A stretch of DNA of 51,214 nucleotides from Octopus bimaculoides (lineage: Eukaryota). Positions 1-51,214 of the stretch are shown here, piece by piece. Made by a program: the position numbers and the translations under genes. Position 1 is the first letter of the stretch, and the number at the start of each line of letters is the position of its first letter. The stretch spans positions 83,892,851-83,944,064 of the forward strand of contig NC_068987.1 in NCBI RefSeq assembly GCF_001194135.2, read 5' to 3'. The notes below the pieces were generated by a model. The model was not told the origin of the DNA. It saw nothing but the letters and a program-made list of their open reading frames with translations, and made no database searches.

Positions 1-1
1 T

Positions 2-35
<34 letters not shown>

Positions 36-44
36 ATATATATA

Positions 45-194
45 AGATAGATCACTGACCACTACACACATTTTTTTCTCTCCTTGCTTCTTTCTGTGTT
101 CCTTTCTGTGGAAGAGCGTAGGCTCGAAACGTTAAAGAATTTCTCAATTCCCGAGCGTTATACTAATACATCTATTTGTTTTCTAACCACCTGT
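45..194 (+). mobile_element. Short HHR-bearing dispersed repeat (family H1), preceded by (TA)n and interrupted at its 3' end
   Basis: Shares ctttctgt(g/t)gaagagcgtaggctcgaaacgttaaaga...cccgagcgt..actaataca with 37560-37725 and, in reverse, 48055-48200. Confidence 0.75.
102..137 (+). ncRNA. Minimal type I hammerhead-like ribozyme with variant core
   Basis: cuuu-CUGUGGA-A-GAGC(guag)GCUC-GAAAC-GUU^aaag: helix I 4 bp, helix II 4 bp, palindromic ACGU helix III. Core position 6 is U instead of A. Confidence 0.55.
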
Positions 195-554
195 ACACGT
201 CAGGGTACACGTCATTGACAAGTCACAAGAAGGCCGAACCGTGACTGATATTCTTGTGACTCACTACGGAGACCGTGTTATCCTTGTTCCCTTAATTCTT
301 GATTCTTTAGATCTATAAAGAGATTTTCTCTCAGAGAAAACCCAAAACAACATGCTTTTGCGTGGTCTGTGTATATGTTTTGTGAGAAAAACGTATTAAT
401 ATTTATATATGATTAAGATTCAGTTGAATTAGGTACTTAAATTGAGGCAGCAAGCCAGTGCGGTATACTTCGCACAGCTCTAAGAATCTAAATAAGTAAC
501 AAGGATGTTCAGGTATCATTACACTACGGCCGTTTCGAGCGGCTCGGAGTTACA
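192..554. mobile_element. Possible solo LTR or other insertion
   Basis: Begins TGTA and ends TACA, and interrupts H1 exactly at ccacctgt. No target-site duplication (TSD) visible. Confidence 0.3.
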
Positions 555-562
555 TGTATATA

Positions 563-836
563 TTCTTTTATTATTTTCAATCATTTGACTGCGGCCATCC
601 TGGAGCACCGCCTTTAGTCGAACAAATCGACCCCAGGACTTATTCCTTGTAAGCCTAGTACTTATTCTATCAGCTTCTTTTGCCGAACCGCTAAGTTACG
701 GGGACGTAAACACACCAACGTCGGTTGTCAAGCAATGATGGGGGGANNNNNNNNNNACACATACATATACGACGGGCTTCTTTCAGTTTCCGTCTACCAA
801 ATCTACTCACAAGGCTTTGGTCAGCCTGAGGCTGTA
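563..836 (-). mobile_element. SINE family B, head missing
   Basis: Reverse complement of 46081-46445 (gtagacggaaactgaaagaagcccgtcg...ggcggtgctccagcatggccgcagtcaaatga). Confidence 0.85.
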
Positions 837-1026
837 ACACACCGGACAAAATGCTTCGCGCTATTCCGTCTGTCTCTATATTCTGACCTAAAAATGTGCC
901 AAGGTGGACTTTGCCTTTCATCCGTTGGCACTCGATAAAACAAGCACAAGAAGAACACTGAACTCGATCTAATCGACTTGACCCCACCCTTATAATTGCT
1001 AGCCTTGTTCAAAATTTCGAAACCAT
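837..1026 (+). mobile_element. SINE family A, decayed
   Basis: ctttgcctttcatcc...gataaa...gatctaatcgactt motifs match 14411-14640. Confidence 0.7.
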
Positions 1027-1434
1027 TACATACATGTGAGTGCGTGTATGACTGTGCGTGTGTCTCTTTGTGTATATGTTTATGTGCTTCCGTATATATT
1101 ATGTATGCGAGTATGTGGTGTATTTGCGCATGTTTGTGTACATATATTTGATAGGTAACAGTAATAATCGTGCTTGGGATGTTGGTATATGCTTATAGAC
1201 ACAAAGAAAATCACACACAAACACATATATTAATGAAAAGAGCAACGTTGCGTGTTATTATGAACATGACGTTTTCAAAATGGTGGTGGTGGAAAATGGC
1301 AACCATATTATTACACGTCACATGACGTGAAAGATTTTCAACAATGTTCTTTCAAACAGAGGTTTGAGAAAGAATCAACAGAAAATATTTTCATCGGACA
1401 TACACACACTGATGCTGTTAGATAAATACAAACA

Positions 1435-1580
1435 TGCACACACACACGCACACACACACGCACACACACACACGCGCGCGCGCACACACACACACACACA
1501 TACATTCTTATATTCTGACACATACAAAGGTATGTACATAAATACATTCACTAATATTGTTTAATACAAATTCACACACG

Positions 1581-1618
<38 letters not shown>

Positions 1619-2235
1619 AACACACACAAACATACGCACACACAGCACAACACAACACACACACACTCACTTGCTCATACTCTGAAATAGAAACATACGT
1701 TCGTATGTTTACATACATAAATGCAGACAACTGCTTGGAATCCACTGTCATACAAATACATATACATACACACATACATGTATACACACACACACACACT
1801 TATGCCCACACACATGCACACTAATATTGTGAAATATACATTCAAGTACAATCTAAATCGCTGGCACAGAGAAATATACCCTCGTAATTATACACGCTTT
1901 TGCAGTGAAATACGTAAACATCCCTGGACGTATATACACATGTAAACCAACGTTCACATACATTCATACACATCTGCAAATAGTGTAGAATATCTATTCA
2001 GCACACACACACACACATGTGCACGTGCAAATATACATACACATAAGTGCGTGGGTAAATATATATATGCACACACACATGCGCACACATAAACGAATAA
2101 AACATCCTCATGCGTGCTTACACAAAAAACATATACACAGATATGAATACAGAAGCATACACATATAAATACAGATGGATCCCAACCCACACAAACAACC
2201 CCCATACACACACATACATTCATACTTACTCACTC
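1435..2235. repeat. (CA)n/(TACA)n-rich low-complexity tract
   Basis: Runs of cacaca and tacaca read directly. Confidence 0.9.
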
Positions 2236-2803
2236 ACTCACAGCCACACGTATCAACAATCACCGAATCGTAGATTTTATTGATCCTCCATATTTTCCCC
2301 GTTATTTTCCCGTATTTTAGATAAATACTACAGCACAAATACACGCGTTGCTTATCTTTAATATAACATTGTTATATCACCTCATATTTTCCTACCTAGG
2401 GACCAATGACAAATGCTTGATAAACAAGCGATAATTGACAATTCTTCAGGCCATCATCATATTGTGACATAAATTGTCAATTATCTTGTGTTGCCATAGA
2501 AAATATGCATCTTATCGCTAATAACATGATATACTTTATTTTATGTTTCTTTGTTTTACTGGCTCTTAGTCATTGGACTGCGGTCATACAAGGGTATGGC
2601 TGTCTTTAGTGGTTTAGCTGAGATATATTTCATTGCATTTTTGTTCCTGTTTATGTTATTGATCTTGTTATGAAAAGAACTATGCAGCAGATTTTGAAAT
2701 ACAGGCTCTGTGAAAATAGTAATCATAAGCAGATAAACTGAGACGGAAAAAATACTGAATGAAGACCACTGAATCACTCTCACATCTTTCATATTATTCT
2801 GAT

Positions 2804-2986
2804 TAAAGCGACGAGCTGGCAGGATCGATATCACGCCGAGCAGAATGCTTTGCGTCATTTCGTCCGTCTTCAAGTTCTCAAATTTGCCTTTCATTGTTTT
2901 GGAGTCGATAAAGTAAGTACCAGTCGAACATTAGCATCAATGTAACCGACTTAAGCCTCTTTTGTGCCAAAATTTAAAACCGGTAT
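2804..2986 (+). mobile_element. SINE family A, decayed with internal deletion
   Basis: gcgacgagctggcagga head and tttgcctttcat...gtcgataaagtaagtaccag. Confidence 0.7.
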
Positions 2987-3622
2987 TAATTTTCTGATTC
3001 AGGGCATGCCAAATCTTCAATATTAACATCCAAGTTTTTACTTTTAGCCTGATTTTGTAGTATCAATTTGGATTTCGAATCACAGTATCAGTAAAAACGT
3101 CCTACTTTTTCCCATTTCTTCTTCAATCAAAGTCAACTTCAATAGGCTTTGTGATTCTCGCAATCCGCTGCGACCAGGTCATCGACCGAGCAATAAGGCG
3201 CCTTGGCATAGCCTTTTTATACCGTCTATTTGGTGTCGCTGGATCGACGCTGACTTATTTGACGTTTAAATGTTTTTTGTCTTAATGCCTGTTTCTTTAT
3301 TTCCTCCCGCTTTCCCTCTATGTATATAAGTATATTTCCTTTCCCTTTGTGTTTCAGGAGAGGGAATGTGTTGTGATAATCTTGTTCAATTCATATTGTA
3401 ATATATATGTATAATTATACACTCCACTCCTACTTTATCTGTATCCGCTTGTGCCTCCGTCCTCTGTAAATATATGTAAAATAATTGCTTCTCCTTTACC
3501 TATTAAATATAAATTGCTTCTCTGTACTCTGAGTTCAGATTCCGTCTCATAGCATTCTTTCAGAAGTGCAGAAGAATTGAGAGAAGGGTTAACGAATTCT
3601 TCTAAACAATACATGGGTTATG

Positions 3623-3680
<58 letters not shown>
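3623..3680. repeat. (GA)n microsatellite
   Basis: Direct. Confidence 0.95.
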
Positions 3681-3685
<5 letters not shown>

Positions 3686-4250
3686 CCGTAAACTGTAAAT
3701 ATGAATGAAGGCTGTATTGAAAAGGAGTCAATGTCCTGCTTATTTGCATCCCACTGCTTTCGTTGGTGTTTCTTAACTTGCTTGTAGATAAGTTGGTAAA
3801 TAGTTTTATATGCGTACGCTCAATAAACATTTATGTGGAGTCGCTGTGTACCTAAAGCAATTGGTTCTCTTTGCATAGAGTGTAAAATTAACTCGACTAC
3901 TTCCATTGGATATTATCGACTAATTGTATGTGTATTCGACATACTAGTGTAAATTTACATACTTAATCCCAAACAGGCTGTCCCAGTTCTTACATTTGTG
4001 CGTATGTATGTGTTCAGTGTGTGTGTGTGTTTGTTTGTTTCTCATAGTTGACAAAATGATTAACATATTTTAGGGTCAACAGTTGCTTCTGTACTTCATC
4101 TCTGAATGCAGTAGTCGACGTCTAATCAGGCGGTGAAGCAACACTGGTATCAACCCTTTCATCTTGACACCAAAGTATCCCGAGCTAGATCTAATGGTTT
4201 GCTTTATCAGCAGCTTCCACAATTTTCTGACAATTTTCTGGTAACAAATT

Positions 4251-4543
4251 TGGCTTAGTGGTTAGAGCAGCGGACTCGCGGTCGCTGTATCGCAGGTTCG
4301 AATCTCAGACCGAGTGATGTGTGTGTTTATGAGCGAGACATTTGAGCTCCACGCGACTCCGGCAGAAAGTAATGACGAACTTCTGCTGACTCTTCCGCCA
4401 CAATTTCTCTCACTCTTTCCTCCTGCATCTAACAGCTCACCTGCGACGGACCGGCGTCCCGTCCAGGCGGGGAACCTATACACCAACGAAACTGGGAAAC
4501 CAGCCCTTATGAGCCTGGCATGGCTCGAGAAGGAACAAACAAC
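4251..4543 (+). mobile_element. SINE family C (tRNA-derived head)
   Basis: A-box-like tggcttagtggttag, B-box-like ggttcgaatc. Matches the reverse copy at 27001-27304. Contains ctgcgacggaccggcgtcccgtccagg, resembling the V-SINE domain (from memory). Confidence 0.8.
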
Positions 4544-5643
4544 GTATATCTAAGAAGCTGACCAGCCAAGTTTGTATTACAGTTTCGAGGCTGTAGTAAC
4601 ATTTTGAAAAAAAAAAAAGACCATTAAACACTACTTATCACTGCTGACTAGTTTCCAGAAAGCAGTCGGGACGGGAAGACATCTTTAAAATTCGATATGA
4701 AACAAGATTTGTGCTAAACTGGGCAACAGCAGTTGAGAAACTTCTGAAATGCTCTAAACTGTTTATGGGTTAACTTGGAAGAGAACGTTCAAGGACAGTA
4801 AGAGACGTTGAGAGATGGAGGAGGGAGAGGGACATCAGAACATCAGAGCTGGTTGAGAAAATTCGTAATTTATCGTCAAATGTCTATAAAAACAATGAGG
4901 ATATAATTTGGAGTTCGTGTGGCAACTATACTCAGAATTATTCAACTGAATATGAGCAAAATTGTGCAAAGTTTTCTATTTGAGTGCCAAATGACGAACA
5001 GAAGAAAAGACGCATTGGTGACAGCAAAGAGATGACCGGGCTCATTACTCCAGTCCAAGAGTATTGGCGTCTCAGTTATAATACAGAAACCAAGAAACAG
5101 AGTGACAAAAGGAAGCATCCTGTTTTCTCCGGACTCAAGAATACCAGGTAAAGCAGGTTCCACGGGAAGCTCATGACGATTCCCTTTTTTAGCAGCAAGG
5201 ATATCATCTACAAAGAGTACTTTGCAAATGATTAGTGGGAGTTCGAGAGGAGATTTCGTCGCAAAAGATCGGAGCTCTTTCACACGGGTTGGTGGTACCT
5301 GCACCAGGGCAATGCACCAGTCTACACTTTTTATCCTGATAACTGACTCCTTGATAGAAGTGGGCATCAAAACCTGTCCCTCACTCACCTTAAAATCCAG
5401 ATTTGCACCCTGTCAGTTTTGGTTGTTCCCCAAGCTAAAGGAGAATAGAAAAGAGGCTGTGACGAGGGTCTTGGACCCCATCACATAGAAGGACTCCACG
5501 AAATTGCTGGAGAGCTACAGCAAGTGCATTGATGTCAGAGGATCCTACTTTGAAGGTTATTAGAAAGTTGTGCGTCTTTAAAATTAAAAAAAGTTTACAT
5601 TATTTACATTTGACGGATATTTGTTCTCATCTTGTTTATTGCA

Positions 5644-5689
5644 AACACAACATTTCGGCTGATATACCCTCAAGCCTTCATCAGGTGTC
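5644..5689 (-). ncRNA. Minimal type I hammerhead ribozyme
   Basis: GACAC-CUGAUGA-A-GGCU(12 nt)AGCC-GAAAU-GUU^GUGUU: helix I 5 bp with one G.U, helix II 4 bp, zero-loop helix III. Confidence 0.7.
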
Positions 5690-5727
5690 TCGGGGAAATT
5701 TCGAACCTGGATTCTCATTCCTAAGGT

Positions 5728-5748
5728 ATTCTTCTTCTTCTTCTTCTT

Positions 5749-5829
<81 letters not shown>
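5728..5829. repeat. Compound (TTC)n(TTA)n microsatellite inside the chimeric element
   Basis: Direct. Confidence 0.95.
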
Positions 5830-5833
<4 letters not shown>

Positions 5834-7341
5834 TTACTGCCTGGAATCGAACTCGGAATCTTGGGGTTTGTAGCCCGCGCTCTTAACTACTGCGCCATAT
5901 GCCCGTGGGCGTAGTGATTAAAAGCGCAGTGCAAATATCCGTCAAATGTAAATAATGTAAATAATGTACACAACTCCTCATCTCTTAAATATAGAACTGT
6001 AATAAAAGTCTGTTCACAAAAAGTGTCAAAACTTCTGGAATGCACCTTGTATTTTCTGTCTGATGACCTAATAGTGTGTTTCCTTCGTTGCATTTCTATT
6101 TTGATATTTAATGATCATTATTTTATACAGAGAACACTGATGTAACACAATTGTTTTTCGTGAAGATGTCGCTTCTGGGTGATTCACTGCATGCACCTAC
6201 TTATGCAATTTGCACATAGTACTTGGCATGAGTAGAGAGAAAGATGCTTTATGTGTCATATTTACCAGAACAGTCAAATGTAGATCAAATGGCTTCGTAT
6301 GTTTTGTTGACTGACAACAATTGCAATGTGAACAGAAAAAAAAGAGTTGTTGAATTGATATAATTATTGAAACGTCTCTGTGTATNNNNNNNNNNNNNNN
6401 NNNNNNNNNNNNNNNNNNNNNNNNNNNNNNNNNNNNNNNNNNNNNNNNNNNNNNNNNNNNNNNNNNNNNNNNNNNNNNNNNNNNNNNNNNNNNNNNNNNN
6501 NNNNNNNNNNNNNNNNNNNNNNNNNNNNNNNNNNNNNNNNNNNNNNNNNNNNNNNNNNNNNNNNNNNNNNNNNNNNNNNNNNNNNNNNNNNNNNNNNNNN
6601 NNNNNNNNNNNNNNNNNNNNNNNNNNNNNNNNNNNNNNNNNNNNNNNNNNNNNNNNNNNNNNNNNNNNNNNNNNNNNNNATATATATATGTATATACATG
6701 CATACATGGTAGTGCAAGTACATGATAGCCATAAAAGACAGGGAGTTAGTCAACGTAGGCAGATACAACAACTATTAAAATAATTAAGTAAGGTAGAATA
6801 AGAAAGACATAATTAAGAGAAACAAAGAAGAAACGAAGCCACAATTGTTTAGGTGTGCGCGGACACACACAGACACAGACACACACACACACACACGCAC
6901 ACACACACACGCATGCACACAGACACACACACATACACACACGGTGAAGGACTTTCGTAACTATCTAAGAAATCTTAACGATACGAACATTTAGGAATGT
7001 TTGCCTGGTGTGCGGCGAGCGAACGCCTGTCACTGACGAAGCGCAGTATGCTAAAATCAAGTGGTCTAGCTGTTCTGACTCTCTTGCCAGACGGTTCTCG
7101 TCTGCTAACAATATATGTTTATCCTTTTAGTAATCTGCGTCCATATGAGAGTATCTCTCAATGCGACAACGGCTGTATTCAGTGTTTTAATAACATACCC
7201 ACGTTAAATAGATTCTGAAGAATCCGAGTTCAGTAAACAAACCCGAAGGCTATAAATAACGGAGAAGAGCGACACACACATAGACCCTTTTTGGTTACAA
7301 ATTTAGAAATATATATACGAGATTTAAATTATCTATACTGT

Positions 7342-7446
7342 AAAAATGTACCAGTTACACACTGGGGCCGATGTAATCGACTTCATCCCTTTGTCTCTCC
7401 TTGTTTGTCCTCTCTACGTTTAGCCCCCTGTGGGCAATAAAGAAAT
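7342..7446 (+). mobile_element. SINE A 3' fragment (tail 1)
   Basis: gtaccagttacacactggggccgatg...gtgggcaataaagaaata. Confidence 0.85.
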
Positions 7447-7448
7447 AT

Positions 7449-7635
7449 ATGTTTGTCGCTCTCCATCCTTGAAAACTGGTGTCGGTTTGTTTACGTTCCC
7501 GATCATAGTGATTCCGTAAAGCAACCAGATTTAAAGCAATATAAATACTAGTGTTGATTTGCTTTGTTAAAACCCTTCAAGGCAGTGCCCCAGCATGGCC
7601 ACAGTGCAATGACAGAATTACGTAAAACAAACATA
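7449..7635 (+). mobile_element. SINE B-like 3' fragment
   Basis: gtttacgttcc...ttcaaggcagtgccccagcatggccacagt. Confidence 0.65.
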
Positions 7636-8114
7636 AACCCATAATAGCTAACATTCCTTCCAGTGTACTTTAATGCTTGTTGTAGTTTTGTACTTTTAAT
7701 GCTCGTTGTACTTTTTCATCCTCGTTGCTCTATGACTTGATTATTGTGTCTCATGCGGAAGGCATCTCGGAGGAAATTAATTATAAGATCAGTAAAACCG
7801 GTGGGTTGGGTCTTAAGGTATTTTGCTGTGTGATTTCTCTTCCTGAGAAATTCGACGTAAACTGCATGTCAAACATTATTCACCATCTCCGAGCAATTAC
7901 GAAATGAATATCGGAAATGCATCAAAGAGCAGTGCTTTATAGATCTAGAGTGCAAAACCATCAAATATTGGTAAAAAAAGAAATAGGATGTTGTGATATT
8001 CTAAAGAAATTGTGTCAACGAGAATAAAAGGTGTGTCGATGTATCGATTTGTTACATCGTTACACTTCTCTCTCTTTTCTGTATTGTTCAGATATTAATA
8101 ATCTTTAATAAATG

Positions 8115-8324
8115 ATTCTTGCTACTATAGAACTTTAGAGGGAAAAAAGCTAGTTTATAACATTGATTTCAGTTTTCAGCTGGTAGTTATTTTATCAACA
8201 GTGAAAGGCTGAAAGGCAAAGTCGACCCAGGCGGAATTTGAGTTCAGAATGTAAATATGGACGAAATACCGCTAAGCATTTTCTCCAGCGTGTTTAACGT
8301 TTTGGCTAGCTCATCGCCGCCTTA
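8115..8324 (-). mobile_element. SINE family A
   Basis: tgaaaggcaaagtcgacc..gcggaatttgagttcagaa..gacgaaataccgctaagca. Confidence 0.85.
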
Positions 8325-9851
8325 TAGTTGACGTGTATAGTTCAGTGTGGGTCTAGATATCTCAATATTTAGTTTCACTTCTCTTCATTCTGGATTAAAA
8401 TCCTTAAAACAAGTTACCGTATTTCACGATTTCACGTCTTATAATGCAAACGAGCTTATAAAATGCACCGCAGTTTTATCAGGTTGTTGTTTGAACTTAC
8501 ATCTGCCAGCAGTTCAGATTTTATTCACAGATTTATAGGACACACCTTGAGTATGTGAAACATTCTTTTGACAAAAATATGGTTATAGGCAAATATGTTA
8601 ACAGTAATAGCGTTTGAGACACAAGACAACACTCGAGATACGGTATTATATAGAAAATCTACACTAGCATATCCTCAAAGCTCACCAAGGTATGTACAGG
8701 AGAGAGAACCTTCAGGAAATTGTAAGAAAACGTCCTTTGCTATCCAGAACCAGTAATATATAAGGGTAATATTATACTTAGAAAAAGTAAAAGAAATAAA
8801 ATGGAGGTGGTATAAGATATGATAGGATTTCGTATTGCAGGCAAACTTTCACTGACCTCGATGAAAAATAAAATATGAGGTAAATATGAGGTGCTACTCA
8901 GTACCAAAAATATATTATTTAGGTCACCCAAGTTACGGACCGCAAATAGCTATAATAGGCATCTGTGCAGAAGATTTTCACTGGTCGATCTTAGTTAGCC
9001 AAGTTGGATTAGTACAGAGTGGTTAACAAGTATTCACTTGTTCTTTGCTATCTCTATTCCTTTGGAATATATATATATACGAGTGAGGAGTCTAATGTGG
9101 CTCATTCGTATCACTATCGAACCAAGAGTTTAACTACGGTCTGTCCATAGCATTTACTTAGCGTCACCCGCCACTCTTTGGGTCTTCTAGTTAACAATAT
9201 ATNNNNNNNNNNNNNNNNNNNNNNNNNNNNNNNNNNNNNNNNNNNNNNNNNNNNNNNNNNNNNNNNNNNNNNNNNNNNNNNNNNNNNNNNNNNNNNNNNN
9301 NNNNNNNNNNNNNNNNNNNNNNNNNNNNNNNNNNNNNNNNNNNNNNNNNNNNNNNNNNNNNNNNNNNNNNNNNNNNNNNNNNNNNNNNNNNNNNNNNNNN
9401 NNNNNNNNNNNNNNNNNNNNNNNNNNNNNNNNNNNNNNNNNNNNNNNNNNNNNNNNNNNNNNNNNNNNNNNNNNNNNNNNNNNNNNNNNNNNNNNNNNNN
9501 NNNNNNNNNNNNNNNNNNNNNNNNNNNNNNNNNNNNNNNNNNNNNNNNNNNNNNNNNNNNNNNNNNNNNNNNNNNNNNNNNNNNNNNNNNNNNNNNNNNN
9601 NNNNNNNNNNNNNNNNNNNNNNNNNNNNNNNNNNNNNNNNNNNNNNNNNNNNNNNNNNNNNNNNNNNNNNNNNNNNNNNNNNNNNNNNNNNNNNNNNNNN
9701 NNNNNNNNNNNNNNNNNNNNNNNNNNNNNNNNNNNNNNNNNNNNNNNNNNNNNNNNNNNNNNNNNNNNNNNNNNNNNNNNNNNNNNNNNNNNNNNNNNNN
9801 NNNNNNNNNNNNNNNNNNNNNNNNNNNNNNNNNNNNNNNNNNNNNNNNNNN

Positions 9852-9908
<57 letters not shown>

Positions 9909-11044
9909 AGAACCGATTCCAGCACAGGTTCTTTATCGAACCTAACCGAAGAGGTATTTGAACTCCGATTACAGAGAACCGGAATGAATACCACAAGACA
10001 ATTTAGTTGGTCAATTTACTGAGCGAATCGCAACGAATCGTTCCCAGACGATATTTTCCAATCATTTACATTAAATTTCGACTATCGCTTTATAATTTCA
10101 TACACATCTGGCCCTGGTTTTCCGTCTATATACGAATTAAGAGGCCATATCTTTGCCCAACAGTAAATCGGATGTGTCATACGAGTTACTACATACAGTT
10201 TTTACGGATTAAAAATATTTTAAAGTAATATTATAATATCAGAAAAGTAAGGGAAATTGCAGTCTCTGAAAGCAGCTTTTCCCAACAGCTGTTCCCCGGA
10301 AACGCAATATTGAAAAGATATCATAAAACAATACGTGTTTATGTCTGTTACTTTTATACACACACACATATAAGCAAATATAACGTCCAAAGTATTACAC
10401 AACTATGTATGTGTATTTTTGCAAATATTTGTCTGCTGTCAGTATGTGTGTGTGTATGTGTGTGTTTGTGCGTGTGTGTGTGCATATAAACATAGACACA
10501 CATTTTCTATGGTTCTGTACACAACTTAATGCACGCCTTCTTTTCTATATAATTTTAAGCGGCTTCAATAACAATGTGCTCAGACTAATTCATACAACAT
10601 GGCCGAAGCATTTCCGCTCCAACTTATAAAATTTAATTTATTTAGTAGCACTCAGAGAGAAAGAACTATAAAAATACACAACAAACGGAACAAATAACGA
10701 ATAAATAAAATTAAATACATTGACTTCTTAGAACCGAAAGATACAAAGCTGTTTAATAAAAGAGAACACTTGAATATATCAGATAATAAAAAAATATAAT
10801 GGTAACATGGAGCGAAGATAATGAAAAACACACATCTTCCAAGTTTGATTGCGTACAAAGACAGAATAAGGTTGAGAGGGAAAGAAAGAACATTCCAAAG
10901 GAGTGCATATGTTCTCCATTCCATGTCCACCGTGGCTGCTGTCTCTACTGTAACTTAGATTTGTTTGGGTAGGTTATCTAATTCTTATTATCATTGAAAC
11001 AAATTTAGGGTGAAGTGTTCTTAAAAAGTACATGCGAAATTTTC

Positions 11045-11045
<1 letters not shown>

Positions 11046-11089
<44 letters not shown>

Positions 11090-11150
11090 CAACAGCAGCA
11101 GCAACAGCAGCAGCTACAGTAGTAGTAATAGTAGTAGTAGTAGTTGTAGC
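11046..11150. repeat. Compound (GTA)n/(GCA)n microsatellite
   Basis: Direct. Confidence 0.9.
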
Positions 11151-11155
11151 AGTGA

Positions 11156-11268
11156 TTTCAAATTTTGGCACAAGGCCAGCAATTTCGGGGTCGGGATAAG
11201 TCGATTACACTGGCCTCAGTGCTCAGCTGGTACTTATTTTATCGACCCGAAAAGATGAAAGATAGATT
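11156..11268 (-). mobile_element. SINE A 3' fragment (tail 2)
   Basis: ttttggcacaaggccagcaattt...ggtacttattttatcgacccgaaaagatgaaag. Confidence 0.8.
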
Positions 11269-11269
11269 T

Positions 11270-12090
11270 TGGGTCGGAGGCTAGTTCCACCTCATAATAC
11301 TTTGGTTCTGGTTTATAAGTTATGGTTTCTTCTTCAGTGGAGAGGATTCTTTCTTGGTAGAATACGTACCTAACCTCGCATTTTTATAACTTTGCAAAAT
11401 TTCTTCTGTTTGGCTTTCTATTTTAAGGTTGCCTCTTTATCCCCATCGTCCTCTGTCTGATCTCAACTCTTATAAGTTTATAGGACATTACTGTTACCAG
11501 GAGTTAATCCTTGCTCGTTTACAACAAGCTGTTCTTGTGGTTGTGGGTAACTCTCTTTGTCTTCACTGATTGTAGTTAGGAGAGGAAGCTTTTTGGTTTC
11601 ATGGCTTGCATCTAGTAATAAGGATGGGCCAGTTTCATTTATCGATCCACGAATTCTGCTTGGCGTTGTTCTAGAACCGATAACCTCTGCAATTTATTGA
11701 TTTTACTCTTTAAGACTTTCTGTGTAGAACGCTTTTAAATGGTACATACGGTCACGTTTGTAGCAAGTGGTTCGTCTGAATTAAACCTGTTCCGCTCAGC
11801 GCCTTCTGCAGGCAGGACACAGTTCTGATAGTGTCTTATGGTTTTACGCTAGTTATGAGGACTGTATGCACAAGGTAATCCCAACCAAACACATACCAAC
11901 CAATGGTACATCTGTCAATATTGTGTCACAAAATCACTATTAGCCAAGTGGTAACATTATCACCAATGTCTCTGAAAATGGCGTTTGGGTTCTTCCTACT
12001 CAAATATTTCAGAACCACGTTATGGGCGAGTGCACCACGTATTATGTGAACTTGCGTTTTTGCCTGCTCGTCTGTTTAAGGGATAATACT
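11270..12090 (-). pseudogene. Decayed ORF1-like (zinc-knuckle) segment of a non-LTR retrotransposon, distal half
   Basis: Minus frames give VVLKYLSRKNPNAIFRDIGDNVTTWLIVIL and RRTTCYKRDRMYHLKAFY (degenerate CX2CX4HX4C at about 11724-11765), then an E/K/Q-rich tail. Many stops and frameshifts. Confidence 0.45.
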
Positions 12091-12760
12091 TAAAGTAACA
12101 TACTTTCTCTTCCCAACGATTGGTATTTTTCTTAAAATATCTCCAGGGGCTGCATTTAGTTCTTACCTGGATGGAACAAGAAAACTGGCTGTGTTTTTGA
12201 CATGGCAGAAATATATCAGTTTTCTCCTCTAGGATTTATAGCAGAAGATTGGCACCAAATTCGATGAGGAAAATACTTTCAAGTTTTTGATCTTTCAACA
12301 AAAAGTTCCATGTAGAGAGATATTTTATTTGAAAATAGATTTACGAAGAACAGCCTTCGTTATTAATGCCTAAAGCATACGGCTGTTGATAACGATGATG
12401 TAAAACGAGTTATAATGCTGAAATTTGCTTTTGAATATTTATTTTTTTATTCTTTACATTTGTCCATTAATGTTTTCTTTTTTATTTCCATTCCTTTGTT
12501 TCTTGGTTGTTTTGCTTTAATGTAATCTTTATGAAGAAGCTTTTTTTTTTTTAAATCTTAGTGATGGGCGATAGAATAAGACGAAAATATTGTAAGAAGC
12601 TTATTTGTTGTATAGTTTTTGTAATATAGATCTTCCAAAAAGCGTCTCTAAAACATAAAATCCAGTTCTGGTTTCAGTAAAGTCTGTGATAAATCGAACG
12701 AATCTGGCACAACATTTGCGCCTCAGTCCGTAGCAAGACGAAAATAGTAACAATAATAAT

Positions 12761-12961
12761 AATCTTTTCTACTATAGGCACAAGGCCTGAAGTTTTAGGG
12801 GAGGGGTAGGTCGATTACATCCAGTACTCAACTTATTGACCTCGAAAGGATGAAAGGCAAAGTTGACCTCGGCGGAATCTGAACTCAGAACGTGCACACG
12901 GACGAAATTCCGCTAAGCATTTCGCCTGGCGTTCTAACGATTCTGTCAGCTAGCCGCCTTA
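12761..12961 (-). mobile_element. SINE family A (tail 2)
   Basis: Near full-length reverse match to the family motifs. Confidence 0.9.
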
Positions 12962-12996
12962 ACAACAACAACAACAACAACAACAATAATAATAAT

Positions 12997-13489
12997 ACAG
13001 GCTCTGGCTCTTATGGCTTCTGATCTTAACTGAATGATATAAAAGATGGGCTACAGCAAATATTCTGTACAATGCCATAGTTTTGCTTGTCAGTTGTTTG
13101 AGCTTAACCAGTTCAGCATGTCCCTTAATGGATGATGATATGTGCATGTCTGATCACGAACAGAAGTAATAGGGGAGCATCATAGCCATGTGTTGAGAGG
13201 AATTCTTTGGGGTTTGAATAATTCATCTCTGGAAAGGTGTTTCGTTCAATATCCTTAAACAAACCTAACTCAGGGACCATTTGATCGGGATGGGCTACTC
13301 GACCTGAAGAAAATTCTAACGCAAGGTCATGCGCCGTTTATCTTGATATGAGATCAATATGTCACGCCCATATGGTTGTGATGCATGTATCTGGTGTCCC
13401 CTTATCAGACGGCTAGTCATAAGAGGTATGCTGGGCTTCGTATATTTTATCCCAATGTCATTTTAATGGCATGTACTGTTCTCTCACTC
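12997..13489. mobile_element. Unclassified ~490-bp non-coding element between (AAT)n tracts
   Basis: Complex sequence with no long ORF, bounded by (AAC)n(AAT)n and (AAT)n. Recalled as a common octopus repeat (unverified). Confidence 0.5.
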
Positions 13490-13588
13490 AATAATAATAT
13501 TAACGACAATTTAAAATTTGACACATTGGCCATGAATAGGGAACATTGCGAAGTCGCATTGCAAGTGAGTGGGGTGTCTTACATTGAG

Positions 13589-13622
<34 letters not shown>

Positions 13623-13817
13623 ATTTTATTTTATATTATATATTGTATATTATATTATATATTGTATATTCCATATTCTATACCCCACATTAGTTCTGCA
13701 GGAATATAAATAAAACATAAAAAACAGACAGTGTTGGAACTCTTTTAAGCAAAATAATATATTCCTCTATACACAATCATACAAAAAAATCCACCTTTTT
13801 TTGTATTTATTTTTACT

Positions 13818-13854
<37 letters not shown>

Positions 13855-14410
13855 CCCGTGCTCCTGTACCAAAGGAAGGTGGCGGCATGATATTTACAAT
13901 GGATTTAAATATTTAAACGCCAGCCAGATCCATCTGACATGCTAAAGGTTTTCGACCAAATTCTAAAAGCTGAAGGCTGGACGTCACCCTGTACGAATCT
14001 TAAGAAGGCAATACTCTCTGCATCGATTACTGATATTTGGATATTACTTATAATAAGGTTACTTATAACAAGTAACCATTGAAATCATTCTTATCAACAC
14101 CCATATTTATTTCCAGGTCATAATCCCTCAGATGCTCCGCAGGCCCTCTCTCAGCTGGCAGAGTGCAATCGTTTTCATGGTAGCATTCCAGATGCAAGGC
14201 GCTCAGCTCTAGTCTGCATCTCAATCAATGAGTTAAGCTGCTGAAAGATCTGCTCAGAAACGATGACCACACTCGTTTACTGTTGTCGTTATCTAAGAAA
14301 TTCAGCAGATCTAGTATTAGTGGTTCCTTGTGCATCATCAGCTACCGCATCACGAGCAAACCAGTTACCTGCTGTAGACGTTGGCAGCTGGCAGATACTC
14401 TTTGCAGAAG

Positions 14411-14640
14411 GCGGTGAGCTGGCAGAATCGTTAGCACGCGGGTCGAAATGCTTAGCGGTATTTCGACGGCCGTTACGTTCTGAGTTCAAATTCCGCCGAA
14501 GTCGACTTTGCCTTTCATCCTTTCGAGGTTGATAAATTAAATACCAGTTACGCACTGGGGTCGATGTAATCGACTTAATTCCTTTGTCTGTCCTTGTTTG
14601 TCCCCTCTATGTTTATCCCCTTGTGGGCAATGAAGAAATA
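14411..14640 (+). mobile_element. Full-length SINE A (tail 1) with 18-bp TSD
   Basis: agatactctttgcagaag at 14393-14410 and 14641-14658. A-box-like tggcagaatcgttagc, B-box-like gagttcaaattcc. Confidence 0.95.
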
Positions 14641-14739
14641 AGATACTCTTTGCAGAAGAATCCTTCTCTTTTTAAACAAGCAAAGAGTAGTCCTTTGAAT
14701 CTGAGAAGATTGCTTCTGAAAATGACACATCAGTTGGGT

Positions 14740-15470
14740 GAGGCTTTATTTGACTCGGACCTCCTTCACTAGAACTTGATCTGACGACCGAAGCTGCCAC
14801 GTGTATGCATTTGCTTTAATCATTTCCCCTAACGCTAACCCACTAAATGTTTTCGAGTAATACTCTCCTAACTTGTCGGTACAACCGCCGTTACTTCTGT
14901 GCCTAAGGCCATCTGCACATGTCGACAAGACTCTTTGGAGTCACATTTTGAGCTGGACTTCCCTCTTGTTATCCCCAATTTTATATTTTTGTAGTGGTTT
15001 GAGCTGTTCTGTTCTTTCCAGAATTGGCAAGTGTGTGGGTTGCAGCTGTAGCTATTTTTCCTGTTGCTATCTTTACTTGTTTTGGCTGTTCGTGTTGCTG
15101 TGCTACTTCGTTACTTTTTTCTCTTCGTGATTTTGTTTCGTGTTTTAGTCCTTGGTGTCATTTATGTTGCTTATTCGAAGAATAGTTGAAGTTACTTTTG
15201 TAAAAAGTGATGTTGTTGCTGGCACTCTTAGTTGTTAGCGTTAGTATTCAATGTTTTGGTGATAGTCTTGTTATTGTTGTTGTTTTCGTTGGTTTTCGCG
15301 CATTTGGTGCTGCTTTTGGATCCGTTGTTTTTGGTGTTGTTAATGGTTTCGGTACTGTTATTTTGTTCTTGTTATTCCGGTAGATTTAATTGCAGGAAAT
15401 ACCGTCTTTCGCAGAGAGCTTAAATATGTTACTAATTTTTCCGCTGTCATCTCCTTCGTCATCATTTTCG
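14740..15470 (-). pseudogene. Decayed ORF1-like segment, proximal half
   Basis: Minus frames give MTKEMTAEKLVTYL, T/P/K-rich VPKPLTTPKTTDPKAAP and EQLKPLQKYKIGDNKRE, with many stops. Confidence 0.35.
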
Positions 15471-15876
15471 ATATAAGTGGCGCAGGTGTTGCTGATAATG
15501 GTGGCTATGGGTTGGTGGTCCTATTATCCACGCCTATATCTCGGTATTGCAGGGAGAAAGATAGCGAGAGAGAGAGCAAGAGAGCGAGAGAGCGAGAGAG
15601 AGAGAGAGAGAGAAAGAAAGAGAGAGAGAGAGCGAAGGGGGAAGGAAAGAATCCGTCGTTTTAACTGAAGGAGAAATATAATTCGTTTCGTTTTCTTTTG
15701 TATGTATTTCTTGTTCGTCTCTGAAAAAAAAAAAAATCTAGTATTTTGAAATGAAGTATGTTTGTTTGAATATGAATATCCCCCACACGACTAATGGTGA
15801 CAAAGGGATTAGCCAGAGAGCGCAACGTGCCACACGTCGTCAGTTCTATAAGAGAAAGTGTATACACAAATAATAA

Positions 15877-15939
15877 CTTTCAAATTTTGACACAATGCGG
15901 GCAATTTTAGTGGGAAGGATTGATTAACGTCGACCAGTC
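15877..15939 (-). mobile_element. SINE A tail remnant
   Basis: tttcaaattttgacacaatgcgggcaattt resembles 11157-11190. Confidence 0.55.
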
Positions 15940-16570
15940 AAGAGTGTGGAAAATGTGACCCACTTGGTAAGAAGATGTGAGAGGCTTGCACAAAAAGAAT
16001 ACAAGCGCTACCATGTAAGGTGTGTGTGTATCTTCATTGCTTCATGTGCTGTAAATATCGATATGAAGTAACAGAGAACTGGTATGAGCATATACCAAGT
16101 AAAGTTATGCAGGAGGATGGAAAAGTAACGATACTTTCGGGAATGTGATTTTCAGACGAATCGTGTAATCGACACCGTCGGTCGGATATTGTCATATTGA
16201 GTAAGAGAAACAAATACTGTCAGATCATTGATGTAGCCATACCAAATGACATGAATGTTGTGAGTAAAGAGGTTGAAAAAATCACCAAGTACTTCGAACT
16301 GAAAGCGGAAATGGAAAGACTGTATGGAATTCGAGAGGGTAATGTAAGAGTGATACAAGTGGTGATCGGAGCATTGGGCTCAATCCCATTGAAACTTCAA
16401 GACTTCTTAAGTCAACTGGAAATCTTATGCAAGATTGATGTCCTTCAAAAAGCAACCTTATTGGACCCAGCGCACATCTTACGGAAAGTATTATCTGTCT
16501 AAGGTCCTTGGTGTGACTTGGCAGATGACTAAAGACTTCGGTGCATTTTTACCTGCACTGTTTTACGAAG

Positions 16571-16616
<46 letters not shown>
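15940..16616 (+). mobile_element. 5'-truncated R4/Dong-type non-LTR retrotransposon (restriction-like endonuclease domain), 3' UTR and (AAT)n tail
   Basis: VENVTHLVRRCERLAQKEYKRYH (zinc-knuckle end), WYEHIPSKV, RRSDIVI..IIDVAIP..EKITKY (PD..D..K endonuclease), VVIGALG..LQKATLL..ILRKVLSV* (stop 16502). (AAT)n at 16572-16616. Confidence 0.85.
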
Positions 16617-16617
<1 letters not shown>

Positions 16618-16762
16618 TGGGTACTGCACACATTCTACGTAAAACACTTTCAATACAGTAAACATAAGACCACCACAGCAAACCACAGCACATACCGAAG
16701 GCGCACAGAGCTGCGCTCGGTAGTGAAGTGAAAGCACGTTATAAAAATAAAACTACTGAACA

Positions 16763-16801
<39 letters not shown>

Positions 16802-16980
16802 GTAATACAGAAAATATTTACAAAACAAAAAATACAAACAAAATAAAGAAGAAAATCACGATCAAAAAGAGAATTAGTAAAGGTGTGAAGGTGTACAGAA
16901 ATTTATTGAAGAAATACGGAGAAGAAAATATAAAACCATTTATTGTAACACATATTTCTACTTTAGGATTCATAATGTCC

Positions 16981-17222
16981 AAGCTTAAACCGGCTTCCGT
17001 GGCGCATAAGTGATCGACATTGCAACACTCCCCACCAAACGGGAAGCCGGGCTGTAGCAAGGTTAACGTCTCAGATACTACTGGATCTCGTTTACTGCTG
17101 GGTGGACAGGAGCAGCGTGAAATGAGATGTTTTGCTCAAGAGCAACGCACAGCCCGGGAATCGAAACCGTGTTTTTGAAATCATGAGTGCAGCACCGTAA
17201 CTACTAAGATGCATGCCTTCAC
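16981..17222 (-). mobile_element. SINE family D (tRNA head, CORE-like segment)
   Basis: Minus strand cttagtagttacggtgctgcactcatg...gtttcgattcccggg...cttgagcaaaacatctcatttcacgctgctc; matches 42791-43010. Confidence 0.75.
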
Positions 17223-17375
17223 ATCTTTTATTGTAGATAGTTAGATATTCTTTAGCGACGATCCTAACTCCCTTTCACTCCAGTTATTTCTGCAAGCTAG
17301 TTTCTCGAAAGATATCTCAGTCATTATCTACCTTAGACGGACCGAGAAAAGTTTCCTCATTCTCTGAACCATAAC

Positions 17376-17585
17376 CTTTGGTTCCCAAAGTGGGCGAAAC
17401 TGCCCCTCTTGGGGTGGTGGTGGGTACTGACGGAGCGTGGGGTGATGATGGGATGACCAAAATAAGGCGATGGATATAAAACCAACAAAATAATGGGTTA
17501 ATTAGGTGATGTTTTGTTTGTGAAAAACAGTTGGTAGTCTATGTTTGTGGTGAACTGGGTACCCGAACAAGTTTGGGAATCGCTG
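17376..17585. mobile_element. hAT (Charlie-like) MITE
   Basis: Degenerate TIRs ctttggttcccaaa ... tttgggaatcgctg (Charlie-type consensus CAGTGGTTCCCAAA). 8-bp TSD not preserved. Confidence 0.6.
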
Positions 17586-17798
17586 TGTAATTAAACCACT
17601 GACCCACTTTTTACCATAATCTCTCGTGGAGAGCTAACTTATACTTGGTAACTAACTCATTATTTGAATCTTTGTCCATGAAGATCAGTTTCAAGGGATT
17701 TAGACAAGGATTGCTTTTCAGAGTAAAGTTGAAGCACTCCTTGACCTGGTTGCCTCTGCTTGAGAAAGCTCCAGTCTGTTGTCTGTCCTTGCTTTTAG

Positions 17799-17883
17799 TT
17801 GTATGATTTCCCGCTTTTTTTCTTGTACATACACACGCGTTTGCAAACTCACCCACAATGGACTTATATTTGAAATGTGGTAG
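17799..17883 (+). other. Candidate exon with ATG at 17858 (MDLYLKCG)
   Basis: Acceptor tgtccttgcttttag and perfect donor TAG|GTAAGT, phase 2. No homology recognised. Confidence 0.2.
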
Positions 17884-20134
17884 GTAAGTGTTGAACATCT
17901 ACTGAATATGGTAAATTTATCATGAATATTAAACGCAGTGATTAATATAATCATGCAGAGTAATGAAAACGAATTTTTCTATCTCCTGTTAGTAAAGAGC
18001 ATCAGATTTTCTGAAATGACACAACTAGTTTTATGATGGGAAAGTGGCCAATAATTCATGGAATTAAATGCGAACGAAATTCTCTCAACACTTAATCCGT
18101 GTTCGTTGATTTTAAACTTCAACAAGTGAAATTAATTTCCTATATAATTATTATATAATACATCCATAATTTGTTTTGAAATTTAATAACATACCTTTCC
18201 TTTGTACCTAAGGCATTGTGATTGATGTAGACATCACCGTCGCGATTTAAATTCTAATCGACAGAATTTTACGTCGTTTGACATTGTTTGTTTTTGCCTG
18301 TGACTAGTTTATGTTATCCCTGGATTTGATTTTAGCATTAACTCTATTACGAGTGTTGTTCTATCATTAATTGTTTATTGTTAGAAGAAAATCTCTATAT
18401 TATAGTTGTGTTGCCTAAATATCTTTGTCTATCTAGCTTTGTTTTGTTCTGTGTGATATAGGAGTTTGAAATTACACTTTTGTTTGCACAAAGTGTGGCA
18501 TCAGAAAACCAGAAGAGTGTTGTACGTTTGAAGTAGTGAAGTTGACAAATTTCACATTTGCAATCAAATTTATGAATCACATTGCTCATTAGTGACTTGT
18601 TTCCGAATTCACATGCTTATGAATTTTTACCGGTGAAGTTTTAAATCAGTTTTCACGGTGTATTATGTTTTATTCTATGAGCTAATATAAGGATGTTTGC
18701 ATTCTATTTTACGATGTTTTTGATAGGTTCATCCAGCATATATTTTACATACATTCGATTCATAAAAAAACCCTTTAGCTATCGTTTATATATCTAGAGT
18801 ACCTGTTGATTAGTGTGTATCATATTCTATAGATCCCTTCAAAGACTTTTGTTTGCTGGAAAATAGAATTACTCTTCGAAGTAAAGCCTTTTGATTATTT
18901 ACATAACTGAAGACATTTGCTTTCTCAACCTACATAATATATACATTTGTTTTTGATGCAAACCGATGTGCTTTCATCGTTACTTTTTTGTCGAAATTCT
19001 TATATCCAGAGATTGAGGAATTGTATTGGTTTAAGCTTCTTTGAACCCTTTTACACGTTGATTCTGCACTCTTAGTTTTAGAACAGTTGCTTTTGATGTA
19101 TTGTTTCAATTTATTGCTGTTATCCGACCTATACATTAGGTCGAGTATATCATCTAAACATCAGGGGTGTATGTCTGGTATTACATTTTCTATTGTGGCC
19201 ACATAATAAACTGCAATCGTAGGCCATAAGAGAAAAGCTATTGCTAATCCATCCTCTTGCTCGCACAATTCGAATCTTGTACAGTGAAACAGTACCTCAT
19301 TGTATTAACTGGTATCGTGTTGGGATTCATTCTTGAAATGTTGCCTACATTTTATTTCTTCCACTGGAACCAACGAGGGTGCAGCTGGTGAAGGAAGCTG
19401 GTGTAAATAGTAGCCAAATCTCTCTCAAATCACACTCTGCACGCCTTAAAGAGAAAGACGGATAAAGTTCATAATATAATTTGAGATTTGCTATATTTGA
19501 AAAAAGAAAACAAGATGAAGAACCGAGATGACGGGTGAGAATATATTTGACCATAAACATACTTCTAAAATAACTGTGTGGCTATAGCCGGGATGTATTT
19601 GGCCATGTCTGCTCAGTCAAGTCTGACCTGGGGCCAGATACCAACAATAGTAACTTTTAAAAACGAAAATGAGAAAACATTTAGATTATAAATTCGTCTC
19701 GATTAATTAAAAACCAGATTATAATTACATCTCCGGTAGTAAGGGTTAAGTCGGCAAGTTTTGACACAGATTAGCAAAAAAGTAACAATAAAAGACAGTA
19801 GCCTTCGGGCATATTTGCCGTGTTCGATTCTGGTACAAGTTATTTATCAATTTTTTTTTTGTTTTCGACAAATATGGAATTTAGTCTTTCATAGTCCAAT
19901 TTATCTTCTTTTATTTTTCGTAAAAATTCTAAATTTACATTTCTCCTCATCTTTCATTTGTGTACTTTTGTGTGCGTCTATTGGCGTCTCTGAATACTCA
20001 CGTGTGTGTCAGTGTGCTGCTGTGTTTGTGTTTGTGTGCGTGTGTGTGAAACCTTTTCTCAAATGTTCAATTTATATTTAAGCACAATTTGTAAATTATT
20101 TGCTATTTTATGTACGCATATCTCCTACGTTTTA

Positions 20135-20290
20135 ATATGTATGTATGTATGTATGTATTTATGTATGTATGTATGTATGTATGTATGTACGTATGTATCT
20201 GTGTATGCATGTATGTGTGTGTATGTATGTGTGTATGTATGTATATGTGTATGTATGTATGTGTGTACGTATGTATGTATGTATGTATTA
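20135..20290. repeat. (TATG)n microsatellite
   Basis: Direct. Confidence 0.9.
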
Positions 20291-20701
20291 TATGAACATG
20301 GTTACAATAAAAAAAATCTGGATGTTGTACTTTACTAAAAGCTCTGCTAGAAAGTTTCGCTCTCTAAATACTAAATTTAAAGAATTTCAGTAATCTTTGC
20401 AATATGCCGTGGCAGTATAAATGAAGGAGAGGACAAATGAAAAATGGAAAGAGATGGAATGAAGGAGAAAGCTGAAGAAACTACAAGAGGTAAGTGATGA
20501 GCTACTACAGAGAAAAAAACCTATACACACACATCTGCGTATGCTCAAAAATGTGTGTGTGTGGGTGTGCTTTGAGCACGTATCTCAACTCTTTAACAAC
20601 GAGGTAATATTCACTGAAAGTGGTCAATGTTCACTTGATTAATATAACGTGTAAACTGTTCTGCCAGCTCAGCATCTCACTTTTAATCTCAATAAAATAA
20701 T

Positions 20702-21140
20702 ACTTTCTGCTATAAGCACAAGGCCTGAAATTTTGGGTATGGGGTGGAGGGTAGTCGATTACATTGACCCCAGTGTTTTACTGGTACTTAATTTATCGAC
20801 CCCGAAAGGATGAAAGGCAAAGTCGACGTCGGTGGCATTTGAACTCAGAACGTAGTGGCAGAAGAAATACCGCTAAGCATTTTGCTGTGTGAGCTAACGA
20901 GTCTGCCAGCTCGCCACCCTCCGTTTCAATAAAATAATATTTTCTACTCTAAGCACAAGGCCCGAAATATTTGGAGAGGAAGCCAGTCGATTAGATCGAT
21001 CCTAGTACACAACTGGTATTTAATCTATCGACCCCGAAAGGATGAAAGGTAAAGTCAACCTCGGTGGAATTTGAACTCAGAACGTTCACACGGACGAAAT
21101 TCCGCTAAGCATTTTGCTCGGCGTGCTAACGATTCTGCCT
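20702..21140 (-). mobile_element. Two tandem SINE A copies (20702-20920, 20939-21140)
   Basis: Two reverse matches, bounded by three copies of tcaataaaataat. Confidence 0.9.
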
Positions 21141-21439
21141 TCCAATCTCAATAAAATAATGAAACAGTTAATTACTGCCATAGATTTAATCGAATAAAAT
21201 CATTTCTGCCCCTATACTCATGTCAGATATTATAAGTTCTATATTTTTCCCGGACACATATGTGTGGTTGCACACGCACATGCGCAAGCATGCATTTCAT
21301 TTCCTTTTACACAGATGGTTCTAGGACGAATTTCTCTCTAAAAGGTGGCTGGTGATAGTAAGACTTGAACTAAGTACACAAAGAGGAGATACAAATAGTG
21401 CAAGACATCTTTTCCGATTCTCAAAGTATTCTTCCCATT

Positions 21440-21560
21440 TACTTGTCAGGTCTGGCCATATATTTATCGACCTTGGATGGATGAAAAGTAAAGTTAAACT
21501 CGGGGCGACTGGAACACAAAATACAAAGATTTGGAACAGACACCACAAAGCTTTTAATAC
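21440..21560 (-). mobile_element. Highly decayed SINE A
   Basis: tttatcgacc..ggatgaaaagtaaagttaaactcgg. Confidence 0.55.
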
Positions 21561-21634
21561 TATGCCTAAACGACTACCGATTCACTGATTTACACACGCT
21601 TACAAACTCTGTCTGTGTGTCTCTCTCTCTGTGT

Positions 21635-21665
<31 letters not shown>

Positions 21666-23310
21666 ACAGATACCTATATAAATGTATGTGTGTCTCATTC
21701 TACGTATATCTATTTCTCTCTTACTACCTCCATGTTTCTCTCTTTCTCTCCCGCTCTCACTTTATCTCTCTATGTATATATATATATATATATATNNNNN
21801 NNNNNNNNNNNNNNNNNNNNNNNNNNNNNNNNNNNNNNNNNNNNNNNNNNNNNNNNNNNNNNNNNNNNNNNNNNNNNNNNNNNNNNNNNNNNNNNNNNNN
21901 NNNNNNNNNNNNNNNNNNNNNNNNNNNNNNNNNNNNNNNNNNNNNNNNNNNNNNNNNNNNNNNNNNNNNNNNNNNNNNNNNNNNNNNNNNNNNNNNNNNN
22001 NNNNNNNNNNNNNNNNNNNNNNNNNNNNNNNNNNNNNNNNNNNNNNNNNNNNNNNNNNNNNNNNNNNNNNNNNNNNNNNNNNNNNNNNNNNNNNNNNNNN
22101 NNNNNNNNNNNNNNNNNNNNNNNNNNNNNNNNNNNNNNNNNNNNNNNNNNNNNNNNNNNNNNNNNNNNNNNNNNNNNNNNNNNNNNNNNNNNNNNNNNNN
22201 NNNNNNNNNNNNNNNNNNNNNNNNNNNNNNNNNNNNNNNNNNNNNNNNNNNNNNNNNNNNNNNNNNNNNNNNNNNNNNNNNNNNNNNNNNNNNNNNNNNN
22301 NNNNNNNNNNNNNNNNNNNNNNNNNNNNNNNTATATATATACATATATGTAAATATATACATATATATATATATGTATATATATACATATATACACAGAC
22401 ACAGACACAGACAGACACACACATACGCACGCACACACACACACACATATATATTTATATACATGCATACACATGAACTATTTTTTATTATTATTGTTAT
22501 CATTATTATTACTATATTAAGAGTTTGTCAAGATTGAGGAAATTCCGGTGAATGACTGCTGCTTGCTTAATTTCTTCGGTGTTGGTAGATAATTACAAAA
22601 CACAAACACGAATATGATGAATAACGACAAAACATGTTATTCACTAACTTTAATACCATACAGAAATACGGACGTAATTATTCAACGCGGAAAGGAAACG
22701 GCGAATTGAATCGTCAGAACACAGAGTTTTCTGTTTTTATTATGTAATTTTATAGATTTGTTTCTCACCAATTAAGCGAATACGGAAGTGCTTCTTCATA
22801 TGTTTTAATTAAATGTTGAAGGAAACCAATATAAGATGTGCTATTAGCTGTAAAATCAATGTCTGTATTCAGCAAAGTAGGATATTCAACCGGAGAGATT
22901 TGGCAGATATTTCTGACCATACATAACCTTCTTTTGTAAAAAGACGAAAAAAAAAAATAATAATAATGTTACAGGAGAGACAAGTAATTAAAATTTAGTT
23001 GCGTTTTATTTGACAATCTTATATTTTCGACAATTATTACTCACTAATTACTATCTATTTACAAGTGCTATCAGAATATTAATTGGTTCGTTTTCTTCTA
23101 GTTTTAACATTAAATCTAAAAGGTCATTGTTACTCTATTTCGACCAGTGTAAAATGAGGGGCTTTGTGTGTGTGTGTGTGTGTGTGTGTTTGTGTGTCCT
23201 CTTGCCATATTTTACTTGTCTTCGGTCTTGTTCTTGCACTTTTGTACCGTTTCCTTCTCACTCTCTCATATATACACAAATGTGCGTGTGTATGTGTATT
23301 TGGTATGTAC

Positions 23311-23348
<38 letters not shown>

Positions 23349-23670
23349 NNNNNNNNNNNNNNNNNNNNNNNNNNNNNNNNNNNNNNNNNNNNNNNNNNNN
23401 NNNNNNNNNNNNNNNNNNNNNNNNNNNNNNNNNNNNNNNNNNNNNNNNNNNNNNNNNNNNNNNNNNNNNNNNNNNNNNNNNNNNNNNNNNNNNNNNNNNN
23501 NNNNNNNNNNNNNNNNNNNNNNNNNNNNNNNNNNNNNNNNNNNNNNNNNNNNNNNNNNNNNNNNNNNNNNNNNNNNNNNNNNNNNNNNNNNNNNNNNNNN
23601 NNNNNNNNNNNNNNNNNNNNNNNNNNNNNNNNNNTATACATGTGTATATGTTTGCGTATGTGTGTGCATG

Positions 23671-23732
<62 letters not shown>

Positions 23733-25468
23733 ATAAATATATATATTAATTTACAAAAGTACTGTTAATTCTTTCCTTTGTGATATAGCACTTTGCCCAT
23801 ACCTTGAGTCTGTAGAACTGACAAACTGCAGCCAGCGGTGCATTAGCAGCAGCAGCAGTCACTGTAGAAGTGAAGATTATCCCTCTTTCGCCTTCCTATT
23901 ATATCTGCTGTTCATGTCTGCTGCTTCCTTTTACTCGCTTGATTGCCTTGTGGTGGTGGTAGAAAGTTGTCACATATCTTTACTTCCGAGTAAGCCTTGC
24001 GGTGTTTTGGAGATCTTATAGATTTGAATATGTTTGCGGGCACCAACTAAACATATGTTGCTGCGAGCAACCGCCACGCTCTCCAACTGCCCGCACTGTG
24101 CATTAAAAGAAAGAAAACGACAGACCAAGATCTGACGCTTGTATCAATGTCTTTCACTTCCACACTAATATTTCGTCACCCTATATTTTGCTACATAATT
24201 TTGTGTTTAATTGAAGAAGAAAATAACTGACCATTGTCGAAGAGGAAATGAACGCTGTAATAATTCGAATGATGCGTTATTTTACTCTGTGCAAAAACAT
24301 AGAACCTAAAGAAAGGCAAGCATATGGCTTTTTTATCACATTAATTAAAATACATGGTAACTAAAAGCACGCGCTACTAAGTTTACTTTACATTTGTATC
24401 CTAACTGTATGTAGTTCTACTCTAAATACACAAGCACACATGCATGCAGTGATATATATATATATATATATATANNNNNNNNNNNNNNNNNNNNNNNNNN
24501 NNNNNNNNNNNNNNNNNNNNNNNNNNNNNNNNNNNNNNNNNNNNNNNNNNNNNNNNNNNNNNNNNNNNNNNNNNNNNNNNNNNNNNNNNNNNNNNNNNNN
24601 NNNNNNNNNNNNNNNNNNNNNNNNNNNNNNNNNNNNNNNNNNNNNNNNNNNNNNNNNNNNNNNNNNNNNNNNNNNNNNNNNNNNNNNNNNNNNNNNNNNN
24701 NNNNNNNNNNNNNNNNNNNNNNNNNNNNNNNNNNNNNNNNNNNNNNNNNNNNNNNNNNNNNNNNNNNNNNNNNNNNNNNNNNNNNNNNNNNNNNNNNNNN
24801 NNNNNNNNNNNNNNNNNNNNNNNNNNNNNNNNNNNNNNNNNNNNNNNNNNNNNNNNNNNNNNNNNNNNNNNNNNNNNNNNNNNNNNNNNNNNNNNNNNNN
24901 NNNNNNNNNNNNNNNNNNNNNNNNNNNNNNNNNNNNNNNNNNNNNNNNNNNNNNNNNNNNNNNNNNNNNNNNNNNNNNNNNNNNNNNNNNNNNNNNNNNN
25001 NNNNNNNNNNNNNNNNNNNNNNNNNNNNNNNNNNNNNNNNNNNNNNNNNNNNNNNNNNNNNNNNNNNNNNNNNNNNNNNNNNNNNNNNNNNNNNNNNNNN
25101 NNNNNNNNNNNNNNNNNNNNNNNNNNNNNNNNNNNNNNNNNNNNNNNNNNNNNNNNNNNNNNNNNNNNNNNNNNNNNNNNNNNNNNNNNNNNNNNNNNNN
25201 NNNNNNNNNNNNNNNNNNNNNNNNNNNNNNNNNNNNNNNNNNNNNNNNNNNNNNNNNNNNNNNNNNNNNNNNNNNNNNNNNNNNNNNNNNNNNNNNNNNN
25301 NNNNNNNNNNNNNNNNNNNNNNNNNNNNNNNNNNNNNNNNNNNNNNNNNNNNNNNNNNNNNNNNNNNNNNNNNNNNNNNNNNNNNNNNNNNNNNNNNNNN
25401 NNNNNNNNNNNNNNNNNNNNNNNNNNNNNNNNNNNNNNNNNNNNNNNNNNNNNNNNNNNNNNNNNNNN

Positions 25469-25900
25469 CTACTTCATCAGCTACCCCCGTTTTAACACCG
25501 GCGTTTCGAAGAGCTGGGCAGGACACATCGTTAAAACAGCTCTTCCCATGGACCGCAAATTAAATTTTTATACACAAATTAAATCTTGCCATGGAGGAAT
25601 GTAGTGGCGGACAAAAAACAAGACAGGAAAACAAACAGAAAAGGCTTTACGGCCAGACGAGAAAAATTATGTGTGTATGAACGCTGTGAGGCACGAACTT
25701 GAAAGAGACGAAGTAGTTTGCGTGTTTGCTCGGCGATAGCCAAGGAAGAAAAGGATAATTGACCGGAAGCATGTGACCATGCCGGTGTAAGGATATCAAA
25801 TAAGAATATGGACAGTATATAATATCGACAGACATCAGCGGTGAACAGTCCAATGTGTCTATTCAAATGTATTGGGTGAATACACACACATCATGTATGA
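25469..25900 (-). mobile_element. Unclassified repeat with hammerhead core motifs, truncated by an N-gap
   Basis: Minus strand GAAAC-GCCGGU-GUU...CUGAUGA at 25507-25474, and two 8-9 bp stems in 25489-25545. Confidence 0.45.
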
Positions 25901-27000
25901 GTGGTACAGACTAGCGAGTGAGAAAAGCTGGTAACTGCATAAACAACGGTATGAATACATATAAGTATAGAGAAAAAAATGAGCAATTGAGCAAATGAGT
26001 AAATTGGCAACAACCTGTATGGGTATGCAGGTAAATATATATTCTTTTATTTGTTTCAGTCATTTGTAAGCCTAGTATTTATTCTATCCTCTAATTACCT
26101 ATGTATCTGTGTGTGTAGGGGGTGTCAATAACCTTGCAAGCCTTCATATTCTCTGATGTCCACAAACAGTCTCAGAACCGTTCTATGTAATGGATGTTGA
26201 TGGAAGTGTATTGAGATTGGTAGTGTAGGGCATGAAGCCTAGTTGTGAAACATTTAGCAACAGGCATGTGAAGATTTCATCTGCTGGGAAACCCATCGTC
26301 TTGTGATGGGTGGGAGATGTTCGTAACCGAAAAAGATTCCCCACCTCAAAAGAAAAAAAAAAACTGGAGTGGGTGGGGAAGAGGAAAAATACAAAGTGTA
26401 CAACTACTAAATTCTATAAGAAAACAACCGAAAACTTTGAGCTGACCCCCAATTCTTTAGAATAAGGCCAACAAAGACTTTTATGGATTTAAAGTTGACT
26501 CAGTCCTAAATAAACAGTGTAACTCGAGTGAGACGAATATTTCATTGATGTCTTAAACCAAATAATGTCGGAATACAGAAAAATTTGATATGACAAACTT
26601 TTAAAAATATAGTAGAATATTACGATATATTGAAGCAGACTGAAATATTGCTCCTGTGAAAATTATTGATGGGGAACTCATGGGTACAAACACTGCAGAG
26701 ATAAAACTGGCAAGTAGATAAACGGGCAATGACGAGAACGACTACTCCAAGCTGGCCTAACCAGGAGTTTTTCAAACGTTGTCTGTGTAGATAACCCAGA
26801 TGCATTAACACACAGTTTGTCCGTGATGGGAAATATGTTATCAAGGGCGAGAGAATCTCTTTTCAGACGAATTTGAAGATCCTGTATATTTATCTTTTCA
26901 CTTAGACATCTTTAATTTTTTCTTTTCTTTTTTCATACTAAATAAGACCCTTAGTTTTTTTAAAAATTTTTGTGCTCTTTTTTCTTCTTTCTTATCTTTT

Positions 27001-27304
27001 TCGTCGCCCTTTCAAAGCCTAGCCAGGCTCATGGGCCCGTTTTCCAGGTTTCTGTGACGTATGTGTTCCCCGCAGCTGGACGGGACGCCAGTACATCGCA
27101 GCGTTATTCACGAAACAGGAAGAAAGAGAGAGAAAGTTGGGGCGGAAGAGTACGAAAGGGGTTGCCGCCACCCACTGCCGGAGACTCGTGGAGGTTTAGG
27201 TATTTTCACTCAATAAACACACACAAAGCCCGGTCTGGGAATCGAAACCGCGATCCTCCGACCGCGAGTCCGCTGCCCTAACCACTGGGCCATTGCACCT
27301 CCAC
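27001..27304 (-). mobile_element. SINE family C, full length
   Basis: Minus strand gcaatggcccagtggttagggcagcggactcgcggtc...ggtttcgattcc; matches 4251-4543. Confidence 0.85.
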
Positions 27305-27814
27305 CTTTCTTACCTTTACTTTTCGCAAAATATATTCTTCATCGGCTGCTTTTTATAGATTTTTATTTACTATATTTACTTATCCTTAAACATTTTTTTT
27401 AAAGTGCTACCATTGTATGGAGGACCCTGCTTCACCTATTTCGTTTATATTTGAACTTGTTTGTCCTAATCGACACGATTTATAAATTTCCTTATCGATT
27501 CATATTTCATGTGCATGAATGAACTAAATGGAATTGCCCTCAATAACAAAATAAAATATTATTTTAATCATTCTTATAATATTTCTCATATTATTTTGCA
27601 ACTTTTGAATTGAGAATTGTCTAAACGTGTAGCAGTACAGAGGGACTTAACAATTGTATCAACTACACACTTAAACAAGTCACTCTATTAGCCTCAAGCG
27701 TCGTAGTCTTCACTACACTTCTACCCGTCTTAATTTTCTTCTCTCTGATTCTTCTTTAAAATTTTCTTTCGTCATTATGATCGACAATGGTTTGACATTA
27801 ATGCATTTCCTTCA

Positions 27815-28186
27815 AAGGCAGCGAGCTGGCAGAAACGTTAGCACGCCTGACGATAGGCTTAGCGGTATTTCGTCTGTCGTTTCGTTCTGAGTTCAAATTC
27901 CGCCGAGGTCGACTTTGCGTTTCATCCTTTCGGAGGATGATAAATTAAGTACCAGTTGCGTACTGGAGTCGATCTAATCGCCTGTCCCCCTCCCCCAAGA
28001 TGTCGAGCCTTGTGCCTCGAGTAGAAAAGATTACACCGAATCAAAACGGTGGCAAGGTAGCAGAAACGTTAGCACGCTGGAGGAAATGCTTAGCAATATT
28101 AAGTACCAGTTGCGTACTGGGGTCCATCTAATCGTTTGGCCCCTTCCCCCAAAATTTCGAGCCTTGTGCCTAGTGTAGAAAAGATT
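27815..28186 (+). mobile_element. SINE A (27815-28032) plus an internally deleted copy (28049-28186)
   Basis: Direct family motifs, both with tail 2. Confidence 0.9.
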
Positions 28187-28199
28187 AATGCTTTTTCTT

Positions 28200-28560
28200 C
28201 TTAAATTTCCTCCTCCTCCTCCCTCCTCCGCTTCCTCTTCATCCCTCCCCTTCCTCCTTCTGCTTCTATTAACCATCATTGTAATCATCCTGTTCATCGT
28301 CATCATCATCAGCCATGCATCATCATCATGATCCATACATAATCATCTCCATCGCCATTGTTATTCTTAATATTTGCTCATAAATTCATCAACAACATCA
28401 TCCAAACCTCGTCATAATTATCGTCAGCGGCAGTAATATACATGTATCATCATCATCATCATCATCACCACCACCACCACCACCACCACCACCACAATCA
28501 TCATCATTTTATTCATCAGCAACAGCAGCAGCACCACCACCACCACAGCCATTAACATCG
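28200..28560. repeat. Mixed (CCT)/(CAT)/(CAC)/(CAG) trinucleotide tract
   Basis: Direct. Confidence 0.85.
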
Positions 28561-29478
28561 TTTTACCATTTCATAGTAAAATGTCTTTTTGAAATGGAAA
28601 CTATATTTAGCTTGGCCAATGTTTGCCAACACACAAAGGTTGTATTGACTAAATTTACTGCATTTTATTTGAGATGTGGCTTCTCTGTAAACAGGGATTG
28701 TACGAGCGTTTGTTTTCCCCAATATCTAATCTCTTAACCTCAATCCTTTTCAAAGTTAAAGGTCGCAATAAATACATGATTATAAAACGTGTTCAGGGAT
28801 ACAGATCGAGACAATCGCTAAGCTTATATGTCTGTTTATAAACGCATGTACGTACGTATCTCTCTATCGTATATCTCTGCTATACATACATACATATTCT
28901 GAAATGTGAATAGGGAAAAACCGTAGCGATGGTGTATTTTACACAGATCAATAATTGCAGTGTGCTTGAGTTTCTTTGTATCATTACGGTTCTCTATGGA
29001 GGTGAATGTCAAGGATCACTTATGATTAAATTGAATATTAAAATATAGTTTGGCAATACAGCTTCAAAATAATTGGACGAAGGAATTTTGTTTGGCATTG
29101 AAATGAAATAGAGAGAATAAAAATACTCCTAGCATGCGGAAAACAGTGACTTCATCATTTTTATCAGCAACAATACAAATAATAAACAATCGTTTTAAAG
29201 CTATGTGATTATTGGTTATGCATTTGGAAATTTCCTTAGTAATGTACAGACATGGTAAAAGATATTTTTTCTTTTTATTGTCCGAATACTCCACTTATTG
29301 TAGATATATGCAAATGACCTCGCTCCACGCCAGTAATGGACGGGCCAGTGGATGATTTTGCTTTGAACTGAAAAATATACTGGGTGGTTATGGCTGGAAG
29401 TCTTTGCCCTTTGAACCTTTTGGTGTCAATGAAATAGTGGTTGATAACTAGGATTTTTGATTCCCTGCCTATCCTTCC

Positions 29479-29519
<41 letters not shown>

Positions 29520-30433
29520 CGTCTCTTATTGGAATACATTACTCAGGAAGGTTGTGTGAAACCAGTTATGGCTCCATTTCTACCTAGTACTGAACAAAAG
29601 ACTCTACACTGTGGCTAGGGCTAGACCTGTGAGAAACAGTAACGTACCATCTTTTTAAAAAAAGCGGAAGGGTTTTTGTGTAAAATAGTTGTGGATATAA
29701 TTCAGAAAACAATGGTTAAGTTTGAAACAACTTTCGTCATATGAAAGCTCAATGAAAGCTGATGTGAGTTGACACATCAACATTATGATCATTGTCTTTA
29801 TCAAGAACAGTAACAATAATATTAATGAATGAACCGGAATTTGAAGGAAATATTCATGATATAAAAGGCAGCGAATTCGTAGTCTCTGGAGATATCGGAT
29901 TGAATAACTAGCAGTATTTGTTCGGACAGTCTACTATTCATGTGCACAAATCCCAAACAAGAGAACTTGACATTTCATCCTTTCTGAGGACAATAAACAA
30001 TATAGTATCACTAAATGGTAAACTGGGAGAACTTGCAGAGTGTTGGACGAGAATCCTTGATGTTTCTGTTCTGTATCTTTGAGTCCTGAGCTCAAATTCA
30101 AATGAAACACCTGCTATATATCAGAATGGACAGGTAGACCAAAGACAAGCACTCATAACCATACTATAACCTGACAATTGCTTACTGAGGTTTTATCCTG
30201 CAGTGGATCGATAACGTTTGAATTGAGCAGAGTGATTGCCGGTAAATGGTAAGATTTCTAGTCGATAACATTACGTTTTCCCTCAATTTGAAGGCAACGT
30301 TATTTGCTCCCTTTTGCGAAGTTTTATTACCTTCACCTAAGCGAAGGGGGAGGTATTGTTTTCAGTCGTGTTTGTTTGTTTTCTTGTCTGTCCACCATGC
30401 GCTGAATTGCTTCACAGCTGTGTGTTTCTAGTG

Positions 30434-31030
30434 CATTCTGTATGTAAGTGGAACATCATTGAGACAAGTGGAGACATTTAAATATCTCAGGGTTGTATTG
30501 ACGAGTGATGTGAAGCAGGCGGCTGAATTCGATGTTAGAATGGCAGATGTTGGCACAGCTGTAGCTTCCGATCCTCTCAGAAGAGGAGAAACTGGTAAAA
30601 CAAGTTCAGTTTTCGTGTATATGGTCATTGAAAGTTAGGTAATGATCGATAGAGTACAATCATGAATACAAGAGACTGACATGGAAATTCGTGCGGAGGA
30701 TCTGCGGAGTAACATTACTCGATGAGTAGCTCAGAGATCAGGGACTCTCTCCCTGAAGAGCCGTACTTCTCTTCACTGAGATGTTACAAGTCCGGTACTA
30801 TGGATATGTGATTGTAAAACGGATTCATCAAACCGAGTCAATCAGCAGAAAACTCAAGGTTAGTTCAACCATAAGATGGCTGGATATTATCCAATGTCTT
30901 TGTTGTTTTATCCTGGGACTCTAGGAAGAAAATGTAATGTCCGTTACTGTCAAATATGACGCCATGGAGGAGATGTTTGAAGAATCTACTCCAACGAATC
31001 GCCTAAGAATAACGAGTGGAAATCGATGGG
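30434..31030 (+). mobile_element. RTE-clade LINE 3' fragment (end of RT region), decayed
   Basis: LYVSGTSLRQVETFKYLRVVLTSD, YGH, FVRRICGVTLLD, SSEIRDSL, LLFTEMLQVRYYGYV and WRRCLKNLLQRIA* across frameshifts. Confidence 0.8.
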
Positions 31031-31109
31031 AGCTGTGTGACATTCCATCTTATACAACACGTGGATTAGTGTTTCCTTTGATGACGGGGCTGCTTTGCAT
31101 ACGCTCCCG

Positions 31110-31256
31110 TGACTTAGAGGTTTTGAAAAAATACCGATAGAATAAGTAACAATCTACAAATAAGTACTGGGATCAATTTGTCTGACTAAATCCTCCAAGG
31201 CATTGATCCAACATGGCCGCTGTCCAATGACTGAAAAACCTACAAAGTTAAAAGAT
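31110..31256 (+). mobile_element. SINE B-like 3' fragment
   Basis: accgatagaataagt...aacatggccgctgtccaatgactgaaa. Confidence 0.7.
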
Positions 31257-31379
31257 GTGAAACGATGTAGTTTTTATAACTAATATTCTTACACAATTTC
31301 AGCTTGTTTGGAATATTTTCATTTGGAAACTTGTGTCCGGAAAGAAAAAAGAAAATACGTTCTTTAATCATAGATCGGA

Positions 31380-32070
31380 TTGTTTGAGGATGATATGGAG
31401 TCAAAGAACAACGACAACAAGAACAAGAGGAATTACATCAGCGAAAATAACATCAATGACATCGACATTAAACGACAGAGACGAAACATGAAAGAAGCAC
31501 CTACCATCACCAACACCATCATCATCATCAATATTGCCTCCGCCAACGTCACCACCATCATCATCACTATCGCCACCACCACTACCACCATTACCATCGC
31601 CACCGCCAACACTGCCGTGGCTACCACTGCCATCGCCACCATCACAACCAACGCCGCTTATACCGTCGTTACCACGTCCACCACCATCATCATCATCAGC
31701 TAAAACCATGACAACAATAGCAATAACGTTAATAGGAAGAATAACATGAAGAAATATATATATATTTTCCACCAATAATTACCACAGAAAATAAGCAATC
31801 AATTTTCATTTATCAGATCAAGTGATATTTTTTTTGTTCGTTTGTTTTTTTTAGTTTCTTTTATTTTTAAATTTTGGTTTTTGCAATTTCAAATAGCTGA
31901 ACAAAAATAAGAATTCCCCCTTGAGTTATAAGTTCATCGGTAGCAACATCATCATTATAATCATCGTCGTCGTCGTCATCGTCATCATCATCATCATCAT
32001 CACCATAAACACTACCACTAGCAGGAACTCAAGCACCAGCGGCGGCGGCGGCAGCAGCATTACCACGTCC
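31380..32070. repeat. Degenerate (CAC/CAT/AAC)n trinucleotide region
   Basis: Direct; explains the Thr/Gly/Pro-rich ORFs in the track. Confidence 0.8.
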
Positions 32071-32295
32071 GACATTATTAATAATTGTGTTGCATGAAAT
32101 ATTAATAAAATTGATTTAATTTTGACAAATATTTGATTTGTGTTGTTGCTCATATTTTGGTTTGTTGTTGTTGTTGTTGCTCATGTTTTCGTTTGTTATT
32201 TCTGTTATTGCCACGGTCTTGTGATATTTTCTATTATTGTTACAGATGCTATTATCTTTTTTTTTCTGTCAATTTTACGATCGATCTTGTTTCTG

Positions 32296-32725
32296 TTGTT
32301 GCTAATTTTGATTTTCTTGTTAGCCACTATAAACTGCTGTTGCTAGCTTAAATTTTTTTTTGGCTAGCCACATTAAGCTGTTGTTGCTAATTTTGATTTT
32401 CTTCTTAGCCACAATAAGCTGATATCGTTAATCTTTCTTCGTAGCACCGCTAAGTTGCTGTCGCTAATTTTGGTTTTATAGTTAGCCACGCTAAACTGTT
32501 GAGTTGCTGTTGCCAGCGTTAATTTTTTGCTTTAGCTAGCCACATTAAGCTGCCACTGTTAATTTTGATTTTCGTGTTTGTCACGATAAACTGCTGTCAT
32601 TAATCTTTCTTCGTAGCACTGCTAAGTTGCTGTCGCTAATTTTGATTTTCTGGTTGGCCACGATAAGCTCTTGTCAATTTTGTTTGAAAGCACCACTAAG
32701 CTACCGTTGCTAGTTTTGATTTTCA
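32296..32725. repeat. ~36-49 bp minisatellite with higher-order periodicity
   Basis: About 11 monomers related to gctaattttgattttcttgttagccactataaactgctgtt. Confidence 0.85.
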
Positions 32726-33710
32726 CACTACACTTGCTCCAGATGTAGTTGCGAACGATGTTAACGCGACACTGTCTTTGCGAGTATGCTTATTACTACG
32801 GCTGTTATTGTTGCAATTCTTGCTGCTATTTTTACAACGTCAAGACAACGACTGCAATGACGACGATGATGATGAGTCGCAATGTTGTTGCTAATGTTTT
32901 TACACCTGTTCTAACAATGCTGTTACTGATTCAACTAGTTTGGGTGTGGCTCTCGTCACTTCTACTGCTGTTGTTATTGCTGTTACCGCTGTTGCTATCG
33001 CTAGTCTTTACAATTGTTGCTATTGCTGACGTTGCCGTTGCTTGTGATTTACAAGTCTACTTTTTTACCGCTTCCTGTCAGTGAACCGCGGCCATGCTGT
33101 TGTTACTATCTTATTGCAACCGCTGTTCTTGTTGTTGTTACTAATTGTGTTGCTATTATTGCTGTTGATTTTCTTGTCAATATTTATATTTTTATTTGCT
33201 TTGTTTACTTTTTCATGAAACGTCATATTTGTTCACAAAAACATCGCTATATTTATTTTTCCCTTGTTAACCATTTTCTCCCACGTCCTCTTCCCCCACC
33301 TCTCCTTCCTCCACCCTCTTACTCTCTCCCTCTCTATGCCATATCAGTTTCCATTATTTTATTAAAATATTAAGAAAGGAAGCGATAGAAGTAATACAAT
33401 TCTATTTGAAAAATGCCTGCCAGCATGTCTGAGAAGCTTAATAGAACAAAAAAATAAGGTCAGATATATAGTGTACGAATAATAACTAGTTATATTGAAG
33501 ATATTTATAGATTCTACGAATGAAATCGGCAGCTGACAAATGGCTTAGGAATACTTTCTACTGGAGTATGCAAGTTCGATCGTAGGTTGCACCAAATGTA
33601 TCGCTTTTTATAACACTGATACAATTAAGAAATGCCAAGTTAATTGTTTGTGTTTTGGCTACGTCTTTCTAGTAAATACGGGATGATTGCAAAGGCCTTT
33701 AGCAGTACTA

Positions 33711-34145
33711 TAATCTTCTCTACTCAAGGCACAAGGCACGAAATTTGGGGGGAGAGGGCTAGTCGATTAAATCGACCCCACTACGCAACTGGGACTTAAT
33801 TTATCGACCACAAAAGGATGAAAGGCACAGTCGACCTCGGCGGAATTTGAACTCAGAACGTAGCGGCAGACGAAATACTGCTAAACATTTCGCCCGGCGT
33901 GCTAACGTTTCTTATTTCTTTATTGCCCACAAGGAGCTAAACGTAGAGGGGACAAACAAGGACAAACAAAGGGATTAAGTCGATCACATCGACCCCAGTG
34001 CGTAACTGGTACTTAATTTATCGACCCCGAAAGGATGAAAGGCAAAGTCGACCTCGGCAGAATTTGAACTCAGAACGTAACGGCAGACGCAATACCGATA
34101 AGCATTTCGCCCACGTGCTAGCGATTCTGCCAGCTCGCCGCCTTA
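33711..34145 (-). mobile_element. SINE A dimer: full copy with tail 1 (34145-33913) fused to a headless copy with tail 2 (33912-33711)
   Basis: Minus-strand junction caataaagaaata|agaaacgttagcacgccgggcg. Confidence 0.9.
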
Positions 34146-35592
34146 ATAATATTATAACCTGCTAACAATCGAAGTCAGTTGAGCTTCAGAATGCACGTCT
34201 CCATTTCCTTCCTTCCCGCCTTCCTTTTTCTCACTACAGTCTTCACTCCTCTCCAGTGCATTCGTTAATCCTCCACCTCTGTCCGCTGTTGATTACTACA
34301 ACTCAGGGATTCCAGGACAACTATTCTACTTTCTTAATAAAAACGACAAAGCCAGTGAACTTGATGTGCTGAGTGGAAAATCCGGCATTTCAGACAGTCC
34401 TTTTAAAAAAAAAAAAAAAGTTTATTTCTCTCTTGTCAACTTGTCCACGAAGAAAGACTATTCTCGATTTTCCGCTCCCCACGGCAAGTTCAACGTACCA
34501 TTTTAGTCGATGTAGCAAATAATTCAATTCTTACTTAAACAGTCCCAAACCAGATTCTTTGGATTCACATTGACTTTATAATCTATTCTCTAACCGATCA
34601 TACAACCAGGAAGTTAAACTAGTTAGGCTGAAGAAATGGAAATGGTTTTCACAATATAGTTCCACTTTTAGGAAAATGATTATTTTCTCGTCTTTTCTCA
34701 ATAATATTTCCCAAAATATATAAAGCAATGTATTAAAAAATATTCACAGCAAAATGGCAAGAACAGTGTTAAAAAAATTCATGAATTTGATATACCATTT
34801 AAATGAGAAAGGGGCATCAGAACCACAATGTAGATCAATAAAATGTCTGATCGCTAGCTAATCGGATTACGAACAGATGAGGGTATTGGTTTGTATGCTA
34901 TCACGAGTACTATACATTTTCTGAAGAAACCTAAATCAAAACTACTTCCAAGAAAAGCAGGTAACTGTTGTAACGAATGAAAAAAGGGGCGATAATGGAG
35001 ATGCTTAAGTAAGTTACATGCTTGGAGTGCCAAGCAACCAAAAAACCTTCCTCTGGATGCTTCGTGATCTTCAGTTAGAGAATTTCTTCTTGCTTGAGAA
35101 ATGAAAGGAAAGCTAACAATGCGGTCTTGCATATAATTATTTTTATTTGGTTAAATATTCTCATTTTTTAAATGTATTCTTGCCCATTCTTTGTTTATTT
35201 CTCGAATTGCGTACACAAGAGAAACCAATAATCGCTGAACCAGCACGTAACTGATGGTTAGGACTGTATGTAGATGTCGATTCTTCAACACCTTTTCTTT
35301 CCTCCTATTTGGCATAGGTTGAAAATATACCAGTTTAAAGCTGTACTGTCTAATAAAGAAATCAATCGCTTTATAAAACATGTCACGTTGTGCGTGTTGC
35401 TGTTTTTGCGTATAGTGATTCAGTTATAATCGATCTTGCGTTTACAGCTAAGACGATGTATCGCCGATGGTGTCTAGTAGATTGAATCATGTCTGAAGTT
35501 GGCCGTAAGCTTTCCAAAGATAATGTTTAATTACATATTAATATTTGTGACGATGTCTTTCAACTGCATGCTTAATTAATATTAATTAATAG

Positions 35593-36042
35593 CAAAGCGG
35601 TGAGCTGGCAGAATCGTCAACAAACCGGGTAAAATTCTTAGTGGCATTTCATCAGTCTTTAGGTTCTGAATTCAAAATTCACTGAGGTCGACTTTGTTCT
35701 TCGTTCTCTCGAGATCGATAAAATAAGTACCAGTTGAGCACTGAGATCTATGTAATCACTTGCACTCTCTCCTAAATTACTGGCATTGTGCAAAAATGTT
35801 AAACCAATATTTATTTTTATTATTAAGGCAGCGAGCTGTCAGAATCTTTAACATACCGGATAAAATGCTTAGCGGCATTTCGTCCGTCTTTACGTTTTGA
35901 GTTCATATTCCACTGAGGTCGACTTTGTCCTTCATCCTTTCGGGGTCGATAAGATAAGTACCAGTTGAGCACTAAAGCCTATTTGATAAACTTATCCCTT
36001 CCCTGAAATTGCTAGCATTGTGTCAAAATGTGAAACCAATAT
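35593..36042 (+). mobile_element. Two tandem older SINE A copies (35593-35811, 35824-36042)
   Basis: Family motifs; both end gaaaccaatat-like. Confidence 0.85.
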
Positions 36043-37559
36043 AGTTTTCTGGAAATTCAATAATGAATGGAACAATGGAAATATGGAAATCGTTTCTAAA
36101 ATTCAAATTACAAATCGTTACTATTGTTGTTATTTAAATTCCAATGATGGCAATTTATTTCTTAGAAACTATCCCATTTTTATAGAGAGAATTCAAAGAA
36201 TAAAATGAAAATAAAAATGCATACATACATAAGCGTGTGTGTGTGTGGATGCATATATATAGACTTAGGCAAAAATTTATTTCTTCAGTAAATGTTTTAA
36301 CTAAACATTCACTTAACAACAAACACGTGTTCTTACCATCCTATTTACATGTACTTTTACCAATTTTAACGGGTCAATGTAAAGAATTGTCAATATTGTG
36401 CTTTCTGCTTGATGGGTTTTAGACAAAATACATCGGGGAAATTTCAGTGATTCATTAAATTTATTTCTGTTCTCGAGAAACATTTATTAGCTTTCAATTC
36501 GAGTTCTGCTTGTCAAAAGTAAATATTTAATGTATATATTAAATGCATACGTGTAACAATTTCTTGCACGGCACATTTCAAATATTTATTTGCTTATCAA
36601 CATATCAACGAACTTATGCAAGTTACGTGTGTGTGTGTGTGTGTGCACGTATATGTGTATGTATGTACGTGCGTGCCTGTGTATGTGTATGTGAGTGTGT
36701 GTATCATAATAGTTGCGTGTGTATAAATATTTATAAAGTGTTAATGAATTTTTTTCCTTATTTAATAAATAGCCATTTACTTTTTAATGGGAATTAAACA
36801 AATATGGAGGCAACAATATAAATCGTTGTAGCAGTTACAGTTTTTTTCTTTCTTCACTACGTGATAGATCATCATATGATGAATATTCTCAATGAATAAA
36901 TAAATATGTATTCTAGCTGGTGATATTTCTGGTTGGAAATGTCTGAAAAAAATTAATCTTACATCATTTCGTTTAATATATATATATATCACTCGTCATC
37001 ATAAATTATTTTCTGATAGAGTTATATCTCTGTAAGCAGAATATATCTCAAAATCAGGTAAGAATATTTAGGAAACTTGTTTAGACTATTTTTCCGAGTT
37101 GCTTCCTTTCTAAAAATAATAAAACGCAAGAAATATTTAGCAACAGATGTAATCTGTAGCTTAATAAAAGGTGTAAAAGAAATCAATCGATAAACTGATA
37201 AATAATGAACTATTCGATCATATTTATCATGGTGACCTTTGTTGAGCGACAAAGATTTACAAAGTTAATGATAAAAAGTGTATGAAAGACATTGAAGTCA
37301 TTTAATGTATATCGATCAGTAAAAAACAAGTACTAATCGTGGGGTGGGGAGATGTGTGTACCTTAAGGTCCTAGAAGAACTATAAGAATTTGGCGAAGAT
37401 TGGAATCATAGTGACGTTACAATGAAATTGCAACTGGAAGTTTGAAGTAGGAATAAGAAAGTGGCGTAGAGAAGTACACAAAAGAACTTGTTTCAAAGAC
37501 TTTTATCAAACCGTTAATCCCTTCGCTAATCCCTAATTTTTTCTTTCTCGTTTTTTTTT

Positions 37560-37725
37560 TTTTGTTTTATTTCTACGTTCTCTCTTCATTTTTTCTGCTC
37601 AATCCTTTCTGTGGAAGAACGTAGACTCGAAACATCAAATACTTTTTCATTCTTCTCGAGCGTTAAACTAATACACTTGCTAGTTGTTCCTTCACCCGTC
37701 TTCGTCTTTTGTTTTCTGTAAATTT
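37560..37725 (+). mobile_element. Family H1 copy with decayed HHR (about 37605-37640)
   Basis: cctttCTGTGGAagaacgtagactcGAAACatcaaa...ctcgagcgttaaactaatacac. Confidence 0.7.
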
Positions 37726-38518
37726 GAACTATGTATTGATCTATGTGTTTCCACGACCCTTAGCACACGCATACAGAAACACAAGCACGCAAATAAAATA
37801 TATCTTATTCAGATATAAACATCTTCTTCATATATTAATGTCACAATATTGCAGGATATTAAATGATTGGGCTAATTGTAATACTTACATTTAACCGTCC
37901 AAATAATCTCTACGTACAGTTATTAAAAGATATACAAGTTTCATACCTTAGCAACCACGTTTGGAGGAAGAGAGGTTTTATATGCAATGCGTTCTGTTAC
38001 GATTATCGGCGAGACAGTGATTAGCGAGATAATGCATTATCGTTTAATCTCAGGTTCTATTTATGTTATACACACACACACATTAGTATTATAAAGCATA
38101 ACTATTCATATTTATGGATATCTATACTTGTGATATTTTTTGTATCACGAAAGGGTAATTATGCTAACAATGAACAAAATGTGAATTTAACATTTGACGA
38201 ATTGTTTTATCGATTGCTTGATTAATATGCATGAACAGCGTGACCAAGTAGTTAAGACGATCACTTCCCAACTACAATATACTGATTTCAATCCCACTTC
38301 ATAGAATCTTCGGCGGATTTATTTACTAAACTCATAAACAATATCTACGTGTGTACCTTTTAAACATTTAAACCTGCTGTGTAAATCTACACAAGTGGAA
38401 GGCAGCCAAATTCTTTCTTATTTACTTATATACTCCAGCCACACTGAAACCAGAATCCTTCCTCGCTGCTGCTTTGAACTCGTAACACGTACGCATTTAT
38501 ACACCTCATTGCTTTCAG

Positions 38519-38629
38519 CTGTCACGCCGTAGTATACTCACAATGTTCTTGGGGGAATAGGTTTAAACAGGCTGTAGATATTTTATACATTAAATTCAAC
38601 CCTGCAACTGGCCGGTTGTTCTTTACCAT
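38519..38629 (+). CDS. Candidate internal coding exon (111 bp, phase 2-2), product unknown
   Basis: Acceptor cctcattgctttcag, donor CAT|GTGAGT. Only one frame is open: CHAVVYSQCSWGNRFKQAVDILYIKFNPATGRLFFT. Confidence 0.35.
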
Positions 38630-38785
38630 GTGAGTGGTTCTGTGCGTGTGGGGAGGTACCAATTATGTGTCAGCCAGAGCTAGCCAGTGTGGTGTGCAAA
38701 TATCCCCTCAGAGAGCTTTCTGGTAAAGACTAAGATGCGGTCGGTAGAAGGTCAACTTTTGAACCAATATTCAAAATGTCTTTTA

Positions 38786-38985
38786 TCTTTTTCTTGTTTC
38801 AGTCATTTTAACTGCGGTCATGCTGGAGTAAAACCTTGAAGGGTTTTAGTCCAACAAGTCAACCCCAGGCTTTATTATTTTTCTTTTAAATTTGTACTTA
38901 TTCTATCGGTCTCTTTGGACGAATCACTAAGTTACGAAGACGTAAAAACATCAACACGGGTTGTCAAACTGTGGGAGAGTGAAAC
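38786..38985 (-). mobile_element. SINE B 3' part
   Basis: tttcagtcattttaactgcggtcatgctggag...ctaagttacgaagacgtaaaaacatc. Confidence 0.8.
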
Positions 38986-39911
38986 CCTAGGACACACATA
39001 CACACACACATGTATATATATATATATATATATATATNNNNNNNNNNNNNNNNNNNNNNNNNNNNNNNNNNNNNNNNNNNNNNNNNNNNNNNNNNNNNNN
39101 NNNNNNNNNNNNNNNNNNNNNNNNNNNNNNNNNNNNNNNNNNNNNNNNNNNNNNNNNNNNNNNNNNNNNNNNNNNNNNNNNNNNNNNNNNNNNNNNNNNN
39201 NNNNNNNNNNNNNNNNNNNNNNNNNNNNNNNNNNNNNNNNNNNNNNNNNNNNNNNNNNNNNNNNNNNNNNNNNNNNNNNNNNNNNNNNNNNNNNNNNNNN
39301 NNNNNNNNNNNNNNNNNNNNNNNNNNNNNNNNNNNNNNNNNNNNNNNNNNNNNNNNNNNNNNNNNNNNNNNNNNNNNNNNNNNNNNNNNNNNNNNNNNNN
39401 NNNNNNNNNNNNNNNNNNNNNNNNNNNNNNNNNNNNNNNNNNNNNNNNNNNNNNNNNNNNNNNNNNNNNNNNNNNNNNNNNNNNNNNNNNNNNNNNNNNN
39501 NNNNNNNNNNNNNNNNNNNNNNNNNNNNNNNNNNNNNNNNNNNNNNNNNNNNNNNNNNNNNNNNNNNNNNNNNNNNNNNNNNNNNNNNNNNNNNNNNNNN
39601 NNNNNNNNNNNNNNNNNNNNNNNNNNNNNNNNNNNNNNNNNNNNNNNNNNNNNNNNNNNNNNNNNNNNNNNNNNNNNNNNNNNNNNNNNNNNNNNNNNNN
39701 NNNNNNNNNNNNNNNNNNNNNNNNNNNNNNNNNNNNNNNNNNNNNNNNNNNNNNNNNNNNNNNNNNNNNNNNNNNNNNNNNNNNNNNNNNNNNNNNNNNA
39801 CAACTTAGTTTATAGATTCTCAGAATTTGAAATGCTTTCTCCTTAAGGCCTTTAAATACTAGGATACATCAACCAACATTGGTGACTTCGATGTCGGATA
39901 TATTCAGAAAA

Positions 39912-40137
39912 TAACCCTTTCCACTATAGACATAAGGCCTGGAATTTCAGGGGAATTGTCGATTATATCGTCGACCCCAGTACGCAACTGGTACTTAATT
40001 TATCGACCTTGAAAGGATGAAAGGCAAAGTCGACCTCGGTGGAATTTGAACTCAGAACGTAGCAGCAGACGAAATACCGCTAGGCACCTCATCCAGCGTG
40101 CGTGCGAACGTTTATCGTTTCTGCCAGCTCGCCGCCT
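39912..40137 (-). mobile_element. SINE family A
   Basis: Full reverse match, flanked by tattcagaaa at about 39901 and 40140. Confidence 0.9.
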
Positions 40138-40185
40138 GTATTCAGAAACTAACGGATAAGAAGTATATTTAAGAAAATATGAATA

Positions 40186-40842
40186 TCGTCGAGCTGGCAG
40201 AATCGTTAGCACGCCAGGGAAAATGCTTAGCGGTATTTCGTCTGTCTTTACGTTCTGAGTTCAAATTCCGCCGAGGTCGACCTTACCTTTCATCCTTTCA
40301 AGATCGATAAATCAAGTACCAGTTACGCACTGGGGTCGATCTAATCAACTGACCGCCTCCCCTAAAATTCCGGGCCTTGTGCCTAGAATAGAAAAGAATA
40401 TGAATGTAATAAAGATGGCGAGCTGGCAGAAATGTTAGCACACCGGACAATATGCTTAGCGATATGTCGTCTGTCTTTATGTTCTGAGTTCAAATTCCAC
40501 CGAGGTCGACTTTGCCTTTTATCCTTTCAGGGTCGATAAATAAAGTACCAGTTACGCACTGGGGTCGATCTAATCGACTTAATCCCTTTGTCTGTCCTTG
40601 TTTGTCCCCACTATGTTTAGCCCCTTGTGGGCAATAAAGAAATAAAAAAACTTCAGCACACCGGGCGAAATGCTAAGCGGTATTTCGTTTGTCTTTAAGT
40701 TTTGAGTTCAAATTCCGCCGAGGTCGACCTTATCTTTCATCCTTTCGGGGCTGATAAATTAAGTACCAGTTGCGTACTGGGATCGATCTAATCGGCTGGC
40801 CCCAAAACTTTCGGGCCTTGTGCCTTGAGTAGAAACCAATAT
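40186..40842 (+). mobile_element. Cluster of three SINE A copies (40186-40400, 40412-40644, headless 40645-40842)
   Basis: Family motifs; the middle copy has tail 1 and the others tail 2. Confidence 0.9.
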
Positions 40843-41044
40843 GAATGTAGCATCAAAGGATATCGATATTTGTATGAAAATGGTATTTCTCAGCGATATA
40901 CGTATAATATACATATATACTTCTATAAACGTATATACACACATGTATATGTATGTGAGTCAATCATTTTTGAGTATTTCTAAAAGTCATATACGAGTAC
41001 ATTTATAAGAAATGAAATAAAGCGCGAAATTAATGTTAATTTGC

Positions 41045-41142
41045 TTCACATTCTTTCGGGGTCGATAATTTGAGCAAAGGGATCGACGTGATCGACTTCT
41101 TCTCTCAAAATTGTTTGCCTTGTACCAAAATTAGGAAGAATG
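41045..41142 (+). mobile_element. SINE A 3' fragment
   Basis: ctttcggggtcgataa...gatcgact...gccttgtaccaaaatt. Confidence 0.65.
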
Positions 41143-41165
41143 TATATGCGTGTGTATATACATAC

Positions 41166-41209
<44 letters not shown>

Positions 41210-41519
41210 CCTCTGTGTGTGTGTGAGTGTATGGAGCAAAAAGTACTGGAAGAATAATTGAAACAACGTCGGTAACGTTTCCAGTGATATATTTTTACTA
41301 AAATTCTTTTCATCCCATTCTGAACTTTATCAGACATATATTCGTTCATGATACTAAACACGCTTTTAAATAAAAATCCACCAAATTTTGTAGTACTTAA
41401 TACTCGTTCAAACATATCAATAATTTCTTTTTCATTCACATGTGCTAAATCCGTAGAGTATACGCGGTAATTCAATGCCGATCTCTCCATGTCACTAAAG
41501 TTCACACAATTCAATCGCA

Positions 41520-41690
41520 CTCGCACACACACACACACACGCAGACGCGCGCGCGCGCACACGCGTGCGCGCACACGCGTGCGCGCACACACACGCACAC
41601 ATACACACACACACTCGCACGCGCGCGCGCGCACACACACACACACTCACACACACACACACACACTCACACACACACACACACACACAA
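41520..41690. repeat. (CA)n/(CG)n alternating purine-pyrimidine tract
   Basis: Direct. Confidence 0.9.
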
Positions 41691-41974
41691 ATCAAATTTT
41701 TTTTCCCCCTCACAGCTAAAATCTGGAGTTCTCTTTTATGTTAAGATGTCATTAACTATGAAAGAAGAGTCTTTGATTTAACACCCGAAATGTTTTTTCT
41801 TCTTCTAAAGTTTCAGAAATCTCAAGATGGTTATAGTGAAGAAAATTTCTATAATTGCTTTGTGTCTTATTTAGAGAAATAAATGCCTTGGAAATGTAAG
41901 AAGCCATTCCCGAATGACCAAATTACATTTATTATCTGCACATTCAGTTTGATTCTGTTTGTTTTTACTTTCAG

Positions 41975-42003
41975 ATGAAGTAACTGAGACGGAAGAGAAA
42001 TGA
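41975..42003 (+). other. Candidate terminal exon ((D)EVTETEEK*)
   Basis: Strong acceptor tgtttgtttttactttcag, short open phase-1 frame, tandem stops TGA TAG. Confidence 0.25.
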
Positions 42004-42790
42004 TAGACGCCATCTTGGTTCTAAAGATTACTGGCATATTCCAAATGTAAATGTAAGAATTTTAGAGTATTGCATTCCACTTATCAATATCATTATCTAA
42101 GATATATCTCTCTACCGCAGCAGAAAGACCCTCTGAGGGATTTCAAATTCAATCAATTTATTGATGTTTTTCTATTTTGCATTGATTCCCAAATGGCTTT
42201 CGTTAAAATTTCAAATTTTCAAATTTAAATATCCTCTTACACTCGGAGCATCACAAAACAAAGACATACATGTGAATGCAAACGCCGAGACCCACACATA
42301 CAAAAACACATATGCGCGCATTCTGTGACACACGACCCAAGGAATATGTAGTGTACACAAAAAAAAAACTAACACATAAATACATACATAAAAAGAAAAC
42401 CAATTTAAGACTAATACAAGTAATGCTGATTAGAAATGATTAAAATGTTTACAAATCGGCAGACCATTCGTTTTAAAAATGTATCTATTAATAATTATTT
42501 ATTTACACAAACTCACATACACGCAAGCATAGACTGTCGTCCACTCATTTAGACGCATGCATATCTGCAGACAAGCTCAAATAATCTCCAACCAGCGTTG
42601 AGAAGGTCGCTAATCTAATTTATGTTTCAGCTGATGTCATTCTCGTTGAGTTATTTATGTTTTGCTGTATTCTTTAGCTATTTAAATATTTTAATGCTTT
42701 CCGTCAATGGATCGCTGCCATGCTGGTCCATGTCTAGCAAAGCTGGACAACCACCTGTTGTTTACATCAAATCAAATGCATAATTTGTCT

Positions 42791-43010
42791 AGAAGCGTGG
42801 CGTAGTGGTGATGGTGTAGCACTCTTCATCGCAAGAATGTAGTTTCGATTACCGGAAAGGGAAGTGTGTCTTGTTCTCGAGCAAAGCACTTCATTTCACG
42901 TTGCTCCAGTCCACCCATCTATGAATCGAAAGCCCTGCAACGAAATGGCGTCTCGTTCAACTGGAATCAGGGTCAGGCTATGATATAGGTCCCTTATGCG
43001 CCATTGAAAC
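42791..43010 (+). mobile_element. SINE family D
   Basis: tggcgtagtggtg...gtttcgattacc...ctcgagcaaagcacttcatttcacgttgctccagtccac. Confidence 0.75.
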
Positions 43011-43019
43011 TATGTTAGG

Positions 43020-43230
43020 GTATGTCTACAAGAATTTGTAGCAATATTTTCAAGAGACTGAATCTTACTTTGTGGACCTGGAAAAGGCATATGTCCATAC
43101 GTCGTAGGATATGCCATGCAGAAGTTTTCAGAAGTCTGAGATTGATGGGCAGCTTCTCGTTGTTTTGAAGTCCTTCACCAGGAGTGCGTGTTATACATAA
43201 TGTTTACAAATGGATCTACATGCACAACCG
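43020..43230 (+). mobile_element. LINE reverse transcriptase fragment (RTE-like)
   Basis: YFVDLEKAY...EIDGQLLVVLKS (the FxDLEKAYD RT motif). Confidence 0.7.
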
Positions 43231-43351
43231 AGGCGGAAGTGGTACCAAATTCAGCGGTTGTAGGACCAGCATATTAATATTTGTGAATGACAGGGCTCTG
43301 CTTAATTCAGCAGAATGTGATCCCCAGCATGCACTAAATTTGCCTTTAATC

Positions 43352-43445
43352 CCTTCGGCGAAATTTGAACTCAGAACGTAAAGACAGACGAAATACCGCA
43401 AAGCATTTCGCCCAGCGTGCTAACGTTTTCGCCAGGTCACCGTCT
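43352..43445 (-). mobile_element. SINE A 5' half
   Basis: tttgaactcagaacgtaaagacagacgaaataccgc..catttcgcccagcgtgctaacg. Confidence 0.85.
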
Positions 43446-43769
43446 CATAACTAGAAATATTGACTAATGTGTGCATGCCGGCGTGTGAAGGAATAAAATT
43501 GTTAAGGTCTACCTATGAAAAGCAGGCATCTTGTTTCAATATGTTTTTCCTTCTGCGACCAGGAAAAGATATCGCCCTGGATAGTTTCAGTATGTATTAG
43601 TGCTTCATCAGTGACCAGGTGCTTATTCATCTCAAGAGAGAGAATTGTTACTTATTGCTATTTATATAAGTTCGTGCAAACTAATTTTGCTCACCTATTT
43701 CGTATAAGAGTGCAAACGTTTGAAAAAGTACATCCATAATTCTAAAATGTAATGATATGACTTCAGCTT

Positions 43770-44156
43770 TCATGCTGTCTCTCACTACCACTCGATTTCT
43801 ATCTCCCTCTCTCTCTCTTTCTCTCCATAATTCTTTATATACACATAAATACACATATACACATGTGTGTATATGCATATATATATTTATATATATACAT
43901 ACATACATATATATCTATATATATATGTCTCTTTCTATATATATATATATATGTGTGTGTGTATGTATATATATGTGTGTGCGTGTGTGTGTGTATATGC
44001 ATGCACACACATGTATATATGTATGTATATTTGTACATGTGTATATGCATAGAAATATATACACGTATACGTACACATACACACACACAAACATATATAT
44101 ATACACAAACATCTATATGTATATAAACACGTATATATGAATACACCCACATACAC

Positions 44157-44205
<49 letters not shown>

Positions 44206-44402
44206 NNNNNNNNNNNNNNNNNNNNNNNNNNNNNNNNNNNNNNNNNNNNNNNNNNNNNNNNNNNNNNNNNNNNNNNNNNNNNNNNNNNNNNNNNNNNNNN
44301 NNNNNNNNNNNNNNNNNNNNNNNNNNNNNNNNNNNNNNNNNNNNNNNNNNNNNTTTGGGAATTTACGTGAAAAATAAACATTTTAACCACGTTGCTATCG
44401 TG

Positions 44403-44440
<38 letters not shown>
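43770..44440. repeat. (TA)/(TG)/(CA) microsatellite complex around an N-gap
   Basis: Direct. Confidence 0.9.
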
Positions 44441-44441
<1 letters not shown>

Positions 44442-44887
44442 AAGCAAATTTGTATACATACATTTAATGTTTCCATTTGTCTACACAAAGAAAAAAAAAA
44501 CGGTAAGGCATCAACATCGCCAACATTCTACACAGTAAATTTTAGAATAATTAGTGACAATAAAGTGCAATTATTTCCTTACATCACTTTCAGAATCTGC
44601 ATCCAATTTCGGCACTGATGCATGAAGTTTGGATAATGCATAAATCTAAGCCTTTGCTAATGAAGTTGTCAAGCTCAACACCTCCACTGCGAAGCTCCTC
44701 GTGATTCTATTTACTTGTGCAATATTCAGCAGGTGAGTATCCGCCCACACACCTGACAAACGTGCACACGCATGCTCAAACGCAAGCACGCATCCACACA
44801 TGCAAGCCCCCATCCCACCACATATTTATATAGGATGAGTAAGACAAGACAGGATGTAGGCTTTAGAAATAAATGATGCACTCATTG

Positions 44888-44919
<32 letters not shown>

Positions 44920-44926
44920 ATATATA

Positions 44927-45035
44927 CGCCCGAAACGTCATACACTCTCTCTTTCCTTTCCTGAGCGTCCAATAATACTATCCATATCACGTCCTCACTT
45001 TGTTGTTTTTTTTTGTTTTTTTGTTATTGTTTTTT
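44927..45035 (+). mobile_element. Fragment of an H1-related repeat between (TA)n tracts
   Basis: gcccGAAACGTCataca...ttcctgagcgtccaataatacta parallels the H1 3' half; the CUGA half is missing. Confidence 0.45.
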
Positions 45036-45540
45036 TGAACTATATATATATATATATATACACACATGCACAAACGCGCACACTCGTATTTGTATACAAA
45101 ACCGTTGTTGGGCAACGAGCCGTGAATCGTTTTAAATAAACCATATATGTGTGTACGCGTCTGTGAATATATGTACGAATATATATGTATTTGTATACAC
45201 ACATGCACACACTCATCTGCAATGCTGACAAGCATTCATATACTATTATTTATGCATTCAACAATTCATATTGACACTCTAAAAAATTTTCTTTGTATCA
45301 ATTTTAACACCACCACACCGCTTCTTCCTTAGTCGAGCACTCCTGCCGGGATTTACTGCTTGTATGAGATAGAATTTTCATCTCTATATAAAATCATTCA
45401 CCATCTTCCCATTATTCGTCCTGTCTCTATTCAATCAACCCCACTACACTATACACACAGCCATATAATCGAAATGTGACTCATTATTCCAGCTAACGGA
45501 TCGTGACCTTGTCGATGAAACATAACTCGTCTCTCGGCAA

Positions 45541-45603
<63 letters not shown>

Positions 45604-46080
45604 CGTCATATTGAAGTAACCTGGACTCTGTCTTTTCTATGCAGACATTACCATAGTTCAAATTAATTCTTAAATATTAATAGAACTTACTCTGAAATGA
45701 AATCATTTAAACGCATTAGATTCTACTCAGTAAAGCTTCTCTGTTTATTTTCCATAAAATATATTTTCCATAAAATATATTTTCCAAATAGGAATAGGCA
45801 TGGCTGTGTGGTTAAGAAGCATTTTTTTTTTCGATATTACATGGTTTCAGGTTCAGTCCCAGGTCGTTGTACATTCTGGTCGGTGAATAAATTGTGAGCA
45901 AATTTGACCATCGGGAACGGCGTGAAAGTCCTTCGTATGTATCTGTGTGTGTTTGTGCGTGTATGCATGTGCAAAACACCCTTTCTTTCTTTCCCCGAGC
46001 GCCATATTTAATACTTTGCATGTACCACATCCTCGCGTTGTTGTTTTTTCTTGTCTTTTATTCTTTTTCATTAACTATAT

Positions 46081-46206
46081 AGGCGCAGGAGTGGCTGTGT
46101 GATAAGTAGCTTGCTTACCAACCATATGATTCCGGGTTCAGTCCCACTGCGTGGCACCTTGGGCGAGTGTCTTATAGTATAGACGGAAACTGAAAGAAGC
46201 CCGTCG

Positions 46207-46239
<33 letters not shown>

Positions 46240-46445
46240 ATATGTTCCTGTGCCTGTGTCCCCCCCCCCCAGCATCACTTGACAACCGATGCTGGTGTGT
46301 TTACGTCCCGGTAATTTAGCGGTTCAGCAAAAGGGACCAATAAAACAAGTACTAGGCTTACAAAGAATAAGTCCTGGGCTCGACTAAAGGCGGTGCTCTA
46401 GCATGGTCGCAGTCAAATGACTGAAAAAAGTAAAAGAGTAAAAGA
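46081..46445 (+). mobile_element. SINE family B (tRNA head, CORE-like segment, internal microsatellite)
   Basis: A-box-like tggctgtgtgataag, B-box-like gggttcagtccc, CORE-like ggcaccttgggcgagtgtctt, then (TA)(TG)n and a tail ending aagtaaaagagtaaaaga. Confidence 0.9.
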
Positions 46446-46945
46446 ATATATATATATATGAAAGAGAGAGGGGGGAAGATGTGTGTTGTGTGTGCACGTC
46501 TCTGTCTCTCTAACCTCCATCACTCAACAACTCGCGTTGATCTGTTTAAACCCCGTTATGTAGCGATTCAGCAACAAAAAATGACAGATTATGTTCCAGA
46601 TTTCAAGAAAGCCTTTTGGTCGATTTGTTCACCTAAACCAGTGATTCTCCATAATTTTCTGTCGATCGATCCCCCTTCGATTCTTATTTTGCTCGGCTGG
46701 ATCTCTGTAGCCCTTCGATGATTCAAAGAATCCTATCATTATATTTTAATCATTAAATATTTTTAGGATTTATGTAAAAAAGAAATTGTTAAAATACTTT
46801 AAAGTAGTTGTATACTGTTAACTTAACGCGACAGTCCCAATAAGGGAATCATGATACTGGTATTTAGCCCTAGGAAACTGGATCGCTTCCTGTCGGCCTT
46901 GACGCATTTCCTGTGTCCTTATGTTTACGAGTCGGAGACAAACAC

Positions 46946-47145
46946 CTCCATCCAGCCAAGCCTGCATCTGTTTCTGACTTTTTGTTCGTCATCAGCCTGG
47001 TGTAGCATGACTTGCTGGCTGAAGATGCCTGTCAAGCTAAGCATCTCCACCCAGCCAAGCCTGCATCCAGGGACATGTTTCTGAGTTTTTGCTTGTCATC
47101 AGCCTGGAGTATCACGACTAGCTGTCTGTAGATGCCTGTCACGCT
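46946..47145 (-). repeat. Two-copy 107-bp tandem unit carrying a hammerhead (retrozyme-like)
   Basis: Units start at 46946 and 47045; the left unit has an 8-nt deletion (cagggaca). Confidence 0.85.
47066..47108 (-). ncRNA. Minimal type I hammerhead ribozyme
   Basis: UCCAGG-CUGAUGA-caagcaaaaacuca-GAAAC-AU-GUC^CCUGGA: perfect 6-bp helix I, palindromic ACAUGU helix III, GUC cleavage triplet. Helix II is weak. Confidence 0.7.
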
Positions 47146-47427
47146 CTCCTATTAAAATACTTTGTTTATTGTAAAAGTTTAACCAATTACTTGCACATAA
47201 AATTTTAACAGCAAAATCTTATAGAGACTCTTAAATCTCTTCTGAGGACTGACTGAGAACTGTTGATATAAACTCTTCTAGGAAGAGCCCCAGTATTGCC
47301 GCATTCTAAAAAAGACAGAAGAAATGAATACAAGATAATTTCAAATTTCAAATCTTTACCGGAAGAGAACTGGACAGTTTATATTCTACCTCTGCGAGAC
47401 AGAATTTGTTTTTCATATATATGAAAT

Positions 47428-47742
47428 AGGCACAGGAGTGGCTGAGTGGTAAGAAGCTTGCTTCCCGGCCACATGGTTCCGGGTTCAGTCCCACTGCGTG
47501 GCACCTTGGGCAAGTGTCTTCTATAGCCGCGGGCCGACCATAGTCTTGTGAGTGGATTTAGTAGACGGAAACTGAAAGAAGCCCGTCATGTATGCATGTA
47601 TTTGTGTGTCTGTGTTTTTCCTCCCCACCATCGATTGACAACCGATGTTAAAGTGTTTACGTCTTCGTAACTTAGCGGTTCGGCAATAGATACCGATAGA
47701 ATAAGTAGTAGGCTTACAAAGTATGGGGTCGATTTGTTTGAC
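47428..47742 (+). mobile_element. SINE family B, runs into an N-gap
   Basis: Matches 46081-46445, including the segment deleted there. Confidence 0.9.
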
Positions 47743-48054
47743 NNNNNNNNNNNNNNNNNNNNNNNNNNNNNNNNNNNNNNNNNNNNNNNNNNNNNNNNNN
47801 NNNNNNNNNNNNNNNNNNNNNNNNNNNNNNNNNNNNNNNNNNNNNNNNNNNNNNNNNNNNNNNNNNNNNNNNNNNNNNNNNNNNNNNNNNNNNNNNNNNN
47901 NNNNNNNNNNNNNNNNNNNNNNNNNNNNNNNNNNNNNNNNNNNNNNNNNNNNNNNNNNNNNNNNNNNNNNNNNNNNNNNNNNNNNNNNNNNNNNNNNNNN
48001 NNNNNNNNNNNNNNNNNNTGTACATATATATGGGAGAATGTACGAAAAAAACAA

Positions 48055-48200
48055 CAACAACAGACGAGGACAGGTGGTGTAAACAACAAAAGGATGTATG
48101 AGTTTGACGCTCGGGAATACAAAAAGTCTTTAACATTTCGAGCTACGCTCTTCAACAGAAAGAATACGGAGAAAACAAGGAGAAAAACACGAAGAAAAAA
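48055..48200 (-). mobile_element. Family H1 copy with HHR-like fold (48125-48165)
   Basis: Minus strand ucuuu-CUGUUGA-A-GAGC(gua)GCUC-GAAAU-GUU^aaaga. Confidence 0.75.
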
Positions 48201-48261
48201 AATGTATGTATGTATATACACACACACACACACTCACACACACATTTGTGTGTGTGAGTGT

Positions 48262-48470
48262 GTGTTGTGTGTCTATATTTGTCACCCACAACCGCTTGAG
48301 AACCGGTGTTGGTATGTTTACGTTCCCAGAACTAGTGGTTCCGCAAAAGAGCTCGATAGAAAAAGTACGTGGCTTAAAAATTTATAAGCCCCGGGGTCAA
48401 TTTGTCCCACTAAAACACTTCAAATCCGTGCCCCAGTATGGTAACAAATATTAAAAAAATGAAAAAGATT
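48262..48470 (+). mobile_element. SINE B-like 3' part
   Basis: cttgagaaccggtgttggtatgtttacgttccc...gtgccccagtatgg. Confidence 0.7.
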
Positions 48471-48559
48471 CGAACCAATATTTCAGTCCTGATTGTTTCC
48501 TTTGTTCACTTTATGTAAACCCCAGGTGCTCAGACGTAAAAGATATATTTTTTTTTGTC

Positions 48560-48773
48560 TTTTTTAGTCTAGACACAAGACCAGAAATTTCGGGGGAGGG
48601 GGTCAGTCGATTAGATCTACCCCAGTACGCAACTGGCACTTAATTTATCGTCCCTGAAAAGATAAAAAGTAAAGTCGACCTCAGCGGAATTTGAACTCAG
48701 AACGTAACGGCAGACGAAATACCGCGAAGCATTTCGCTTAGTCTTGCTAACGTTTCTGCCATCTCACCGCCTT
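48560..48773 (-). mobile_element. SINE family A (tail 2)
   Basis: Full reverse match. Confidence 0.9.
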
Positions 48774-49451
48774 TTGATGTAAAATATATCGTACGAGCGT
48801 GAATTTTTATGATTTTGTTTCTGTGTAAGAAAAAAAAAATGTGTAAACTGTTGCATCGAGTTACATAATTTTACGCATTAAAGTGGAAACTTGGCTATTC
48901 GACAAATAGAGATCGATATAATAAATATGAAACTTAAATCTTTACTTTGATCAGTATGATGTTTTTCCGTGTGTATTTGTTTGCATGTCTTTGTGTATAC
49001 GATACTTTAAAACAGAANNNNNNNNNNNNNNNNNNNNNNNNNNNNNNNNNNNNNNNNNNNNNNNNNNNNNNNNNNNNNNNNNNNNNNNNNNNNNNNNNNN
49101 NNNNNNNNNNNNNNNNNNNNNNNNNNNNNNNNNNNNNNNNNNNNNNNNNNNNNNNNNNNNNNNNNNNNNNNNNNNNNNNNNNNNNNNNNNNNNNNNNNNN
49201 NNNNNNNNNNNNNNNNNNNNNNNNNNNNNNNNNNNNNNNNNNNNNNNNNNNNNNNNNNNNNNNNNNNNNNNNNNNNNNNNNNNNNNNNNNNNNNNNNNNN
49301 NNNNNNNNNNNNNNNNNNNNNNNNNNNNNNNNNNNNNNNNNNNNNNNNNNNNNNNNNNNNNNNNNNNNNNNNNNNNNNNNNNNNNNNNNNNNNNNNNNNN
49401 NNNNNNNNNNNNNNNATATATGTCTGTCTCTTTCTATCTGTCGATTTATCG

Positions 49452-49523
<72 letters not shown>
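49452..49523. repeat. (CTAT)n microsatellite
   Basis: Direct. Confidence 0.95.
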
Positions 49524-49526
<3 letters not shown>

Positions 49527-49585
49527 CCCAGATATATGCTTAGGTGCGTGTAAGTATGATTATCAGTGTTGTATGTTTTAATGTT

Positions 49586-49642
<57 letters not shown>

Positions 49643-49669
49643 ATTTGTGCGTATACATTAATATACGTG

Positions 49670-49862
49670 TGTCTTTGTGTCTTTACAACAGTTGCTGGTG
49701 TGTTTACGTCCATGCAACTTAGCAGTTCGACAAAGAAAGCAGTTAAGATAAGTACCAGGCTTAGAAATGAGACTGGGATCAATTCGTTCGACTAAAAGTT
49801 TACAAGGCGGTGCCCCAGCATTGCCGCAATCTAATGACTGACATAAGTAAAAGATAAAAAAT
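49670..49862 (+). mobile_element. SINE B-like 3' part
   Basis: gctggtgtgtttacgtcc...caaggcggtgccccagcattgccgca..atgactga. Confidence 0.8.
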
Positions 49863-50601
49863 AAAACAAACGTAGATTTCCAATGCCAGCATTTCTTACG
49901 AGTAAACTGTCTCCACATCAAAGGAGATGCTCTCGTTCGGGGACACTCGCCGGTGGTCCGCATATTACTAGTTAGAGCCACTTGCTCGTGTATCTGCTGC
50001 GGTTAAGGGAATCTAGACTGTTTCCGTAGGCGTGACGGCATTGGTAAAGTGGATTACCAGAGATCTTCCCATGCAACTGAATATGGTTTTCCTGTTTCCC
50101 ATGCAATCCACTGGAAGCACCAGACAGCGCGGTTCCAATCGAGGTCATGCACTCTTCCCATAAATACGTTAGGAATAAATTTAAATATGGAAACCATTAA
50201 CCTTGCAAAGAAATTCTCACACAACCCAAACATTTCCCTGTGGTGGCTTTTATGTTTATATTAATCTCAAACATCTTATGCCTATATTAGAAGCCAATAT
50301 TATGAGGATTTACATTGGTTGGCAGATATCAGCATGGATTACAAAACAGTTTGTTCGTTGAGGTTACAAACAAGGCCACCGACTCTTCTTAGACTCATTA
50401 GACTCTCAATGCTTCTGGCTAACAAAACTCAACGGTGTCATGTCACCAGCTGTCCGAGAACCAATACGCTAATAAAGTGTGTTTTGAACACTCATTCGGC
50501 GTGAAGTTGTTCTCCTCTGAAGAAACATAATAGCGATGGGAATATTCACGTTCGATTCTACAGACACAAATGTGTAAGTGATCACAATATTATTCCGGTA
50601 C

Positions 50602-51040
50602 TAAGGCGGTAAGCTGGCAGAAACGTTAGCACGCCGGGCGAAATGCTTAGCGGTATTTCGTCTGCCGTTACGTACTGAGTTCAAATTCCGCCAAGGTCGA
50701 CTTTGCCTTTCACCTTTTCGAGGTCGATAAATTAAGTACCAGTTACGCACTGGGGTCGATATGATCGACTTAATCCTTTTGTCTGTCCTTGTTTGTCCCT
50801 TCTATGTTTAGCCCCTTGTGGACAACAAAGAAATCAAAAACGTTAGCACGCCGGGCGAAATGCTCAACGGTGTTTCTTTTGTCTTACGCTCTCAGTTCAA
50901 ATACCACCGAGATTATTTTTGACTTTTATCTTGTTGAGGTTCGATAAAATAAGTACCAGTCGAATACGTGGGTCGCTGTAACCGGTTTATCCCACCATCC
51001 GAACTTGATGGCCTTTTGCCTCGATTTGAAACCAATATTA
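50602..51040 (+). mobile_element. SINE A dimer: young tail-1 copy (50602-50834) fused to an old headless tail-2 copy (50835-51040)
   Basis: Junction caaagaaatc|aaaaacgttagcacgccgggcg. Confidence 0.9.
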
Positions 51041-51182
51041 TTCCCGTGTGCTTATTTGTAGATATAGGTATCGATATTGTTTGGGAATGGCAAAGGAACA
51101 TAGTCGTGAGAGTGGAACAAATTTCTGTGTTGTAATCGGTTATGACGCTTTCATTTCCGAGTTCGCATCATGCCTTTATCCA

Positions 51183-51214
<32 letters not shown>

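What the first reader, a model, noticed from the sequence alone, without database searches (positions are those of the whole stretch)
46946..47145. 107-bp tandem repeat whose unit is built around a minimal hammerhead ribozyme (retrozyme-like)
Seen: two aligned units. On the minus strand the right unit reads UCCAGG CUGAUGA ... GAAAC AU GUC^CCUGGA, with an intact core, a perfect 6-bp helix I and a palindromic ACAUGU helix III. The left unit keeps CUGAUGA and GAAAC but has lost the 8 nt holding the cleavage site. Known: tandem units with minimal type I HHRs that work as dimers define animal non-LTR retrozymes and Penelope-like element (PLE) pseudo-LTRs, and they can yield unit-length circular RNAs. 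Inference: this is a decayed member of a very small (~107 nt) cephalopod retrozyme family. Caveat: helix II is poor, with C.A at the normally G-C closing position in both units.
Basis: partly seen in the sequence, partly recalled or inferred. Interest (0 to 1): 0.85.

Follow-up and report, generated by a model that had tools for sequence, protein, structure and literature searches.

The report
Decayed hammerhead-ribozyme repeat in a mobile-element insertion
Two tandem ~100-nt hairpin units, one still carrying a recognisable but damaged self-cutting "hammerhead" RNA motif, sit inside a ~351-bp insertion flanked by a 12-bp target duplication; it looks like a dead relic of a known kind of ribozyme-bearing retroelement, and no family could be found with the data at hand.

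Summary
Two tandem units, 46940-47038 (99 nt) and 47039-47145 (107 nt), differ by 13 substitutions and one 8-nt indel. On the minus strand the right unit has every conserved hammerhead core base, a perfect 6-bp helix I, a 1-bp helix III capped by the palindrome CAUG, and GUC^C with the cut between 47072 and 47071. Rfam gives only a sub-threshold HH9 match (23.6 bits; gathering score 52). Helix II is poor: 2 of 4 pairs, with C.A at 10.1-11.1. The left unit lost its cleavage site.

New points:
- Each unit folds into a rod-like hairpin on the minus strand only.
- The GC-normal stretch 46801-47151 (two units plus 139 unrelated nt) is bracketed by a perfect 12-nt direct repeat (empirical p about 0.004). 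The mobile unit was therefore probably about 351 bp, not 107 nt.
- There is no other copy in the window, and no reverse transcriptase or endonuclease domain within about 4 kb.
- The collections searched hold almost nothing of the host genome (a positive control largely failed), so whether a family exists is untested.
- A 2026 preprint reports retrozyme consensus lengths of 51-972 bp, so 107 nt is not unprecedented.

Verdict: a probable inactive relic of a known element class, of low to moderate interest.

The parts
47039..47145 (-). Right (5' on the RNA strand) 107-nt unit: a rod-like hairpin with a complete type-I hammerhead motif at its tip
   Evidence: RNA minimum free energy -34.5 kcal/mol, hairpin spanning unit positions 9-107. 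Rfam HH9 match at 47049-47122, 23.6 bits, E = 0.0023.
47066..47108 (-). Hammerhead proper: UCCAGG / CUGAUGA / CAAG-CAAAAA-CUCA / GAAA / CAUG / UC^ / CCUGGA, with the predicted cut between 47072 and 47071
   Evidence: Read directly. It is one of two hits of my descriptor in the window. Helix II forms only A-U and G-C, with C.A and A.C next to the core.
46940..47038 (-). Left (3') 99-nt unit: the same hairpin, with CUGAUGA (46995-46989) and GAAAC (46974-46970) retained but an 8-nt deletion (junction 46969|46968) that removes U16.1, C17 and most of the helix I 3' strand
   Evidence: RNA minimum free energy -34.1 kcal/mol, z = -2.8, no shuffle out of 200 folding as well. No hammerhead hit in Rfam.
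46801..46939 (-). 139-nt segment of normal GC content, not repeated, lying 3' of the units on the RNA strand and inside the duplication-bracketed insert
   Evidence: No similarity to the units beyond shuffled controls. No other copy in the window. GC 0.46-0.50 against 0.14-0.20 in the flanks.
47146..47151 (-). 6 nt (UAGGAG on the RNA strand) between the right-hand target-site duplication and the first unit
   Evidence: Read.
46789..46800 (.). Left copy of the putative 12-bp target-site duplication TTAAAATACTTT
   Evidence: Perfect direct repeat D3. In an empirical test, a repeat of at least 12 nt brackets a 334-bp interval within 40 nt on each side at 0.37% of window positions.
47152..47163 (.). 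Right copy of the putative 12-bp target-site duplication TTAAAATACTTT

Best explanation
The locus is an old, now inactive insertion of about 351 bp (46801-47151) of a non-autonomous retroelement that carries hammerhead ribozymes. This is the class called animal non-LTR retrozymes, thought to derive from Penelope-like elements. The insertion is flanked by a 12-bp target-site duplication.

Its RNA strand is the minus strand. It reads: 6 nt, then two tandem ~100-nt rod-like hairpin modules each tipped by a type-I hammerhead core, then a 139-nt unrelated tail.

Inferred mechanism when the element was alive. A transcript with hammerheads in tandem pairs their palindromic loop 3 (ACAUGU with ACAUGU) into an extended helix III. 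Each ribozyme cuts after GUC. [quoted passage not shown]

Present state. Only the 5' module still has a cleavage site. Its helix II has two pairs and a C.A at 10.1-11.1, possibly from CpG decay of an ancestral CGAG/CUCG stem. The 3' module lost its cleavage site through an 8-nt deletion. Efficient self-cleavage is therefore unlikely.

Shown here: the sequence anatomy, the strand-specific rod fold, the insertion signature and the sub-threshold Rfam match. Inferred, not shown: transcription, cleavage, circles, the mobilising enzyme and the existence of a family.
For: - All conserved core positions, a 6-bp Watson-Crick helix I, the A15.1-U16.1 pair with a CAUG loop, and GUC^C are present.
- The Rfam HH9 alignment covers the full model (positions 1-77), with loop 1 UAC and loop 2 CAAAAA identical to the consensus, E = 0.0023.
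- The architecture matches the description of canonical metazoan type-I hammerheads: helix I 6 bp, helix II 4 bp, helix III 1-2 bp capped by a 2-4 nt palindromic loop, working as dimers in tandem repeats (PMC4209133).
- The units fold as rods on the minus strand (z = -1.28 and -2.80) but not on the plus strand (z = -0.19 and -0.52). Retrozyme circular RNAs are described as highly self-paired (PMC7229834, PMC7761336).
- A stretch of about 50% GC lies within flanks of 14-20% GC and is bracketed by a perfect 12-nt direct repeat, empirical p about 0.004. Target-site duplications longer than 4 bp are reported for animal retrozymes (PMC7229834).
- CpG observed/expected is 0.50 in the insert against 0.89 in the window, and 2 of the 13 differences between units are CG/CA.
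- 235 Hammerhead_1 loci were annotated in a cephalopod genome (PMC6962438).
Against: - The Rfam score is far below the gathering score (23.6 against 52). The hit disappears from a whole-window scan, although its E-value scaled to 51 kb (about 0.17) is under that scan's cutoff of 10, so I attribute the loss to the stricter filters.
- Helix II is not formed in the minimum-free-energy structure.
- No other copy of the units or the tail exists in the 51 kb.
- Nothing related was found in metagenome, viral or prokaryotic genome contigs or among 5.8 billion proteins. Those collections almost entirely lack the host genome, so these negatives weigh little.
- No reverse transcriptase or GIY-YIG domain lies nearby.
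- The insert ends do not coincide with the ribozyme cut site.
- There are only two units, so covariation cannot be assessed.
- 7 of the 13 differences between units are transversions, which is not a clean CpG-decay signature.
Confidence: 0.55

Rival explanations
1. This is a decayed two-unit array of a genuine retrozyme whose unit is 107 nt, made by rolling-circle reverse transcription of a ~107-nt circular RNA. The 139-nt neighbour is unrelated host or co-inserted sequence.
For: - There are almost exactly two head-to-tail units, each a complete hairpin with an 8-nt linker.
- Consensus lengths down to 51 bp are reported (preprint 10.64898/2026.07.22.740005).
Against: - The 12-nt duplication brackets 351 bp including the 139-nt part, which shares the insert's GC content.
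- The units differ at 13% of sites while the duplication is 12/12 identical. If both dated from the same insertion event, the chance of an intact 12-mer is about 0.19 (my calculation). This is weak evidence.
- No further unit or solo unit occurs in 51 kb.
Confidence: 0.2
2. It is a 5'-truncated fragment of an autonomous Penelope-like element, that is part of its pseudo-LTR with its hammerhead, rather than a separate non-autonomous element.
For: - Hammerheads lie in the pseudo-LTRs near the 3' end of Penelope-like elements, and most genomic minimal hammerheads are solitary remnants of truncated copies (PMC4209133, PMC8557442).
- Retrozymes and pseudo-LTRs are sequence relatives in Xenopus.
- On the RNA strand the ribozymes lie 140-350 nt from the 3' end of the insert.
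Against: - No Pfam domain, including reverse transcriptase or GIY-YIG, was found in non-repetitive ORFs of at least 55 aa between 42.8 and 51.2 kb.
- The hammerhead architecture is the canonical type I, not the PLE minimal type with a long helix II and short helix I (PMC4209133).
- Two ribozyme hairpins 107 nt apart are not the reported pseudo-LTR layout.
Confidence: 0.12
3. The resemblance is chance. A locally duplicated hairpin-forming sequence (an inverted-repeat element or a microRNA-like hairpin pair) happens to have a terminal loop that matches the short hammerhead core.
For: - The bare descriptor has 0.0275 chance hits per window, which means hundreds to thousands per Gb-scale genome.
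- A second, probably fortuitous, hit lies at 5643-5690.
- The Rfam score is less than half the gathering score.
- Helix II is poor.
- There is a weak mir-456 match on the left unit, 14.7 bits, E = 5.
Against: - The covariance-model E-value works out at about 2e-4 per window for the hammerhead families.
- Loops 1 and 2, which are not part of the descriptor, equal the HH9 consensus.
- The palindromic loop 3, the tandem arrangement, the strand-specific rod and the insertion signature all co-occur.
- The left unit keeps the orphaned 5' strand of helix I.
Confidence: 0.1

Closest known systems
Animal non-LTR retrozymes (Cervera and de la Pena 2020, PMC7229834; Li, Clavereau and Pollet 2026 preprint 10.64898/2026.07.22.740005)
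   Same: - Type-I hammerhead on one strand of short tandem units
- Weak helix III with a palindromic loop, implying action as a dimer
- Rod-like, self-paired unit RNA
- No coding capacity
- Target-site duplication longer than 4 bp
- Monomer and dimer loci are known
   Different: - Only one of the two units has a complete motif.
- Helix II is defective.
- The 107-nt unit is below the 150-450 bp range (170-400 nt circles) that has been characterised experimentally, although it is inside the 51-972 bp range of computed consensus lengths.
- The duplication-bracketed insert carries a 139-nt part that is not repeated.
- GC is about 50% rather than below 45-50%.
- No family, transcript or circle has been shown.
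Rfam Hammerhead_HH9 (RF02275), the canonical metazoan type-I hammerhead conserved in amniote introns
   Same: - Same topology
- Identical CUGAUGA and GAAAC
- Identical loop 2 CAAAAA and identical 5' loop 1 UAC
- 6-bp helix I followed by an internal loop and an outer stem
   Different: - The score is 23.6 bits against a gathering score of 52.
- Helix II is CAAG/CUCA instead of GCUC/GAGC.
- Helix III is 1 bp with CAUG rather than a 3-bp stem-loop.
- The locus is a repeat in a mobile-element insert, not a conserved intronic single copy.
Minimal hammerheads of Penelope-like element pseudo-LTRs (Cervera and de la Pena 2014, PMC4209133)
   Same: - Type-I polarity
- Essentially no helix III, so a dimer is needed
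- Low expected activity as a monomer
- Association with retroelement insertions
   Different: [quoted passage not shown]
- Here helix I is 6 bp with a long extension and helix II has 4 positions with a 6-nt loop.
- No PLE ORF lies nearby.
Satellite hammerheads of newts (satellite 2) and Schistosoma (Sm-alpha)
   Same: Tandem DNA repeats that encode type-I hammerheads; the newt ribozymes cleave as dimers through an extended helix III (PMC6155905).
   Different: Those units are about 330 bp and occur in very large arrays with proven cleavage. Here there are two diverged 99- and 107-nt units at one locus, and activity is unproven.

Membership tests
Hammerhead ribozyme, type I | Conserved core: C3 U4 G5 A6 N7 G8 A9, G12 A13 A14, the A15.1-U16.1 pair, and H17 at the cleavage site | tested here: met
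   Right unit: CUGAUGA 47102-47096, GAAA 47081-47078, U16.1 and C17 at 47073-47072. The left unit fails this: positions 16.1 and 17 are deleted.
Hammerhead ribozyme, type I | Helix I flanks the core and is open-ended (type-I topology) | tested here: met
   UCCAGG/CCUGGA form 6 Watson-Crick pairs, extended by an imperfect stem to the ends of the unit.
Hammerhead ribozyme, type I | Stable helix II closed by a 10.1-11.1 base pair (normally G-C) | tested here: not met
   Right unit, CAAG/CUCA: C.A, A.C, A-U, G-C. Left unit, CGAA/GUCA: C.A, G-C, A-U, A.G. Helix II is absent from the minimum-free-energy fold; it forms only after a hypothetical CpG restoration.
Hammerhead ribozyme, type I | Helix III, or a palindromic loop 3 that allows a dimeric extended helix III | tested here: met
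   A15.1-U16.1 with loop CAUG gives the palindrome ACAUGU. The criterion is as described in PMC4209133.
Hammerhead ribozyme, type I | Rfam gathering score for a hammerhead family | tested here: not met
   HH9 23.6 bits against 52. No match at gathering thresholds.
Hammerhead ribozyme, type I | Mg2+-dependent self-cleavage after position 17 | not testable with these tools
   Needs in vitro transcription of monomer and dimer constructs.
Animal non-LTR retrozyme | At least two consecutive tandem units, each with a complete type-I hammerhead (criterion of the 2026 preprint) | tested here: not met
   Only the right unit is complete. TRF at score >= 30 does not report the repeat.
Animal non-LTR retrozyme | Multi-copy family dispersed in the genome as monomers, dimers and multimers | not testable with these tools
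   - No second copy in the 51-kb window.
- The external collections lack the host genome. A positive control with the window's own abundant SINE found a single protein, so the null result is uninformative.
- Metagenome, viral and prokaryotic genome scans found nothing related.
Animal non-LTR retrozyme | Unit RNA that is non-coding and highly self-paired | tested here: met
   Rod-like hairpins on the minus strand, z = -1.28 and -2.80; plus strand z about -0.2 to -0.5. All six frames of the stretch (46780-47200) contain stop codons, and the longest ORF overlapping the locus (46851-47084, 77 aa) gave no Pfam match above threshold.
Animal non-LTR retrozyme | Unit size within the reported range | tested here: inconclusive
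   107 nt is outside the 150-450 bp range (170-400 nt circles) of PMC7229834 but inside the 51-972 bp consensus range of the 2026 preprint. The duplication-bracketed insert of 351 bp is inside both ranges.
Animal non-LTR retrozyme | Expression as unit-length linear and circular RNA | not testable with these tools
   No transcriptome of the host is available here.
Penelope-like element pseudo-LTR | Hammerhead lies in a terminal repeat next to a reverse transcriptase plus GIY-YIG ORF | tested here: not met
   No Pfam family at E <= 1 in non-repetitive ORFs of at least 55 aa from 42.8 to 51.2 kb. Caveat: assembly gaps lie at about 47743-48019 and 49.0-49.4 kb.
Penelope-like element pseudo-LTR | Minimal hammerhead architecture: helix II of 7-8 bp, helix I of 4-5 bp, and an unpaired base 5' of stem II | tested here: not met
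   Helix I is 6 bp plus an extension; helix II has 4 positions with a 6-nt loop. The feature list is from PMC4209133.

The most novel reading that the evidence does not exclude
The host genome harbours a live or recently live family of ~107-nt rod-shaped hammerhead units that are released as circles of about 107 nt. These would be well below the smallest retrozyme circular RNAs shown experimentally (about 170 nt), and the first characterised in cephalopods. This locus would be one decayed copy of that family.
Probability: 0.1. Interest if true: 0.6.

Novelty: new member of a known kind. Interest (0 to 1): 0.3.

Why it matters
If a family exists, the locus would extend hammerhead-bearing retroelements to a lineage where they have only been counted by automated Rfam annotation (235 Hammerhead_1 loci in the giant squid, PMC6962438). 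It might also give a very compact model: a roughly 100-nt rod with the ribozyme at its tip.

As it stands, it is one decayed copy. It teaches little beyond showing that such relics sit below Rfam and TRF thresholds, so pipelines that depend on those tools will miss them.

Tried and rejected
1. Rfam at gathering thresholds on the whole window gave nothing. The whole-window E-value scan does not list the hammerhead; it returns only sub-threshold microRNA-like hits on TG/TA microsatellites.
2. Self-blastn (word size 7) and nhmmer --max with a two-unit profile, and with the 139-nt tail, found no further copy in the window.
3. Exact-pattern scans:
   - metagenome contigs with the helix II-specific core: 0 hits;
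   - the conserved 17-mer GATGCAGGCTTGGCTGG: 120 loci, all chance matches whose longest extension is 20-29 nt;
   - viral and prokaryotic genome contigs with helix I, core and helix III: 0 hits.
4. A six-frame peptide trick, to find translated copies among 5.8 billion predicted proteins, gave 0 hits at E <= 10. The positive control used the window's own SINE, reverse-transcriptase tail and a putative transposase remnant. It returned only distant relatives of the reverse-transcriptase tail and one metaclust protein carrying the SINE. The database therefore hardly contains the host, and the negative carries no weight.
5. Four exact-protein look-ups to recover the source record and the organism were all not on record. 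ARAGORN found no tRNA, and literature searches for SINE strings found nothing. The organism remains unverified. The SINEs look like octopus SINEs to me from memory only.
6. The other CTGATGA...GAAAC match at 43584-43611 has no helices and is rejected as chance.
7. Covariation between the two units: 0 compensatory pairs. Two sequences give no power, and the consensus structure is circular.
8. Constrained folding of the hammerhead shape was uninformative because a 1-bp helix III is penalised.
9. Similarity between the 139-nt tail and the units does not exceed shuffled controls.
10. The Pfam scans are noted under the membership tests and under items noticed in passing.

Full report
**1. Observation**

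The window is a eukaryotic draft assembly: 4353 N in gaps, many microsatellites, 37% GC. At the given coordinates there are two head-to-tail units, 46940-47038 (99 nt) and 47039-47145 (107 nt).
- The repeat finder reports a 70-nt block at 86% identity with spacing 107, and a 29-nt block at 90% identity with spacing 99.
- The spacing differs because of one 8-nt indel. There are 13 substitutions in the 99 aligned columns.
- TRF did not list the repeat at score >= 30.

On the minus strand the right unit reads UAC-UCCAGG-CUGAUGA-CAAG-CAAAAA-CUCA-GAAA-CAUG-UC^CCUGGA-UGC. Every conserved hammerhead core base is present. Helix I has 6 Watson-Crick pairs. Helix III is the single A15.1-U16.1 pair capped by the palindromic loop CAUG.

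The left unit keeps CUGAUGA and GAAAC but lacks UGUCCCUG. It still carries the partnerless 5' strand ACCAGG, so the indel is a deletion in the left unit rather than an insertion that created a motif in the right unit.

**2. Is it more than chance?**

- The bare core pattern occurs 3 times against 0.17 expected. One of these, at 43584, has no helices.
- My type-I descriptor (6-bp helix I allowing G.U, CUGANGA, 8-30 nt, GAAA, 0-10 nt, UH) hits twice in the window, against 0.0275 expected per window from 400 Markov simulations.
- Scaled to a genome of a few Gb, that is hundreds to thousands of chance hits. The bare motif alone therefore proves nothing genome-wide.

Evidence beyond the descriptor:
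- Rfam HH9 aligns end to end (model positions 1-77) at 23.6 bits, E = 0.0023 for 701 nt against all 4227 families. Loop 1 (UAC) and loop 2 (CAAAAA) are identical to the consensus. By my scaling this is about 2e-4 per window for the hammerhead families.
- The motif sits in a tandem duplication.
- Helix I continues into a ~30-bp imperfect stem, so each unit is a rod-like hairpin.
- The rod is strand-specific: minus-strand RNA z = -1.28 and -2.80, plus-strand z = -0.19 and -0.52.

Against this, the score is less than half the gathering score of 52. Nothing passes at gathering thresholds, and the hit drops out of a whole-window scan. I judge a real hammerhead origin likely (about 0.85-0.9) and present-day activity unlikely.

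**3. Helix II**

Fourteen nucleotides separate A9 and G12.
- Right unit: C.A, A.C, A-U, G-C.
- Left unit: C.A, G-C, A-U, A.G.

The minimum-free-energy fold of the present sequence does not form helix II; instead it pairs GACA with UGUC.

A stem CGAG/CUCG would pair perfectly, and it differs from the observed sequences mainly by CG-to-CA changes. In support, the insert has CpG observed/expected of 0.50 against 0.89 for the window, and 2 of the 13 differences between units are CG/CA. With that restoration the fold adopts helices I and II. This is inference. It also implies C-G rather than the usual G-C at 10.1-11.1, and 7 of the 13 differences are transversions.

**4. Context: an insertion**

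The units lie in a stretch of about 50% GC (roughly 46815-47148) between flanks of 14-20% GC. A perfect 12-nt direct repeat, TTAAAATACTTT, lies at 46789-46800 and 47152-47163.

Isolated 12-mers at distances of 150-600 nt occur roughly ten times per window. In an empirical test, only 0.37% of positions have a repeat of at least 12 nt bracketing a 334-bp interval within 40 nt on each side, and that count includes microsatellite-driven cases. So a 351-bp insert (46801-47151) with a 12-bp target-site duplication is likely.

On the RNA strand the insert reads: 6 nt, right unit, left unit, then 139 nt with no similarity to the units and no other copy in the window. There is no poly-A at either end.

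This favours a composite element of about 351 bp, a size typical of animal retrozymes, whose hammerhead hairpin is internally duplicated. It fits less well with an array copied from a 107-nt circle. The units differ at 13% of sites while the duplication is intact. If both dated from the insertion, the chance of an intact 12-mer is about 0.19, so this point is weak.

SINE copies flank the locus. No Pfam domain was found in non-repetitive ORFs of at least 55 aa between 42.8 and 51.2 kb, so no reverse transcriptase or endonuclease ORF of a Penelope-like element is adjacent.

**5. Search for a family**

There is none in the window. Externally:
- Exact-pattern scans of metagenome, viral and prokaryotic genome contigs gave nothing, or only chance 17-mer hits.
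- A six-frame peptide search of 5.8 billion proteins gave nothing.
- The positive control, using the window's own highly repetitive SINE, recovered a single protein. These resources therefore barely contain the host genome, and the negatives do not count as evidence of absence.
- The source record and the organism could not be recovered.

**6. Comparison with what is known**

- The architecture is what Cervera and de la Pena describe for canonical metazoan type-I hammerheads: helix I 6 bp, helix II 4 bp, helix III 1-2 bp with a 2-4 nt palindromic loop, active as dimers in tandem repeats (PMC4209133).
- It is not their PLE minimal type, which has a 7-8 bp helix II and a 4-5 bp helix I.
- Animal non-LTR retrozymes are tandem units of 150-450 bp, expressed as self-paired circles of 170-400 nt, with target-site duplications longer than 4 bp (PMC7229834). 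They are proposed to be mobilised by, or derived from, Penelope-like elements (PMC7761336; preprint 10.64898/2026.07.22.740005).
- That preprint reports consensus lengths of 51-972 bp, averaging 98 bp in Sarcopterygii, and loci that are monomers or dimers. A 107-nt unit is therefore not unprecedented computationally.
- By its criterion (at least two consecutive complete hammerheads), this locus is not an 'active retrozyme'.
- Hammerhead_1 hits have been counted in a cephalopod genome: 235 in the giant squid (PMC6962438).

**7. Verdict**

- The best explanation (confidence 0.55) is a dead, duplication-flanked ~351-bp insertion of a hammerhead-bearing non-autonomous retroelement with two tandem ribozyme hairpins, one truncated and both with a defective helix II.
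- Rivals: a true 107-nt-unit retrozyme array (0.2), a truncated PLE pseudo-LTR (0.12), and chance resemblance in a duplicated hairpin (0.1).
- Novelty: a new member of a known kind.
- Interest is low to moderate. It would rise only if a host-genome search reveals an intact ~107-nt family or circles.

Noticed in passing
window 5643-5690 (-): A second match to my bare type-I hammerhead descriptor: AGACAC-CUGAUGA-A-GGCU(12 nt)AGCC-GAAA-UG-UU^GUGUUU. It has a 4-bp helix II and an unpaired A 5' of stem II. It gets no Rfam hammerhead hit and is probably fortuitous (0.0275 expected per window), although it resembles the layout of PLE minimal hammerheads.
   Followed up: partly
window 5594-5623 and 5932-5961: A perfect 30-nt inverted repeat encloses about 308 nt. 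The enclosed stretch holds the motif above, the microsatellites (TTC)n and (TTA)n, and a tRNA-like SINE head (about 5840-5905, minus strand). ARAGORN calls no tRNA there.
   Followed up: partly
window about 4945-5545 (+): ORFs that from memory resemble the C-terminus of a mariner/Tc1-type transposase (…FAPCQFWLFPKLKE…, …KCIDVRGSYFEGY*). Pfam gave no hit, so this is unverified.
   Followed up: partly
window 16149-16499 (+): An ORF homologous (40-53% identity) to the C-terminal tail of proteins that carry reverse-transcriptase domains (PF00078, PF13966). It is likely a LINE remnant.
   Followed up: partly
window 46080-46440, 47425-47740, 48280-48450 and others: Several copies of one SINE family flank the hammerhead locus. 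A single metaclust protein (P0029) carries an 80%-identical translation of it. I recognise the SINE as octopus-like from memory only.
   Followed up: partly
window 20689-21139; 32335-32673; 33794-33862, 40190-40350, 50621-50647: A 232-bp tandem repeat (1.9 copies), a 172-bp tandem repeat (2.0 copies), and a further repeat family recurring at 217-232-nt spacing (motif TCGACC…AAAGGATGAAAGG…GAACTCAGAACGT).
   Followed up: no
window, many sites (for example 43838-44215, 20137-20287, 48206-48284): Sub-threshold Rfam 'mir-297/mir-466/mir-3149' matches all fall on TG/TA/CA microsatellites and are artefacts of low-complexity sequence.
   Followed up: yes
window 46796-46807: The junction between the left target-site duplication and the insert forms the palindrome TACTTT|AAAGTA. 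This may be chance or microhomology at integration.
   Followed up: no
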